DNA from: Deltaproteobacteria bacterium | Lineage (GTDB): Bacteria; Myxococcota_A; UBA9042 | Direction of reading: 5' to 3' | DNA length: 64,000 nucleotides | Assembly (NCBI GenBank): GCA_016875335.1 | Contig: VGRO01000008.1 | Span: 18-64,017, forward strand | Shown: positions 1 to 64,000 of the stretch, piece after piece | Layout of the letters: every line of letters starts with the position of its first letter | How positions within the stretch are numbered: the first letter of the stretch is position 1 | Translations under genes and position numbers: made by a program | The notes under the pieces: model-generated | Databases searched by the model: none | The model's input: only the letters and a program-made list of their open reading frames with translations | Told to the model about the DNA's origin: nothing

Positions 1-172
1 GCAGGTGGCGGCACGCTCGGCCGAGGCGGCGGCAGCGCGCGCGCAGGCCCTGGCTGATCGCTTTGCGCACCAGCCCGGCCCGACGGACCGAGCGCCAGAC
101 TCCACTGGGTCAGAGACTGCGGATCAAGCGCCGAAAACCACTGGGCCAAAGGGCGACGGAGCGCCCCCGTGA
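1..172 (+). CDS. 3' end of a CDS entering from the left edge (Ala-rich helix plus low-complexity tail), product unknown
   Basis: Frame 2 is open from base 2 (QVAARSAEAAAARAQALADRF...GDGAPP) to TGA 170-172. The stop overlaps the GTG of the next gene (GTGA), which suggests translational coupling. Confidence 0.4.
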   Translation, partial: QVAARSAEAAAARAQALADRFAHQPGPTDRAPDSTGSETADQAPKTTGPKGDGAPP

Positions 173-1875
173 GCGCGCTGGCCAACCTGCTGCGCTTGCC
201 CAAATACGCGCGCAACCTCGGCCGCCTGCGCCAGGTGACCGCCGTCGTCGTGCGCCATGGCTTTGGCCACGTACTCTTGCGCGCGGGGCTCGACCGCTAC
301 GCCGGCCTGTTCGACCGCGGCAAGGTGATCGCCGACGCCGACGAGGCGTTGTCGGAGTTGACGTGGGAGACGCGCGTCCGCTTGGCGCTGGAGTCGCTCG
401 GGCCGACGTTTATCAAGCTCGGCCAGGTGGCGGCGACGCGGCCCGACATCATCCCGATGTCGCTGGTGTTCGAACTGCGCCGCTTGCAAGACAACGTCGG
501 CGGCTTTCCGGTTGCCGAGGCGCGGGCGGTCATCGAGGCCGACCTCGGCGGGCCGATCGCCGCGTTCTTTGCGACCTTCGACGAAAAGCCCCTGGCCGCG
601 GCGTCGATCGCCCAGGTCCACCGCGCGACGTTGCCCACCGGTGAGCAGGTGGTGGTCAAGGTCCAGCGGCCCAACCTCGACCGCATCATCGCCAATGACC
701 TGGATTTGTTGCACATCATGGCCGCGGCCCTGGAAGACCGCGTGCCCGAGGCCCGCCAGTTCCGGCCGCTGGTGCTCATCGACGAGTTTGCGCGCAACTT
801 GAAGCGCGAGACCGACTTTGCCAACGAGCGCAGCAACATCGAGCGCATGCGCCGACATATCGCCCACATGCCCGACGTGCACGTGCCGGTGACCTACCCG
901 GCGCTGTCGTCGCGGCGGGTGCTGACCATGGAGTTCATCGCCGGCTGCAAGGTCAACGACATGGCGCAGCGGGCGGCCTGGAACACCGACCCGCAGAAAA
1001 TCGCCGAGTTGGGCACCAAGCTGTCGATGGCGTCGATCTTCGAGTTCGGGTTCTTTCACGCCGACCCGCACCCGGGCAACTTCTTCATCCTGCCTGAGAA
1101 CCGCATCGCGCTCATCGACTTTGGCTCGATGGGCGCCATCGACAACGACACCATCGACGAGTTGCTGACTTTCTTGGTGAGCCTCTTGCTCAACGACCCC
1201 GAGATGCTGGTCAGCCAGTTCATCGACCTGGGCTTGGTCGACGACACCGTCAACGCCCGCGCCATGCAGGGCGAAATCGGCGAGATCATGGCGCGCTACA
1301 ACGGCGCGACGCTCGGCCAGATCGACATCGGCCAGTTCATCGCCGAGGTGTTTGAGACCGTAGTGCGCTTCCAGGTGCAACTGCCGGTCGAGTTGATCCT
1401 GATTGGCAAGTCGATCTCGACCATGGAGGGCATCGCCCGCGAACTGGTCCCCAACTACAACCCGTTGGAAAACCTGCGGCCCTACCTGGTGCAACTGTAC
1501 GTGCGGCGGGTGCTCGACCCCAAGACCTACAGCAAGCGCGTCTATCGGGTGCTGCACGACTGGTGGGGCCTGGTGCGGGTGATGCCGGGCGACATCCGCG
1601 GCCTGTTGCGCCGGGCCAAGCTCGGCCAATTGGCCTTGAACGTCCGCGACCCCGACGCAGAACTCTTGCGCGCCAAGAACGAGCGCACCTTCAACCGCGG
1701 GCTTTTGGCGCTGTGGTCGGGGTCGGCGTGGGTCATGTTCACGTGGATCCTGCCGCAAGCCGATCGCGCCGCGCCGTGGTCGCTGCTGTGGTGGTACGCT
1801 CTGATTTTGGGCGCTCAGGGATTATTTGCCGGGTCGTTGGCGATCTTGAGCTGGCTGCGATCGCGCGAACTGTGA
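169..1875 (+). CDS. ABC1/AarF/UbiB family atypical protein kinase with C-terminal TM helices
   Basis: Motifs LGPTFIKLGQ, AAASIAQVHRA, VVVKVQRP, FHADPHPGN and DFG; two hydrophobic segments at the C-terminus. Confidence 0.92.
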   Translation: MSALANLLRLPKYARNLGRLRQVTAVVVRHGFGHVLLRAGLDRYAGLFDRGKVIADADEALSELTWETRVRLALESLGPTFIKLGQVAATRPDIIPMSLVFELRRLQDNVGGFPVAEARAVIEADLGGPIAAFFATFDEKPLAAASIAQVHRATLPTGEQVVVKVQRPNLDRIIANDLDLLHIMAAALEDRVPEARQFRPLVLIDEFARNLKRETDFANERSNIERMRRHIAHMPDVHVPVTYPALSSRRVLTMEFIAGCKVNDMAQRAAWNTDPQKIAELGTKLSMASIFEFGFFHADPHPGNFFILPENRIALIDFGSMGAIDNDTIDELLTFLVSLLLNDPEMLVSQFIDLGLVDDTVNARAMQGEIGEIMARYNGATLGQIDIGQFIAEVFETVVRFQVQLPVELILIGKSISTMEGIARELVPNYNPLENLRPYLVQLYVRRVLDPKTYSKRVYRVLHDWWGLVRVMPGDIRGLLRRAKLGQLALNVRDPDAELLRAKNERTFNRGLLALWSGSAWVMFTWILPQADRAAPWSLLWWYALILGAQGLFAGSLAILSWLRSREL

Positions 1876-1914
1876 TCGCCCGCCCATCGCCCCACACCGA
1901 CCGGCCGAGGGACC

Positions 1915-2790
1915 ATGCCATTCTCGCATCTGTGCACCTGGACCGCGCTGGCCGTGATCGCCATCGGCTGCCAATTCCCCGTCAGCCGCGACGCCTATCA
2001 GCGCGATCTGGCGGCCCTCAAGGGCCAACAGGACCAGTTGGAGGCCCAAAAGCAGGCGCTGGCCAGCAAGGTGACCGCCTGCGAAGGCGATCTCGCCGGC
2101 TGCCGGGACAAGCTGCAGTCCGCGGCGCGCGATCAGAGCCTCTGCGCAGACGAGCTCAAGAACACCAAGGCGATGCTCGACCAGTGCGCCAACCGCGGCG
2201 GCACCTGCGCCAAGGATCTGGTCAACTGCCAGATCGCCAAGAACAAGGCCGACGACGACCTGCGCCGCGCCACGGCGGAACGCGACCGCCTGCAACGCGA
2301 GAGCAAGGCGCTGGCCGACTCGCTGGCGCGCATCCAGGAGGGCGTCAAGAAAGTCCAGAACCGCCTCAAGGACCTGGTCGCCGCTGGCAAGCTGCGCATC
2401 CGCGAGCGCCATGGGCTCCTGGTCATCGAGGTGGCGTCCGACATCCTTTTCGACCTCAACAAGGCCGAGGTCAAGGCCGCCGCCCGGCCGGTCCTGGCGG
2501 ACATCGCCGACGCGCTCAAGTCACTGGCCGACCGGCGCTTCCAGGTCGCCGGCCACACCGACAACACCGGCGCCGACGCCATCAACTGGAGACTGTCGGT
2601 GGACCGGGCGCTGGCGGTGCTGGCCGAGATGACGGCGTTGGGCGTCGGCCCGAACAACCTGTCCGCGGCGGGCTTCGGGCCGTACCTGCCGGTGGTGGCC
2701 AATGACAGCGACGCCAACCGGGCGCGCAACCGCCGGGTCGAGTTCTTGCTGATTCCGGACTTGGGCGAGCTGTTTCGGTTGGGGTTGTAG
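1915..2790 (+). CDS. OmpA/MotB-like peptidoglycan-binding lipoprotein with a long coiled-coil stalk
   Basis: Signal peptide ending IAIG-C; about 130 aa of heptad repeats; OmpA_C motifs ILFD, GHTDN, NWRLSVDRA, AAGFG and RNRRVE. Confidence 0.88.
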   Translation: MPFSHLCTWTALAVIAIGCQFPVSRDAYQRDLAALKGQQDQLEAQKQALASKVTACEGDLAGCRDKLQSAARDQSLCADELKNTKAMLDQCANRGGTCAKDLVNCQIAKNKADDDLRRATAERDRLQRESKALADSLARIQEGVKKVQNRLKDLVAAGKLRIRERHGLLVIEVASDILFDLNKAEVKAAARPVLADIADALKSLADRRFQVAGHTDNTGADAINWRLSVDRALAVLAEMTALGVGPNNLSAAGFGPYLPVVANDSDANRARNRRVEFLLIPDLGELFRLGL

Positions 2791-2925
2791 GATCGACGCC
2801 ATTCGCGGTGGCGCGAAAACCGGCAACTGCTGCTCGATCGCACCCAAATCGCGACCTGTGTGGCGCTGGCCCCGGGTGGCGCGCTTGCTCAGTTCGCCGT
2901 CGCTGCGCCTGCGCCGCCCCCTGAG

Positions 2926-2954
2926 TTGAACAATCCCCGTCCCGCGCGTACACT
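2926..2954 (+). promoter_or_regulatory. sigma70/sigmaA promoter of tRNA-Pro
   Basis: TTGAAC (2926-2931), 17 nt, TACACT (2949-2954), followed by a GC-rich discriminator-like stretch, 40 nt upstream of the tRNA. Confidence 0.65.
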
Positions 2955-2993
2955 ACCGCCCCGCTTCGGCCCCTCGCGGGCTGCGGCCGACCT

Positions 2994-3067
2994 CGGGGCG
3001 TAGCGCAGCCTGGTAGCGCACTAGTCTGGGGGACTAGTGGTCGTCGGTTCAAATCCGGTCGCCCCGA
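2994..3067 (+). tRNA. tRNA-Pro (anticodon GGG), CCA not encoded
   Basis: Acceptor stem CGGGGCG/CGCCCCG, D arm TAGCGCAGCCTGGTAGCGC, anticodon stem CTAGT/ACTAG with loop CT-GGG-GG, T loop GGTTCAAATCC, discriminator A3067. Confidence 0.96.
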
Positions 3068-3107
3068 CCCACGCATCTACCGCTTTGGTTTGACCGCAGC
3101 GCGCAAT

Positions 3108-3129
3108 CCGCCGCTTCGGCGCGGCTTCT
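3108..3129 (+). terminator. C(UUCG)G hairpin downstream of the tRNA, possible weak terminator or processing stem
   Basis: CCG(C)CGC-TTCG-GCGCGG followed by CTTCT; the U-tract is poor. Confidence 0.3.
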
Positions 3130-3301
3130 GCGTTGGATGCGGATTCGCTCTCGCCCGCTTTGCTTGCCGGGCTCGCCGCGTCGCGCTGATCGCGGGCCCC
3201 ATCAGCGGGCGCTCGCCGCGAAGCTTGCCGCCCTGGCCGATGGCGCCCCGCCGTGGGGACGTTGGCCGTCGGCTGCGCCGGCCCGGCGTGGTCTGGACCG
3301 C

Positions 3302-5089
3302 ATGCCGCCCATCGACATCGACCCCGCCGCCATCACCGGAACGCCGCTTGAACGCAACGCGCTGATGGCGCAGCGCCTGGCCAAGGTCCACGCCCTGCGG
3401 CAGGCGGCGGCCGGCGTGGCCTATCCCAACGATTTTGCGCCGTCGCACACGGCCGCGCAGGCCATGCACTGGTTCAGCAGCGACCCCGTGCACCTGCATC
3501 CGTTCGTGGCGCTCGAACAGGGCGCGCCGATGGACCTGGAGCGACCGCCCCCCGCCGGGGCCCCGGTGGTGTTCAGTCCACGCGTCCACATGGCCGGCCG
3601 GGTCCTGGCGATCAACGTCAAGGGCAAGGTTGCGTTCTTGCGCGTCATCGACCGCACAGCCGCCGAATTGCCGGGGCTGCGCGCCGCGGAGAACCGCGCG
3701 AGGGTGGCGACCGGATTGCCTGAGCGCGACGTGCAGGTGCCGACCTTTCAGTTCTACTTCAGCCGCGACGACGACCCCGACACCTTCGACCGTCTGTTCA
3801 AGCCGACCGAAGGCGCGCCGTGGGAAGGGCCGCTGTGCGATGTGGGCGACATCGTCGGCGGCGAGGGCCTGTGGTTCCGCACCCGCACCGGCGAGCAGAG
3901 CCTGTGGCTCAAGTCCGCCGCGGGCCGGCCGGCCCTGCGCATCCTGACCAAGGCCGTGCGGCCGCTGCCCGACAAATTCCACGGGTTGGCCGACAAGGAA
4001 ACGCGGTTGCGCCAGCGCTACGTCGATCTCGTGATGAACCAGGACGTGCGCGAGATTTTCCGCAAGCGCAGCATGGTGTTGCGCGGTGTGCGCCGCTTCT
4101 TGGACGACCGCGGCTACGTCGAAGTCGAAACGCCGATGATGCACACGTCGTTGGGCGGCGCGGCGGCCCGGCCATTCCGCACCCACCACAACGCGCTCGA
4201 CATGCCGCTGTACCTGCGCATCGCGCCAGAGCTGCACCTCAAGCGCCTGGTGGTCGGCGGCATCGAGCGGGTGTACGAGATCAACCGCAACTTTCGCAAC
4301 GAGGGGCTGAGCCAGCGCCACAACCCCGAATTCACGATGCTGGAGTTCTACCGGGCGTACGCGACCTACACCGACCTGATGGACGAGGTCGAGGCGCTCA
4401 TCGCCGAGCTGGCCCTGCAGGTCTGCGGCTCGACCACCGTGCACTGGGGTAGCGAAGCCGGCGGCACCCCGCGGGAAATTCGCCTTGCCGCGCCCTTTGC
4501 CCGCGTGCGCATCGCTGACGGGTTGCAGCGCTGGGCCGGCATTGCCGAGGCCGGCCTGGGCGACGAGCGGGTGCTGCGGGCCCGCGCCGCTGAGCTAGGC
4601 GTGCACATCGACGGCCACGCTACGCTCGGCAAGGTGCAGGTCGAGCTGTTTGAGGCGGTGGCTGAACCGCACCTGGTGCAGCCGACGTTCGTCTATGAGT
4701 ACCCGGCGGAGACCAGTCCACTGGCGCGCCGCAACGACCGCGATGGCGGCGTCGTCGACCGGTTCGAGCTTTTCATTGGCGGCATCGAGATCAGCAACGC
4801 GTTCTCCGAACTGAACGACCCGGTGGACCAGTACCAACGCTTCGCCCACCAACTGGACCAGCGCGCCAAGGGCGACGAAGAGACCATGGACCTGGACATC
4901 GACTACGTGCGGGCCCTGGAGTACGGCATGCCGCCCGCGGCCGGGTGCGGCATCGGCATCGACCGGTTGGTGATGCTGTTGTCGGGCGCCGAGTCGATTC
5001 GCGAAGTCATCCTCTTCCCGCACATGCGCCCCGAGGGCGCGGGCGGTGGCGAGCGGCCCTCGGCCGAACCCGCCCCGGTTGCCGGGTAG
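3302..5089 (+). CDS. lysS: Lysine--tRNA ligase (class II) with insertions in the anticodon-binding domain
   Basis: [53 protein letters not shown] and [16 protein letters not shown]. Start placed at ATG 3302 rather than the ORF-track start at 3137. Confidence 0.97.
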
Positions 5090-5098
5090 CTCTACCTC

Positions 5099-7582
5099 GT
5101 GACGTCGGCGTCGATCTCGCACGCGCGCCTGCGCTGGCTGGTGCTCGTGGCCTGTGCGGCAGCGGTGCCCGAGGCGCTGGTGCGGTCCGCCGACGAGCAG
5201 GTGGCGTTCCAGGCGATGCTGGTGGTGCAGTTGCTCGGCGTCATCGTGGCGGCCCTGGCGGTGGCGGCGGCGTTCAGCGCGCTTGGGCTGGCCGCGGTCT
5301 GGCGGGCTTCGCGGCCGCTGCAGTCGGTGCCGAGCACGTTTGTGGCGTGGGCGTTCCTGCGGGCGCCGCGCCAGGTGGCGCCATGGCCGCTGCGGGTGGC
5401 GAGCGCGCTTGTGGAGGCGGTGGGCGCCGGCCCCGGCCAAAGCGCGCGGGTTTCGGTGCGGCAACTGGGCCTCGCAATGGTGTTGGGCGCCACGGGCGCG
5501 GCGACCTTGGTCTGGCAGCGCGAGGCCCTCGCGACAGGTGACCTGTGTTTGCGCAACGTGGGCGCGGCACTCGCGTTACACGGGGCGCTCTTGGCCGTCG
5601 CTGGGTTGCCGTCGATCGCGCTGCGCAAGACGCTCCTGGGACTTGCCTGCCTGGCGGGGCTGGTCGGCGCCGGTGTCGCGTCGCGCCATCCCGCCGTGCT
5701 GCCTTACCTCGACCCGCTGGCCCTGCTGGCCGCCGCTGGCGTTGTCGGCGCGCTGGCTTTGGCGCGGCCGGGCGACGGCGCAGGCCAAGCGGCCCGGTTG
5801 GCGCGTCGTGCGCGGTGGGTGCTGCCGTTGGGGGTGAGCCTGTGTGCTGCTGGCGCGGCGCTGCATCTTGGTGCGCGCGAGGCGTCGGCAGGCGTGGCGG
5901 TCGCGTCGGCCGGTGCTGCCGCGGCGCTGGTCGGCATCTACCTGCTTTTGCAAGGCCAGGCCAAGGTCACGGTGCCGGTATTCGTGTCGATCGTCGGCGT
6001 CGCGGCCGGCACCTGGGCGCTCATCGTCGTGCTGTCGGTCATGGGCGGTTTTGCCAGCGACCTGCGCAACAAGATGCTGGTGGCCAACGCCCACGCGCTA
6101 GTTGAAGCCCCAGGCCGCGCCACTGCGTTCGGCGACGCTGCACAGCTTGCCGCCCGTCTGCGGAAGGTGCCAGGTGTGCTGGCGGTCAGCCCGCAGGTGC
6201 GCGGCGACGCCATCTTGTCGTCGAGCTTCAACGTCCATAACTTCGTGGGAATCCGCGGCATTGACCCCGACGCGGCCGATGTCGTGCGCGAGTTCGAGCC
6301 GACCCTGCGCACCGGATCGCTGGGCCTGTTGCGCGATCCGACCGGTCTTGGCAGCGACCGGTCGCTGCAGCGCCGCCCGGTCGGCTTGGCCGACGACGTG
6401 CCGGCCGTGCCCATGCCTGCGCCGACCACGGCGCCCGCGGCCCCGCAGACCGACGCCGACGCCGTGCTCAAGGCCCTGGGGCAGTTGCCGCCCGGACCCA
6501 CCGATCCAGGCGCGCCGCAACCAGAAGCGCGCAAACGCGAAAAGCTCCCCGGGATGCTGCTCTTGGGGTCCGACGGCGAAAAGGCCGAGGCCAACCCGGG
6601 CGCCGCGCCTGCACCGCCCCTGGATTTGGGCAGCGAGCCCATCGGCGCCGGCCACCGCCCCCAACCGAGCCTGGAACGGCCGAGCGCTCTGCACGGCGCC
6701 GCGGGTCTGCTGGGCGCGGACGACGATGTGCCGGCGGCGACCCGCGAGGCGATCGATGCCCCGGTGCCGCCCGGGCTGCTCGTCGGCGTCGAGCTGGCGC
6801 GGACGCTGCAGGCCGAGGTCGGCGACAAAGTCGAGGTGGTGACCCCCGACGGCGACATCGGCCCCACCGGCTTGCGGCCGCGGGTGCGCACCTTTCGCAT
6901 CGCCGGCACCTTTGAGACGGGCCTGTATGAGGCGGACAGCAAGGTGGCCTACATGACCATCGACGAGGCGGCCCGCTACTTCAACCTGGAGGGAGAGGCC
7001 AACGTCCTGGAACTGCGGCTGACCGAACCCGAGAACCCCGACGCGGTGGTCGAACAGTTGCGGACCCAGTTGGCGCGGACGCCGCCGCCCGCGCCGGCCG
7101 GCGGCAAGGCCCTGGAGGTGCTCGACTGGCGCCAGTTGAACCGGTCGCTGTTCTCGGCGCTGGCCTTCGAACGCCTGGTGATCTTCTTGGTCCTTGGCCT
7201 GATTATCCTGGTTGCGGCGTTCTCGATCGTCTCGGCGCTGACCATGGTCATCTTGCAGAAGCACGACAGCATCGCGATGTTGCGGGCGATGGGCGCTGGC
7301 GCGGGGTCGGTGCGCGCCGCGTTCGTGCAGATGGGCGGGGCCATCGGCGTCATCGGCACCGCCGCGGGTCTCGTGCTCGGCATCGGCACCTGCAAGCTCG
7401 TGGAACTGCTGGGCATCCAGCTTCCAGAGGCCTACTACGTGCGCACCTTGCCGGTGCGGTTGCACGTGGGTGAACTGTGCGCGGTCGTCGCCGCCTCGCT
7501 CGCCATTTCTCTGCTGGCCACGGTCTTTCCGGCCCGCGGCGCGGCGCGCCTGCACCCGCTGGAGGGGCTGCGCCATGGCTGA
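5099..7582 (+). CDS. lolE: LolC/LolE family lipoprotein-release ABC permease, unusually long (827 aa)
   Basis: VSIVGVAAGTWALIVVLSVMGGF, FRIAGTFETGLYEAD, WRQLNRSLFSALAFER, IAMLRAMGA and PARGAARLHPLEGLR; position between lysS and lolD/bamA. Confidence 0.88.
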   Translation: MTSASISHARLRWLVLVACAAAVPEALVRSADEQVAFQAMLVVQLLGVIVAALAVAAAFSALGLAAVWRASRPLQSVPSTFVAWAFLRAPRQVAPWPLRVASALVEAVGAGPGQSARVSVRQLGLAMVLGATGAATLVWQREALATGDLCLRNVGAALALHGALLAVAGLPSIALRKTLLGLACLAGLVGAGVASRHPAVLPYLDPLALLAAAGVVGALALARPGDGAGQAARLARRARWVLPLGVSLCAAGAALHLGAREASAGVAVASAGAAAALVGIYLLLQGQAKVTVPVFVSIVGVAAGTWALIVVLSVMGGFASDLRNKMLVANAHALVEAPGRATAFGDAAQLAARLRKVPGVLAVSPQVRGDAILSSSFNVHNFVGIRGIDPDAADVVREFEPTLRTGSLGLLRDPTGLGSDRSLQRRPVGLADDVPAVPMPAPTTAPAAPQTDADAVLKALGQLPPGPTDPGAPQPEARKREKLPGMLLLGSDGEKAEANPGAAPAPPLDLGSEPIGAGHRPQPSLERPSALHGAAGLLGADDDVPAATREAIDAPVPPGLLVGVELARTLQAEVGDKVEVVTPDGDIGPTGLRPRVRTFRIAGTFETGLYEADSKVAYMTIDEAARYFNLEGEANVLELRLTEPENPDAVVEQLRTQLARTPPPAPAGGKALEVLDWRQLNRSLFSALAFERLVIFLVLGLIILVAAFSIVSALTMVILQKHDSIAMLRAMGAGAGSVRAAFVQMGGAIGVIGTAAGLVLGIGTCKLVELLGIQLPEAYYVRTLPVRLHVGELCAVVAASLAISLLATVFPARGAARLHPLEGLRHG

Positions 7583-8321
7583 CCGCGAACCGCCGCTCGT
7601 CCAGGCCGTCGACGTCTGCAAGTGGTTTGAGCTCGGCAACCGCCGCATCGACGTCTTGAAAGGCATCGATTTTTCGTTGTACGCTGGCGACATGGTCGGC
7701 ATTGTCGGGCGATCGGGCTCCGGCAAGTCGACGCTGCTGCACCTGCTCGGCACGCTTGATGCGCCGAGCCGCGGCCAGATCCTGTACGACGGCCACCGCC
7801 TCGACCACCTGGGCGATCGCGAACTGTCCGCCTTTCGCAATCGGTTCGTCGGCTTCGTGTTCCAATTCCACCACTTGCTGCCAGAAATGACGGCGTATGA
7901 GAATGTGCTGATGCCCGCGCTCATCGCGCGCGCGTCGACGCGCCCGGCCCACGAGCGCGCCCGCGACCTTTTGCAGCGTGTCGGCCTGGGCGACCGCTTG
8001 GACCACCATCCGGGTGAACTTTCCGGCGGCGAACAGCAACGAGTGGCGTTGGCGCGGGCCCTGGTGATGCAGCCCAAGGTCGTTTTGGCTGACGAGCCGA
8101 CCGGCAACCTCGACGGCCGCACCGCCGAAGAGATGCACGTGCTGATCGAGGAGCTGAACCGCGAGACCGGCACCGCGTTCGTGGTCGTGTCGCACAACCA
8201 GGAGTTGGCGCGGCGGATGCGCCGGGTGGTGCGGATGCTCGACGGCCGCTTCGTGGACGAGTCCGAGGCTGTATCGGTGGCGCCGGTCGATGATCACCCG
8301 GGCGAGGAGGCCACAGCGTGA
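7575..8321 (+). CDS. lolD: Lipoprotein-release ABC transporter ATP-binding protein
   Basis: Walker A GRSGSGKST, GFVFQFHHLLPE, LSGGEQQRVALARAL, LADEPTGNLD. ATG 7575 overlaps the permease stop. Confidence 0.93.
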   Translation: MADREPPLVQAVDVCKWFELGNRRIDVLKGIDFSLYAGDMVGIVGRSGSGKSTLLHLLGTLDAPSRGQILYDGHRLDHLGDRELSAFRNRFVGFVFQFHHLLPEMTAYENVLMPALIARASTRPAHERARDLLQRVGLGDRLDHHPGELSGGEQQRVALARALVMQPKVVLADEPTGNLDGRTAEEMHVLIEELNRETGTAFVVVSHNQELARRMRRVVRMLDGRFVDESEAVSVAPVDDHPGEEATA

Positions 8322-10753
8322 AGGCTCCGGTCTTGCTGCTTGGTCTCGCCGTGCTGCTGTGTGTGCTCGGCTCGCCCCGCCCAGCGCGGGCCGACGGGCT
8401 GTTCGGCCGCGGCGCGTTGTCGGGCAGCGACGACGACAAAAAGTCCGACAGCAAGCCCGAACCCGAACTGGAGGTCGTCCGCGAGGAGACATCTGCGCTG
8501 GCGCTGCGCATCGTGCGGGTGACGCTCGGCGGCATCGACCGCGTCGACAAGACCACCGTAGGCAACCAGGTGCGCAGCCGCGCGGGCGAGGTGCTCGACC
8601 CGCAAAAGGTGGCCGAGGATGTCAAACGCTTGATGCACATGGGGCTGTTTGACGACGTGCGCGCGGGGCTCTTGCGGTTGGCGCCCGCCAAGGATGCTCC
8701 GGCCGACGAGGTCGGCGTCGAACTGCGCTACCAGGTGCTCGAGCGGCCGTCGATCGCCGCCATCGAGATCCGCGGCAACCAGGAACAGAGCACCGAAAGC
8801 GTGATGAAAGTCGTCGACTTGCGCATCAACAACCTGTACGCGCCGCAAGATGCCGCCAGCAACGTCGTCAAGATCAAGGAACTGTACCGCGACGAGGGCT
8901 TCTTCCTGGCCAACGTGGCCTACCACACCGAAGCCATGCCACAGAATCAGGTCAAGGTGGTGTTCGACGTGGTCGAGCGCGCCGAGGTCAAGGTGCGCCA
9001 GGTCCGGTTGCTGGGCAACGAGGGCATCGCCGACGACGACATCAAGGCCGTCCTGCGCACCGAGGAGGGCAAGCTGACCTCGCTGGTCGGCAAGGGCGGC
9101 AACTTCAAGCCCGAAAACCTCGACACCGACGTGCAGTACATCCAGTACCTGTACCTGACGCGCGGCTACATCCAGGCCAAGGTCGACGACCCCTTGGTCA
9201 GTCTGTCCGCCGACATGAAGTACATCACGATCACCATCCGTATCCACGAGGGGCCGCAGTTCACGGTCGGCAAGGTCCACATCGAGGGCGACAGCGTCGA
9301 GCCGGCCGACAAGCTGGTGCCTACGCTCGGTCTCAAGCCCGGCCAGATCTTCAACTACGCGTTGGTCCAGCAAGACGGCCAGCGCATCCGCGATGTCCAA
9401 AAGAACGTCGGCTACGCCCACGCCACCGTCGAGAACCGGCCCAACCCCGACAGCGACAAGAAGATCCTGGACTGGACCTACTACGTGCAGAAGGGCAAGC
9501 GCTGTTTCTTTGGCCAGATCTCACTCGCTGGCGGCACCAGCACCCGCGACAAGGTCATCCGCCGCGAACTGACATTCGTCGAGGGCGAGCAGTACAGCGA
9601 AGAGAAGATCCAGGCCTCGCAGCGCATGATCCAGCGCCTGGGCTACTTCGAGAAGGTCGAGATCAAGACCAAGGCGACGGCGATCCCGCAGGTGCTCGAC
9701 GTCGTCATCGACCTCAAGGAGCGCACGACCGGCAGCTTTCAGGTCGGGATGGGGTTTTCCAGCGTCGACAACTTCATCGGCACGGTCCAGATCGCCAAGG
9801 ACAATTTCCTCGGCCGCGGCCAGCGCATCAGCGTGCAGGGCCAGTTGTCGAGCATCCGCACCATCTTTCAGGCCAGCTTCTGGGAGCCGGCGTTCCTGGA
9901 CAGCAACGTCACGTTTTCACTGGACCTCTACAGATTCGACCAGCTCTACACCGATTTTTCGCGCACGGCGACCGGCGGCGGCATGTCGTGGGGCTACCGG
10001 CTGACCCCGCAGGTGCACGTCGACATGGGCTACACCGGCGAGCAGGTGCAGAGCCGGATCGGCGGCCTTTCGGGGCGCACCGACGTGCCGATTGCCTCGC
10101 TTTTCACCAGCGGCCTGACCAGCGCGCTCAAGTTGACGCTCAGCTACGATTCGCGCGACGACCGCATGTTCCCCACGACCGGGTGGTTCGCCTCGACCAC
10201 CGCGGAATGGGCGAGCGAGCTTTTGGGCAGCGACAACGTCTATACGCGGCTGTCGATGCGCGTGCGGCGCTTCATCCCCTTGCCCTTGGACGGCGTGCTG
10301 CGGTTCAACCTCGTCGGCGGTTCGATCACCGCGCCCAAGGGCCGCAGCGTCCCGCTTTTCGAGCGCTACTTTGTCGGCGGCATCTTCAACATCCGCGGGT
10401 TCTCGCGCAATTCGCTGGGGCCGCAGATTGCGATTCCGGCGTCGAGCGACCCGAGCTCAAGCCTCTCGGGCTTCAACGTCGGCGGCATTCGCCAACTGTA
10501 TCTGAACAACGAGATCGAGGTGCCGATCGTCAAGGCGCCGCTCAACCTGCGCGGCCTGCTTTTCTTTGACATCGGCAACGCCTTCGGCGAGGGCCAGGCG
10601 GTGAACCTGGCCGAGATGCGCATGAGCTTTGGCTGGGGCATCCGCTGGTTCTCGCCCGTCGGCCCGCTGCGCTTCGAATGGGGCGTGCCGATCGCACCCA
10701 AGCCCAACGAGCAGCCGCTGGTGTTCGAGTTCACCATCGGCAACAGCTTCTGA
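8318..10753 (+). CDS. bamA: Outer membrane protein assembly factor BamA
   Basis: Signal peptide, multiple POTRA repeats ([18 protein letters not shown]), [22 protein letters not shown] and a C-terminal FEFTIGNSF. Confidence 0.95.
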
Positions 10754-11154
10754 TGGCCGCCGCCTGGTTGCTCCGGCCCGGCGACCCGCTGCCGCCGCTG
10801 TGTCTGCAATCCGGGCCGTGGACCGCCGACGCCTTTGCGGGCCATTGGGGCCTGATCGTCGTCGCCCAGGACGCTGCTGCCGCGGGCCTGGCCGCGATCC
10901 CCGCGGGCGCCCGCGCGCTGGCGATTGCCTCGCCTGGATCCGCGGTGCCCATGGACGCGCTCGCCGACCACGGAACCGTCAGCGCGCAACGCTTGGGGGC
11001 GCTGGTGGCGCAGGGCCGCGTGGTGCCGGTCGCGGTGGTGATCGACCCGGGCGGGACGGTCGCCTTTGCCGCGCAGGGGTCGTCGGCAGAAAGTGCGGCC
11101 CGGCAGGCGCTGTGCTGGTTGCAGTCGCGGCTGCCCTCACCCGGCCAGGCCTAG
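10753..11154 (+). CDS. Small thioredoxin-fold (AhpC/TSA-like) protein lacking the redox motif
   Basis: ATG overlaps the bamA stop (TGATG). [12 protein letters not shown]...GHWGLIVV and VVIDPGGTV resemble the peroxiredoxin N-terminal and IDxxG motifs; no CxxC or TxxC. Confidence 0.5.
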
Positions 11155-12360
11155 CGCCACCCGGAACACGATCCCCAACACCAGCAGGAAGCCAACGGCG
11201 ATCGCGGCCTGCGTGCCCAGTTGCGGTTGCGGTCCGGGCGGCAACTCGCGCGACAGCGCCGCCCCCGCCGCGGTGCCGGTGACCAGGCCCCCCAGGTGCG
11301 CGGCGTTGTCGATGACCGGCACGGCCAGACCCAATCCCACGTTGATGAGCACGAACATGCCGCCGCTGCGCAACAGCGCGCGATAGACGTGGCTGGGGAT
11401 GGTGTCGCGCCGGGCCAGTGCAAAACCCACTGTGGCACCGAGCACGCCGAACACCGCCCCCGAGGCGCCGACGCTGACGGAAGGCCCGCCCTGCAAGGCG
11501 TGCCAACCGAACGAGGCCACCGCGCCGCCCAGTGCGCTCAGCAGGTACGCGGCGCCAAACGCCCGCGAACCGAGCAACCGCTCGGCCATGGCCCCCAACT
11601 GCCACAGCGCCAGCAGGTTCATGGCGATGTGCAGCAGGTTGCCGTGCAGGAACGCGCTCGTCAGCAGACGCCACGGTTCGGCGGCCATGTGCCCGGTCGC
11701 ATTGGCCCCCCATGCGACCAACTGCCCGGTCCCAAACCCTCCTGCGACCGTGGACCACAGCCCGCCCTCCGGTCGAGCCGCGGCCGCGAAGACCATGGCC
11801 GCGTAGACCAAGACGTTGATCCCGGTCATCGAGCGCGTGACCGGCACCTGCGGGGCGGCGTGGCGAAGGCGCTCGAGGAACACCTGGGGATCGCGGGCGT
11901 CGCCGGTCGCAGCCAGATGCACCAGTGGATTGCACGACGCCATCGACCGCTGCATGTCGGCGTCAAACGCGTGCGCTACCAAGGCCGCCTGCGCGGTACC
12001 GGTCACGCCCGGTGGATCGGCGCACAGCGCGACGATGTCGAGGCGGTGGGCGGTGGCCAGTTGCAGCACATGGTGTTCTGCGAGCAGGGCCCGATCCTGG
12101 GCGAGAACGAGCACACGCGGCCGTGAACCTGAGGCGGCCAACCGCTCGAGCCACACCTGCAGGTGATCGGCGCCGGCCAGGCGCCACGGCACCACCACCC
12201 ACGGGCCTGCGGCCAGTTGCAGCGCCTCGATCGGCTGGGGCGGCACCTGAAGCGTCACCGGTACAGTCTTCCAGTTTTCTTCGTCGGCCCGGCTGGTGTA
12301 GCGCGCACCGTGGAAAAGCAGGAACTGCTGGACCAATGCCGACAGGTCGCCCGCAGTCAT
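11137..12360 (-). CDS. Rhomboid intramembrane serine protease with an N-terminal soluble domain
   Basis: WRLLTSAFLHGNLLHIAMN, catalytic GASG and DNAAHLGG; about 170 aa non-membrane N-terminal region. Confidence 0.93.
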   Translation of the reverse strand: MTAGDLSALVQQFLLFHGARYTSRADEENWKTVPVTLQVPPQPIEALQLAAGPWVVVPWRLAGADHLQVWLERLAASGSRPRVLVLAQDRALLAEHHVLQLATAHRLDIVALCADPPGVTGTAQAALVAHAFDADMQRSMASCNPLVHLAATGDARDPQVFLERLRHAAPQVPVTRSMTGINVLVYAAMVFAAAARPEGGLWSTVAGGFGTGQLVAWGANATGHMAAEPWRLLTSAFLHGNLLHIAMNLLALWQLGAMAERLLGSRAFGAAYLLSALGGAVASFGWHALQGGPSVSVGASGAVFGVLGATVGFALARRDTIPSHVYRALLRSGGMFVLINVGLGLAVPVIDNAAHLGGLVTGTAAGAALSRELPPGPQPQLGTQAAIAVGFLLVLGIVFRVALGLAG

Positions 12361-12363
12361 GGG

Positions 12364-13701
12364 TCACTCGAACTCGGCGGCGCGCGCGAACTGGTAGCCT
12401 TCCCACATCGCATCTTCCATCGACGAATAGACCCAGCCGCCGTAGCGGCCGCGCGAGGCGAGGCCCCGGCTTTCCAGGTGGCCCAGCAGGTCGGCGCGCG
12501 CGCCGAAGTAGGGGCGGTCGAACACCACATAGCCGTAGCGGATGTGGCGCACGTCCTGGACCTCGATTTGGTCGTCGCTCTCCAGCCACCCTTGGGCGCG
12601 CAAGAACTGGCGCACCTGCAGTTGGACGTCGCCATCGCTGTCGGGGCAGTTGGCGGCGACCTCGACGTAGAGGCTGCTTTTGCCCGCAGGCGCGAGCGAG
12701 GCCACCGCGTTGGAGAACGAGCCGATGCGGTAGAACGGGTAGCGCGGCTCGGGCACGTAGAGCCACTGGATGTCGTCGAGCACCCCCGGTCGGGCAATGC
12801 CGTAGTTCATGTAGCGCAGCGACGTGCAGCGCAGTTGCCCCACCCGCTCGCGCAGGGCGTCGGGCACGTCGGCGACGATTGCGTACAGGTCCGGCAACGG
12901 CACTGACGACAAGACACGCCGGAACGACACCGTGGTGCCGTCGCTCAAGCCTGCGGTCCGCGCGGCCAGATCGATGCGCACGGGCACCGTGTTCAACCGC
13001 ACCTTGGCCGACGGCAGCCGGGCGGCGATGGCCTTGGCAAACGACTCGATGCCGCCCGCCTTGGGGTACAGGAACGAGGCGTTGTAGCCGGCGGTCTCGT
13101 CGACGATGCCGAGCGCACCGGCCACGATCTGGCTCAAGTTCGGCTTGGGCAGAAAGCGCGCGCACCAGTCGGCGGTGATCTCCTCGGGCGGGCAGCCCCA
13201 CAGCTTGGTGTTGTACGGCACCATGAAGCGATCAGTGATGCCCTTGCCAAAACGCTGTACACAGAACTCTGCGAAATTGTGCACGGGGACGTGCTCGCCG
13301 CGCGCTTCGGCCAGAGAGGCCTCGATGGCTGCCTGCACGCATTCGTGTACGACCTCGAGCGGCAACCCGTGCAGGTTCTGCTGGAACGGAAACTGCGTCA
13401 GCACCCCGTGCGACCAGATGCGCGACCTGCGCGCCACCCGCAGCATCTGGTCGCCCATGACATCGGCGACGAACTGCTGCATTTCCGGGTAGCGCAGGTG
13501 CAACCAGTGCCCGGTGTGGTCGAAGTGGTAGCCATCGACCACCTCGGTGCGCGTGAGCCCGCCCAGCCGGGCGTCGCGTTCTACGAGCAACCAATCGCCC
13601 AGCCGCAAGTCGCCAGTGGCCGCGGCCTGGCGGTCCAGGTGGTAGGCGCCGGACAGGCCGGTGAGCCCCCCGCCGAGGATCAGGGTATCGACGCGTTGCA
13701 A
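12364..13701 (-). CDS. FAD-dependent oxidoreductase (UDP-galactopyranose mutase / protoporphyrinogen oxidase-like superfamily)
   Basis: ILGGGLTGLSGAYHL, ERDARLGGLTRT, FDHTGHWLH and C-terminal RGRYGGWVYSSMEDA. Start placed at TTG 13701. Confidence 0.75.
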   Translation of the reverse strand: MQRVDTLILGGGLTGLSGAYHLDRQAAATGDLRLGDWLLVERDARLGGLTRTEVVDGYHFDHTGHWLHLRYPEMQQFVADVMGDQMLRVARRSRIWSHGVLTQFPFQQNLHGLPLEVVHECVQAAIEASLAEARGEHVPVHNFAEFCVQRFGKGITDRFMVPYNTKLWGCPPEEITADWCARFLPKPNLSQIVAGALGIVDETAGYNASFLYPKAGGIESFAKAIAARLPSAKVRLNTVPVRIDLAARTAGLSDGTTVSFRRVLSSVPLPDLYAIVADVPDALRERVGQLRCTSLRYMNYGIARPGVLDDIQWLYVPEPRYPFYRIGSFSNAVASLAPAGKSSLYVEVAANCPDSDGDVQLQVRQFLRAQGWLESDDQIEVQDVRHIRYGYVVFDRPYFGARADLLGHLESRGLASRGRYGGWVYSSMEDAMWEGYQFARAAEFE

Positions 13702-13717
13702 GGCGCAGGCTCCGGGT

Positions 13718-14971
13718 TCAGGCAGACGGCAGCTCGAGCAGATGGCCCATGCGGTCGCGCTTGGTCTGTAAATACCGCCGGTTGTCAGACGTCGGCGCCA
13801 CCTCGATGCCCTGGCGGTCCACGACGTCGATGCCAAAGCGCCGCAACGCATCGACCTTGGCCGGGTTGTTGGTCATCAGCACGATCCGGGCCAAGCCGAG
13901 GTCGCGCAAAATCTGCGCGGCGACCGCATAGTCGCGCTCGTCGGGGGCGAAGCCGAGCGCCTCGTTGGCCTCGACGGTGTCCTTGCCCTGGTCTTGCAGC
14001 GCGTAGGCGCGGATTTTGGCGATAAGGCCGATGCCGCGACCCTCCTGGCGCAAGTAGAGCAGGGCGCCCACCTCGGCCGCCGCCAGGCGCTCCAGCGCCA
14101 ACTGCAACTGGCCGCCACAGTCGCAGCGCCGCGAATGCAGGATGTCGCCGGTCAAGCATTGGCTGTGCAACCGCACCAGCGCGGGCCCGTCGGCCGACTC
14201 GGGACTGCCGCGCACCAGCGCCATGTGCGCGCTGCCGTCGAGGTCGCTGGCATACACCCGCACCCGAAACGGCCCATTGCGCGTCGCCACCTCGCCCTGC
14301 CGCAACACGCGCACCAGGCGTTCGTGGTGGGCGCGCCAAGCGATGACGTCGCTGACCCGCACCAGCGGCCAACCGGTCTGCGCCTGGACCAACGGGCCGT
14401 GGTCGGCCATGGCTTGGTCGACATCGTGCAACACGTGGCTGACCAGCGCCGCCGGATGCAGGCCCGCCGCGACCACCAGATCGTGGGCCGCCTCGCAGCC
14501 ATAGGGCGCAGCCAGCACGCCGCGGTCGGCGACGATGGTCGGCATGATGTGGCCCGGACGCACAAAATCGACCGCGCCTGCCTCGGGGTCGGCCAGCAGC
14601 CGCGCCGTCAGGCCGCGATCCTCGGCGCTGATCCCGGTGGACACGCCCGTGGCGGCTTCGACACTGGTGCCATAGTGCGGCAACCACGCCGGCGCGCGCT
14701 TGCGGTCGAGCGGTCCACAGTCCAGGGCCTTGGCGCGCGCCCGCGACAACGTGACGGAGAGCACGCCCTGTGCGTCGTTGGCCAGGCGGTTGACCAGGGC
14801 GGCCGTGGCGAACTGGGCGCCCGCGACCGCCCACAGCGCGCCCCCCTCGGTCATGTCCTCGGCGACCAGCGCGACGTCACCGCGGCGCAGGGCGTCGAGC
14901 GCGCGCACCGTGGCTTGCACGCCGCTGGCCGGCGCGGCGACAGGGCCGCGGTTTAGGGGGATTGCAGTCAA
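13718..14971 (-). CDS. ribA: GTP cyclohydrolase II fused to a degenerate RibB (DHBP synthase) domain
   Basis: RibA motifs are intact: VRLHSQCLTGDILHSRRCDCGGQL, YLRQEGRGIGL, DTVEANEALGF, MTNNPAK. The RibB fold is recognisable (TGISAEDR, RPGH). Start uncertain (TTG 14971 or ATG 15010). Confidence 0.9.
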   Translation of the reverse strand: MTAIPLNRGPVAAPASGVQATVRALDALRRGDVALVAEDMTEGGALWAVAGAQFATAALVNRLANDAQGVLSVTLSRARAKALDCGPLDRKRAPAWLPHYGTSVEAATGVSTGISAEDRGLTARLLADPEAGAVDFVRPGHIMPTIVADRGVLAAPYGCEAAHDLVVAAGLHPAALVSHVLHDVDQAMADHGPLVQAQTGWPLVRVSDVIAWRAHHERLVRVLRQGEVATRNGPFRVRVYASDLDGSAHMALVRGSPESADGPALVRLHSQCLTGDILHSRRCDCGGQLQLALERLAAAEVGALLYLRQEGRGIGLIAKIRAYALQDQGKDTVEANEALGFAPDERDYAVAAQILRDLGLARIVLMTNNPAKVDALRRFGIDVVDRQGIEVAPTSDNRRYLQTKRDRMGHLLELPSA

Positions 14972-14987
14972 TGGGACGGGGACCGGA

Positions 14988-16508
14988 TCAGCAGGGACCG
15001 TTTTTGACATTGAAGTTGCTGCCGTTGTAGCACTCGGCCTGGCACTTGTTGACATAGGTCAGACCGTCGTCGCCGCACACGGGAGCATAGGTGTTGGGGC
15101 AGGTGCAAATGCACGGCCCGTCATATTGCGGCACCCACGACTTGTCGCCAGCGGTCAGGCAGGTGAACTCGGCCTTGCTGCGGAACGTGACCCAGACGTC
15201 CGGGGCGCCGGTCTTGGCGGCCGGCTTGGACGCGCACACCGGGTTGACGTTGAAGTAGTCCACGTCCGGGCAGCAGCCCTTGCCGTCGTACAGTTCAGCC
15301 GCCGAGCACTTGTCCTTGGGGGTGGCAGAGATGTTCTTGCAATCCGCCACCTTGGCGCCGGCGTTGGTGGCGAGGCAGGTGTTGCGGAACGACTGCCCTT
15401 TGCCGGTCGGAAGGATGCCGCACACCGGGTTGCAGTCCTTGGGGCAGTTGGCGGCCGAGGCGCTGACCTTGCTGGCCTCGGCGAAGCACTCGCCGTCGCA
15501 CTCCTTGGTCAGTTTGTCTGGCTGACAGGTGTCGCTCTTTTGGGTGAGGCCGAGGCCGTAGCAGCCCTGCTTGTCGCAGTTCTTGAGCGCACACGGAGTC
15601 GCGTAGGTCTTGCCGTCTTCTTTGGCGCACACCGGTTGGTACACGTTCATCGGGCAGCCGCCGCCGTTGGGCGGGGGCTGGCTGCAACTGGATTTGCACT
15701 TGCCGGCGACATAGGCCATCTCGGTGGTCGACAGGTCCATGCACTTGGCTTGGCATGGCAGTTCGACCGCGACCTTGGCGCCGGACTTGAGCGTCGCGCA
15801 CCCCTCAAAGCTGCCGACGCAGTCGACGTTCTTGGTGCACGCCTTGGTGCTCTCCTGGACCGCCTTGCCGGCCTCGTAGAGCGTGCACTTGTTGGTGCCG
15901 TTCTGGGTGTTGCACTTGACCTCGACGTTGGCGCAGTCCTTGCAGTCGGGGCAGGCACCCTTCTTGATCTTGGTCTCGTAGCCGGCCGGCCAGTCGAACG
16001 CTTTGAGCTTGTTGATCGCGTCGCAGTCGTTGAAATAGGTGGTGCCGTCCACGCAGATCTTGGCTTCGGGGCACGCAGTCAGGCAGTTGGCGCCGGCCCC
16101 GCCCGCGCAATCGGGCAGCGGCAGCTTGGGCTTGGGCGGGCCATCGGTGGTGGCGACGTCGCTCGCTCCGCTGGTCTCGGCGTCGGCCGATGCGTCGATC
16201 GCGTCCTGTTCGACGGCAGCGTCGCCGTCCGCGGTTGCGCCATCATCCGTGTCGGGGCTGGTGGTCGCGTCGCTGTCCGCAGCGGTAGTCGTGCCGTCGC
16301 CGCCATCGGGCTTGGTCGCTCCGCCATCGCTGTCCACGGTTTCGCCACCGGTGACCTCGCCGGCCACCGCGTCGCCATCGTTGGTTTCCGGTTCGTCGGT
16401 GGCACCGCTGGAGGTGTCCGGACTGGGCTTCTCCTCGCTGCACGCGACCGCGAGGGCCGCAACGGCGACGGCCGCAACCACGCGCGGCAACAACGAAATC
16501 AGGGTCAT
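14988..16508 (-). CDS. Cys-rich lipoprotein with multiple Kazal-type repeats
   Basis: GGAGG RBS, signal ending LAVA-C, acidic D/T/A tether, then repeats such as YQPVCAKEDGKTYATPC, CNPVCG...FRNTC and CPNTYAPVCGDDGLTYVNKCQAEC. Confidence 0.8.
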   Translation of the reverse strand: MTLISLLPRVVAAVAVAALAVACSEEKPSPDTSSGATDEPETNDGDAVAGEVTGGETVDSDGGATKPDGGDGTTTAADSDATTSPDTDDGATADGDAAVEQDAIDASADAETSGASDVATTDGPPKPKLPLPDCAGGAGANCLTACPEAKICVDGTTYFNDCDAINKLKAFDWPAGYETKIKKGACPDCKDCANVEVKCNTQNGTNKCTLYEAGKAVQESTKACTKNVDCVGSFEGCATLKSGAKVAVELPCQAKCMDLSTTEMAYVAGKCKSSCSQPPPNGGGCPMNVYQPVCAKEDGKTYATPCALKNCDKQGCYGLGLTQKSDTCQPDKLTKECDGECFAEASKVSASAANCPKDCNPVCGILPTGKGQSFRNTCLATNAGAKVADCKNISATPKDKCSAAELYDGKGCCPDVDYFNVNPVCASKPAAKTGAPDVWVTFRSKAEFTCLTAGDKSWVPQYDGPCICTCPNTYAPVCGDDGLTYVNKCQAECYNGSNFNVKNGPC

Positions 16509-16733
16509 GTTCGGGCCTCCAGATAGGGCAGGGCGCGCAGCCGGGCGACCACCCATGGCAACGCGCCGGGACCTGACGTGGGCGCGGGATCGGCGGTGGC
16601 GGTGGCGCCGGGGCCAGGTCGAGGCCGCAGTATGCCCGAGACAGTGGCGGCGTGCAAAGAACCGTGGACGCACGCTTGGCTGCGGGCCCGTGCCTGCGAC
16701 CTTGCATGCCCCCGGCCCACTCGCCGCCCGACC

Positions 16734-16762
16734 TTGTGCCGGGCCGCGCCCAGGGCTATGCT
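16734..16762 (+). promoter_or_regulatory. sigmaA promoter of ssb
   Basis: TTGTGC-17 nt-TATGCT, with GGAGG RBS before GTG 16787. Confidence 0.6.
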
Positions 16763-16786
16763 CGCCGGGCTTTCGGAGGCCAGCCC

Positions 16787-17254
16787 GTGTCCAGCTTCAA
16801 CCGCGTCATCCTCATCGGCAACCTGGGGCATCAGCCCGAACTGAAGTACACCACGAGCAACCGGCCGGTGTGCGAACTGCGCATCGCCGTCAACCGGGTG
16901 TGGAACGACCGCAACGGTCAGCGCCAGGAAAAGACTGACTGGTTTTCGGTCGAGGTCTGGGACAAAACAGCGGAATTCTGTGAGCGCTATTTGACCAAGG
17001 GCAGGGCAATCCTGGTCGAGGGCCGTCTGTCCAACGACGAGTGGACCGACAAGGAGGGCCAAAAGCGCACCAAGACCAAGGTCGTCGCCGACCGGGTGCA
17101 GTTCGTCGGCAACCGCGGCGACGGCGACGGCGGGTATTCCCGCGGCGGCAGCGGTGCTGGTGGCGATCGCGGTCCGGCCCCCCGCACCTCCGACGGTGGA
17201 CCGCCACCGCCCGCCGACGACTACCATCCGCCCGAAGACGACATCCCGTTCTGA
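16787..17254 (+). CDS. ssb: Single-stranded DNA-binding protein
   Basis: FNRVILIGNLG..PELKYT, ILVEGRL, Gly-rich linker and C-terminal EDDIPF. Confidence 0.97.
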   Translation: MSSFNRVILIGNLGHQPELKYTTSNRPVCELRIAVNRVWNDRNGQRQEKTDWFSVEVWDKTAEFCERYLTKGRAILVEGRLSNDEWTDKEGQKRTKTKVVADRVQFVGNRGDGDGGYSRGGSGAGGDRGPAPRTSDGGPPPPADDYHPPEDDIPF

Positions 17255-17288
17255 CGATCGCCGCGCCCCATCGGCGCCCAAGGCAACC

Positions 17289-17627
17289 ATGACGCCCAAG
17301 CTCGGCGGCTACGTGGTCGAGTACCGCTACCGCGTCGACCCCCTGGTCCACGACCAGTTGTGGCCGCTGCTGGCCGTCGTGCGCGACTATGCCGACCACC
17401 TCGGCTTGGCGGCGTTTGAGGTCTGGCAAGACGACCAGGATCCGTGGACCGTCGTCGAGCTGCATGCCTACGACAGTTGGGCGCACCATCAGCGCGTCGC
17501 CGACAAGCCGCAGCACCCCGACATGGACAAGGTGTACGACGGGCTCGATCGCCTCGTCGAGGGCGGCTTGCGCGCGGTGCAGTCGCGGGCCTACGTGCCA
17601 GTGCGCCTGCAGGCGGACGCAAGCTGA
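17289..17627 (+). CDS. Antibiotic-biosynthesis-monooxygenase-like (dimeric alpha-beta barrel) small protein
   Basis: 112 aa with the pattern FEVWQDDQDPWTVVELHAYDSWAHH, typical of ABM-fold proteins. Confidence 0.55.
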   Translation: MTPKLGGYVVEYRYRVDPLVHDQLWPLLAVVRDYADHLGLAAFEVWQDDQDPWTVVELHAYDSWAHHQRVADKPQHPDMDKVYDGLDRLVEGGLRAVQSRAYVPVRLQADAS

Positions 17628-17635
17628 CCCCAGAC

Positions 17636-17674
17636 TGGCGTTCAGGGCCCGCCCCGGCTACTTTGGGCGTCATG
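17636..17674 (+). promoter_or_regulatory. Candidate leaderless sigmaA promoter
   Basis: TGGCGT-17 nt-TACTTT (17659-17664)-7 nt-ATG 17672; no SD before the ATG. Confidence 0.45.
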
Positions 17675-20600
17675 CGGTGGGCGCGCTTCGCAGCACAACG
17701 GGGTTTGGCGGCCGGCTTGGTGGCCCTGGCGGCCGCATGTGGCGACGACGGGCTGGTCCAAGGCACCTCGGGCTTGACCGGCGCCGACCAGCCCACCATC
17801 GGCGAGGTCGGGTTCGGCCCCGATGCTGCGGCAGTGCCACGCGATCCGTGGATCGCCACCGACATCGAAGCCGGCGACGGACCCGCCGATGTGGCGGCCG
17901 ACGAGGCCGTTGCGGACAGCGCGCCGGAAAGCACGACGGTGGATGCGGCGCCCGAACTGCCGCCGGCCACAGACGTTTCGCCTTCCGCCGATGTCGTGCA
18001 GGAGGTCGAGCCTGCCTGCCCGCCGTGCCCCCCCGGATACACCTGTTTTGACGGCGGCACCGACGCCCTGCCCGTGTGCGTGCCGGCGGCCGAGTTCGCC
18101 TGCGCGCCGTGCAAGGACGACGCCACGTGCCTGGGCGGCCAGTGCGTGGGCGAGGACGGTCCCGGATACTGCCGCATCCCGTGCGTCGCCGGCGCCAGCG
18201 GGTCGAGTTGCCCGGCCGGCTTCGCCTGCGCGCCCGACCCAGCGAGCGGCAAGGCGTTGTGCGCGCCGCAGACCGGCCTGTGCAGTTGCAACGCCAGCAA
18301 CGTCGGCGCGGTCAAGCCTTGTCAATCTACAAACGATCAAGGCAGTTGCGCGGGCCTGTCGACGTGTGTCGCCAGCGGTTGGTCGCCTTGTGACGCGCCC
18401 GTGCCGGCCGCAGAAACCTGCAACGCCAGCGACGACGACTGCGACGGCCTGACCGACGAGGGCACCGGCGGGGCCCCGTGCGTCCTGGCCCCGAGCGCCT
18501 GCGGCGGCACGCTGGTGTGCAAGGGGGCGGCGGGCCTACAATGCCAGGTGCAGATGGCGCCCGAGGTCTGCAACGGCCTGGACGACGACTGCGACGGTCA
18601 AACCGACGAAGGGCAGTCGGGCCAGCCCTGCGCCCTGGCTCCGGCCGCCAACTGCGCGGGCGCGACCGTCTGCCAGGGCGCGCTTGGCCTGACGTGCGCC
18701 GTGACCACGAGCGCCGAAACGTGCAACGGGGTGGACGACGATTGCGACGCCCAAACCGACGAGGGCCTGACCGGCCAGCCGTGCAGCCTCGGCACCGGCG
18801 CTAACTGCGCGGGCCTTTTCGTGTGCAAGGGGGGCGACGGCGGATTCTGCGACGTGGTCGCGCCGCAAGAGACCTGCAACGGCCAAGACGACGACTGCAA
18901 CGGCCAGACCGACGAGGACATTGACGAGGTCGGCGAGCCGTGCACCGCGACCAACACCTTTGGGGCGTGCCCCGGCCTCTGGCAGTGTGCCGGCAAGGGC
19001 TTGCAGTGCAGCGGTGGCGTGCCTGCGGCCGAGACCTGCAATGCCAAGGACGACGATTGCGACGGCGCCGTAGACGAGCCTTGGTGGCAAGCCGGCCAGT
19101 ACCTGTCCACCGACCACTGTGGCGCGTGCGGCGTCGCGTGCCCCAAGCCGGTCGGACTGCACGCTGCGGCTACCTGCGCAGCCGCCGAGAGCCAGAGCCC
19201 CGGCTGTGCCGTGGTCTGCGAGCCCGGCTGGTTCGATACCGCGGGCGGCCCCCAGAACGGCTGCGAATGCCTTTTCACCGCCGCGTTGGACGAGCCCGAC
19301 GGCGTGGACCAAAACTGCGACGGCATCGACGGCGAAGTCAGCAACGCGGTATTCGTGGCCAAGACCGGGGCCGACGGCAACCCCGGGACCTTGAGCCTGC
19401 CGGTCGCGACCGTTGCCAAGGGCATCGTTTTGGCCGCCAAGCTCGGCAAGCGCGACGTCTATGTGGCGGGCGGCGTGTACCCGGGCAGCGTCGACCTGGT
19501 CGCCGGCGTATCGGTGTATGGCGGCTACGGCCCCGGTTTTGCCGCACGCGACACTGTCCTGTACCAGTCAGCCATCGCAGCCGTGGCACCGCCTGTGGGT
19601 CCGGCCTACGCGGTGCGCGCGGTGGGCATCGCCGGCCCGGGCGCCAAGACCCGACTCGATGGCGTGACGCTGCTCGGCGCCAACGCCAAGGCCGCCGGCG
19701 AGTCGAGCTATGGCTTGCTGGCCATCGGCTGCGACGATCGCTTGCAGATCACCTATGCGCAAATCCTGGCCGGCGACGGCGCCCCAGGCAGCAGCGGCGC
19801 GGCGGGCAGCAACGGCCAGGGCGGCGCGGCGGGGCAACCTGGCGCGGCGGCGCGCGACATCGGCAAGGCGGCGTGCGGCGCGACCGACGTCAACCTCGGC
19901 GGCGGCGGCGGCGCGACCCAGTGCCAGGGCACTGCCACGCATGGCGGTGCAGGTGGCCATGCGGTCTGTCCGCAGATGGACGAGGATTCACCGAGCCCCA
20001 AGTGCCCCGCAAAGCCCTATCTGCAGACCCCCCAATCGGTGGAGCCGGGCGCCAAAGGCCAAGGACCGGCGGGCGGGCCGGGCGGCGCCTCGGGCGCCGA
20101 CAGCTACATTGACAGCAACAAGGGCGCAGTCACCCAGTGCAAGGGCTCCATCGGTTGCAATACCTGCGTGGTGCCGGTGCAACCGCGCGACGGCCAGCCC
20201 GGTGCGCCCGGCGGACCGGCTGTGCACGGCAAGGAGGGCGGCGGTGGCGCGGCGACCAGTGGCCTCGTCAGCCAGGGCGTGTGGGTTGCGGGATGGGCGG
20301 GCGACGGCGGCGCGGGCGGGCTGGGTTCCGGCGGCGGCGGCGGTGGTGCGGCCGGCGGCGTCGAGGTGTACGACTGTGCGACCAGTACCAGTGAATTCAC
20401 AGATTTGGGAGGTTCTGGCGGCGGCGGCGGCGCAGGAGGCTGCGGCGGATCGGGCGGTGGCGGCGGCCAGGCGGGCGGTGGCTCGTTTGCGGTGTTCGTC
20501 GTCGCCGTGCCGGGCGGCAAGGTCCCGCTGTTGTTTGGAAACACCCTGGCGGCTGGCACAGGCGGCCACGGCGGCCCGGGCGGGCCGGCGGGTTCAGGCG

Positions 20601-20914
20601 GTCCGGGCGGCGCAGGCGGCGCAGCGGGTCCCAGTGCCGAGGGCGCGAGCAAGACGTTCTGCACCTCGCAGGGTGGGGCGGGCGGCGCAGGATCGGCTGG
20701 CGGCCACGGCGGCGGTGGCGGCGGCGGCGCGGGCGGTCCTGCGGCCCTGGTCGTGCTGCACGGTAGCAGTGCGACGGCGGTTGCGCCGATCCAGAACACC
20801 AATCAGCTCAAGGTCGGCGGCACGGGCGGCGCGGGCGGGACCGGTGGACCGAGCATCGGCAACCCAGGCAAGACGGGGGCGACCGGAGCGGTGTCGGGCG
20901 TGTGGGTCTTGTAG
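17672..20914 (+). CDS. Large Cys-rich lipoprotein: putative metal-binding (MopE-like) repeats plus a DUF1565-like and Gly-rich C-terminal region
   Basis: Signal ending LAAA-C; five E(T/V)CNxxDDDC(D/N)(G/A)xxDE repeats; VFVAKTGADGNPGT..PVAT; long GGxGG-rich tail. Confidence 0.8.
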   Translation: MRWARFAAQRGLAAGLVALAAACGDDGLVQGTSGLTGADQPTIGEVGFGPDAAAVPRDPWIATDIEAGDGPADVAADEAVADSAPESTTVDAAPELPPATDVSPSADVVQEVEPACPPCPPGYTCFDGGTDALPVCVPAAEFACAPCKDDATCLGGQCVGEDGPGYCRIPCVAGASGSSCPAGFACAPDPASGKALCAPQTGLCSCNASNVGAVKPCQSTNDQGSCAGLSTCVASGWSPCDAPVPAAETCNASDDDCDGLTDEGTGGAPCVLAPSACGGTLVCKGAAGLQCQVQMAPEVCNGLDDDCDGQTDEGQSGQPCALAPAANCAGATVCQGALGLTCAVTTSAETCNGVDDDCDAQTDEGLTGQPCSLGTGANCAGLFVCKGGDGGFCDVVAPQETCNGQDDDCNGQTDEDIDEVGEPCTATNTFGACPGLWQCAGKGLQCSGGVPAAETCNAKDDDCDGAVDEPWWQAGQYLSTDHCGACGVACPKPVGLHAAATCAAAESQSPGCAVVCEPGWFDTAGGPQNGCECLFTAALDEPDGVDQNCDGIDGEVSNAVFVAKTGADGNPGTLSLPVATVAKGIVLAAKLGKRDVYVAGGVYPGSVDLVAGVSVYGGYGPGFAARDTVLYQSAIAAVAPPVGPAYAVRAVGIAGPGAKTRLDGVTLLGANAKAAGESSYGLLAIGCDDRLQITYAQILAGDGAPGSSGAAGSNGQGGAAGQPGAAARDIGKAACGATDVNLGGGGGATQCQGTATHGGAGGHAVCPQMDEDSPSPKCPAKPYLQTPQSVEPGAKGQGPAGGPGGASGADSYIDSNKGAVTQCKGSIGCNTCVVPVQPRDGQPGAPGGPAVHGKEGGGGAATSGLVSQGVWVAGWAGDGGAGGLGSGGGGGGAAGGVEVYDCATSTSEFTDLGGSGGGGGAGGCGGSGGGGGQAGGGSFAVFVVAVPGGKVPLLFGNTLAAGTGGHGGPGGPAGSGGPGGAGGAAGPSAEGASKTFCTSQGGAGGAGSAGGHGGGGGGGAGGPAALVVLHGSSATAVAPIQNTNQLKVGGTGGAGGTGGPSIGNPGKTGATGAVSGVWVL
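18413..19078 (+). repeat. Five coding repeats (ETCNGxDDDCDGxxDE) of a putative Ca/metal-binding motif
   Basis: Repeated peptides start near 18413, 18563, 18716, 18868 and 19031; nucleotide copies are divergent and in frame. Confidence 0.8.
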
Positions 20915-20985
20915 GAGCCTGTCAGCGAAACGCCAGAATCGGCAGATTCTGGGCGACAGGCTCCTTGTAGTCCGCCCCACCCTGC

Positions 20986-22329
20986 TCAAAAGAACTGGAA
21001 CACGCCTGCGCTCAGCCCCGGGCAGACCCCGCCCGCGCCGGCCGCGCACGCGATCCCCGCCATCGGCACGGCCGCGTCGATGCGCAGACCGGTGCGCACG
21101 AACCTGGGCACGAGCAGGCGCACACCGACCCCGGTCGAGGCCAGCACCGTCCAGCCCCGGGCGGCGTCGCGCGCCACCGCGCCATCGACGAACGCCGTCG
21201 GCACCACCGCCAGCCAGGTGGAGTCGAACGCTGTGTAGCGCGCTTCCACGTTGCCCAAGCCAAAGCGGTCCACCTGCAGGTAGCTGTCGCGCACCCCGCG
21301 GACTTCCGACAGACCGCCCAAGAAATAGCGCAGTTGTGGCGGCGCCGCGGACTGCACGCCAAGCTGGCCGCGCGCCGCGAGATTCCAGCGCGGCCCGGCC
21401 AGCGCGTACCACAAGCCCTGCGCCCAGAGCTGGGCAAACGGCGCTGGCCCGTCGCCCGCGGTCGCCAGTCCCACGGCAGGCCGCACCTCCAGCGAGGCCC
21501 CGGACTGCCGTACCCGCACGATGTCGATCCGGCCGATCCGGGCGCCGAGGTCCACCAGCGCCGACCGGCTCGACGACGGCAGCGCGGTCCCGATGCCGGA
21601 CACGTCGAACAGCGCATCCTCTTGCAGGTCCAGCCGACCGCCGACGCGCACCTGGTCGTCCCAGGCCAAGTGGTTCGACTCCAGCCGCACCCGCATGCGG
21701 CGGTCGCCAAAACCCACGCGCGGCCGCACCAGCCACTCCCACTGCGCCATGGCGTCCATGCGCCGGCCCATGAACCGATGGGCGCGGACGAACGCCTGCC
21801 CGCCATGGAACTGGTCGAACTGCTCGAACGACGCGGCCGCCTCGACGTAGCGTCCGCCCAGGTTGAGGTCGGACAAGCCGGCCGACCACCACGCCGAACT
21901 GGCCGCAGCCCGCTGCGCAGCAGCTTGGAACGAGAACAAAAGGTTGATCGTCCAGCGCTCTTCGAGGTGCAGGCGCGCCACCACCCGGCCGCCGGGCATG
22001 CGGACCCGGCGGGCCGACACCTTGGAGAACAGGCCGGTGTTCCAAAGGCGCGCAAGGCCAAGGGCCCACGGTGCCTCGTCCACCACCTGGCCTGGCGTCC
22101 ACGGCAGCTCGCCGCGCACCAGGTCAGGGTGTGTGCGCCACAGCCCTTCGATGTCCAGGTCATCGACCCGCACGGGTAGGCCCGGTTCAGCGTCCTCGGT
22201 CGCGGTGGCAGGCGCGGGCAGCGCCATTGGCAGTTCGGCCTGTGCGGTTGCAGGCACGTCGGCGTGTGCGGGGGCCGGCACCGCGGCCGCGAGCGCAATG
22301 CCGGCTGCGGCGAACAAGCGCCCGATCAT
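20986..22329 (-). CDS. Omp85/BamA-TamA superfamily outer membrane protein with a single POTRA
   Basis: Signal peptide; IEGLWRTHPDLVRGEL...RLWNTGLFSKV...LHLEERW (POTRA); YFLGGLSEVRG; terminal VFQFF. Start ATG 22329. Confidence 0.8.
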   Translation of the reverse strand: MIGRLFAAAGIALAAAVPAPAHADVPATAQAELPMALPAPATATEDAEPGLPVRVDDLDIEGLWRTHPDLVRGELPWTPGQVVDEAPWALGLARLWNTGLFSKVSARRVRMPGGRVVARLHLEERWTINLLFSFQAAAQRAAASSAWWSAGLSDLNLGGRYVEAAASFEQFDQFHGGQAFVRAHRFMGRRMDAMAQWEWLVRPRVGFGDRRMRVRLESNHLAWDDQVRVGGRLDLQEDALFDVSGIGTALPSSSRSALVDLGARIGRIDIVRVRQSGASLEVRPAVGLATAGDGPAPFAQLWAQGLWYALAGPRWNLAARGQLGVQSAAPPQLRYFLGGLSEVRGVRDSYLQVDRFGLGNVEARYTAFDSTWLAVVPTAFVDGAVARDAARGWTVLASTGVGVRLLVPRFVRTGLRIDAAVPMAGIACAAGAGGVCPGLSAGVFQFF

Positions 22330-23777
22330 CGATGGGCCGCGAAATCGACGACGGCCCCCAGCAGCACCCGCATGCCGCGCTGCACCGCCGCGATCGGCAC
22401 GCGCTCGTTGGCGCCGTGGAAGGTCGCCGCGATCTCGCGCGACACCTCGACAGGCACGAACCCGTAGGCGCGCACGCCCTTTTGCCGGACCCACAGCGAG
22501 TCGGTAAAGCCCACCGACAAGAGCGGTCCCGCTACCGCATCGCTGCGGCCGATCACGGCGTGGCGGCCGAGCGCAAGGAAGAGCGGGTCGTCGGGCGGAC
22601 TCTCCGAGGCCGGCGCCTCGTGCAGCACCTGGAACTCGACCTGCGGATCGGCGACAGTTTTTTGCAGCTCGTACAGGAAGGCGCGGGGTTCCGTGCCGGG
22701 CAGCAGGCGGCAGTCCAGTTGCGCCGACACCGCGTCGGGCACGACGTTGGGCTGCTCGGCGCCGAAAAAGCCCGTCACGGCAATGGTGTTGGTCAGCATC
22801 GCCTTGGACCCGGGCTCGGCGAGCAGGGTGTCGAGCGCCAACCACTCGACCAGCGCCGGCCGCTGCAACACGTAGCCCTGCACGCCGCCGAGGTGTGCGC
22901 CGACTTCGCCCAGCGTGGCGTAGAGCGAGGGATGGAACGACACCGGCGCCACCTTGGCGCGCAGACGCTGCAGTGCGTCGAGCAGGCGATCGGGAGCGCG
23001 ATCCGGCATGGGCGTCGAGCCGTGGCCACTCTTGCCCCGGGCGGTCATCTTGACCCACAGCAGGCCCTTTTCGGCCGTCGAGATCGCAAACACCGTCTGG
23101 TCGGCGCGCAGCGCCCCGCGCACGCCCAGGCCGCCCTCGTTGACAAGGTGCGAGCAGCCGATCTTGTCCCAGTGATCGGCCACCAGGTGCTTGATGCCGC
23201 GGTTGTCCACCTCTTCATCGGCGACAGCGAGCAGCACCAGATCGCGGTCCAGCGCCACGCCGCTGCGCTTGACCGCGACCAGCACCGCCAGTTCGAGGAT
23301 GCCCATCGACTTCATGTCCAAGGCGCCGCGCCCCCAGATCTCGCCTTCGTGCACCGCTCCGGACAACGGACCGCGGTCCCTGGGCCACTGCTGCGCGTTG
23401 GCGGTCACCACGTCGATGTGCGACAGCAGGCACAGCGGCGGCAGCTTGCCCGTGCCGCGCACCCGGGCCACGAGCGACCCGCGACCGGGTGCGAACTCCA
23501 AGATCTGGCTGCCGATGCCGTTCTGTGCCAGTACCGTCGCCAGCAGTTCGGCCCCGCGCGTCTCGTTGCCGGGCGGGTTGGTGGTGTCGGTGCGCAGGTA
23601 GTCGCCGAGCCACGCCACCAGTTCCTGGTCGAGACGGTCGAGATCGACCTTGGCCAGCGCCGGTTGGACGTGCGGCGCCAGGTCGCCCCACACCATGCGC
23701 GGCGAGGTGGCGCAACTGGCCGCCAGCCCGAGACCGACGACGGCCAGCAGGAACGTCAGTACTTTCCGGACTTGCAC
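22326..23777 (-). CDS. M20/M25/M40 family metallopeptidase lipoprotein
   Basis: Lipobox LAAS-C; metal ligands in LSHIDVV, GRGALDMKS, ADEE, NEGG and HGANER; dimerisation domain GKSGHGS. Start GTG 23777. Confidence 0.9.
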   Translation of the reverse strand: MQVRKVLTFLLAVVGLGLAASCATSPRMVWGDLAPHVQPALAKVDLDRLDQELVAWLGDYLRTDTTNPPGNETRGAELLATVLAQNGIGSQILEFAPGRGSLVARVRGTGKLPPLCLLSHIDVVTANAQQWPRDRGPLSGAVHEGEIWGRGALDMKSMGILELAVLVAVKRSGVALDRDLVLLAVADEEVDNRGIKHLVADHWDKIGCSHLVNEGGLGVRGALRADQTVFAISTAEKGLLWVKMTARGKSGHGSTPMPDRAPDRLLDALQRLRAKVAPVSFHPSLYATLGEVGAHLGGVQGYVLQRPALVEWLALDTLLAEPGSKAMLTNTIAVTGFFGAEQPNVVPDAVSAQLDCRLLPGTEPRAFLYELQKTVADPQVEFQVLHEAPASESPPDDPLFLALGRHAVIGRSDAVAGPLLSVGFTDSLWVRQKGVRAYGFVPVEVSREIAATFHGANERVPIAAVQRGMRVLLGAVVDFAAHR

Positions 23778-24547
23778 GCGGCTTCCACTTCCTTGTCCCA
23801 GTCGACAAAGCCGGACAACATCAGGTTCTGCAACGCCGACGACTCGGTCGAGATGCCGAAATCGGCTTGCCGCCACAGGGCGAAAAGGTGGACGGCCCGG
23901 CCCGGCGACCGCTCGTAGTACGCCTCGACCTGGTAGTCCTGCGGCCACTTTACGCCGTTGCCGTCGACCTCGGTGGCGGGCTCCTTGAGGAAGGTGCGCG
24001 AGACCAGCGCTGCGCCGAACGGGCTCTTGGCCTTGCCGAGGTCGGGCACCCAGCGGGCGCTGCCGCGCAGGTTCTCGCTGGCGTAGTCACTGGTCAGCTC
24101 GGTATCCCAGTCCAACCGACCGGCCTTCTTGGCCAAGAACGCCGCCCGATCCTGCACGAACGTCCGCTTGTAGGCCCGGTAGGACTTGGGGTGCAGCCCG
24201 GCTTGGTCGGCGTGGGTGTGGATGTTGGCGATCTGGGCGAGCGAGCAGGCGGTCTCGGTGACGGCCAGCATCCCCACCGCCTTGCTGGCGTCGAGCTTGC
24301 TGCCGACCAGCGCCACGTCGGTGCTCGACAGCCGGCTGATCAAGACCTTGAGCGGCTTGTCGGCGGTCACCTCGGTCACGGTGCCATGCAGTTGCACAAC
24401 CGCGTTGGCCAACTGGTCGTCGCTGGCGCCGTCGTAGTTGCGCCACAGCCACTTGGAGAAATCGGTGATGGGTTCAGGCGCAGGCTCCGACGCGCAGCCA
24501 GCGACGAGCAACGCCCATCCGATCAGCCGTCCTACGCGCAGGCGCAT
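23756..24547 (-). CDS. Hypothetical lipoprotein (possible START/SRPBCC-like fold)
   Basis: Signal ending LVAG-C; alpha/beta pattern with a long C-terminal amphipathic helix. The fold call is only an impression. Confidence 0.6.
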   Translation of the reverse strand: MRLRVGRLIGWALLVAGCASEPAPEPITDFSKWLWRNYDGASDDQLANAVVQLHGTVTEVTADKPLKVLISRLSSTDVALVGSKLDASKAVGMLAVTETACSLAQIANIHTHADQAGLHPKSYRAYKRTFVQDRAAFLAKKAGRLDWDTELTSDYASENLRGSARWVPDLGKAKSPFGAALVSRTFLKEPATEVDGNGVKWPQDYQVEAYYERSPGRAVHLFALWRQADFGISTESSALQNLMLSGFVDWDKEVEAACKSGKY

Positions 24548-24550
24548 GGC

Positions 24551-25429
24551 TCAGCGCGCCCTGGGCCGGGTCAGCCGCTGCTGGGCCCGCACCTGCTTGG
24601 ACAGCGAAGGGTGGGTCTGCAACACCTCGGTGGCGAGCTTGCGCAGTTCGAGGTGAATGCCGGGGCCGGGCTGCACGAAGCGGCCGAGCAGATTCAGGTC
24701 GATGCCCATCAACTGCTTGAGGTCCTTGACCACGCGCTCTTTGCGGCCGGCGGCGAAATTGGCGAACACCCGCGCAAACAACAACATCGGCAGGGTCTGG
24801 CCGAGCTCTGGGTTGTCGAGCTTGAAGTCGTCCAGCAGCACCAGCGCGCCGTCGTGGCGGCCCGTGCGCGACCAGGCTTCGGCGACGACAGCCGCCATCA
24901 TCGCCCGGGCCAGCATGGGACCTGTCGTCGGCACGTTGATCTGATCGGCGAGATCGCGGGCCTCGCGGCTGCGGTTCTTCATCAGCAGCAACTGGGCGCG
25001 AAAGGTGCGCACCTGATCCGCGGCGTCCTTGGGCACCTTCGCGAGGTCGAGGCCTTCGAGGGTCTGCAGCGCGGCATCGGGGTTGTCCTGGGCCAGCAAC
25101 TGCGCCTTGGCAATGCCGTTGAGCACGTCCTTGCTGTTCGGGTCCTGGGCCGCGAGTTGCTCCAAGGCCGCGCGGCGCGCCTCGGGCGAGCCCTGGGCGT
25201 TTTGCAAGAGCGCCATCACGTCTTTTTGCTTGCGGAGCTGCCGAAACGCGTACCAGAGCAGGCCACCCAGCGCCAGCGTCAACACCGCCACGACGCCGAG
25301 CACGATCTTGGATCCGGTCAAGAGCGCCGTGACCCACACCAGGGCCACCACGCCGCCGACCGTGGCCAGCGCCTTCTTGTTCAAGAACGGCATCTCGGCC
25401 TGCAAGGGATCGGCGGGGGAGGTGGACAT
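24551..25429 (-). CDS. Membrane-anchored TPR-like helical protein
   Basis: Two N-terminal TM segments followed by Ala/Leu-rich helical repeats; 4 nt from the next gene. Start ATG 25429 (or 25393). Confidence 0.6.
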   Translation of the reverse strand: MSTSPADPLQAEMPFLNKKALATVGGVVALVWVTALLTGSKIVLGVVAVLTLALGGLLWYAFRQLRKQKDVMALLQNAQGSPEARRAALEQLAAQDPNSKDVLNGIAKAQLLAQDNPDAALQTLEGLDLAKVPKDAADQVRTFRAQLLLMKNRSREARDLADQINVPTTGPMLARAMMAAVVAEAWSRTGRHDGALVLLDDFKLDNPELGQTLPMLLFARVFANFAAGRKERVVKDLKQLMGIDLNLLGRFVQPGPGIHLELRKLATEVLQTHPSLSKQVRAQQRLTRPRAR

Positions 25430-25578
25430 GCGGGCTCTCGGCGCGTACGTGCGGCCAGGGGCCAGTAGGATCGCCGACCCCGACTGCGCGCGCAAGGTCG
25501 CCTTGACCGCGAGCCGCAGCGGGCCGGACAATCCGCGGCCCTGGCGGGGTCGCGTCCGCCTTGCCGCGGAGCACGCAA

Positions 25579-26946
25579 GTGAACGAAGCCCTGGTCTCGC
25601 ACGACGGTCCCGGCCACCGCTGGCTGGCGGCGCTCGGCGTGCGCGGCATGGAGCTGGGTCTGCAGCGCATCCGCGATCTGTTGGGGCGGATCGGCGACCC
25701 GCAGGCGGCACTGCCCGTGATCGCCGTGGCGGGCACCGACGGCAAGGGTTCGACCTCGGCGATGCTGGCGGCGCTCTTGCAGGCAGCCGGACTGCGTGTG
25801 GCGCACTACACCTCGCCGCACCTGGTCGAGACCCGCGAGCGCCTGTGCGTCGACGGCCGCGCCGTGACCGCAGAAACGCTCGACGCGGCGCTCGCGCAGG
25901 TCCACACATCCGCCACGGCGGATCCCGCGATCGATCCAACGCCGTTCGAGGCCTTGACTGCGGCCGCCTTGCTGCTTTGTGCGCGCCACGACCCCGCACT
26001 CGACGTGATCGTGCTCGAGGTCGGCTTGGGCGGTCGGCTCGACGCCGTCAACGCCACCGAGCCCGTGGTCAGCGTCATCACCCACCTGTCGTACGACCAC
26101 ACGGCGGTGCTGGGCGACAGCTTGCCGCAGATCGCCTGGGAGAAGGCCGGGATCGCTCGCGACGGCCGCGCCTTGGTGTGCGCCCAGCCCGCCCTGGTCA
26201 AGCCGGCGCTGCGCAAGCACAAGGTGGTGCCACGGCTGCTTTCCCTGGGCGCCGACGCGACCGCAAGCGACCTGACCCTGCACGGCCCGCACTTGCGCAC
26301 GGCCGCACGCTTGAGCGGGCCAGCGATCGGCGACGACCTGCACCTCGAACTCGACCTGCCCGGCGCGCACCAGGCCGACAACGCTGCGCTGGCGGTGCTG
26401 GCCTATCTCGCGTTTGCCGAGTGGTCGCTGGCGGCGCGCAAGCGCGAGCTGCCCCCGTGCGACGAGGTGGTCGCGGCCTTGGCCGAGGTGGCGTGGCCAC
26501 TGCGCGCGGAAGTCCTCGACCACAAGCCGTTGGTCATCGCCGACGCGGCCCACAATCCCGCCGGCATGGCGGCTCTGGCGGCGCTGCTGGTCCAACGGGG
26601 CAAGGCCTGGCAGGTGGTGATGGCGGTGCGCCGCGACCGCGAGGCGGCCGACCTGGTGCGGGCGCTGGCCGGGGTGGCGACTGGGTTCTTCTTGCCGCGC
26701 TGCGCCAACCCGACGTTGCTGCCCGCGGCCGAGCTGGCAGCGGCGGTCGACCAGGCGGTGCCGGCGGCGAGCGTGGCGGTGGCGTCGGCCTCGCGGTGTT
26801 TCGAGCAGGCGCTGCGCGAGGTCGGCAGGGACAGCGGCGTGGTGGTGTGCGGCAGCCAGCATGCGCTCGGCGAGTGGTTGCAGGCGGGGCTCTTGCGCAG
26901 CCCGCGCTTGGACCGGCGGCTCGGCCGTGCGGAGACGCCGACGTGA
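25579..26946 (+). CDS. folC: Folylpolyglutamate synthase / dihydrofolate synthase
   Basis: VAGTDGKGSTS, HYTSPHL, TPFEALTAAA, LEVGLGGRLDAVN, EKAGI and DAAHNP. Confidence 0.93.
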   Translation: MNEALVSHDGPGHRWLAALGVRGMELGLQRIRDLLGRIGDPQAALPVIAVAGTDGKGSTSAMLAALLQAAGLRVAHYTSPHLVETRERLCVDGRAVTAETLDAALAQVHTSATADPAIDPTPFEALTAAALLLCARHDPALDVIVLEVGLGGRLDAVNATEPVVSVITHLSYDHTAVLGDSLPQIAWEKAGIARDGRALVCAQPALVKPALRKHKVVPRLLSLGADATASDLTLHGPHLRTAARLSGPAIGDDLHLELDLPGAHQADNAALAVLAYLAFAEWSLAARKRELPPCDEVVAALAEVAWPLRAEVLDHKPLVIADAAHNPAGMAALAALLVQRGKAWQVVMAVRRDREAADLVRALAGVATGFFLPRCANPTLLPAAELAAAVDQAVPAASVAVASASRCFEQALREVGRDSGVVVCGSQHALGEWLQAGLLRSPRLDRRLGRAETPT

Positions 26947-28193
26947 AGCCCGCCGCGTGGGCCCTGGCCGTGGCGCTGGCTGCGTGCGGCGGGACCGATC
27001 CCGTTGCCAGTTCGACCGACAGCGCGACCGACGGCGTTGGCGATGGGCCAACCGGCGATGTCGCGCCCCTGCCGGCCGACCCCACCAGCGTCGAGCTGCG
27101 CCAGGTGGTGCCCGGGCCGGGGCTGCCCGCCGAGATTTCGCCGCAGAACAGCAACAACAACCTCGACGTGGTCCGGCACGACGGCAAGGTGTACTTGACC
27201 GGCCGCACCGCGCCCAACCATTTTGCGGGCCCCGAGACGCGGCTGTGGGTGGCGTCCAGTGCGGACGAGCAGGCGTGGCAGTTTGAGACCCAGGCAGCGA
27301 TGGGCACCGATCTGCGCGAACCGCGCTTGCTGGCCTTCGGCGGCAAGCTGCGTTGGTACTTTGCGCAGTTGGGCAGCGATCCCAATCAGTTCCAGCCCAA
27401 AGGCGCGTTTGTGTCCGAGCGCACGCCGGCCGGCAGTTGGACCGGCCCGCAGCCTTTCTACCTGCCGACCTTCATTCCCTGGCGGTTCGCGGTCCACGGC
27501 GGCAAGGCGTGGCTGTCCGGCTATACCGACGGCGACAACGTCTACAAGTCGGACCCGGGGCCGATCGCCGTGCACCTGCTGACCTCGTCCGACGGCCAGG
27601 CATGGCAACCGGCCTTGGGCAGCGACCCGGTCGTGCTCAAAGGCGGCGTGAGCGAAACGGCCTTTGCCGTGCTGGCCGACGGAACGGTGGTCGCGGTGGG
27701 CCGCAACGAGGCGGGCGAGACCGGCTTCGGTTTTGGCAGCAAGGTGTGCAAGGCCAGCCCAGACCAGGGGTTGCAGTGCAAGGCCGACCCGCGCAAGTAC
27801 GATTCGCCATTGCTTTTCGTCCACGCCGGCCAAGTGTGGCTCATCGGCCGCCGCACCCTGAACCCGGACGGCAGTACCGCGGACTATGACCTCGGCGCAA
27901 AGACGGGCACGCCGGCCGAACACTATGTGCAATACCAGTTGGTCAACTGGACCAAGCGCAAGCGCTGTGCGCTGTGGAAGGTGGACCCGGCCGCCTTGGT
28001 GGTGTACTGGCAACTGGACCTGCCGAGTCGCGGCGACACCTGCTTTGCCAGCATCGTATCCACAGGGGCGGATCGCTACGCGGTCTACAACTACAGTTCG
28101 CCGCTCGACGCGACCGCTGACCCGCCGTGGTTCGAGGGCCAGATGGGCGAGACGCGCCTGTACCGCAGCCTGCTGGTGTTCGGCAAGCCTTGA
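26943..28193 (+). CDS. Lipoprotein with a sialidase-like (Asp-box) beta-propeller
   Basis: GTG 26943 overlaps the folC stop; lipobox LAA-C; Asp-box-like SSADEQAW and TSSDGQAW; short beta-strand repeats. Confidence 0.62.
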   Translation: MKPAAWALAVALAACGGTDPVASSTDSATDGVGDGPTGDVAPLPADPTSVELRQVVPGPGLPAEISPQNSNNNLDVVRHDGKVYLTGRTAPNHFAGPETRLWVASSADEQAWQFETQAAMGTDLREPRLLAFGGKLRWYFAQLGSDPNQFQPKGAFVSERTPAGSWTGPQPFYLPTFIPWRFAVHGGKAWLSGYTDGDNVYKSDPGPIAVHLLTSSDGQAWQPALGSDPVVLKGGVSETAFAVLADGTVVAVGRNEAGETGFGFGSKVCKASPDQGLQCKADPRKYDSPLLFVHAGQVWLIGRRTLNPDGSTADYDLGAKTGTPAEHYVQYQLVNWTKRKRCALWKVDPAALVVYWQLDLPSRGDTCFASIVSTGADRYAVYNYSSPLDATADPPWFEGQMGETRLYRSLLVFGKP

Positions 28194-28199
28194 ATCTGC

Positions 28200-29045
28200 C
28201 TACCAAAACACCGTAACCTGCGCTCCCTGCGGAGCCACCGCCAGCTCGACCGGGCCGCGCAGCGCCAACCAGGCACCTGCCGCCGCCAAGACAGCGCCTG
28301 CACCCGTGGCCACGGCGCCGAGCGTGGTGCGGGTTCCGATGCGCGCCGCGCGGGCCTCCGCGTCGCTGCGCGAGATGGCGAGCACCAGTTTGCTATCGGC
28401 CGGCGCCAGATCCTGGTGCAGCGCCGCCCGCTCCGACGCGGCAGATGCCAGGGCCCACGCCCCCGCGCCGAGGCTGATGACGCCCAGGCCCACCGCCGCC
28501 CAACCGGCTTTTTCCCGTCCCGCCATCGGCCGCTCTGGAGGCGCGGAGGGCGGCGCGACAAGGGCGACCGTCGGCGTCGCGGGCAGCGGCGCATCGGCCG
28601 GCTTGGCGACGGCGTCGGCCGGTTGCGGGGCCCCGGTCTTGGGGTCGTCCGGGCGCGCGCCCTTGAAATGCTTGCGCGCTTCGAGCAATTGGTCCAGGTA
28701 TTCCTGGGCCTTGTCCACCAGTTGCGCGCCCTTGGGCGACCGCGCCAGAAACTGTCGGTAGTCGCGCTCTGCGGCGTCGAGATCGCCCTTCTTGTGCAGG
28801 CAGCGCGCCGCCGAGAACAGGTAGGGCAGGTAGGTCGGGTCCTTGTCGTAGGCCTGGTGGAAGAACTCTGCACACAACCCGAATTCGCCTGCCTGGTGCT
28901 TGGCGGTTGCGACCTGCGAAATGGCCGCTGCTTCTTCTTTGGCCGACTTGTCGACGCCGTGGACCGGGCGCGGCCCCACCAAGGCCACGACCCAGGCCGC
29001 CCACAGGCTACTCGACCACCACGCTGCGCTTGATCTTGGTGTCAT
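28200..29045 (-). CDS. Secreted TPR protein with C-terminal Gly-rich hydrophobic hairpin
   Basis: Signal-like N-terminus; TPR pattern YLFSAARCLHKKGDLDAAERDYRQFL; Pro/Ala linker; two GxxxG helices; ends VTVFW. Confidence 0.72.
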   Translation of the reverse strand: MTPRSSAAWWSSSLWAAWVVALVGPRPVHGVDKSAKEEAAAISQVATAKHQAGEFGLCAEFFHQAYDKDPTYLPYLFSAARCLHKKGDLDAAERDYRQFLARSPKGAQLVDKAQEYLDQLLEARKHFKGARPDDPKTGAPQPADAVAKPADAPLPATPTVALVAPPSAPPERPMAGREKAGWAAVGLGVISLGAGAWALASAASERAALHQDLAPADSKLVLAISRSDAEARAARIGTRTTLGAVATGAGAVLAAAGAWLALRGPVELAVAPQGAQVTVFW

Positions 29046-30024
29046 CGTCGCCTTTGGGTTTGCCCGGATGCGCGGCGCGCGGACCGGCCGGCCGGGCGGG
29101 TTCTGCCACCGCGGCGGGGGCCGGTGCGGCGGTCGGGGTCGGCGCAGCGGCAGGCAGCGCCTGCATCGCCACCACCAACAGATTCTGCACCGCCGGGTTG
29201 TCGGGGTCCAACGCCAGGGCCTGCCGCAGCAGGTCCACGCGGGCCTGGCCGGAGGTGCCCAGCGCCTCGGTGACTTTCTGGCCCGCAGCCACCTTCGCCT
29301 CGGCCTTGGGGTCGACGACGACCGGGGCCGGAGCGGGCGGCGCGACTGGGGCCGGCGCCACAGCGGGCGCGGCTGCAGCGACAGGGGCCGGTGTGGATCG
29401 GTTGTTCAGCGCGACGGCCAGCCCGATGCCGCCGATGACCAGGGCCGCTGCTGCGACCGGCGCCACCCAACTGCGGTGCTTGACCAAGGGCTGCGCACCA
29501 TCGAGCTTGAGCCGGTACAGGCTCGGCGGATTGCGGATGTTCTTGAGTTCGACCTTGCCGACCGGCTCCATCGCCAGGTCTATCTTGCCGTCGATTTGCA
29601 GGAACACCTGCTCGGTAATCGAGATGCCGCCGGGCTCGGCCTTGTCCTGGACCCGCGCCGCGACGTTGACGCCGTCGCCATAGATGCCGTCGCCCTGCAC
29701 GATGATGTCGCCCAGGTGGATACCGATGCGCAGCCACACCTGCTCTTCTTTGGGCAAAGAGTCGTTGCGGGCCTTGAGGCGGGCCTGGATCTCGGCGCCA
29801 CACCGCACGGCGTTGACCACCGAGTCGAAAAGCACGACGAACGCATCGCCGATGGTCTCGTGTTCGGTGCCGTCGTGGTCCTTGAGGCATTCGCGGACGA
29901 TCTCGCGGTGTTCGAGGACCGCTTTGACCGTCCGTGACTCGTCCTGGCCCATCATGGCCGAGTAGCCCTTGATGTCGGTGAACATGATCGCCTTGAGGCG
30001 TCGGTTGCCGTCGGGGCTGGACAT
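29008..30024 (-). CDS. Class III nucleotide cyclase (guanylate-cyclase-type residues), single TM, periplasmic tail
   Basis: AIMFTDIKGYS, ETIGDAF, RIGIHLGD and GIYGDGVNVAARVQ; TM helix WVAPVAAAALVIGGIGLAVAL; short TPR-like C-terminus. Confidence 0.9.
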   Translation of the reverse strand: MSSPDGNRRLKAIMFTDIKGYSAMMGQDESRTVKAVLEHREIVRECLKDHDGTEHETIGDAFVVLFDSVVNAVRCGAEIQARLKARNDSLPKEEQVWLRIGIHLGDIIVQGDGIYGDGVNVAARVQDKAEPGGISITEQVFLQIDGKIDLAMEPVGKVELKNIRNPPSLYRLKLDGAQPLVKHRSWVAPVAAAALVIGGIGLAVALNNRSTPAPVAAAAPAVAPAPVAPPAPAPVVVDPKAEAKVAAGQKVTEALGTSGQARVDLLRQALALDPDNPAVQNLLVVAMQALPAAAPTPTAAPAPAAVAEPARPAGPRAAHPGKPKGDDDTKIKRSVVVE

Positions 30025-30061
30025 CGTCGGGGGCTCGGCGCGCGTTGCGCTGGTGGTCGCT

Positions 30062-30090
30062 AGGGTAAGGGGTCGCACCGAGGCACGCAA
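30062..30090 (-). promoter_or_regulatory. sigmaA promoter of the cyclase-TPR operon
   Basis: Minus strand TTGCGT (30090-30085)-17 nt-TACCCT (30067-30062), 37 nt before ATG 30024. Confidence 0.6.
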
Positions 30091-30217
30091 GCACGGTGGG
30101 GGGGATCGTTCAACTCCTTCTTCTTGCGTCGAAAAGTCGGATGCCGCGCGCGCCCGCAAAAAGTTGACGCCGCGCGCCGCCGGCGCACGCTATTGGCCGG
30201 GTCGGGCAGGAGCGGTG

Positions 30218-30904
30218 ATGCGGCGGCTTTTTCATTCCATCCTGTGTTTGGCTGCGCTTGCAGCGGTCGTGGCTGGGCCCTCCGCCCGTGCTGCGCCGCT
30301 GGCCGTGGTCGGCGCCCGGCCCATCGACCGCGGCGACTGGTCCGGCTGGGCGGCGGCGGGGCTGCCCGATTTCGAGTTTGGCGCGATGTTCGGCCTGGCC
30401 TCGACCGCCGACGCGGGCGGCCGCCTGCGACTGGGTTACGGCAATGGCCAGGCACTCGGCGGCTTCGGCGCGGCGGCGGCGGGCGTGTTGCGGACCCAAT
30501 TCGCTTCGGCGGGTCCGTGGGCCTTTGCGCTGGTATCCGAGCCCGGCCTGTTCGTGCACGGCGGGATTTCCACCTGGTCGCCGTATGCCAAGGTCGGCAA
30601 GAAGGGTGCAGTGTCGCTTTTTGGTGTCGACGCCGGTTTGCCCTCGCTTGCGGCCAGCGCTCTGCTGATGCCCAACCTGAACCTGTCGCTGTCCATCGGT
30701 GCGCCGGCACGGGTGTACCTCGCGCCCGAACCAACCCTAGAGCTGCCCGTCCTTTTCAAGGTGGCGGTGCAGTACGGCCTGTCGGGACCGTGGTCGCTCT
30801 TGGCCGGCGCCGACCTCGGGGCGACCTTCTACGGGCCCGGCGGCGGGGCGCCTGCTGGCGCGGTAGAGTCGCGGGTGCGGTTTGGCGTGGGGTATTGCCC
30901 GTAG
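30218..30904 (+). CDS. Hypothetical secreted or outer-membrane beta-strand-rich protein
   Basis: AGGAG RBS, signal peptide ending SARA, alternating amphipathic strands ending RFGVGYCP. Confidence 0.6.
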   Translation: MRRLFHSILCLAALAAVVAGPSARAAPLAVVGARPIDRGDWSGWAAAGLPDFEFGAMFGLASTADAGGRLRLGYGNGQALGGFGAAAAGVLRTQFASAGPWAFALVSEPGLFVHGGISTWSPYAKVGKKGAVSLFGVDAGLPSLAASALLMPNLNLSLSIGAPARVYLAPEPTLELPVLFKVAVQYGLSGPWSLLAGADLGATFYGPGGGAPAGAVESRVRFGVGYCP

Positions 30905-30986
30905 TTCGGGCAGGCCAACGTGTGATTGTCACGCCGTGCGATCTGGCCGCCGAAAACCATGGCCGAGCGGGTATTGGCCGCGGTCG

Positions 30987-33900
30987 CTATTCCCCGAGCT
31001 CGATCTTCTCCATGGTCTCGTCGTCGCTCAGCACCGGGGTCGGCAACGTCGCCAGCACGGCGCGCAGCAGGTGAAAGACCGGCGCGACGTAGGGCGCCAC
31101 CGCCGGGCCTAGTTCGCGGGTGTAAAACGCTGTCAATTCCGCCACGGTGGGATCGGCGCTGGCGAACCGATCCAGGCCGCGGGCACGCCAGATCGGCTGC
31201 TTGTCGGAACAGCGCAACAGTTCGCCGTGGACCCCCACGCGTGCGCCGTCGCCGTCGAGCATCTGGTGCCCGCGCAAGAGCAGCGCGCCTGCAATGGGCT
31301 TGTCCGCGGCGCCGAGCGCACAGGCCGCCGGCACCGCCTCGTCGCCGCCGCGCAGCACGGTCGCGCGCACGATGAAGTCGCGGTGTTGGTTGGCGTAGCG
31401 GCGGGCGATGTTGGCCCACAGTTGGGCAACAGCCTCGGTCGCATCGGCCGGCAGCGCGGCGCCGTCGTGGGTGAGCTCGACCGCCACGGCCAGCCGCTTG
31501 GTCTGCGCCAGCGGCGACGCGGCGTAGTTTTCGGGGGTCCACACCTGCTGCACCGTGCCGCCGCAGGCCGGCAGCGCCGCCACCGCAAACAAGGCCAGCG
31601 CCGCCGCGCCCGTCGCCTTGGCCGCGTTCGCACCAGCTTTCTTGACCCGCCGGTCGTGCAGCAGTTGCAGGATCGCCGGCATGATGGTGAACGACACCCA
31701 CAGCGTGGCCACCATGCCGACGCACGCCAAAATCCCCATCGACTTCAACCCCTTGTGACCGGCGGAGAGCAGCGCCGACCAACCGGCCAGCGTGGTCAGG
31801 GTCGAGGCCGCCACCGCCGCGCCTACCGACCGCAGCGCCACATAGGGGCTGGTGCCTTCCAAGAAGCGGTGCATGAAATAGACGCCGTGGCTGACCCCGT
31901 AGCCGAGCACGATAGGAAAGACCACGATGTTCATAAAGTTCAGCCGCCAGCCGGCCAGCGCCATCCCGCCCAGCATGACAGCCATGCCGACCAGCAGCGG
32001 CACCAGTGCCACCAGGGCATTGCGCACACTGCGGAAATCGGCGACGAGAATCAGCAGCAGCAGCACCGCCGTCAGCGCCACCGTGAACTTGCCGTCCCAC
32101 AGCACGATGCGCGCCAGCTTGGCAAAAAGAATGGGGCTTCCCGCCGATCGGTAGGTGGCGCCGGCCTTGGTCTTGATTTCCTCGACCTCATCGTTGAACT
32201 GCAACATTTGTTTGCCGTCCCACAGGTCGACCTTGGGGTACAGGAACGTCAGGTACCCGTGGTTCTCGGGCTTGGTGGTCGGCAGGTGCGTGAACTGGCG
32301 GGCAATCTGCGTCGGCACCTCGGCGAGGTCGTAGGGTTTGGCGTCGAGCAGCGCCAACAGCTTCTTGTAGTTCTCTTGGTGCTCCTCGGGGATGGCGTCG
32401 ACCTCGATCTCGGCGAGATCGGCCTTCCAGGCCTGCAACACCTTGACGTTGGCCTCTTGCTGGGCGCGCGGCGGCACAAACGACCACATCGACACCACCT
32501 GGTCGATGCTGCCGTAGCGGGTCTTGTCGAGCGGCGTCAACTCGTCGAAAAGCGCTTTGGCTTCGGCGGTGGTCTTGGTGTAGACGCCGACCGGGTCGGC
32601 CGAAATCTGGTATCGGTCGTTCAGCTCGTCTTGGAGCATGACGCTCGGCTGGTGCTCGACCATGAGCGCGCGGGTGTTGTAGTCGAACACCACGTCCTTG
32701 GCGAAGAACGACACGGCAATCGACACGGCCCCGGCGACGGCCAGCGCCACCCGCGGCCAGGGGATGCGCCTCTCGACGCCGGCCACCTCGCCTTCGGGCT
32801 GCAGCGTGCCGAGGATCTTGACCGGCGCATTCGGCCACTTGCGCGCCAGCAGCACCAACACCGCCGGCGACCAACTGAACAGCACAAGTCCGGTGATGAA
32901 CACGCCGACGCCCGCCAGCAGGCCAAACTGCGAAAAACCTCGAAACTCGCTGAAAAGCAGCGCGAAAAACGCGGTCCCCGTCGCCGCCGCCGAGATGAAC
33001 GCCGCGACGCCCGAGTTGATGCAGGTGTTGCGTATGGCCTGCTCAAGCGTCCGACCGAGGCCGAGTTCGATGCGCATCCGGTAGATGAAGTGGATGCCGA
33101 AGTCGATGCCTTGGCCCATCAGGATGCCGCTCAAGATCGAGGTAATCATGTTCAGTTCGCCAACCGCGAGCTTGTCGAATCCGAACGACAACACCACGCC
33201 GATGGCCAGACCGCTCATGGTCACGGTCACCGCCAGGATGTAGCGGCCGAGGAACGCCAGCATGACCAACAGCACGCCGAGCGCGGCCAGGCCTCCGACC
33301 GGCACCAGCGATTTCTGCATCTCGTAGCTGTCGTCGTAGTTGGTCTGGTAGCTGCCGGTAAAGCCGAACTCGACGACCTTGGGGTTGGCGTCGGGGGCCT
33401 TGCTGTAGTCCTCGAACAGCCCATAGCCGTGGGCGTTGTTGGCGGCATAGGCGGCCATGTCTGCGCGCATGCGCTGGGTCAACTTGCCGGTCTTGTCCAG
33501 CTCGTTGCCGTCCCACATGGGCTTGATGACCATCAGCACCATCTGCTTGTCGTCGCTGATGTAGTAGTCGTCGGCGATGCTTTTCTTGCCGACGCGCTTG
33601 TACTTTTCGATGATGGGATCTAGCGTCAATTCATAGGGTTTGGTTTCCTTGATCTCGATGAAGAACGGACTGGCCCGCCTGATCGTGTCGCGGACCTTGA
33701 GCATGACTTGGCGGCGGATCTCTTCGAGGTCTTTGGTTTCGACAAAGAGCGGCGCTTTGTCGCGCACAAAGCTGATGTCGACCTTGTAGGCAATGTTGCG
33801 AAACTGCGTCTTGTCCGGCTTCCAAGTGGCGTGCAGGTCGTCGGCCACCTGCTTGAGGACCTTTTCGTCCTTGCCGCGCAGCGCCAGGATGAGGTGCCCG

Positions 33901-34109
33901 GCGCCGCCCACCATGTCCACCACCCGCTTGACGTCCTTGACGGCCTGCAGGTCCTGGCTGATGAGGTCCAACTGGTTGGTGTTGATGCGCAAAAGCGTGG
34001 CCGCGTAGGCCGACGCGACAGTCAGCGCCAAAAGGCCCAGCACCACCTGCCACGGCCGGGCGACGATGAAGTCCGCCCACGCGGCCGCGATCCGATCTGC
34101 CAGTTTCAT
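30987..34109 (-). CDS. MMPL/RND (HpnN-like) lipid transporter with a C-terminally fused lipoprotein-like domain
   Basis: Two repeats of TM-periplasmic domain-TM bundle; GIDFGIH in TM4 and TLTT in the second half; after the last TM, a linker ending LPA-C and a 192 aa soluble domain ending EKIELGE. Confidence 0.88.
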   Translation of the reverse strand: MKLADRIAAAWADFIVARPWQVVLGLLALTVASAYAATLLRINTNQLDLISQDLQAVKDVKRVVDMVGGAGHLILALRGKDEKVLKQVADDLHATWKPDKTQFRNIAYKVDISFVRDKAPLFVETKDLEEIRRQVMLKVRDTIRRASPFFIEIKETKPYELTLDPIIEKYKRVGKKSIADDYYISDDKQMVLMVIKPMWDGNELDKTGKLTQRMRADMAAYAANNAHGYGLFEDYSKAPDANPKVVEFGFTGSYQTNYDDSYEMQKSLVPVGGLAALGVLLVMLAFLGRYILAVTVTMSGLAIGVVLSFGFDKLAVGELNMITSILSGILMGQGIDFGIHFIYRMRIELGLGRTLEQAIRNTCINSGVAAFISAAATGTAFFALLFSEFRGFSQFGLLAGVGVFITGLVLFSWSPAVLVLLARKWPNAPVKILGTLQPEGEVAGVERRIPWPRVALAVAGAVSIAVSFFAKDVVFDYNTRALMVEHQPSVMLQDELNDRYQISADPVGVYTKTTAEAKALFDELTPLDKTRYGSIDQVVSMWSFVPPRAQQEANVKVLQAWKADLAEIEVDAIPEEHQENYKKLLALLDAKPYDLAEVPTQIARQFTHLPTTKPENHGYLTFLYPKVDLWDGKQMLQFNDEVEEIKTKAGATYRSAGSPILFAKLARIVLWDGKFTVALTAVLLLLILVADFRSVRNALVALVPLLVGMAVMLGGMALAGWRLNFMNIVVFPIVLGYGVSHGVYFMHRFLEGTSPYVALRSVGAAVAASTLTTLAGWSALLSAGHKGLKSMGILACVGMVATLWVSFTIMPAILQLLHDRRVKKAGANAAKATGAAALALFAVAALPACGGTVQQVWTPENYAASPLAQTKRLAVAVELTHDGAALPADATEAVAQLWANIARRYANQHRDFIVRATVLRGGDEAVPAACALGAADKPIAGALLLRGHQMLDGDGARVGVHGELLRCSDKQPIWRARGLDRFASADPTVAELTAFYTRELGPAVAPYVAPVFHLLRAVLATLPTPVLSDDETMEKIELGE

Positions 34110-34166
34110 GGATTTTCCTGGTCGTTGGTGCCGCCCGAGGCCCGGGCCGGCGCGGCCGGTCGCGGC

Positions 34167-34814
34167 CTACTTGAGCGGTACGCCTTCGAGCGACTTGGCC
34201 TTCTGGCGCATCAGGTCCAAAAGGTGCGCCCAGCCGCCTTCCTTGATAATCGGGTTGATTTGCTCGTTGCGCACGCCGGTCAGCATCGACTCGCCGAGCA
34301 CGTCGACGTCGACCACCTTCCACTCCGCGCCTGCCTGGAGCAGCTGGTACTTGAGCTTGTACTCCTGCTTCTTGAGCGCGTGCAGCACCACCAGCGTCGA
34401 CTTGACGGCGGCCTTGGTGCCGGTGACGACTGGGGCGTCATAGACCACGGTCTGGATGTTCTCGAAGTTCTTCTGCATCTTCGGGAACGCCACCTTGGCG
34501 AAGATCGTGTGAAAGAGCGTGGCAAACTCCGCGCGCTGGGCGTCGGTGCCTTTGGACCAGTTGTCGCCGAGCAGGAACGCGCCCTGCGCCGTGCCGTCCA
34601 AGGTCTTGAGACCCATGACGAACTTTCCATAGCGCACCGCGCCGATGAGCGTGGTGATGGCCTTGACCGCCGGGTGGCTGAGGTTGGGGTCCGCGGCCGG
34701 TGCAACCGCGGGCGGGGCGGGCGACGGGGCGGGCGACGGCGGAGCCGCCAGTGCGGCGTGGCTCGCCGAGACAAGGACAAGGGCGACCACAGTCGGGGCG
34801 ACGGAAAAGCGCAT
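34167..34814 (-). CDS. MlaC/Ttg2D/HpnM-like periplasmic lipid-binding protein
   Basis: Signal peptide; W...TDAQRAEFATLF; YKLKYQL...WKVVDVDVLGESML...RNEQ..II...G..HLL. Confidence 0.82.
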   Translation of the reverse strand: MRFSVAPTVVALVLVSASHAALAAPPSPAPSPAPPAVAPAADPNLSHPAVKAITTLIGAVRYGKFVMGLKTLDGTAQGAFLLGDNWSKGTDAQRAEFATLFHTIFAKVAFPKMQKNFENIQTVVYDAPVVTGTKAAVKSTLVVLHALKKQEYKLKYQLLQAGAEWKVVDVDVLGESMLTGVRNEQINPIIKEGGWAHLLDLMRQKAKSLEGVPLK

Positions 34815-34869
34815 TGCGAAACCTCGGGCAAGCAGGCGAACCCGGCCGCGAACGGCTGCGGGGCGCGAA

Positions 34870-34899
34870 ATAGTGGGGCCAGGGCGCCGGCCGCGTCAA
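34870..34899 (-). promoter_or_regulatory. Candidate sigmaA promoter of the mlaC-like/MMPL operon
   Basis: Minus strand TTGACG-18 nt-CACTAT. Confidence 0.45.
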
Positions 34900-34960
34900 T
34901 CGCGGGGGCAGCGCGACCACAACGGTGCGCCCGTTGCGGCGATTCGCGGTGCTGCGTGCG

Positions 34961-35449
34961 TCAACCGCTGGCGGCCCCCTGGTCGGGCCGGCGCGCGACT
35001 GCGGCAAAGTCTTGCTGGCGCAGCGCCTCAAAAAGCACGGCCGTCGCCACGTTGGCGAGGTTCAGGCTGCGGATGCGGCCGTTGGTCGGCACATAGCGCA
35101 GGCGGTCGGCGAAGCGCTGGCGCAGCGCCAGCGGAAGCCCCTTGGTCTCGCAGCCAAACACCAACACGTCGTCTGGACCGTAGGCGACCTGGTCATAGCG
35201 GACCGCGGCATGGGCCGAAAACAGGTGCAGCGGCGCCGCGGGCAGCGCGCGCACCAGCGCATCGAAGTCGGCATGCACCCGCAGGTCCACGTCCTTCCAA
35301 TAGTCCAGGCCGGCGCGGCGCACGTATTTCTCGTCGAGCGAGAACCCCAATCGACCGACCAGATGCAAGGTGGTGGCCGTGCCGACGCACACCCGGCCGA
35401 TGCTGCCGGTGTTGCCGGGGATTTCGGGTTCCACGAGCGCAATGTGCAT
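34961..35449 (-). CDS. trmL: tRNA (cytidine/uridine(34)-2'-O)-methyltransferase, SPOUT family
   Basis: IALVEPEIPGNTGSIGR, RRAGLDYW, VFGCETKGLP and RSLNLAN. Start ATG 35449. Confidence 0.93.
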   Translation of the reverse strand: MHIALVEPEIPGNTGSIGRVCVGTATTLHLVGRLGFSLDEKYVRRAGLDYWKDVDLRVHADFDALVRALPAAPLHLFSAHAAVRYDQVAYGPDDVLVFGCETKGLPLALRQRFADRLRYVPTNGRIRSLNLANVATAVLFEALRQQDFAAVARRPDQGAASG

Positions 35450-35463
35450 GAAAACTCGACCAG

Positions 35464-36225
35464 CTAGAAGTAGTACAGCAGCCCGGCGCCGCCCGACCAG
35501 GCGCCGCGCAGCCCGACCCACCAGCCGTCGTTGTCCACGGCTGCGGTCGCCTTGTCGATGGACGGCTCTGGCAGCGCCCCCGAGCCGACCGCAAGGCCCA
35601 GTTGCCCGGTGATGCTCGCGTGATCGTTGAGAAAGAACTCGGCAACCAGCGGCACCTCGACACCCCACCGCGTGGGCAGGCTGTCGGGGCTGCTGCCGGT
35701 CGGCAACGTCGACTCGCTGCTGCGAAAGGTCTTGACGAACGAAGGGGTCTCGGTGCGATCGGTCCACTGCAACCACGGCCGCACGCCGATGGCGAGGCTG
35801 ACCCGCGGGGCGTCGCCAATGCGGTAGAGCATGCCCACCGCAAAGCGGCGCACCGACAGCTCCTTGCGCCAGTCGCACTGCAAGCGGACCGGCCGCTGCC
35901 GCGGGTCGATCGCGTCGTACGTGCTTTGGCACTGTTGCACATGATCGGCATCGGCCAATCCGGGACCGGTCCCGCCGTTCAGGCCGCGGTCGTCGATGGA
36001 CACCGCGGGCAAGCGCCGGTCGACTGCCACCCACCCGAACAGGAACTCGAAGGCCAGGCGCGTACCCCAATAGCGCAAGGTAGCGAGCGGCATGCCCGAG
36101 GTGCTGGCCATGGCGCCCAGCCCGGCTTTGCCTGTCATGTCGCGCGCGCCGGCCGGCCCGCCCCACCCGGTGCCGCAGCCCAGGGCCACGGCGACGACGA
36201 CAGCCCTGGTCCAGCGTGGTACCAT
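35464..36225 (-). CDS. Hypothetical outer-membrane beta-barrel protein
   Basis: Signal peptide ending AGA-RD; amphipathic strands (LAFEFLFGW, VEVPLVAEFFL); C-terminal beta-signal GLLYYF; contains a CxxxxxxxxxxxxxxxxC loop. Confidence 0.65.
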   Translation of the reverse strand: MVPRWTRAVVVAVALGCGTGWGGPAGARDMTGKAGLGAMASTSGMPLATLRYWGTRLAFEFLFGWVAVDRRLPAVSIDDRGLNGGTGPGLADADHVQQCQSTYDAIDPRQRPVRLQCDWRKELSVRRFAVGMLYRIGDAPRVSLAIGVRPWLQWTDRTETPSFVKTFRSSESTLPTGSSPDSLPTRWGVEVPLVAEFFLNDHASITGQLGLAVGSGALPEPSIDKATAAVDNDGWWVGLRGAWSGGAGLLYYF

Positions 36226-36261
36226 CGCCGCTATGGTGCCGTGGCGCAGGCGGTTGCACAA
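36217..36261. promoter_or_regulatory. Interlocked bidirectional leaderless promoter
   Basis: Plus strand TG-G-TACCAT (36217-36225)-7 nt-ATG 36233. Minus strand TTGTGC (36261-36256)-17 nt-CACCAT (36238-36233)-7 nt-ATG 36225. Confidence 0.55.
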
Positions 36262-36925
36262 GCAGGTGACGGCGATGGGCCGCAACGCCGCCAGCCAGGG
36301 CGCGCTCGCCGGATGGGTTTTGGCGGTGTGGGCGGTGGCCGTGGCCCTCCCGTTCGCGGCGCTGTGGCCCGATCAGGGGCTCGACCGGCCTGTGGTGCGG
36401 GCCTTGCTGGCAGCCGGCCCGGCGGCGGTGCTGTGGGGCGCCCTGTTCGCGACGCCCTGGCACACGCTGGCCGCGGGCCTCATCGCCTCGGCCCTGCCGC
36501 TGGTGTCGAGTCCGGCGCTGTGGGGGCCACCCGCCGCGCGCCCATGGGCCGGTGTGTTGCTTGCGGCCCTGGTGCTGGGCGCCCTCGATGCCGCCACCGC
36601 CCACGCCGCGCCGCCGGGACTGTTGCGGCAACTGCTGCGTCGCGTCGCCCCCGGCCGCGACCGTTGGCTGGCGGCCCTGGGTGTCGCCTGGCTCGTCTTG
36701 GCGTGGATGGGGGCCGACCTGGCCACCGGCGACGCTGCGGTCGAATGGCAGCGCAGCGCTCGGGTGGCGACGGCTGCGCTCGGGTGGTCGCTGGTGGCCG
36801 GCGTGCGCATGGCCGCGTCGCAGGGCGCGGTCCAGGCCGAGTCGCTGCACGCCCTGGCGTTGCGCCGCCTGGCCTGGGTGGCCCTTTTCGGCGGGTTGCT
36901 GTGGCTGTGGCGGGCGGGCGGCTGA
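36233..36925 (+). CDS. Hypothetical integral membrane protein
   Basis: About seven hydrophobic Ala/Leu/Trp-rich segments; start ATG 36233 (alternative 36275). Confidence 0.6.
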   Translation: MVPWRRRLHKQVTAMGRNAASQGALAGWVLAVWAVAVALPFAALWPDQGLDRPVVRALLAAGPAAVLWGALFATPWHTLAAGLIASALPLVSSPALWGPPAARPWAGVLLAALVLGALDAATAHAAPPGLLRQLLRRVAPGRDRWLAALGVAWLVLAWMGADLATGDAAVEWQRSARVATAALGWSLVAGVRMAASQGAVQAESLHALALRRLAWVALFGGLLWLWRAGG

Positions 36926-37088
36926 GGCGATCCGTTCGGAAGTTCCGACGGCGGACGGCCGGTGCGCTGCGGCCCGCGCTGCGCAGAAAAAGGAAGCGGG
37001 GCTGCCGCAGTGCTTGGTGTGCCGCAGGCGAGGCCGCAACGCTACCGCGCCCAACGGGCTCCGCCGCAGCATCGGACGCAGTTTTGCC

Positions 37089-37117
37089 TTGCCAACCGCG
37101 CGTCGCGCGCCCACAAT
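37089..37117 (+). promoter_or_regulatory. sigmaA promoter upstream of the TIGR04552-like gene
   Basis: TTGCCA-17 nt-CACAAT; implies a leader of roughly 125 nt. Confidence 0.55.
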
Positions 37118-37248
37118 AGCGCGCCCCGCCGCCGCGCGAGGTCGGCCCGCCGCGCATCTGCCCACCCCTTCGGCGCGCGACCGGCAACCAACGGTTTGCA
37201 ACACAGGTCGGCCGCCCGTCGCGGTCCGGCCAAGGTGGCCCGCCGCCC

Positions 37249-38658
37249 GTGACGCCCGCCCGCCCAGGTCCGCTGCCGCCGGTCTTGCAGCGCTATGTGT
37301 TCTCCTGGGAGACCATGCACACGATCATCGGTGGCCGGTCGGCCATCGACCTGTCGCACCTGCGCATGGCGGGCAGCGGCGTGCACGAGGCCTATCGGTT
37401 CCTGGCGCGCTACGGCTACGACCTGAACGACCCCGGCCACGCCCGCGACGTTGAGCACATCCGCGTCGAGGCCCTGGGCTTTGTGCGCGGCGTGCTGCTG
37501 CCCGGGCTCGACGGCGTGCAGGTGCCCGAATCGTTCGACACCCTGCCCGTGCTCGAACTACTGTGCCTCGCCGCAGGCGACGGTCGGCCCGAGGGCGCCT
37601 CGGCGTCGGATCTGCGCGTGTTCGACCTGAACATGGCGTGGGCGTGCGCCGTGCTGCGGGTGATGCACACCATCGCCCACGCCGCCAACTACTTCCAGGC
37701 CAACTACTACAAGGAGATCCGCGCCCGCATCTTGGACCGCTTCGTGGCCCAGGTGCGCACCTACCCGGACGGCAGCCAGTACCTGCACGCCAAGAGCTTC
37801 GATGTGCCGCTGGTGCGCTTCGAGGTCAAGGAGGCCAAACCGCTGCGCAGCATGGTCATCAAGCTGCTCCAGAAGCAAGAGAACGTCGCCTACGACATGT
37901 TCGACCACATCGGCGTGCGCATCATCGTCGGGTCGCCGGTGGACGCGCTGTTCGCGGTGCGCGCCCTGCGCGAAGAGCACACCATCATGTACCCGAACAT
38001 CAAACCGACGCGGTCGCGCAACACGCTGCTGGACCTCGAGGCCTACGATGCCCACGTCCGCGCGTGCCTGCTGCGCTATACCGCTGGCGAGACCGACGAA
38101 TTCGACTGCGTCCGCGAGATCCATGCCTTCAGTTGCACGCCCACCGACAACGACGCCCAGACCGAGTGGAATCCGTACAGCAGCGACAAGTACCGGTCGA
38201 TCCAGTTCACCTGCCGGCAGATGATCCGCTTTGAGAACCCACTGCACGCCCGCCTGACCGCGGCGCAGGCCGTGGCCCGCAAACACCTGCATGGCGAAGG
38301 GCTGCGCGAGATGCTGGAGACCCTGAGCCTGTCGGGCATTGAGCCGCACATCGAGTTCTTTTTTCCGTACGAAGTGCAGGTCATGGACATCGCGTCGTAC
38401 CGCGCCGCCACCGAGGGCCGCGCGAGCTACGCCGAATACAAGGCCCGCCAGATCGCCAGCGTGCGCCAGCGCGTGATGCCGCGGGTCTTGCAACTGTTGG
38501 GGCGATCGGAGGGGCCGGCCACTGGGCGCGTCGGGGCCGTCGGCAAGGCTGGGGCGCGGGTGCCGAGCAGCGCCCGACCGCTGGCCGCCACCGGCCTGTT
38601 GCCCATGACCTCGCTGGAAGAGTTGCAGTCGCTCATCGCCTCGCGCGAATTGTCGTAG
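37249..38658 (+). CDS. TIGR04552-like protein with a RelA/SpoT-type nucleotidyltransferase core
   Basis: KEAKPLRSMVIKLLQK, FDHIGVRII, YRSIQFT and EVQVMD match the order of RelA/SpoT synthetase motifs. The family name is recalled, not searched. Confidence 0.72.
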   Translation: MTPARPGPLPPVLQRYVFSWETMHTIIGGRSAIDLSHLRMAGSGVHEAYRFLARYGYDLNDPGHARDVEHIRVEALGFVRGVLLPGLDGVQVPESFDTLPVLELLCLAAGDGRPEGASASDLRVFDLNMAWACAVLRVMHTIAHAANYFQANYYKEIRARILDRFVAQVRTYPDGSQYLHAKSFDVPLVRFEVKEAKPLRSMVIKLLQKQENVAYDMFDHIGVRIIVGSPVDALFAVRALREEHTIMYPNIKPTRSRNTLLDLEAYDAHVRACLLRYTAGETDEFDCVREIHAFSCTPTDNDAQTEWNPYSSDKYRSIQFTCRQMIRFENPLHARLTAAQAVARKHLHGEGLREMLETLSLSGIEPHIEFFFPYEVQVMDIASYRAATEGRASYAEYKARQIASVRQRVMPRVLQLLGRSEGPATGRVGAVGKAGARVPSSARPLAATGLLPMTSLEELQSLIASRELS

Positions 38659-38667
38659 ACCCAACCC

Positions 38668-39462
38668 GTGGACACGGCCAACGAGGTGCTGGGCGCCATC
38701 GGCCACGGCCAGGCGCCCGATGCGTGGCTGCAGCCCATCGGGTCCACGACCCTGCGACTGCTGGACCTGTCCGGGCCCGCGGCAGGGCTCGCCGACTACG
38801 CGCTGGCCGGTCGCGCCATGGACGCGCTGGTGACCAGGCCTGTCGAGGCGCCCGACGTGCTCTTGCTCCTGCAACACCCGCCCGTAGCGACGATCGGCCG
38901 GCGCGGCGGTCGCGACAACCTGCGCGACACCGCCTGGCGCGACGACGCCGGCCAGACCACCCACATCGAGGTGCACGAAGTGGCGCGCGGCGGCAACGTG
39001 ACCATGCACGCCCCGGGGCAACTGGTCGGCTACCCGATCGCTCAGTTGCCGCGTCTGCAGGCGCCCATCGGCCGCGGATCGATCGGCGACCTGCCGGCGT
39101 ACGTGCGCAGCCTGCAAGACGCGATCATCGCCACCTGTGACCAATTCGGTGTGCAGGCCCAGGCCCGGCCGGGCTTTCCCGGGGTGTGGTGCGGGCCGCG
39201 CGACAAGCTGGCCAGCATCGGCGTCGGCGTGCGCAAGGGCTGGTCCTTCCACGGGTTCGCGCTGAACGTCGATCCCGCGCTCGGCCTGTTCGGGCTGATG
39301 ACGCCGTGCGGCCTGGACGGGGTCCGGCTGACTTCGCTTGGCGAGCAACTGCGGGCCCGCGGTGCGGCAGTGCCCGAACTGGCACTGGTGGCGGCGGATT
39401 TGGCGGTGCGCCTGGGCGATCGGTTGGGTCGCGTCAGCCCCGCGGCGCCGGTGGATCGTTGA
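38668..39462 (+). CDS. lipB: Lipoyl(octanoyl) transferase
   Basis: LQHPPVATIGRRG, RGGNVTMHAPGQLVGYP, KLASIG, HGFALN and TPCG. Confidence 0.92.
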   Translation: MDTANEVLGAIGHGQAPDAWLQPIGSTTLRLLDLSGPAAGLADYALAGRAMDALVTRPVEAPDVLLLLQHPPVATIGRRGGRDNLRDTAWRDDAGQTTHIEVHEVARGGNVTMHAPGQLVGYPIAQLPRLQAPIGRGSIGDLPAYVRSLQDAIIATCDQFGVQAQARPGFPGVWCGPRDKLASIGVGVRKGWSFHGFALNVDPALGLFGLMTPCGLDGVRLTSLGEQLRARGAAVPELALVAADLAVRLGDRLGRVSPAAPVDR

Positions 39463-40390
39463 CGCGGGCTTCGACGATGGTCAGCGAGCGGCGCTTGACC
39501 TGTTGGTAGATGCGGCCCAGGTACTCGCCGATGACCCCGAGGAAAAGCGCGTTCAGGCTCAGCGACAACAAGATGAGCACCGTCAGCGTCGCAAAGCCCG
39601 CCGGCCACGCGCCGCCATACAGCAATCGGCCGATCACGGTGGCGACGAGCATCCCCAGCGTCAGCAGCGATACCGCCAGGCCGGTGTAGGTCGCGAGGCG
39701 CAGGGGCACCACGCTGTGGTTCAAGATGCCGTCCACGGCCAGGGCGACCAGCTTTGACAATGGGAACTTGCTCTCGCCGTGGCGCCGCTCGCTGCGGTCG
39801 TAGGGGATGCCTACCTGCTCGAACCCCATGGCGGCGATCGCTCCGCGCAAATACGGGTGGTAGTCCTCCATGCGGCCCAGTTCGTCGATGACGCAGCGGT
39901 CCACCAACCGGAAGTCGCCAGCGTCGAGCGGCAACCGCGTGTCGCTCAAACGGTCGATCAGCCGATAGAACGCCTGGCGCAGCACCGTGATGAGCCAGCC
40001 CTCCTTGCGGCTGCGGCGCACCCCATACACCACCTTGGCGCCGGCCTGCCAGCGCTGCACGAACTGCACGATGAGCGCGGGCGGGTCCTGCAGGTCGCAG
40101 TCGATCTGGATCGCCGCGTCACCGCGGGCGTTGAGGTAGCCGCACAGGATCGAGCGCTGAAAACCAAAGTTGCGCGAGAAGCGCAACACGCGCACCCGCG
40201 GATCGACGGCGCCGCGGGCCTGCAGCTTTTCAAAGGTCGCGTCTTCGCTGTGGTTGTCGGTGAACAACAGTTCGACGTCGTAGCTCGCCTGCAGCTCGGC
40301 GAGCACCGGGGCGAGCGCCGCGAAAAGCGGTTCGATGTTGGGCGCCTCGTTGTAGACCGGCACCAGGATCGTCAGCATCTTGCGGGTCAT
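39434..40390 (-). CDS. GT2 polyprenyl-phosphate glycosyltransferase (GtrB/ArnC-like)
   Basis: ILVPVYNEAPNI, FSRNFG, IDCDLQDPP, GDFRLVDR, GESK, two C-terminal TMs and GVIGEYLGRIY. Confidence 0.92.
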   Translation of the reverse strand: MTRKMLTILVPVYNEAPNIEPLFAALAPVLAELQASYDVELLFTDNHSEDATFEKLQARGAVDPRVRVLRFSRNFGFQRSILCGYLNARGDAAIQIDCDLQDPPALIVQFVQRWQAGAKVVYGVRRSRKEGWLITVLRQAFYRLIDRLSDTRLPLDAGDFRLVDRCVIDELGRMEDYHPYLRGAIAAMGFEQVGIPYDRSERRHGESKFPLSKLVALAVDGILNHSVVPLRLATYTGLAVSLLTLGMLVATVIGRLLYGGAWPAGFATLTVLILLSLSLNALFLGVIGEYLGRIYQQVKRRSLTIVEARVNDPPAPRG

Positions 40391-41046
40391 GGCCGCCGCC
40401 CCCACGCCAGGTATTGGGCCCCCAACGGCAGGTGCCGCACGTGGCGCTCCAGCGGCAACAGGCGGCCGAGCGCGGGCGGCACGCAAGCCAGGTACTCGAT
40501 GCGAACCCCCTGCAGGCCCGCCGTCTGCAAGAGCGCGGTCGTTTCGCGCGGCCACAACAGCACGGCGTCGTCGTCGAAGGCGCAGTGCGCGACGACCCAG
40601 CGCGTCGCCGGGTTCAGCGGATTGTGTTCGAACACCAGCAAGCGGCCGCCGGGCGCCAGCCGACCCGCGAGGTCCGCCACCAGCCCGTCGCGCTGTGCCG
40701 GCGGCACATGGTGCAGCACGTTGCTGACCACCACCGCCGCGAATTCGCCGCCCACCGCGGTCTTGTCGCTGGTCCAGGCCGCCCTGCTGCGCAAGGGCTC
40801 AGCGATGCCGTCCAGGCACGGCTGCGACACGTCGAAGCCGACCAGCGTGGCTCGCGGCAGGTGGTCGAGCAGCGCTCTCGCCAACAAGCCGACGCCGCAG
40901 CCATAGTCCAGCACGCGGCCGGCAAAGCCGACGCCGAGCACATCGGTCGCCGCCAGCGCCTTGACGCGGGCGAAGTATGCGGCGGAGCCGACCGATTCGT
41001 CGAGCACGCTCTGGTAGTCGCCGGCGAAGCGGTCAAACTGCGCCAT
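40387..41046 (-). CDS. Class I SAM-dependent methyltransferase
   Basis: VLDYGCGVG, VGFDVS, NVLHHV and LAPGGRLLVFEHNP. Start ATG 41046. Confidence 0.88.
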   Translation of the reverse strand: MAQFDRFAGDYQSVLDESVGSAAYFARVKALAATDVLGVGFAGRVLDYGCGVGLLARALLDHLPRATLVGFDVSQPCLDGIAEPLRSRAAWTSDKTAVGGEFAAVVVSNVLHHVPPAQRDGLVADLAGRLAPGGRLLVFEHNPLNPATRWVVAHCAFDDDAVLLWPRETTALLQTAGLQGVRIEYLACVPPALGRLLPLERHVRHLPLGAQYLAWGRRP

Positions 41047-41962
41047 TGCGCCTCCGCACATGCCCGGCGACGCGCAAAAGACCGTCGTCGAGCGACATCC
41101 GCGGCTGCCACCCGGTCGCTGCGACAAGGCGTCCCGGGTTGCCGACCAGGACCTCGGGTTCGTCGCCGCGCTGCGGCAGCGCACCCCAGCCGAGCTTTTG
41201 CCGATCGGCGCCCAAGAGATCCGCCAGCCGACCGGCCACCGCCCGCACCGACAGGCCGACCCCGCTGCACACGTGGTACACCGCGTCGGCCGGCAGGTCG
41301 GCGTCCAGCGCCGCGGCAAACGCCGCGCCGACGTCGTCTTCGAAGGTCCAGTCGCGGATCTGCTCACCCGACGTCAACGGCGCCGTCTGGCCCTGCAGCA
41401 GGCATCGACACAGGTGTGGCACCAGCCGATCGGGTCGTTCGCCGGGACCATAGACCCCAAAAAGCCGCAGGACCGCCACTGGTATCCGCCACGCGCGCCC
41501 CAAGCCGAGCGCCAGCACCGTCGCCGCCGCCTTGGCGCTGCCATAGTCCGAGATGGGGCGCAGCGGCAGCGACTCGTCGGCCGGCGCTGGACCCGGATCT
41601 CCCAATTCCGCCACGCTGCCTGCGCACAGCACGCGCTTGACCGACGGCCACGACCGCGCCGCAGCCAGCACCGAGGCCGTCAATGCCACATTGCCGTGCA
41701 CCAGCGCCAGCGCATCGCGATCGCTCGCCCGCACGCCGCTGCCGGCCAGGTGGACCACGGCCGTGGGCGACCACGGTGCGATGTCGCGTGTCAACTGCGC
41801 CGGATCGTCCAGGCGCGTCGGCACCCAGATCACTTCGCCGCGGGCCTGCGTGACCGGCAACTGTCGGACCGGGCACACGACCCTCCAGCCGTCACCGCAC
41901 AACGCCCGCGCGACGGCCGGGCCCAACTGGCCGGTGCCGCCGGTCACGACCGCCGTGCGCAC
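41033..41962 (-). CDS. NAD-dependent epimerase/dehydratase (probable CDP-4-keto-6-deoxysugar reductase)
   Basis: VTGGTGQLG, YGSAK (YxxxK), LRLFGVYGPGE and RDWTFEDDV; lies directly downstream of rfbG. Confidence 0.85.
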   Translation of the reverse strand: MRTAVVTGGTGQLGPAVARALCGDGWRVVCPVRQLPVTQARGEVIWVPTRLDDPAQLTRDIAPWSPTAVVHLAGSGVRASDRDALALVHGNVALTASVLAAARSWPSVKRVLCAGSVAELGDPGPAPADESLPLRPISDYGSAKAAATVLALGLGRAWRIPVAVLRLFGVYGPGERPDRLVPHLCRCLLQGQTAPLTSGEQIRDWTFEDDVGAAFAAALDADLPADAVYHVCSGVGLSVRAVAGRLADLLGADRQKLGWGALPQRGDEPEVLVGNPGRLVAATGWQPRMSLDDGLLRVAGHVRRRNGAV

Positions 41963-41968
41963 GCCGGC

Positions 41969-43030
41969 CTACCCGATCGCCTGATAGCGGCGGATCTGGT
42001 CGATCGTCCGTTCGCGCATCTGGCCCGGATCGGTGGCAAACTGGCGGTACCATTGGGCAGTCCACGCCAGCGCCTCGGCCAGCCCCAGGCGCGGCCGCCA
42101 GTTCAGGCGCGCGCGGGCCAGGCTGGCGTCCAGCCGCAAAAGCCCCGCCTCGTGGGGACCTTCGGCCACTTTGGCCACCTCGAGCTGCGCGCCCGGCCAC
42201 ACAGCCTGCAAGAGCTGCGCCACCCGCAGCACGGGCAGTTCGCTCTCGGCCGCGGGCCCGAAGTTGAAGGCCTGCGCACAAGCGGCGCCCTCGACCCACA
42301 AGCGCTCGGCCAGCAGCAGGTAGCCGGCCAACGGTTCAAGCACATGCTGCCACGGGCGCACCGCCGCGGGCCGGCGCACCAGGGCAGGTTCGCCGCGCAA
42401 GAACGCTCCCACGAGATCGGGGACCAGCCGATCCGTCGCCCAGTCGCCGCCGCCGAACACGTTGCCGGCGCGCGCGCTGGCGATCCACGGGCCTTTGGCG
42501 CAAAAGCTGTGCCGCCAGGCGGCGGTCACCAACTCGGCGCAGCCCTTGCTCGCGCTGTAGGGGTCGCGTCCGCCCATGGGCTCGGGCTCGCGGTAGCCCC
42601 ACGGCCACTCGCGGTTGTCGTAGCACTTGTCGCTGGTCACCACCACGACGGCCCGCACCGATGGGCAGCGGCGCGCCGCGTCGAGCACGTGGACGGTGCC
42701 CATGACGTTGCTGCCAAAAGTGTACACCGGGTCGGCGTAGGACGGCCGCACCAGTGCCTGGGCTGCCAGATGCAGCACCACCTCGGGCCGACTGGCGGCG
42801 AATGCGGCATCGACGGTTGCCGGATCGCGCACGTCGCCGCGATGGTCTGTGAGGTCGCGCGCGACACCCGCCAGCTCGAAAAGACTCGGCGTGGTCGGAG
42901 GGGCCAGGGCAAGCCCGGCAACCTCGGCGCCCAATTCGCGCAGCCACAGCGCCAGCCACGCGCCCTTGAAGCCGGTGTGACCGGTCAACAGCACGCGCCG
43001 GCCGGCCCACAGCGCCGGATCGGGCAGCAT
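41969..43030 (-). CDS. rfbG: CDP-glucose 4,6-dehydratase
   Basis: VLLTGHTGFKGAWL, HLAAQALVR, TSDKCY, DPYSASKG, RAGNVFGGGDW and RPWQHVLEPL. Confidence 0.96.
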   Translation of the reverse strand: MLPDPALWAGRRVLLTGHTGFKGAWLALWLRELGAEVAGLALAPPTTPSLFELAGVARDLTDHRGDVRDPATVDAAFAASRPEVVLHLAAQALVRPSYADPVYTFGSNVMGTVHVLDAARRCPSVRAVVVVTSDKCYDNREWPWGYREPEPMGGRDPYSASKGCAELVTAAWRHSFCAKGPWIASARAGNVFGGGDWATDRLVPDLVGAFLRGEPALVRRPAAVRPWQHVLEPLAGYLLLAERLWVEGAACAQAFNFGPAAESELPVLRVAQLLQAVWPGAQLEVAKVAEGPHEAGLLRLDASLARARLNWRPRLGLAEALAWTAQWYRQFATDPGQMRERTIDQIRRYQAIG

Positions 43031-43797
43031 CACCACACCTTCCACGGGGCGCTGCCCGCCTGCCACAGCGCTTCGAGGTGTCGCTTGTCGCGCAAGGTGT
43101 CCATCGGCTGCCAGAAGCCGTCGTGGGTGTAGGCGGCCAGTTGCCCGTCGGCGGCGAGGTCGCGTAGCGGCGCCTCTTCCCAACTGGTCTGGTCACCTTC
43201 GATGTAGTCGAGCACGGCCGGTTCGAGCACGAAGAAGCCGCCGTTGATCCAGCTGGCGTCGCCGCGCGGCTTCTCGACGAACCGCGTCACGTCACCGTCG
43301 GTCAGGTGCAGCGCACCAAACCGGCCGGGGGGCTGCACGGCGGTCAATGTGGCGAGGCGTCCCTTGGCGCGGTGGGTGCGCAACAGCGCCGCGAGGTCGA
43401 TGTCGGCGACGCCGTCGCCATACGTCATGCAGAACGTCTCGTCGCCGAGGTAGCGAGCGACGCGCTTGAGGCGCCCGCCGGTCAGCGTGTCGGCGCCGGT
43501 GTCGACCAAGGTCACTTTCCAGGGTTCGGCCTTGGCCTGGTGGACCTCGACGGCGTTGCGGGCGAGGTCAAACGTGACGTCGGCGGTGTGCAGAAAGTAG
43601 TTGGCGAAGAACTCCTTGATAAGGTATCCCTTGTAGCCAAGGCACACCACGAATTCGCAGATGCCGTGTGCCGCGTAGATCTTGCAGATGTGCCACAGGA
43701 TCGGCCGGCCGCCGATGTCGACCAGCGGCTTGGGCAGATGGGCGGTTTCTTCGCTCAGCCGCGTGCCCAGTCCACCTGCCAGAATCACAGCTTTCAT
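43030..43797 (-). CDS. rfbF: Glucose-1-phosphate cytidylyltransferase
   Basis: [41 protein letters not shown] and [12 protein letters not shown]. Confidence 0.97.
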
Positions 43798-43830
43798 GTT
43801 CGCGCAATCCGCCGCTGCCCGGGGCCGGCA

Positions 43831-43860
43831 AGCATAGCCGCGGCGGCCTCAGGGCGGCAA
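43831..43860 (-). promoter_or_regulatory. sigmaA promoter of the CDP-sugar operon
   Basis: Minus strand TTGCCG-18 nt-TATGCT, 33 nt before the rfbF ATG. Confidence 0.55.
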
Positions 43861-43917
43861 CGGGCCGGCGATCCCGGCTTGCATTGCGTTGACCGGGGCG
43901 GCCCGCTGGCCGCGCGG

Positions 43918-44324
43918 CTACATGGGTGGGTACGCCTGGTGCTGGGTGCCGGCCTCGCCGATGGCGTGCCACGGGACCTTGCTGCGCACGAAAAGGTGCT
44001 CGATCGGCCGCTCGCTGCCCACAGCGTCGCCGTCCACCGCGCCGCATGCGACGTAGGGCGGGATGCCGGGTGCCACCGTGACCTGGCCCCACAGGAAGGT
44101 GTGGCAGGTGCCACAGTGGTTGCGCACGTACGTGCCGCTGACGTTGTAGGGCGCCACCTTGTCGGCCCCCTGCGTGACCTCGAAGCCCTGCGCGCCGACG
44201 ACGGCCTGGAAGGCTCCGCCCGAGATCTTGCGGCAATACGCGCAGTAGCACTTGTAGACGGCCGGCAAAAAAGGGCGTCGGCCTTGAACTGGACCGCGCC
44301 GCACTGACAACTTCCCGTGATCAT
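43918..44324 (-). pseudogene. GFA/CENP-V family Zn-binding protein, frameshifted in a T6 run
   Basis: MITGSCQCGAVQF lies in one frame and KCYCAYCRKISG...HCGTCHT...HLFVRSKVPW in another. The frames switch at A44267-44272; one extra T restores a 135 aa ORF. Confidence 0.8.
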
Positions 44325-44410
44325 GTTCCACCCCTGCCCGCCGGGTCGTTGTGGGTCGGCGGCCAAGCGCAGTGTGGCCCAGGGTTGCGAGGGGCGCAAT
44401 CCGACGGATG

Positions 44411-44427
44411 TGTTGAAATACGCAACA
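44411..44427. promoter_or_regulatory. Palindromic candidate enhancer (bEBP) site TGTTG-N7-CAACA
   Basis: Perfect 5 bp inverted repeat about 82 nt upstream of the sigma54 motif, separated from it by an AT-rich stretch. Confidence 0.45.
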
Positions 44428-44508
44428 TGAAGAAAGAACGCGCATTCGCGGCCCGTGCGCCGTACGTTGCGCCCATGGAATTCCATACATTTTCTCTACA
44501 CGGCCGGG

Positions 44509-44525
44509 TTGGCACAGTCCTTGCA
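44509..44525 (+). promoter_or_regulatory. sigma54 (-24/-12) promoter
   Basis: TTGGCACAGTCCTTGCA: GG and GC are separated by exactly 10 nt; lies 50 nt before ATG 44575, which has a GAGGAG RBS. Confidence 0.82.
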
Positions 44526-44574
44526 CTTTCTGCTGGCGGCCCTACCTTCATGGCGACGGGCGAGGAGACACACC

Positions 44575-47500
44575 ATGCACAACAATTTCTCAACGTGGCG
44601 CACCTGGCAATGGAGCCTGGTCGCTGCACTCAGCCTTGCCGGCATCGCCTGCGAGGATGGCGCCGCGCCGCCCGCAACCCCGAGCAGCAGCGCGGAGTTC
44701 AAATCTTTCAAACCGGCCGGCAAAGGCGGAGGCGGCAAGTCGGCTGCGCTCGGCGGCGAAGCGGCCACCGGTGCTGCAGCCAACAACAAGGCAGGGCAGA
44801 CCGCCGCGCCCAAGGTCGAAGCCGGCGATGTCGCCAAGCTCAAGGGCACGACGCTGTACATCCTCAACCAGTGGCGGGGCTTGCAGGTCGTCGACGTCGC
44901 CAAGCCGGCGGCGCCCAAACTGGTGGCCAAGGTGCCCATGGTCGGCCAGCCGAGCGAGATGTACGTCGACGCCAACGAAGCAATCGCCCTGGTCACCCAG
45001 GTCGCCGAGTTGACCGACGACGCCGGCAAACCGGTGGCCAAGTCGGGCAGCGTGGTGCGCCGGGTCGCGCTCGGCGCCCAGCCCAAGGAAGTCGCCGCCC
45101 TGGCCATCCCCGGCCAGATCGCGGCCAGCAAGCGCGTCGGCGACAAGCTGGTGTTGGTCGTGCCGCAGGTCAGTTGGAACCCCTGGTGGGGCGGCTGCTG
45201 GAGCCCCTACGGCTGCGCCGAAATGGCCGTTGGTGGCGCGGCGACCTCCGATGTCGCGGTCAGCAAGGGCGGCACCTCGGCAGGCGGCATGGCCTACCCC
45301 GGCTACTACGGCGGCGGCTACGCGGCGGACAAGACCAAGGTGGTGATCGTCGATCTCGCCGCCGCAGGCAAGCTGACGCAGGTCGGCGAGGTCGAGGTGC
45401 CGGGTGGCGTGCTGACGGCGTCGATCGAAGCCGGCGAGGTGCTGATCGCCAGCCAGAACTACGTGTACGCCGACACGACCGGCACCATGCACGAACGGCT
45501 GGCGCAGGTCCTGCTGGACCCGGCCGGAAAGCCCAGCCTTGGCGCTGTGAACGACGTCAAGAACGTGTGGTCGGCCAACAGTTCGAGTTCGATGGTCCAG
45601 GCCGATCGCATCGGCGCCGGCCGCATGGCCGTGGTGCGCCAGACCTGGGGCGGCAGCGGCGGCTACACCCACGTCGTCGAAACCTGGCAGGCCGCCAGCG
45701 GCGCGTGGACCAAGACCGCCAGCCTCAGCAAGGCCGGGTTCAACGGCGTACGCTTTGTCGTCGAAGGGACCCAGGCCATCCTGGCCTACGGCGACCCGGT
45801 CAGCGCGAGCGGCGCGACCAACGACCCCGGCCAGGGCGGCGATCCCGACGACGGCACCCCCAAAGCGCAAAAGCTCCACCTCGACGTGCTGGACTTGGCG
45901 GCGCCGGCCACCATCGCGGTCGCCAGCAAGGCCACGCTCGACAATGGTGGCTACGACGTATGGGGCACACAGGTGCGACCGCTGGGCGCCGGCCTGTGGC
46001 TCATCGGTCACCGCGGCGCGTCGTGGAGCGATCTGCAGTTGGACGTGGTGAGCCTGCTCGACCCGGCCAAGCCGCAGTGGGTCGGCAAGCTCGGCCTCAA
46101 GAGCGACTATGGCCTGCAAGTCGAAACCCTGGCGCCCGACCTGTTGGCGGTGGCCGTCGTCGGCGCTCCGACCAAGGGCGGCACGGGCACCGGCGCGGAA
46201 CCGGCCCCGGGCAGCGGCGCGACCCCGGGCGTGCAGCTGATCTCGCTCGACAGCAAGGGCGGCCTCGCCAAGCGCGGCCTTTTCCAGAGCGACATCGTGT
46301 ACTGGTACCAACTCAAGAACCTGCTCGACGCCAAGACCCTCTACCGCATCCACAACGCCGCCCTGGAGACCGTGGACCTGGCCGACCTCGACAAGCCCAA
46401 GAAGCTCGGGGGCATCGACCTTGCCGCGGAAGTCGCGGAGGCCATCGTCGCTGGCGGCCGGCTGGTGGCGCTGGTCCAGGACTGGCAGAGCGGCACGTCT
46501 GAGCTGCGCGTGCTCAAGGCCGGCAGCAACGACGAACTCGACCCGGAGGGGACGCTGGCGCTGAACAACGGCTGGGGGCGGCTGTACGCCCACGGCAACC
46601 TGGTCTACCTGTCCGACGGCGGCTCGGTGCGCGTGTTCGACGTCACCGACCCCAAGGCGCCCAAGGCGCGCGGGACCTGGCAAACGCCGCAACAGACCTA
46701 CAAGCCCGAGGACAACGTGTGGTGGAACACCTACGAGCTGGCCCAGAACGGCGCCGTGCTCTACGCCACCACCACCCAGGTCAAGTACAAAGTGCAGACC
46801 GGCAAGGTGTGCGAAGGTGACGGCGGGTCCGGCGGCAGCTCCACCGGCTCCGCGGGCAGCGCGCCGAGTTCAGGCGGCGGTGCCCCCAAGCCGGCGACCG
46901 ATGCCGGATCGAGCGACCCCGGCGGTTCGGGCGGCGGCTCTGGCGGTGGTTCGGGCGGCGCCGACAGCCCCGATGGGGGCAGCACCCCCGACAAGCCGGA
47001 CAGCCCCGGCACCGACGGCCCCTACGTGCCGACCTGCTACACCGATCCCGTGTTCACGACCAAGGTGGTGGCCATCGACCTGACCAACCCCGACGCACCC
47101 AAGACCGGCGGCAGCGTCGAGCTCAAGGGCGCCTCATGGGTGCAGAACCCGCAGATGGCCGGCACCAAGACCCTGGCGCTCAGCCACTACAAGCAGTCGG
47201 TGGGCAAGGACGGCCAGTGGTTCGGCGAGTACTGGCTCGACCGCGTCGACACCTCGACCGCGGCCCAGCCCAAGCTCATCGACAGCACCAACATCCCCGG
47301 TTGGCTGGTCGGCATCGCCGCAGATGGCAAAAGCGCAGTGACGCTGGACTGGCAGCCCAAAGCCGGCAGCAAGCCCGAGGACAACAAGGTCGAAAACGTG
47401 CTGGTCGCGATCACCCTCGGCGGTGGCAAGGCCAAGATCGCCAAGCAGATTGCCATGCCCGACCAGGTGGGCGCGACGCTGCGCCACGGCGAAGCCGTCT

Positions 47501-47862
47501 ACGTCTCGACCTGGCCATATTGGTGGAACTGGCCGGTCGCCAAGGCGGGCGAAGCGGCACCTGCGCCGAAATCGCAGTTGCTGGTGTTCGACGCCAAGGA
47601 CCCGAGCAAGCTCTCCCAGACCATGGCCTTGGAAGCGGGCGCCGGCGTCAACTGGCTGCAAGCCGACAGCGGTGTGCTCTTTGCCCACCTGCGGTCCGGC
47701 CTCGGCACCACCGCATGGAACGTGACGGCGCCGACGCAGCCCAAGTTCCAGGCCTTCCTGCCCACCCAGGGCTACTGGTCGCCGCGGGTGCTGGTCCTGG
47801 ACAAGAAGGCCTACCTGCCGAGCGGCTGGTACGGCGTGCAGGCGTTCGCGATCGCGCCCTGA
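44575..47862 (+). CDS. Large beta-propeller (LVIVD-like repeat) lipoprotein
   Basis: Lipobox AGIA-C; EAGDVAKLKGTTLYILNQWRGLQVVDVAKPAAPKLV; repeated (V/L)xD(L/V)xxPxxP blades; Gly/Ser/Asp-rich inserts. Confidence 0.8.
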   Translation: MHNNFSTWRTWQWSLVAALSLAGIACEDGAAPPATPSSSAEFKSFKPAGKGGGGKSAALGGEAATGAAANNKAGQTAAPKVEAGDVAKLKGTTLYILNQWRGLQVVDVAKPAAPKLVAKVPMVGQPSEMYVDANEAIALVTQVAELTDDAGKPVAKSGSVVRRVALGAQPKEVAALAIPGQIAASKRVGDKLVLVVPQVSWNPWWGGCWSPYGCAEMAVGGAATSDVAVSKGGTSAGGMAYPGYYGGGYAADKTKVVIVDLAAAGKLTQVGEVEVPGGVLTASIEAGEVLIASQNYVYADTTGTMHERLAQVLLDPAGKPSLGAVNDVKNVWSANSSSSMVQADRIGAGRMAVVRQTWGGSGGYTHVVETWQAASGAWTKTASLSKAGFNGVRFVVEGTQAILAYGDPVSASGATNDPGQGGDPDDGTPKAQKLHLDVLDLAAPATIAVASKATLDNGGYDVWGTQVRPLGAGLWLIGHRGASWSDLQLDVVSLLDPAKPQWVGKLGLKSDYGLQVETLAPDLLAVAVVGAPTKGGTGTGAEPAPGSGATPGVQLISLDSKGGLAKRGLFQSDIVYWYQLKNLLDAKTLYRIHNAALETVDLADLDKPKKLGGIDLAAEVAEAIVAGGRLVALVQDWQSGTSELRVLKAGSNDELDPEGTLALNNGWGRLYAHGNLVYLSDGGSVRVFDVTDPKAPKARGTWQTPQQTYKPEDNVWWNTYELAQNGAVLYATTTQVKYKVQTGKVCEGDGGSGGSSTGSAGSAPSSGGGAPKPATDAGSSDPGGSGGGSGGGSGGADSPDGGSTPDKPDSPGTDGPYVPTCYTDPVFTTKVVAIDLTNPDAPKTGGSVELKGASWVQNPQMAGTKTLALSHYKQSVGKDGQWFGEYWLDRVDTSTAAQPKLIDSTNIPGWLVGIAADGKSAVTLDWQPKAGSKPEDNKVENVLVAITLGGGKAKIAKQIAMPDQVGATLRHGEAVYVSTWPYWWNWPVAKAGEAAPAPKSQLLVFDAKDPSKLSQTMALEAGAGVNWLQADSGVLFAHLRSGLGTTAWNVTAPTQPKFQAFLPTQGYWSPRVLVLDKKAYLPSGWYGVQAFAIAP

Positions 47863-47883
47863 CGAATTGATCTGCGCAGCGCA

Positions 47884-47945
47884 CCGCGGTGCCTGCTCGG
47901 CCCCCCTGATCCCCGGGGCCGAGCGGGCGCCGCGGCGGCTTTTTT
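47884..47945 (+). terminator. Rho-independent terminator
   Basis: 21 bp stem CCGCGGTGCCTGCTCGGCCCC/GGGGCCGAGCGGGCGCCGCGG (two G.U pairs) followed by CGGCTTTTTT, between convergent genes. Confidence 0.82.
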
Positions 47946-48003
47946 GACGCGGACCACAGGTCCTGTGCTGCTGCGTCGGCCGGGCGCACCGCCTGCGGAG
48001 CGT

Positions 48004-50127
48004 TCAGCCCAGGTGCCGCAGCCAGGCATAGAGGGCCACCGACAGCGACCACAGTGCCACCCACACCGCCAGCGATCGGGCGCGGCGGCGATCCTCGCTG
48101 GCCGTGAAGGCCGCCAGGGCGTCGGGCCGTTCCAGTTTCGCGCCCACCGGCAGTGGTGGCCGCCGCGTGAAGTACAGGCCGACCCGCCGGGTGACCTTCA
48201 TCTGCGCATTGACGGCCCAGCCGTTGGCTTCGAGCAGGGCGCTCATGTCGCGCCGGCGCAGCCGCAGCCAGCCGAGCACCCCGGCAACTGCGGCCACCAG
48301 CGCACAGACCGCCAGCACCGCCAGCAGCAAGGTGCTCAGGCGCATGCGCGCCAGCGACGTCACCGCGTAGGTCACCGCAGAGCTGAGCGCCGCGAACGTC
48401 AGGCCGCCACCCACCAGGATCGTCTGCCACGACGGCGCAGTGACGACGGCTTTGGCCGGCTCCGCGGGCTTGCCATCGGCCGCCTTGGCCGGTTCGACCT
48501 GCTTGTCGAGTGTGCCGCCGAGCAGCCCCTTCTTGGGGTCCACGACCCGGCCGGCCACCGCCTGCACCCGGTCGGTCAGCGTCTGCCAGGCGTTGCGGAA
48601 CGGCGCCCGCATCGCCTCGGCGATCGACACCGGGTTGTCCACGATGTCCACCACCAGCGCGTCGAACTGACCCCCTTGGCGATCGACGAAAAGCCCACGC
48701 CTGCCGATGGCGATGCGGCCCACCTCGCCCGAAGTGACGGGTGCCGCAATGTCGAAAAGCGCCGCGCCCCCAGCCGCGGCCGACACCTCGCAGTAGACCA
48801 GGCACAAGGCGCTGGCTTCGGCAATCCTGCGGTGCGCCGCCCGATCGGCGACGTGCAGGCAGAACTCCAGGCGCCGGCCGTCCAGGACCAGTGAGCCGGC
48901 GTCGAAAAGCGCCACCTGCGTCGTGTCGTACACCGCAGAGAAGTTGACGAAGTTGTTGGCGATCTCCAGAATCGAGCGGTGCAAAACCAGCGTGCGGTGC
49001 AGGTCGCCCAGGGCGTCGACCTCGCTGGCCGCGTCGGCGTCGATGCGCGCGACGGCGCCTAGCGCCTCCAAGAGTGCCGGGTCGCACAACGCCCGCACAC
49101 GATCGGCGCCGAGTTGATCGAACGGCTCGGGGGGCCGGGCCTGCAGCCATTCGCGCCACGGACGCACCTCCGCTTGCAGCAGCGCCCATGAGTTGCGCGT
49201 CCAGGCCGGCGCCGCGCTGGCAGGGCTCGCCGCGCGGACCAGCGCGACCTGTTCGCGAAAGCGCGGGTGGATCCATGCATCGGCCGCGAGCGCGCCTGAC
49301 TCGACCGGCGCGGAGAGCGGCACGCGGCCCAGCGCCTCCTGCAAGGCCGCGAGGTCCAGGCCCGGCCAGTCGGCGTCGCGCGGGGTGTGCACGCCGCCGA
49401 ACCCGCCGGCTTCGGCCTGTGCCTGCGCCAGTTCGCACAACGCGAACCAGGTCTGCATCGGACGATCGAGGCGGTCCACGGCAGCGACGGCGACTTCGGT
49501 GATGGGGCCCCACACTTCGGCCGCCGGCCGGCCGTCGCGCCACACGAGCCACGCCTGGGCGCGCTCGGCGAAGTTGTCGAGTTCGGCGTGGCCGACGCCG
49601 GGTTGCCCTGAGGCGTCGAGCCGCCCCGGCACCACCGCCAGCATGTCGGCGATCGCGGCCGCCAACTCCGCATCCTCGACCGCCGCTGCCGGCACCACGC
49701 CATCGCCGTTGGCGAGGCGCGTGGCGTAGGCGGCCTCGAATGCCACCACGTCGTCCAGGTGTACGGCGCCGTCGCCGCCGCGGCCCGTTTCGGTGGCCAC
49801 CCGTCGCGCGGTCGCCCGCATCTGTCGACCTTCGGCGGTCTGGTCGTCAAACTCCTCGAAAAAAAGCGAACTGCTGCCGTCGGCGAGGCGGTCGCGGCCG
49901 CGCACCCGCGCAAACAGGAACTCGCGGGCAGCCACCAATTGCTCAGCGCGCACCCGACCCGTGCCCCGAGGATCGAGCGCCTGGGCCAGCGTCGGGTCCG
50001 CGCACAGGTCGGCGGTCGGTGCCGAAGTCGCCGCCCAGTGGGCCAGGTCCAGGTCGTCGATGCGCTCGAGGTCGGCGGCGTTGGTGACGGCGAACTGATG
50101 GATGCCGCCGAAGTTGCGAAACAGCAT
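48004..50127 (-). CDS. Conserved hypothetical protein with degenerate EF-hand-like loops and two C-terminal TM helices
   Basis: DLAHWAATSAP, DPRGTGRVR, ANGDGVVP, SLVLDGRRLEFCL, GRRGLFVDRQG..DALVVDIVDNPVSI, LEANGWAVN. Start ATG 50127. Confidence 0.65.
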   Translation of the reverse strand: MLFRNFGGIHQFAVTNAADLERIDDLDLAHWAATSAPTADLCADPTLAQALDPRGTGRVRAEQLVAAREFLFARVRGRDRLADGSSSLFFEEFDDQTAEGRQMRATARRVATETGRGGDGAVHLDDVVAFEAAYATRLANGDGVVPAAAVEDAELAAAIADMLAVVPGRLDASGQPGVGHAELDNFAERAQAWLVWRDGRPAAEVWGPITEVAVAAVDRLDRPMQTWFALCELAQAQAEAGGFGGVHTPRDADWPGLDLAALQEALGRVPLSAPVESGALAADAWIHPRFREQVALVRAASPASAAPAWTRNSWALLQAEVRPWREWLQARPPEPFDQLGADRVRALCDPALLEALGAVARIDADAASEVDALGDLHRTLVLHRSILEIANNFVNFSAVYDTTQVALFDAGSLVLDGRRLEFCLHVADRAAHRRIAEASALCLVYCEVSAAAGGAALFDIAAPVTSGEVGRIAIGRRGLFVDRQGGQFDALVVDIVDNPVSIAEAMRAPFRNAWQTLTDRVQAVAGRVVDPKKGLLGGTLDKQVEPAKAADGKPAEPAKAVVTAPSWQTILVGGGLTFAALSSAVTYAVTSLARMRLSTLLLAVLAVCALVAAVAGVLGWLRLRRRDMSALLEANGWAVNAQMKVTRRVGLYFTRRPPLPVGAKLERPDALAAFTASEDRRRARSLAVWVALWSLSVALYAWLRHLG

Positions 50128-50150
50128 GGCGCGCTCCGCAGCCGGCGGCA

Positions 50151-51845
50151 CTACAGAATCTTGCAGTACGCTGGCCAATTTGCCGGCAGCCCGTTGGCAA
50201 AGGGCTTGTCGGCGCCCGGCTTGTGGGCAAGCAGGAACTCCGCGGCGTAGGCCCCGCCCTCCTTGGGCCACTTGTGGCCGAGCAGGTGGTTGCAGGCCAC
50301 TACGAAGTTGCCGTTGGCCTTGAGCTTGGCGAGCGCGCTCTCGGCCACCTTGTCGAAGTCCTGCTCAAACGCCTTGTCGGTCGGCCCGCCCCAACTGAAG
50401 ACAAGCGGCATCTTGCCGGCCTCCTTCGGCCACGGGTGCAGGTAGCCGCCCGAAAAGGGCGCGGCGGCGGCGATGGCCTTGGGCCGATGGACCGCCACAA
50501 ATGTGCTCATCAGGCCACCGCCCGACATGCCCATGGCGTAGACCCGCGTCTTGTCGATTTTCCACTGGTTGCCGACGCAGTGCAGCAGGTCGTCGAAGAA
50601 CACGAGGTCCGAGTTGTCGAGATCGAAGGCCGAGGCCGTGTAGTACCAGTCGGTCTTGAGCACGGCCTTGCCCTTGGCATCGCGCTCGGACCGCGGCGCC
50701 ACCAGGACGAAACCCTGGCCCTTGGCCTGTTCGGCCGTCAGCCCGCTCGTCTCGATCATCGCGTCCGGTTGGCCGCCGACGCCGTGGTACAAGAAGATCA
50801 CAGGCAAGCCCTCGGTGCTGCTGGCCTGCTTGGGCAGTTGCACCAGGAAGGTGCGGCTGCGTTCCGCGCTCGTCAGCGTGTTCTCGCCGGGCAGCAGCGC
50901 TGGACAGACATCCAGGTGCTTGTAGATCTTGGCCTGGTTGCCGGCGCAACTGGTCTCGTACGGCACCGTCTGCTTGCCCCACGGCACCGCCTTGAAGGTG
51001 CTGCCGGTCAGCATGGCGGAGAACTGAGGCACTTCGCCGTCGAGGCTGCCGCAGAACACTTGATTGCTGGTGATCTTGCCTTCAAGGACCATCGACAGCG
51101 GCACATCAGTCTGCGTAGGCGAGGCCTTGGCCGGCAGGGCCGTGTTGGCGATGACGATCTTGAACGCGCCGCCGGCCGCCACCGGGACGTTGAGCACCGT
51201 CGCGATGGGGTCGCTGGTGTAGGTGAGATCCGAACTCATCGCACGCAACTGCATCGCAAGGATGAGGCCGCCCTTGTCGATGTCGCCCTGGGTGACCACG
51301 GTCATCTTGAACGGCAGGTTCAAGTTGCCAAACGGCGGCAACTGGACCCCAAAAAACCACTCGCCGCTTTGCAGCAGGTCGTTGGTGCCGCCTTGGACGT
51401 CGATCGCCGGTTGGGCCATGTCCGCGGTGGCGGCATCGACCGCGGCGTCGGCCGGGCCGCCGTCCGCCTTGGCACCGTCCGCCGCCTGCACGTCGCCACT
51501 GGCTGTTTCTGCGGTTCCTGCGGTCGCTTCGGCGGTCGCCGCATCTGCGCTTGCTGTCGCGTCGGCCGCCTTGGCCGGAGGATCGCTGCCGCATCCGGGC
51601 AGACAAGCCAGGGACAGGCACAGGCAAAGGGACAGGCACAGGGACAGGGACTTGGACAGGGACTGGGCCAGGCACAGGGACAGGGACCGGGACTGGGACC
51701 GGGCCAGGCAAGGGAACAGGCACAGGGACTGGGACCGGGCCAAGCACAGGGACTGGGACCGGGACAGGCACAGGGACTGGGCCAGGCAAAGGGACCGGGA
51801 CCAGGACCAAGCCTGCGTGCAAGGGAGCGCCAAGAGTGCAGACAT
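50151..51845 (-). CDS. Lipoprotein with a C-terminal PHB-depolymerase/LpqC-like alpha/beta hydrolase; signal peptide expanded by tandem repeats
   Basis: GAGG RBS and ATG 51845; lipobox LPG-C after a 66 aa repeat; FLYHGVGG, nucleophile [14 protein letters not shown]. Confidence 0.78.
51611..51808. repeat. Degenerate hexanucleotide tandem array, 33 units, consensus GG(G/C)AC(A/T/C)
   Basis: Parsed unit by unit (gggaca ggcaca ggcaaa gggaca ... gggacc gggacc aggacc); 198 bp; includes the G3N3 run GGGACAGGGACCGGGACTGGGACCGGG at 51677-51703. Confidence 0.95.
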
Positions 51846-51883
51846 GCGGCCTCGAACGTCGCCGCCTTGGGCGGCCCCGGCGC

Positions 51884-51965
51884 ACGATACGGTCAACGGG
51901 GGCGCAAGCGCAAGACCTGCAAGCCGGCCGCCCTCCTTGGCGATTGCGCGCGCATGCCGCACCAT
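51884..51965. promoter_or_regulatory. Divergent sigmaA promoters
   Basis: Minus strand TTGCGC (51913-51908)-18 nt-TATCGT (51889-51884). Plus strand TTGGCG (51937-51942)-17 nt-CACCAT (51960-51965). Confidence 0.5.
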
Positions 51966-52003
51966 AGCGGCCCGCCGTTGCCGGCGCCCGGCCCGAGGAT
52001 GCC

Positions 52004-53107
52004 ATGCGCGTGACCTTTGCTGCCTTGTTTGACGCGTTCGAGTGCGCGGACGACGACTGCGCGTGCCGGCGAGCCTTGCGCGCGGCCCCGGCGTCGGCCG
52101 CCAAGGGCTACCAGGCAGGCACATTCCCCTTTGGCCACGCTGAGCGGGCGATGTTGCGCGGAGCCCAGGCACTGGCCCAGGGCAAAGACGAACCGCCGAG
52201 CGGCGCCGACCTGCCCGGCGACTACCCGCTGGCGGCGGTGTCCACGCCGAGCGGCGCCGAACTGTACTTCGCGATGTTGTGTCCGACGGCCCGGGCGGCC
52301 GTCTGCGGCAACACGGACCCCGTCGACCTCGCGCGCGCCGAGGGTGGTTGGCGGCTGCCGGTGCAGGTCTTCGCGGCCGACAGCGGCAACAAGCTGGTGC
52401 GCCTCGATGCGGACCGTGTAGTTCCCTGGCGGCATTTCGCCCAGTTGCGCGAATGGCTGCTCGACGTGGTGGCCGACGCGACCCTGCAACCCCTGGCACG
52501 CTTTGCCCGCCTGGCGCACGCGGTCGACGAACTCTGCGTAGAGGGCGGCATCCAGTTCGCGGTGGCCAACGGCCTGCAGCCGCTGACGCCGCGCCGCTTC
52601 CTGGCGTTTCGCGCGCACCTGGAGGCGAGGCTGGCCGCGTGCGACGTCAAGTCGCTGGCCACCGCATACGGCCGCTGGCTGTCGCTGGTCCCCGAACTCG
52701 ACCACGGCCCGGGCGGTCCCAAGGCTGTGGTGGCGGCGCTCGGCGCCGATTTTCGCGAACTGGTCGGCCCCTGGTTGGCACCCGCCGAGACCGCGTTGGG
52801 GCCAGCGATGGAGACTTATCTCGCGGTGCGGGTGTTCGCGATTCCGCTGGACAAAGACACCACGTTGCGACGCGGTCACGCGGAATTGGTCGAGGGCTTC
52901 GCGATCGGCATGCGGCTGGCCCTGGCGTGGGCCCATGCGGCGCAGACCCTGGTCACACCGGCGGTGCTGCTCGCGGCTTGGTCGCTTGGCGAAGCGATGG
53001 TGGCCGACGCTGGCAAGCCGGTGCCGGCGTTCGCCCGCAAGCAGGGCGACCACGACCGGGCGCCGCGCATGGCCGACGTGGACATGACGCTGGCTGGTCT
53101 GGCTTGA
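52004..53107 (+). CDS. FliB (flagellin lysine-N-methylase)-like protein, divergent
   Basis: N-terminal FDAFECADDDCAC and a central ELYFAMLCPTARAAV resemble FliB-family Cys motifs; helical C-terminal half. Confidence 0.45.
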   Translation: MRVTFAALFDAFECADDDCACRRALRAAPASAAKGYQAGTFPFGHAERAMLRGAQALAQGKDEPPSGADLPGDYPLAAVSTPSGAELYFAMLCPTARAAVCGNTDPVDLARAEGGWRLPVQVFAADSGNKLVRLDADRVVPWRHFAQLREWLLDVVADATLQPLARFARLAHAVDELCVEGGIQFAVANGLQPLTPRRFLAFRAHLEARLAACDVKSLATAYGRWLSLVPELDHGPGGPKAVVAALGADFRELVGPWLAPAETALGPAMETYLAVRVFAIPLDKDTTLRRGHAELVEGFAIGMRLALAWAHAAQTLVTPAVLLAAWSLGEAMVADAGKPVPAFARKQGDHDRAPRMADVDMTLAGLA

Positions 53108-53132
53108 CGATTGCGCGCCAGACGATCGGGCG

Positions 53133-54497
53133 TCAACAGTCGGTCAGGTCCAAGACCTCGGGTTGGACGAAGTCGTCGAGGTCCACTGCAGGCTCGGGCC
53201 GGTCGGTGACGGCGCGCAATTCGTCGGTCCCGAACACGTCGATGTAGCGGCGCCAGACGCCGGCACAGATGCGATCCCAGTTGCAGCCCCCGCACACCGC
53301 CTCGGGCTTGACACGCTCGGGGTCGGCGGTCCGGCCGGCAAAGTCGCCGTACAGATCCTGGTGGTCGACGTAGTCGGGCATCACGCACGGCGGCACGCAT
53401 GCGCTTTGCGAGGTCTCGATGCGCAGGCCGGTGGCGCGTCCCAGTTCGAACGCCTCGGCGAACGGGGCCACGCATTCGCCAAAGCGCAGGACCAGGTGGC
53501 GGTTGAGCCAGGCGTTGCCGCGCGGCATGGCGTAGCTGAACTGCAGGCGCGCCAGCCCCTTGCCCCAGCGCGCCCATGCCCAGCGCGCAAAGGCCGGGAC
53601 CTGGCCGAGGTTGGGCCGCATCACCACGCACGTCAACTTGACCAGAAATCCGAGCTCGACCGCGCGGTCGATGGCGCGCAACTTGGCGTCGTGGCGCAAC
53701 AGGTCGGGGTGGTCCAGCATCTGCGCCGACAGGGCGGCGTCGGTCGCGTGCAGCGAAAAGCCGATGCCCAGGCGGTCGCGGTACGGCAGGTAGGCCTCGA
53801 GCGCGCCCGGGCGCGCCAGCCCGACGCCATTGGTCTGCACGATGATCTGCCGCGCCCCGGCGCCGTAAGCCAGCCCGACCATCTCGGGCAAGGCCTTGAC
53901 CAGCGTCGGCTCGCCACCCGAGAAGATGACCTGCGTCAGTTGGCCGGTGGGGATGCGCGCGACCAGCGATCGCAGCGCGGTTTTGCTCGGCACGATGTTG
54001 GCGTTGCCCTCGGTCGCGTTGCAAAACAAGCACTTTTCGTCACAGTGGTCGGTTACCCGCACATACAGTTTCTTGCCCGGCGAGATTTCCAGCACGTCGT
54101 CCACGGCAGGTCGCGTGAACCAACGCAAGGTGGCGCCGGCGGCGTCCAAACCGAGTGCGTCGCTCGCCCCCTGCAGCCCCTGGCCGATAAGGCCGAGCGC
54201 CGCGCCAAGTTCCGCGGAGTAGGCTCCCTCGCGGTAGCCGACGTTCCAGGCGGCGGTGCGCAGGTACGCGCCATCGTCGTCGCGGCGCGGCCCGGCGATG
54301 GCATGCGCGGTCTCGCCGCCGCGGGCGAGGATCCACAGCAGGTGCGCGCCGTCGTGCCGCCAACTGGTGACCGCGAATCCCGCCACCTGTGCGGGTGGCA
54401 GCAAGCCGGCGGGCCGCAGCAGATCGGCCTCGATCGCCGCCTGGCGTGGCACCGCGCCCTTGGTGCGCGCAATGACGGTGCGGTCCAGTAGGCCCAT
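53133..54497 (-). CDS. Radical SAM enzyme with an N-terminal extra domain and C-terminal Cys cluster
   Basis: CDEKCLFC (CxxxCxxC), FSGGEPTL, CVPPC and KPEAVCGGCNWDRICAGVWRRY. Start ATG 54497. Confidence 0.9.
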   Translation of the reverse strand: MGLLDRTVIARTKGAVPRQAAIEADLLRPAGLLPPAQVAGFAVTSWRHDGAHLLWILARGGETAHAIAGPRRDDDGAYLRTAAWNVGYREGAYSAELGAALGLIGQGLQGASDALGLDAAGATLRWFTRPAVDDVLEISPGKKLYVRVTDHCDEKCLFCNATEGNANIVPSKTALRSLVARIPTGQLTQVIFSGGEPTLVKALPEMVGLAYGAGARQIIVQTNGVGLARPGALEAYLPYRDRLGIGFSLHATDAALSAQMLDHPDLLRHDAKLRAIDRAVELGFLVKLTCVVMRPNLGQVPAFARWAWARWGKGLARLQFSYAMPRGNAWLNRHLVLRFGECVAPFAEAFELGRATGLRIETSQSACVPPCVMPDYVDHQDLYGDFAGRTADPERVKPEAVCGGCNWDRICAGVWRRYIDVFGTDELRAVTDRPEPAVDLDDFVQPEVLDLTDC

Positions 54498-54764
54498 CAG
54501 ACCCTGCGACGCCGCAGCATGGCGCCTGCGGCACGCTAACAAGGCCGGGCGGCGCTGGGCAATGCGCCGCGGCGAACCGCGCATGGACACGAAGGTTTCC
54601 ATCCCCGACCGTGACCGGGGTCTGACGCGTCTGACGCCGCCGTGGCACAAACCAGCCCCGGCGTGCCAAGATCACAGCGGCGGGCCGGTGCAGCGCGACC
54701 GGGCCGCGCGCGGCGTGCCAGGGCTTGGCGACGGCGCGACCCTGCCCAGCGCCCACCGGACCCG

Positions 54765-55745
54765 ATGACCAGCGCGCACCGAGACGTGGACCCGCTATCG
54801 CCGATCACCATCGGCACCCGCGGCAGCGACCTCGCCCTGTGGCAGGCCCGCCACGTCCAGGCCCTGCTCGGCGGGCCCGATGCGGGCGTGCAACTGCGCA
54901 TCATCAAGACCAGCGGCGACCGGTTCTTGGACATTGCGCTGCAAAATCAGTTGGACAAGGGCTTTTTCACCAAGGAACTCGAAGCCGAACTGCTGACCGG
55001 CGGCATCGACTTGGCGGTGCACTCGCTCAAGGACCTGCCGACCGAGAACCCGCCCGAATTGGTGCTTGGGGCCGTGCCGCCGCGCGCCGACACCGGCGAC
55101 GTGCTTTTCGTGCAGCCCGACGCCCACGACCCGAGCGCGCCCATGGGCCTTCGCCCGGGGGCCAGGGTGGGGACGGCCTCGCTGCGGCGCATGGCGCTTC
55201 TGCGCGCGCACGCGCCGCAGGTGCATTCGGAATTGCTGCGCGGCAACGTGCCCACCCGGCTCGGCAAGGCCAAGGACGGGGTCCTCGATGCCGTGGTGCT
55301 GGCCCGCGCTGGCGTGTCGCGGTTGGGCCTGGACTGGGGGGCGCTGTTGGCCTTTGACCTGGACCCGACGGTGTGGCTGCCGGCGGCCGGCCAGGGTGCC
55401 CTGGGGCTGCAGTGCCGCGCCGCGGACACCGGCCTGCGCGCGCGCCTCGACCGCATCGCCGACCCGATCGCCGCACTGGCCGTGCGCTGCGAGCGCGATG
55501 TGCTGCGGCGCTTGGAGGGGGGGTGCCATTCGCCGTTCGGTGCCCTGGCGACCGTGCAAGCCGCCACAGTGACTCTGCGCGCCGGCGCCGCCGCGGCCGA
55601 TGACCGCTGGGTGGCTGTGCAGGTGACGGCGCCTGCCGAGGCCGTCGCCGCCCAGACCGAAACTGCGTTGCGCGCGGCGCTGGTTGCGCCCGCCACGTCC
55701 AGAGCGGAGGCCGCGTGGGTCCAGCCTGCTCGACCGTGGTGCTGA
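54765..55745 (+). CDS. hemC: Hydroxymethylbilane synthase (porphobilinogen deaminase)
   Basis: IGTRGSDLALWQA, KGFFTKELE, DLAVHSLKDLP, GTASLRR, LRGNVPTRL, PAAGQGALG and GGCHSP. Confidence 0.96.
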   Translation: MTSAHRDVDPLSPITIGTRGSDLALWQARHVQALLGGPDAGVQLRIIKTSGDRFLDIALQNQLDKGFFTKELEAELLTGGIDLAVHSLKDLPTENPPELVLGAVPPRADTGDVLFVQPDAHDPSAPMGLRPGARVGTASLRRMALLRAHAPQVHSELLRGNVPTRLGKAKDGVLDAVVLARAGVSRLGLDWGALLAFDLDPTVWLPAAGQGALGLQCRAADTGLRARLDRIADPIAALAVRCERDVLRRLEGGCHSPFGALATVQAATVTLRAGAAAADDRWVAVQVTAPAEAVAAQTETALRAALVAPATSRAEAAWVQPARPWC

Positions 55746-56482
55746 CACGCGCGCCGGGCGACAACGCCGCGCTGGCCGCCGCATTGCGGACCTCGGGCGT
55801 GCGCGTGGTCGAGGTGCCGACCGCCCGGGTGCAGCCGATCGCGGTGCTGCCCGATCGGTCGGCTGTGCAGGCGTGGGCGGGGCGCGCCGATGCGCTGGCC
55901 TTCGCGAGCCGCCATGGCGTAGCCCACTGGGTCGAACAGTTCGGCGCGGCGACCCTGGTGCGGGGCGGCCTGCGCGTCGCGGCGGTCGGCGAAGCGACGG
56001 CCCATGCCCTGGTCGAGGCCGGCGCGTTCGTCCACGTGCAGGCGCGCGACCCGGCGACCGGCGCTGGGCTGGCCCGCGCGCTCGGTCAGGTGCTTGCGCC
56101 TGCCTCGATGGTCGTCGTGGTGCAGGCGCGGTTGGGCCAGCGCGATCTTGCCGAACACCTGTGCGCCGCCGGCCATGACGCGCGGGTGGCGGCCCTCTAC
56201 GAGAACGTCGCACCCGCCGACCCCGACCCCGCGGTACACGCCCTGGCCGGTCCGCAGACCGTCGTGTTCGCCGCGGCGCCGTCCGCCGTCGCGCGGCTGT
56301 TGGCCTGGAGCGAAGCTTGGCGCACCGCGCGCTGGGTCGCCATTGGCCCGACCACCGCCCAGGCCCTGCGCGATCGCGCCCTGCGACCCGCCGCCGTGGC
56401 CGAACAACCCACCCATGCCGCGTGCCTTGCAGCCGTGCTGGCCACCGTGCGCGCGCCGATCGCCTCCCTGGAGACCCCGTGA
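55715..56482 (+). CDS. hemD: Uroporphyrinogen-III synthase
   Basis: VVLTRA, FASRHGV, AAVGEATA, LYENV and VAIGPTTAQAL; lies between hemC and hemL. Confidence 0.85.
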   Translation: MGPACSTVVLTRAPGDNAALAAALRTSGVRVVEVPTARVQPIAVLPDRSAVQAWAGRADALAFASRHGVAHWVEQFGAATLVRGGLRVAAVGEATAHALVEAGAFVHVQARDPATGAGLARALGQVLAPASMVVVVQARLGQRDLAEHLCAAGHDARVAALYENVAPADPDPAVHALAGPQTVVFAAAPSAVARLLAWSEAWRTARWVAIGPTTAQALRDRALRPAAVAEQPTHAACLAAVLATVRAPIASLETP

Positions 56483-57789
56483 CCGAATCCACCACCTACG
56501 CTCGCGCTCAATCCGACGCCTTGTACGCTTCTGCCGTGCAGTGCATCCCGGGCGGGGTCAATAGCCCGGTACGCGCCTTCAAGTCCGTGGGCGGCAAGCC
56601 CGTGTACTTCGACCGCGCCCAGGGCGTCGAGGTCGTCGACGTCGATGGCAATGCCTACATCGATTTCTGCCTGTCGTGGGGACCGCTTGTTTTGGGGCAC
56701 AGCAACCCGGCCGTCGTCCAGGCGGTGACCGAGATCGCCCCGCGCGGCTTGACCTACGGGGCGTGCCACCCGGGCGAGGTGGCGATGGCCCAGACGCTGG
56801 TCGCGGCGTTCCCGGGTTTCGAGATGGCGCGGTTGGTCAGTTCGGGCACCGAGGCGGTGATGACGGCATTGCGGCTGGCGCGCGGGGCGACCGGTCGGCC
56901 GATGATCGTCAAGTTCGAGGGTGGCTACCACGGCCATGCCGATGCGCTGTTGGTCAAGGCCGGATCGGGCCTCGTCACCCATGCCGACCCTGGCTCCGAG
57001 GCAAGTTCGGCCGGCGTGCCCAAGGAAGTGGCCGGCCTGACCATCACCCTGCCGTTTGCCGACCTCGGCGCGGTGGAACGCGCGTTCGAAGTGTACGGCG
57101 ACCGCATCGCAGCGGTGATTCTCGAACCTTTGCCCGCCAACAATGGCCTGCTCGTGCAGACTCCGGCATATTTGCAAGGCCTGCGCGCAATCACCCGCCA
57201 GCACGGCGCGCTGCTGGTGTTCGACGAAGTGATCTCGGGCTTTCGCACCTGCTACGGCGGCTACGGCGCCGCGGCGGGCGTGCAGCCCGACCTGGTGACC
57301 CTTGGCAAGATCGTGGGCGGCGGCATGCCGCTCGGCGCCCTGGTCGGACCCAAGGCGATTCTGGGGTTGCTGGCGCCGGTCGGGCCGGTCTATCAGGCGG
57401 GCACGCTGTCGGGCAATCCGCTGTCGATCGCCGCTGGCCTCGCCACCCTGCGACAGCTGCAAGACCGTGCCGTGTACCGGCGCCTCGACCACCTGGGCGC
57501 CTACCTGGAACACCGGTTGGCGGCGACCGGCGTGCCGTGGCTGCGGGGTGTGCGCGTCGGATCGGTGTTCTGGCCGTATTTCGACCTCGGGCCGGTTCCG
57601 GTGCGCGCCGACACCATTTCGTCGGTCGCCGTGGCGCGCTTCAACAACCTCTACCACCACGTGCTGCAGGCGGGCTGCTACCTGCCGCCGTCGGCGTACG
57701 AGGTGTGGTTCTTGAGCACCGCGCACAGCGAGGCCCACCTCGACGCGCTGGTGGCGGCCCTGGCCGACGCGGCCCGGCGGATGGCGTAG
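56479..57789 (+). CDS. hemL: Glutamate-1-semialdehyde 2,1-aminomutase
   Basis: IPGGVNSPVRAF, SSGTEAVM, KFEGGYHGH, FDEVISGFR, TLGKIVGGGMP and YQAGTLSGNP. Confidence 0.97.
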   Translation: MTESTTYARAQSDALYASAVQCIPGGVNSPVRAFKSVGGKPVYFDRAQGVEVVDVDGNAYIDFCLSWGPLVLGHSNPAVVQAVTEIAPRGLTYGACHPGEVAMAQTLVAAFPGFEMARLVSSGTEAVMTALRLARGATGRPMIVKFEGGYHGHADALLVKAGSGLVTHADPGSEASSAGVPKEVAGLTITLPFADLGAVERAFEVYGDRIAAVILEPLPANNGLLVQTPAYLQGLRAITRQHGALLVFDEVISGFRTCYGGYGAAAGVQPDLVTLGKIVGGGMPLGALVGPKAILGLLAPVGPVYQAGTLSGNPLSIAAGLATLRQLQDRAVYRRLDHLGAYLEHRLAATGVPWLRGVRVGSVFWPYFDLGPVPVRADTISSVAVARFNNLYHHVLQAGCYLPPSAYEVWFLSTAHSEAHLDALVAALADAARRMA

Positions 57790-57792
57790 GCG

Positions 57793-58971
57793 ATGGCGCA
57801 CGTCACGCAAGCCGGGTCGCTGTGGCGCCGCCACGGGGTGACGCTGCTGTTCAGCGCGGCGGTGGTGCTGCTCATCGCGCTGTCGCTGTGGTGGTTCGCG
57901 TTCCTGCGCCGGTCCGTGGTCGAGGGACAGGCGGCGGCGGCGGCCCTTCTGGACCGCGAGGTGGCCCTGGCGGCGATGCGCGTCGGGGCCGATGCCAGGC
58001 CGGGTCCGGTGGCCGGCGATGCGCGCCTCATGGTCGTCGCCGCAGGCAGTGAGCCCCTGGTCCTGCCCGCCCACTGGGTGGGCGACGGGGCCGATGTGCA
58101 GACGGGGGGCGGCCCTGACCGGCGCCTGCTGGTGCAGCCGACCGGGCACTGGGTGCAGGTCCGCCAGGCCCAGAACGACCGGCGGCAAGCGATGGTCCTG
58201 GGCGAGGGCGTGTTCCTGATGACGCTGCTGCTCGCAGTGGTGTCGATGCTCTACCGCCTCTCGCGCGCCGAGTCGCGGTTCCGCCGCGAAATGGCCGAGT
58301 TCCTGGGGCACATGACCCACGAGCTCAAGACCCCGCTCGCCGGCATCAAGGCGGTGCTCGACACGCTCCGGCATGGCCGGATGCCCGCGGACCAGCAAGC
58401 GACGCTGGTGACCATGGCGCTGCAGGAGGTCGAGCGCGAAGAGCACCTCATCCAGAACCTGCTGCTGGCCCAGCGGTTGCGGGTGCCCGACCAGAGGTTG
58501 GTCCGCAACGTCATCGACGTGGCGCCGCTCCTGCGCAAGTTTGCCGACCACCGGTTGGAGATCCTGGGGGGCACGGTGACCATCGCCGTACAGTGCCCCG
58601 ACGGGCTGCACGGCACGGGCGACGACGTGGCGCTGTGGACGGTGCTCGAAAACCTGGTGGACAACGCCGTCAAGTACGGCGGCCATGCCCTGGTCTTGCG
58701 GGCCGCCGCCCACGGCGACGTGCTGCATGTGTCCGTGAACGACGACGGCGTCGGCTTCGACCCCGGCGACGCCTTGGCCCTTTTTGAACCCTTTGTCTCG
58801 ACCGCCGCCGCCCGACAGGGAAAGCACGGGACCGGCCTGGGGCTGTCGATCAGCCGCCAGTTGATGCGCCAGATGGGCGGCGACCTGGTCGCGACCAGCC
58901 CGGGCGCCGGCCAGGGCGCGACCTTCCAGGCGACCCTGCCGCTGGCCCCGGCCGCCGCACCGCATGGATGA
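57793..58971 (+). CDS. Membrane sensor histidine kinase (HisKA + HATPase)
   Basis: Two TMs; H-box THELKTPL; NLVDNAVKYG, DDGVG and GTGLGL. Confidence 0.93.
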   Translation: MAHVTQAGSLWRRHGVTLLFSAAVVLLIALSLWWFAFLRRSVVEGQAAAAALLDREVALAAMRVGADARPGPVAGDARLMVVAAGSEPLVLPAHWVGDGADVQTGGGPDRRLLVQPTGHWVQVRQAQNDRRQAMVLGEGVFLMTLLLAVVSMLYRLSRAESRFRREMAEFLGHMTHELKTPLAGIKAVLDTLRHGRMPADQQATLVTMALQEVEREEHLIQNLLLAQRLRVPDQRLVRNVIDVAPLLRKFADHRLEILGGTVTIAVQCPDGLHGTGDDVALWTVLENLVDNAVKYGGHALVLRAAAHGDVLHVSVNDDGVGFDPGDALALFEPFVSTAAARQGKHGTGLGLSISRQLMRQMGGDLVATSPGAGQGATFQATLPLAPAAAPHG

Positions 58972-58999
58972 TGTCCGCTTGCGCAGGATGGATGGCCGC

Positions 59000-59033
59000 G
59001 ACCTGGCGGGCCGGTAGGCGGGCCGGTCTTTTT
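59000..59033 (+). terminator. Probable Rho-independent terminator of the hem-kinase operon
   Basis: Outer stem GACC(T)GGC/GCCGGTC with an inner GCC/GGC stem, followed by TTTTT. Confidence 0.5.
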
Positions 59034-59034
59034 G

Positions 59035-59063
59035 TTGCCGCCTCGCTGACTTGGCTCTAAGCT
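59035..59063 (+). promoter_or_regulatory. sigmaA promoter of the STAND cyclase
   Basis: TTGCCG-17 nt-TAAGCT. Confidence 0.62.
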
Positions 59064-59135
59064 AGTGGATCGCCGCCATCTGCCGGGCGCCCGCCGCGTC
59101 TGGGTGGGACCGCGGAAGACCCCGAGCGAGCGCTG

Positions 59136-62100
59136 ATGCCGCAGTTCTCCGCCGACTATCTCGCCCGCTTCACGCCCGCGTCGTTGGTGTCACGGCTGCT
59201 GGCCGACCCGACGCCCTTGCAGACCGCCGTCTCTGATGAACTGCACGGCGCGGTCCTGTTCGCCGACATCAGTGGGTTTTCGCGGATGACCGAGATCCTC
59301 TCGGGCCAGCCCGACGGCGCCGAGCGCATCAACGCGGCGCTCAACGACTACCTCGGCAAACTCATCGAGACGGTCATCGACCACGGCGGCGACGTCATCA
59401 AGTTCGCGGGCGACGCGCTCATCTGCATCTGGGATGCCGCCGGGACCGGCGTTCCGGCAGCCGTGCGCGCCGCGGCTGCGTGCGGTCTGCGCGCCCAGAA
59501 GGAACTGGCCAGCTTTACCGTCGGGGACGACATCGCGCTGTCGATGCGCGTGTGCATCTGCTCGGGCGACATCTCGATGTTGCACGTGGGCGGCGTGCTC
59601 GAACGCTGGGAGGTGGTGCCGACCGGCGCCGCGGTCGCCGACCTCAAGAGCCTGCGCGCCCTGACCGCACCCGGACAGGTGGTGGTCAGCGCTGCGGCCT
59701 GGTCGAACCTCGGCGCGCCGTTCTCGGGTCGGGCAGCGCCCAAACTGGGCCCCGACGGCAAGTCGACGCTCGCTGACCTGGACGTGTTGACCACGCGCGC
59801 CGCGTTCGGATCCGCCGGCGACAAGCCCATGCGCCTGAACTGGGTCGACACCCTGCCACCGGCCGAGCCGCTCTTGCGCGCGCCGGTCCACCCCGACGCC
59901 GAGCCGGCGCTGCGCATGTTCGTACCCGGCGTGGTGCTGTCGCGGTTGGTGGAGGGCATGTCGGACTGGCTGTCTGAGCTGCGCCGGGTGTCCGTGGTGT
60001 TCGCGGCCCTGCCGGGCGGCGTCGCCACCCAGGTCAACGTGCACCACGTCCAGGCGATGGTCACGGCGATGCAGAAGGCGGTCTATCGCTACGACGGCGC
60101 CATCAACAAGATCAGCGTCGACGACAAGGGTGCAGTGCTCATCGCCGCGTTCGGTCTGCCGCCGATCTCGCACGAAGACAACGCCGCCCGGGCGCTGCAA
60201 GCCGCGATGGCCATGCGCAAGGCCTTGATGGAGGGCGGCGTGCAGGCGGGCGTCGGCGTGGCCACGGGCCAGGTGTTCTGCGGCACGGTCGGCAACAACG
60301 ACCGCTGCGAGTACACGGTGCTCGGCCACGTGGTCAACCTGGCAGCCCGCTTGATGGAGGCCAGCGACGGCAGGCTGTGGTGCGACGATCTGACCGCCCA
60401 GCAGGCCAGCGCGCACCTCGAACTGCAGAAGCTCTCGGTCATCGAGGTGCGCGGCCGCACCGAACCCGTGCAGATCTGGGCGCCGACCGGCAACGTGCGC
60501 GCGGCGGTCAAGGCCAAGACCGTGATGGTCGGCCGCCAGAAGGAGCGCGAGGCCCTGGCCGAATGCATCCAGTCGGTGCTGCGCGCCCGCCAGAGTTCGG
60601 TCGCCGTCATCATCGGCGAAGCCGGCATGGGCAAGTCGCGCCTGCTCGACGACTTCGAGCGCCAGGCCGCGGCGCTGAACCTGCGCGTGCTCAAGGGCGC
60701 CGGCGACGCGGTGGACCGCAATGCGCCCTACCACCCGTGGCGCACCGTTTTCGCTGACATCTTCGGCATTCAACCGACCGACGACGTAGCCGATCGCGGC
60801 GCAAAGGTCGAGCGCTTCCTGGCGGCCTTGCCCGACAAGGTGCGGTTGCTGCGGCCGTTGCTCGAGGTGGTGCTGGCCGCCGATCTCGGCAGTGACGAGG
60901 CGGTGCGCCATCTGTCGGGCGAGGCGCGCGCGCAGCAGACCCAGAAACTGCTGGCGGCCGTGCTGCAACACGCGATCGAACGGCAGCACCTGGCGATCAT
61001 CGTCGAGGACGCCCATTGGTTCGACTCTGCGTCGTGGGCGCTTTTCCGGTCGCTGCGCCTGAACGTTGTTCCGGTCATGTGGGTGGTGGCGTCGCGGCCG
61101 ATCGACGACCCGCCCGAGGAATTCCAAGTCCTGCTGCGCGACCCCGAGATCAGGAAACTGCGCCTCGGACCGCTCAGCCGCGACGACGCCGGCAACCTCG
61201 CGTGCCAGCGCATCGGCGTCAAGGGCCTGCCCAGCGAAGTCATCGATCTCATCGCCGCCCGCGCCGAGGGCAATGCGCTCTACGTCGAAGAGATGGCCCT
61301 GGTGCTGCGCGACACCAAGAGCATCGTCGTGGACGGCGAGGACACCCGATTGGCGGTCCCCATCGAGGAACTGGGCAACCTGCAGTTGCCGGCGACGGTC
61401 GAGGGCCTCATCGTCAGCCGCGTCGATTCCCTGCAACTGCCCGAACAGATGACCCTCAAGGTGGCGTCGGTGGTGGGCCGGCAGTTCCCGATCGACACGG
61501 TCCAGGACGTCTATCCGCTGCCCGAGCACAAGCGCGACGTGCCCAAGATGATCCCCGGCCTCATCCAGCAGGAGCTGGTGCGCAGGGCCGACATCGCCGA
61601 CCAGTACATCTTCAAACACGTGCTGACCAAGGAGGCGGTCTATGGGCTGATGCTTTTCGGCCAGCGCCGCGGGCTGCATCGGTCGGTCGCCGAATGGTAC
61701 GAGCGACGCTACGCCGACGACCTGACGCACTACCTGCCGATCCTGGCCCACCACTGGATGCGCGCAGAGGAGTGGAGCAAGGCGCTGACCTGCCTGGAGA
61801 TGGCGGCTGAGCAGAACCTGGACCGCTACGCCAACCGCGAGGCCGTCGAGCTCATCACCCAGGCGCTGCACCTGGACAAGAGCCACCCAGGCAACGCCGA
61901 CGATCCACGGCGCGCGCATTGGCACCGCCACCTCGCCGAAGCATGGTTCCGTCTGGGCCGCCTCGATCTGGCCAAGACCCACGGCCGCCAGGCGCTCAAG
62001 TTCCTCAAGGCGCAGGTGCCGACGACGCTTTTGGCCACGGTCGCCGGCCTGCTCTGCCAGGTTGCGATACGCATGGCGCAGCGCTGGTTCCCGCACCGCT

Positions 62101-63287
62101 TTGCCCTGACCGATGACACTGCCAAACGGCGCCGCATCTGGGCGACCCGCGTGCTCAACCGATTGACCGAAATCCACATCTACGCCGAAGACGCCGCCGG
62201 CTGTCTGGACTCGGGGTTGCGGGAGCTGAACGTTTCCGAACCGGCCGGCCACACGCCCGAACTCGGCAAGGCCTATGCGGTGATGGCGGTGGTGCTGGGC
62301 TCTGTGCCCCAGTTGCGCGGTCTCGCCAACCGTTGGGCCGAGCGCGCGGTCGAGGTGACCGAGCGCGCCGAGGGCGCCAACGCCGCGCTGGCCTACGTGC
62401 TGTCGCGGGTGGCCATCGTCGACCTGTACGACGCCAAGTGGGCTGGCGCCGAGAGCAAGCTGCAGCGCGCCGCCGAGGTGGCCCGCACCTTTGGCGACCG
62501 CAGGTTGCGCGAGGAGGCGGTGGGGGTGCACGGCATCACGCTGTTCTTTGCCGGTCGCTTTCGCGAAGCCCAAGCCCACTTCGACAGCATGAAGTCGAGC
62601 GCGCACTTCAGCAACAACGTGCAGATCCAGGCCTGGGCCACCATGATGACGGCCGCCGTGTTGACGCGGACCGGCAGCGCCGCCGATGCAAGCGCGCAAT
62701 ACGCGCAGATCGCCGACTGGGTGGCCAAGAACGCCACCAAGAGCGAGGTGCTGTGGGCCAACGGCATCGAGGCCCTGGCGCGGGTCCGCCGCGGCGACGG
62801 CAAGGGCGCCCTGGAACTGGCCGACGGCTTGCTGCCCTACATCAAAAAGCGACCCGTGGCCTACTGGGTGCAGCACGCGCTCGCGGCCGTGGCGGAAACC
62901 TACCTCTCCCTGTGGGCCGTCGCCACGCCCGGTTCGGCCGAGGCCGAGGCCCTGCGCGCCAAGGCGGCCATTGCCTGCCTGGCGATGCGCAGGTTCGGGT
63001 CTGCGTTTCCGTTCGGTCGGCCGCACGCGTTGTTGTGGGACGGCGTGTTCGAGCAGCTCGCCGGTCGGCCCGCCAAGGCGGCGCAGTTGTGGACCGAGTG
63101 CGTCGCCACCTCCGACAGGCAACACATGCCGTGGGAAGCCGCCCTGGCCAAGCGCGAACTCGGCCGCTTCCTGTCCAAGAACGACCCGCAACGCAACGTG
63201 TGGTTGGACAAGGCGGTGGAAGACCTGGAGACACTCGGCGCCCGCTGGGACCTCGACCTCGCCGACCATGAACGGTGGAACGCGTGA
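59136..63287 (+). CDS. Soluble-adenylyl-cyclase-like protein: tandem class III cyclase domains + STAND AAA ATPase + TPR region
   Basis: C1: LFADISGFS and IKFAGDAL. C2: INKISVDDKG and EYTVLGHVVNLAARLM. P-loop GEAGMGKSRL, Walker B IVEDAHW, GNALYVEE; helical repeats to the C-terminus. Confidence 0.92.
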   Translation: MPQFSADYLARFTPASLVSRLLADPTPLQTAVSDELHGAVLFADISGFSRMTEILSGQPDGAERINAALNDYLGKLIETVIDHGGDVIKFAGDALICIWDAAGTGVPAAVRAAAACGLRAQKELASFTVGDDIALSMRVCICSGDISMLHVGGVLERWEVVPTGAAVADLKSLRALTAPGQVVVSAAAWSNLGAPFSGRAAPKLGPDGKSTLADLDVLTTRAAFGSAGDKPMRLNWVDTLPPAEPLLRAPVHPDAEPALRMFVPGVVLSRLVEGMSDWLSELRRVSVVFAALPGGVATQVNVHHVQAMVTAMQKAVYRYDGAINKISVDDKGAVLIAAFGLPPISHEDNAARALQAAMAMRKALMEGGVQAGVGVATGQVFCGTVGNNDRCEYTVLGHVVNLAARLMEASDGRLWCDDLTAQQASAHLELQKLSVIEVRGRTEPVQIWAPTGNVRAAVKAKTVMVGRQKEREALAECIQSVLRARQSSVAVIIGEAGMGKSRLLDDFERQAAALNLRVLKGAGDAVDRNAPYHPWRTVFADIFGIQPTDDVADRGAKVERFLAALPDKVRLLRPLLEVVLAADLGSDEAVRHLSGEARAQQTQKLLAAVLQHAIERQHLAIIVEDAHWFDSASWALFRSLRLNVVPVMWVVASRPIDDPPEEFQVLLRDPEIRKLRLGPLSRDDAGNLACQRIGVKGLPSEVIDLIAARAEGNALYVEEMALVLRDTKSIVVDGEDTRLAVPIEELGNLQLPATVEGLIVSRVDSLQLPEQMTLKVASVVGRQFPIDTVQDVYPLPEHKRDVPKMIPGLIQQELVRRADIADQYIFKHVLTKEAVYGLMLFGQRRGLHRSVAEWYERRYADDLTHYLPILAHHWMRAEEWSKALTCLEMAAEQNLDRYANREAVELITQALHLDKSHPGNADDPRRAHWHRHLAEAWFRLGRLDLAKTHGRQALKFLKAQVPTTLLATVAGLLCQVAIRMAQRWFPHRFALTDDTAKRRRIWATRVLNRLTEIHIYAEDAAGCLDSGLRELNVSEPAGHTPELGKAYAVMAVVLGSVPQLRGLANRWAERAVEVTERAEGANAALAYVLSRVAIVDLYDAKWAGAESKLQRAAEVARTFGDRRLREEAVGVHGITLFFAGRFREAQAHFDSMKSSAHFSNNVQIQAWATMMTAAVLTRTGSAADASAQYAQIADWVAKNATKSEVLWANGIEALARVRRGDGKGALELADGLLPYIKKRPVAYWVQHALAAVAETYLSLWAVATPGSAEAEALRAKAAIACLAMRRFGSAFPFGRPHALLWDGVFEQLAGRPAKAAQLWTECVATSDRQHMPWEAALAKRELGRFLSKNDPQRNVWLDKAVEDLETLGARWDLDLADHERWNA

Positions 63288-64000
63288 GCCTGGTCCCCGC
63301 CGCCGACTGGACGATCTTGCGTTGCCCGTCCTGCCGCGGGCCCCTGCCTGAGAGCGCCGACCGCGGCGTACCGATCTTGCGCTGCGGCGACTGCGCTGCA
63401 ACCTGGCCGGTGCGCAACCGAATCCCGATCCTGTACCGCGATGAATGGGTGCGCGGCAACGACCGGCTGATGCGGGCCATCTACAACGCGCTGCCCAGCT
63501 GGCACGACCCCGCAGTGACCTACTTGCTGCCCGTATGGCAACTGGAAGGCAGCGAGGCGCAGATGCGCGGCGCCTACCTGCAACGCATCGAGCTGCCGCT
63601 GTTGGCCAGCGAAGGCGGCGGGCGACCGCTGCGCATCCTCGAAGTGTGCATCGGCACCGGCGTCAACGTCGGCCTGGTCCAGCGCGCCATCCCGCCGGGC
63701 ATCGATGTCGAGTACTGGGGCCTGGACCTGAGCGACGGCATGATGGCGGTGTGTCGCAAGAAACTGGCGCGGCAGGGATACGCTGGCGTGCAGATGGTGC
63801 AAGGAGACGCCCACGCACTGCCGTTCGCGGACCACGCCTTCGACCGCGTGTTCCATGTCGGCGCCATCGGTAACTTCTCCGACCCCGCCAAGGCCATGGC
63901 TGAGATGGCGCGGGTGGCGAAGCCGGGCACGCCGATTGTGGTGGTGGACGAGCAACTGGAGCCGGGTCGCCCGCACAACCTCTGGGTGCGGGCGTGGTTC
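63284..64000 (+). CDS. Class I SAM methyltransferase with an N-terminal Trm112-like Zn knuckle; runs off the window
   Basis: Not in the ORF track. GTG 63284 overlaps the cyclase stop. Own translation gives LRCPSCRG...CGDC...WPVRNRIPIL, ILEVCIGTG, WGLDLS, GDAHALPFADHAFD and RVAKPG. Confidence 0.88.
   Translation, partial: MSLVPAADWTILRCPSCRGPLPESADRGVPILRCGDCAATWPVRNRIPILYRDEWVRGNDRLMRAIYNALPSWHDPAVTYLLPVWQLEGSEAQMRGAYLQRIELPLLASEGGGRPLRILEVCIGTGVNVGLVQRAIPPGIDVEYWGLDLSDGMMAVCRKKLARQGYAGVQMVQGDAHALPFADHAFDRVFHVGAIGNFSDPAKAMAEMARVAKPGTPIVVVDEQLEPGRPHNLWVRAWF

Follow-up and report, generated by a model that had tools for sequence, protein, structure and literature searches.

Guanylate cyclase activity has been proven for very few bacterial enzymes, and the locus described here, which comes from an uncultured freshwater myxobacterium, raises the question of whether a class III cyclase with a glutamate in its purine pocket makes cGMP and whether it does so as the output of a receptor that includes the TPR protein encoded directly behind it. 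Both genes are located on the minus strand of the window, i.e. the whole stretch of 64,000 nucleotides that was analyzed, in which the cyclase gene is flanked by that of the TPR/TM protein (hereafter the partner, or adaptor) and by a convergent lipoprotein gene.

The cyclase and its purine selectors

The cyclase and its parts were assigned as follows:

29008..30024, minus strand: cyclase gene (P0001), 338 aa with an ATG start; open reading frame and translation, PF00211 match, orthologues in 17 genomes.
29506..30006, minus strand: cyclase homology domain, residues 7-173, cytoplasmic; AlphaFold2 pLDDT 93-98, PDB matches, conserved catalytic residues.
29857..29859, minus strand: Glu56, first purine selector; codon GAG in H-E-T-I-G-D, column of Ma1120 K101 and of the Glu of its mutant 5d0g.
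29686..29688, minus strand: Gly113, second purine selector; codon GGC in D-G-I-Y-G-D, column of Ma1120 D157 and of the Gly of 5d0g.
29404..29466, minus strand: single transmembrane (TM) helix, residues 187-207; hydropathy 1.87, AlphaFold2 helix, Lys/His/Arg on the cytoplasmic side.
29161..29310, minus strand: three-helix TPR-like unit, residues 239-288, periplasmic; AlphaFold2 pLDDT 94-98, conserved in orthologues.
29011..29040, minus strand: extreme C-terminal peptide TKIKRSVVVE-COOH, conserved in the alignment; IKPRVVED in distant orthologues.

The in-frame stretch upstream of the ATG, up to 30159, was not conserved in the orthologues. Pfam analysis placed the protein among the class III nucleotidyl cyclases, since PF00211 matched residues 12-170 with E=5e-19 and 69 bits, well above the cut-off of 21.9. 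The complete catalytic set claimed in the original prediction was present, as FTD (D17), GD (D60) and VNVAAR (N120, R124) were all found in one chain, which is hence homodimer-competent, and these four residues together with K161 were kept across the clade to which the enzyme belongs. Judged by these residues, the 338-aa product should work as a homodimer and be competent for catalysis as a class III nucleotidyl cyclase.

The selector residues were placed by phmmer alignments to solved structures. The closest solved catalytic domains were 3mr7 (E=1e-26), which we take to be the cyclase of Ruegeria (formerly Silicibacter) pomeroyi, and Ma1120 of Mycobacterium avium (4wp3; E=4e-18), and the set that also includes Rv1900c/LipJ (1ybt), with a selector pair that is presumably N/D, spanned E=1e-26 to 2e-7. 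All of them have the same short-arm fold as the cyclase, whereas the natural enzymes are adenylate cyclases that are soluble or joined to other partner domains, unlike the membrane-anchored protein studied here. The alignment put Glu56, and not a lysine, at the adenine-binding Lys position, and Gly113 at the second selector, where it falls into the small or neutral class (Cys/Ser/Gly/Ala) as opposed to Asp/Thr. Thus, both residues agree with what is expected of a guanylate cyclase, and both codons were confirmed where they had been predicted.

The Glu/Gly pair was found in 17/17 genome orthologues, which belong without exception to a single family of uncultured Myxococcota, and in 36 of the 39 members of the clade (SH-aLRT support 95), within which identity falls to ~42%. 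The locus is chromosomal, single-copy and vertically inherited within this family, and the cyclase is the sole Glu-type enzyme among ~18 cyclases of the source genome, the first selector of the remaining domains being Lys, except for one with Leu. The pair appears to have arisen independently, within a K/D-type lineage, and by its pattern of conservation it is held fixed through the clade by selection. With Glu/Gly in place of Lys/Asp, and fixed in this way, the cyclase most likely makes cGMP. The clade combines canonical catalytic machinery with the Glu selector of eukaryotic enzymes and Cya2 and, because this selector evolved independently in another class III branch and is fixed by selection, it would be a clean test case for the determinants of GTP use.

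A hydropathy scan revealed one TM segment (~185-207) and, in line with the AlphaFold2 model, bore out the predicted topology of a cytoplasmic cyclase, one TM helix and a periplasmic tail with a TPR-like part. The catalytic domain would therefore be N-terminal, in the cytoplasm, ending ~13 residues before the TM helix, and in the tail the three-helix TPR-like unit would stand between two spacers, the first made of Pro/Ala, with a Lys-rich stretch and lastly TKIKRSVVVE after the second. The three-helix unit follows the consensus AGxKVxEAxxxxGxxRxxLLRxALxLDPDNxAVQ, and the tail gave weak matches to TPR_19/TPR_11 in Pfam.

The partner protein and its adaptor family

For the downstream gene and its junction with the cyclase, the following features were assigned:

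28200..29045, minus strand: partner gene (P0002), 281 aa, immediately 3' of the cyclase gene; translation, alignment, AlphaFold2.
28656..28949, minus strand: TPR domain of the partner, residues 33-130, periplasmic; AlphaFold2 pLDDT ~96, Foldseek, invariant residues.
28260..28520, minus strand: two long Gly/Ala-rich hydrophobic helices, residues 176-213 and 226-262; hydropathy 1.63 each, AlphaFold2 pLDDT ~88-91.
29008..29045, minus strand: 38 nt shared by the 3' end of the cyclase gene and the 5' end of the partner gene; from coordinates, with overlap or abutment in relatives too.

The partner opens with a signal peptide and three TPRs, after which a Pro/Ala linker leads to a hydrophobic helical hairpin; a beta hairpin with a final Trp closes the chain. 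By sequence, its TPR domain stayed under the Pfam cut-off (TPR_2, 23.5 bits vs 27), and it was assigned to the TPR class on the predicted structure, which Foldseek superimposed on consensus 3-TPR proteins with an rmsd of 1.7-2.5 A over ~86 columns, the matches being to generic TPRs with E ~6e-3. Residues A39-A41, S43, D69, P70, Y75, F77-R81, K85 and E93-D95 of this domain were invariant. The hydropathy scan indicated two hydrophobic segments (~182 and ~242), and the two modeled helices probably form an inner-membrane hairpin, a module common to the whole paralogue family.

Coordinates, hydropathy and AlphaFold2 agree that the cyclase gene overlaps by 38 nt that of a secreted TPR protein with a membrane hairpin, as had been proposed, and the overlap likely couples the translation of the two proteins. 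Two other elements of the original prediction were not borne out. A sigma-70-like promoter was sought in 27900-30500 and none was found, so that the single promoter supposed to serve both genes received no support and co-transcription is suggested by the overlap only. Furthermore, the term "trans-envelope" is not supported, as both proteins seem to reside in the inner membrane and to extend parts into the periplasm.

Conservation of the pair, in turn, was evident, since the partner stands directly 3' of the cyclase in every locus of sufficient length, and these two are the only genes that are syntenic across genera (at least 8 genera). A wider conserved cluster with an MMPL transporter and other flanking genes was considered and set aside, for it was kept within the genus only (L020, L028) and not across genera. 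The idea that a cyclase-TM-TPR ancestor was split by gene fission was also dropped, because BLAST and HMM comparisons of the partner and the tail with the C-termini of distant cyclase relatives gave nothing significant. The C-terminal peptide of the cyclase is conserved also in two loci in which the two genes do not overlap (L016, L017). Judging from conservation, the peptide may be bound by the TPR domain of the partner; the co-translated partner would probably dock on the peptide and the TM helix, thereby setting the geometry of the catalytic-domain dimer.

At E<=1e-10, the partner falls into an extensive adaptor family of 841 clusters, other members of which follow Ser/Thr kinases of like layout. 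Kinases and cyclase have in common an output domain, one TM helix, a Pro/Ala tail and a short conserved C-terminal peptide, and the kinases that precede adaptor paralogues end in conserved peptides of their own, such as ...KVKPALMNDD, within otherwise divergent Pro/Ala tails. The supposed likeness to myxobacterial kinase/TPR gene pairs is well founded in this respect, as the partner paralogues come directly after the kinases. Such kinase versions are present on three contigs of the source genome (C123, C365 and C29) as well as in relatives, and in one of the genomes (G085) an orthologous adaptor and a periplasmic-binding-protein-type lipoprotein (PBP, see below) come after two kinases whose last residues are ...RVQPAVMD and ...AAPAVMD. 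By its gene order, the cyclase/partner pair is a member of this unnamed module, in which a kinase or cyclase with a TM helix and a tail is followed by a TPR/TM adaptor.

A third component and a candidate effector

The two-gene module of the original prediction held as regards the pair, but its extent proved too small, since a co-inherited lipoprotein of the Peripla_BP_6/ANF_receptor fold (PBP; PF01094 matches) is a third component. Its gene adjoins the pair in seven genomes of other genera and, in the source genome, is located on another contig (C15:30822-32138), unlinked to the pair. The PBP was found in 17/17 cyclase-positive vs 1/20 cyclase-negative genomes of the family and, at the level of genera, both genes were present in 8, PBP only in 1, cyclase only in 0 and neither in 5 (hypergeometric p ~0.003, hand calculation), these counts being inflated by shared ancestry. 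Judging from adjacency and co-inheritance, this type-I PBP lipoprotein would supply ligand sensing.

The leading candidate effector would be a PP2C phosphatase with a cNMP-binding domain. It adjoins the pair in three further genomes, and its orthologues were detected in all 17 cyclase genomes and 4 others, a co-occurrence likewise inflated by common descent; in the source genome its gene (C14:26952-28205) is unlinked to the pair. The assignment is soft, because this genome holds 26 cNMP-binding domains. Sequence does not single out a cGMP-specific receptor among these domains, and the phosphate-binding cassette FGEIALVSGQPRSATV of the PP2C does not discriminate cGMP from cAMP.

These observations are best accommodated, with a probability that we put at roughly 55%, by a split receptor with the cyclase as its output, in which a Glu/Gly cyclase (likely forming cGMP), a docking TPR adaptor, a PBP sensor and the PP2C-cNMP protein as a candidate effector constitute the cyclase-output version of a kinase-paired adaptor family. 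A bolder form of this reading is put forward tentatively, as we would sooner doubt than believe it in full: in such a split receptor guanylate cyclase, the ANF-receptor-fold lipoprotein would sense a periplasmic ligand, the adaptor would read it and grip the cyclase by its C-terminal peptide as an EEVD/TPR clamp does, and cGMP would switch the cNMP-gated PP2C, while the same adaptor family would serve dozens of Ser/Thr kinases. If true, a kinase and a cyclase could replace each other as the output of a single myxobacterial receptor architecture that was previously undescribed, and the Ser/Thr phosphorylation network would receive cGMP as a direct input. In the literature searched, no description was found of a receptor design in which a solute-binding lipoprotein and a TPR/TM adaptor are combined with an anchored output enzyme that bears a periplasmic tail peptide. 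Its use with Ser/Thr kinases could explain the signal input to many orphan myxobacterial kinases, and the module, a candidate for a new route to cGMP signaling in bacteria, offers a testable link from cGMP to protein dephosphorylation.

Alternative readings and known systems

The selector pair is open to a different interpretation, namely that the enzyme is an adenylate or dual-specificity (cAMP plus cGMP) cyclase despite Glu/Gly, and that the module signals via cAMP like the ~17 other cyclases of the genome. We regard this as a serious minority view, mainly on account of Ma1120, whose K101E/D157G mutant carries exactly the selector pair of our cyclase. Its guanylate cyclase activity rose ~5-fold while ATP was still preferred (kcat/Km of 1.9 for ATP vs 0.29 x10^6 per M per s for GTP, i.e. 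a 6-7-fold bias), and ATP/GTP parity required a further, Cya2-like Tyr. By analogy with this mutant, the pair alone would be insufficient for GTP preference. Being engineered, this mutant lacks, however, the changes in the second shell that could accumulate over time in a natural lineage, and in natural E-type enzymes the Glu is the main guanine determinant: the RhGC-GTP structure attributes this role to its contact with N1/N2, whereas the second residue varies (PMC7384201), and in Cya2 the single change E488K gave an adenylate cyclase (PMC5995499). Cya2 itself has the E-G pair at the equivalent positions, as reported in PMC4215837 and as the original prediction had it; this equivalence runs through Ma1120 K101/D157 as a bridge. 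That 3mr7 and Ma1120, the solved structures nearest to the cyclase, have K/D selectors, that specificity in class III cyclases is fixed in catalysis and not on binding (PMC7384201), and that Ala123, aligned with Ma1120 A167, occupies the place of the activity-enhancing Tyr that precedes the catalytic Arg in Cya2 all favor ATP use, but the invariance of Glu/Gly in the clade down to ~42% identity and its restriction to one cyclase of the genome speak for GTP. The small second selector would also widen the pocket, and weak PADLOC matches to PycC (best 28 bits, E=2.6e-7) might hint at another nucleotide, e.g. a pyrimidine NTP as in Pycsar, or the protein might be a low-activity or regulatory pseudo-enzyme and mainly a scaffold. 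This we consider improbable, as the catalytic residues are all intact, the PycC matches reflect generic cyclase-fold similarity, and a Pycsar-type effector is absent next to the cyclase, which is part of a chromosomal single-copy module and not of a defence island; a Pycsar assignment was rejected on the same grounds.

Regarding the second gene, the N-terminus of the partner is encoded in the window by 38 nt that also belong to the cyclase 3' end, which could mean that an unrelated envelope protein lies downstream by chance and that the C-terminal peptide is an artefact of overlapping frames. We give this very little credence, since the pair is the sole syntenic unit across genera, the peptide persists in loci free of overlap, the partner is missing from the sister E/D and Q/N cyclases with their polytopic C-termini, and adaptor paralogues are arranged likewise with kinases.

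The split receptor, with a cyclase as its output, resembles several known systems in part. Cya2 (sll0646, Synechocystis PCC 6803, PDB 2W01) is likewise a class III enzyme with the metal Asp pair, Asn/Arg and Glu/Gly, and is membrane-anchored with an extracytoplasmic part. Its catalytic core is nevertheless distant (2w01 was the 9th PDB match, E=5.8e-6 vs 1e-26 for 3mr7), and its chain runs from an N-terminal CHASE2 sensor through a TM region and a transducer element to the cyclase at the C-terminus, whereas the present cyclase domain is at the N-terminus, the sensor parts reside on other polypeptides and Pfam gave no CHASE2 match in the cyclase. GuaX (XC_0250, Xanthomonas campestris) and GcyA/B/C (Rhodospirillum centenum) are also class III enzymes, implicated in cGMP signaling and with linked cNMP-binding effectors. 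Their active site, by the description in PMC3770947, is non-canonical for GuaX/GcyA, with Leu/Ala in place of Asn/Arg and substrate positions of the Leu/Ala type, while our cyclase retains N120/R124 and Glu/Gly; sequence rules for bacterial guanylate cyclases are weak because GuaX and GcyA use such a different site.

Animal receptor guanylate cyclases (e.g. NPR-A) have a Glu-type output, an ANF_receptor-fold ligand module and a kinase-type context, and NPR1 chains were among the weak PDB matches of the cyclase. They are, however, single polypeptides of the order sensor-TM-kinase homology-cyclase, as opposed to three polypeptides with an N-terminal cyclase, and the resemblance is most likely one of logic, i.e. 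convergent. The GlnH-GlnX-PknG system of Actinobacteria similarly unites a solute-binding lipoprotein, a membrane adaptor, a signaling enzyme and a TPR element (PMC6069109, PMC9769921, PMC8546545), but the proteins are unrelated: GlnX is polytopic, and PknG, a soluble protein, carries its TPR domain within its own chain, whereas in the module described here the TPR domain is periplasmic and belongs to the adaptor, and the output, be it cyclase or kinase, is membrane-anchored with a periplasmic tail.

The cyclase and its selector residues

P0001 is a complete class III cyclase with a Glu/Gly (E/G) pair of purine-selecting residues, and its gene overlaps by 38 nt that of the adjoining TPR/TM partner, the adaptor P0002. 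The features below were derived from open reading frames and their translation and, for domain limits, from an AlphaFold2 model built on a 45-sequence alignment.

29008-30024, minus strand: cyclase gene, P0001, 338 aa
28200-29045, minus strand: partner gene, P0002, 281 aa
29857-29859, minus strand: GAG, Glu56 (HETIGD)
29686-29688, minus strand: GGC, Gly113 (DGIYGD)
P0001 residues 7-173: catalytic domain (pLDDT 93-98), followed by a 13-residue linker
P0001 residues 187-207: TM helix, followed by a disordered Pro/Ala spacer
P0001 residues 239-288: three-helix unit (pLDDT 94-98)
P0001 C-terminus: second spacer, then a disordered end

Since the in-frame stretch 5' of the P0001 ATG (to 30159) is unconserved in aligned orthologues, the start was placed at the 30024 ATG or at a codon close by. 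Pfam PF00211 matched residues 12-170 with 69 bits (cut-off 21.9). The original prediction of a full catalytic set, with Glu and Gly on exactly these codons, was borne out, as D17, D60, N120, R124, and K161 are all present. It had asked for an alignment with known cyclases, and alignment upheld the selectors: in phmmer comparisons with PDB chains, Glu56 aligned with K101 and Gly113 with D157 of Ma1120, and the same columns read E and G in the deposited Ma1120 K101E/D157G mutant (5d0g). These Ma1120 positions have been matched to the E-G pair of Cya2 (PMC4215837), hence Glu56 and Gly113 are, as judged by alignment, the true purine-selector positions. The top PDB relatives of P0001 were Lys/Asp (K/D) enzymes (3mr7, E=1e-26; Ma1120, E about 1e-18) and Cya2 (2w01) came only ninth (E=5.8e-6), so the core is not of the Cya2 type. 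Thus, although P0001 resembles Cya2 in its selector pair, it falls outside the Cya2 family and has a short-arm LipJ/Ma1120-like core with an acquired E/G pair.

The set D-E-D-G-N-R occurs in about 40 of 71 database homologues of P0001, E/D in two, and Q/N in one; the nearest sequences after these are K/D, N/D, S/D or G/D. A maximum-likelihood tree of catalytic domains grouped the E-type sequences together (SH-aLRT 95, stem length 0.8), and within this clade the 36 E/G sequences were a subclade. The novelty would be an independent E/G origin in another cyclase branch. The overall layout of P0001 is common among its K/D, N/D, and S/D relatives, and its architecture as such is not unique. In one family of uncultured Myxococcota (freshwater and groundwater MAGs), 17 of the 37 genomes have the orthologue, as a single copy and always with the E/G pair; none was found outside this family in samples of its class and phylum. 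In the window's own genome (G000), P0001 is the sole class III domain with Glu at the first selector, the others having Lys, save one with Leu. Separately, a 1408-aa open reading frame (59077-63301, contig coordinates) encodes two weak degenerate cyclase-like domains (window about 59250-60464, plus strand; E=1e-6 and 1e-8). The second has Ala at the second metal-Asp column, the first such column lying outside the aligned region, and the frame probably encodes a cyclase module that is either pseudo-heterodimeric or inactive.

Predicted substrate

We estimate at roughly 55-60% the probability that the main product of P0001 is cGMP. A single exchange, E488K, turns Cya2 into an adenylate cyclase (PMC5995499), and in rhodopsin guanylate cyclase with GTP the hydrogen bond between Glu and N1/N2 is the sole canonical guanine contact (PMC7384201), both of which favor GTP. 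The second selector was variable in the rhodopsin guanylate cyclase comparison and may work via shape (PMC7384201). Against these points stands the behavior of Ma1120 K101E/D157G, in which guanylate cyclase activity rose about 5-fold and the preference for ATP survived the E/G swap (kcat/Km of 1.92 for ATP vs 0.29 x10^6 per M per s for GTP). This mutant became even-handed towards ATP and GTP when a Cya2-like Tyr was added before the catalytic Arg, a position held by Ala123 in P0001. Furthermore, the active site of the characterized GuaX/GcyA enzymes, a type to which P0001 does not belong, is wholly non-canonical (PMC3770947), which also counts against a confident GTP call. A dual-specificity or ATP-preferring P0001 is therefore a serious, if clearly less probable, alternative to cGMP as the main product, and any third outcome seems improbable.

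The adaptor and the terminal peptides

P0002 is strictly co-inherited with the cyclase and probably co-translated with it. Its elements are as follows.

P0002 residues 1-30: signal peptide
P0002 residues 33-130: helical domain (AlphaFold2 pLDDT about 96), followed by a Pro/Ala linker
P0002 residues 176-213 and 226-262: two long Gly/Ala-rich hydrophobic helices (hydropathy 1.63 each)
P0002 C-terminus: beta hairpin with Trp as the last residue

As predicted, the pair is conserved: wherever an orthologous locus extends far enough, a partner homologue lies directly 3' of the cyclase, and synteny across genera is limited to these two genes. No such partner accompanies the sister E/D and Q/N cyclases, whose C-termini are polytopic. 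The defined promoter that the two genes were thought to share was unsupported. Foldseek indicated a resemblance of residues 33-130 to consensus three-TPR proteins (rmsd about 1.7 Å; generic matches, E about 6e-3), among them the peptide-binding Sec72-Ssa1, CTPR390-Hsp90 peptide, Hip, STI1, and SycD. Invariant residues lie on the A helices (A39-A41, S43, Y75, F77-R81, K85) and in AERD 92-95. Cys57 (LC) and Cys82 (AARC) of this periplasmic domain (window about 28800-28877), conserved in 14 of 14 aligned orthologues, could form a disulfide or redox-sensitive pair. A convergent lipoprotein gene (MKPAAWALAVALAACGG...; window about 27050-28193, plus strand) ends 7 nt from the P0002 stop; it was rejected as a module part, as it adjoins the pair only within the genus (loci L020 and L028).

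Orthologue alignment revealed two conserved periplasmic elements in P0001: (i) the helical unit (AGxKVxEAxxxxGxxRxxLLRxALxLDPDNxAVQ) and (ii) the extreme C-terminus (T(K/R)IKR(S/A)(I/V)VVE, replaced in the most distant orthologues by IKPRVVED or KVKPRVVLD). Since the two genes do not overlap in the most distant loci, conservation of the tail peptide is not a by-product of the partner frame.

Of 1.8 billion cluster representatives, the partner profile matched 841 with E<=1e-10, of which 151 reached E<=1e-30; most of the matches were full-length. G000 has about 25 paralogues (outside the window at C123:11400-13927, C365, C29:23744-24469, C297, C34, C60, and others), all of one design: the signal peptide is followed by one or more TPR units, then by a linker and the hairpin module, and the final residue is aromatic. 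Wherever readable, the gene 5' of a paralogue encodes a Ser/Thr kinase with one TM helix and a Pro/Ala-rich periplasmic tail, in agreement with the proposed analogy to kinase/TPR gene pairs. At the end of these tails, a Lys-rich stretch leads into a short peptide particular to each orthologous module; this peptide is retained from genome to genome, unlike the diverging tail before it.

...RPKVKPALMNDD: G000 C123 and related genome G102
...KKKAQGYETVD and ...KKKATTLETVD: G000 C29, G093, G098
...GGSDVREIL: two loci in G093
...GLKPTLAD: G000 C297

The module-specific peptides of the G000 kinases include KVKPALMNDD. Because the kinase-adaptor modules also carry one, the terminal peptide is the feature that all the output proteins share, and by analogy with EEVD-TPR clamps it may be the ligand of the adaptor TPR domain. 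These homologous kinase-output modules look like a general, undescribed receptor family. At locus L087 (G000:C363), an open frame of (L/P/S)-C-L repeats (LCLCLPLCLCLP...) lies 5' of another adaptor paralogue.

A periplasmic-binding lipoprotein and candidate effectors

In G071, G084, G086, G092, G104-G106, and the contigs of P0012/P0029, a lipoprotein gene of the Peripla_BP_6/ANF_receptor fold (PBP; E down to 2e-20) lies within a few bases 3' of the adaptor; in the window's genus it is unlinked yet kept (G000 C15:30822-32138, 52% identity). The PBP is co-inherited with the cyclase, being present in 17/17 cyclase-positive vs 1/20 cyclase-negative genomes of the family (counted by genus: both 8, PBP only 1, cyclase only 0, neither 5; hypergeometric p about 0.003, by hand). 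In the exception, G085, two tandem Ser/Thr kinases with the C-termini ...RVQPAVMD and ...AAPAVMD are succeeded by an orthologue of the adaptor (profile score 263) and then by the PBP (L095, G085:C126, 4372-10268, minus strand). This operon is a natural output swap, with an unchanged sensor pair, a similar tail peptide, and a kinase in place of the cyclase. A search of G099, of the same genus and 92% complete, found no cyclase, PBP or adaptor.

We propose that the PBP would bind a periplasmic ligand and that the adaptor would pass its state to the cyclase via the tail peptide and TM packing, thereby altering the geometry in which the juxtamembrane catalytic domains dimerize; the resulting cGMP might be read by a cNMP-gated PP2C phosphatase. 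The trans-envelope reading was unsupported, as no outer-membrane part emerged. Animal receptor guanylate cyclases, of which P0001 is no member, likewise couple a sensor of the ANF_receptor fold to a Glu-type cyclase, and the sensing logic of the module resembles that of GlnH-GlnX-PknG, which is built of unrelated parts (PMC6069109, PMC9769921, PMC8546545). What is new is a three-part receptor architecture common to cyclase and kinases.

In G095, G096, and G098, the adaptor is followed by the gene for a PP2C phosphatase that bears a cNMP-binding domain at its C-terminus. Orthologues of this phosphatase (E<=1e-92) are found in each of the 17 cyclase genomes and in four others (G000 C14:26952-28205, 59% identity). 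As a candidate effector it is a lead only, because its phosphate-binding cassette does not discriminate cGMP from cAMP and G000 has 26 cNMP-binding domains. At L073 (332-3974), the sister Glu/Asp cyclase P0035 (polytopic C-terminus) is preceded by another cyclase, which is PAS-like, and by a Ser/Thr kinase that carries a fused cNMP-binding domain. This possible cNMP-dependent protein kinase circuit hints at coupling between these cyclases and Ser/Thr phosphorylation.
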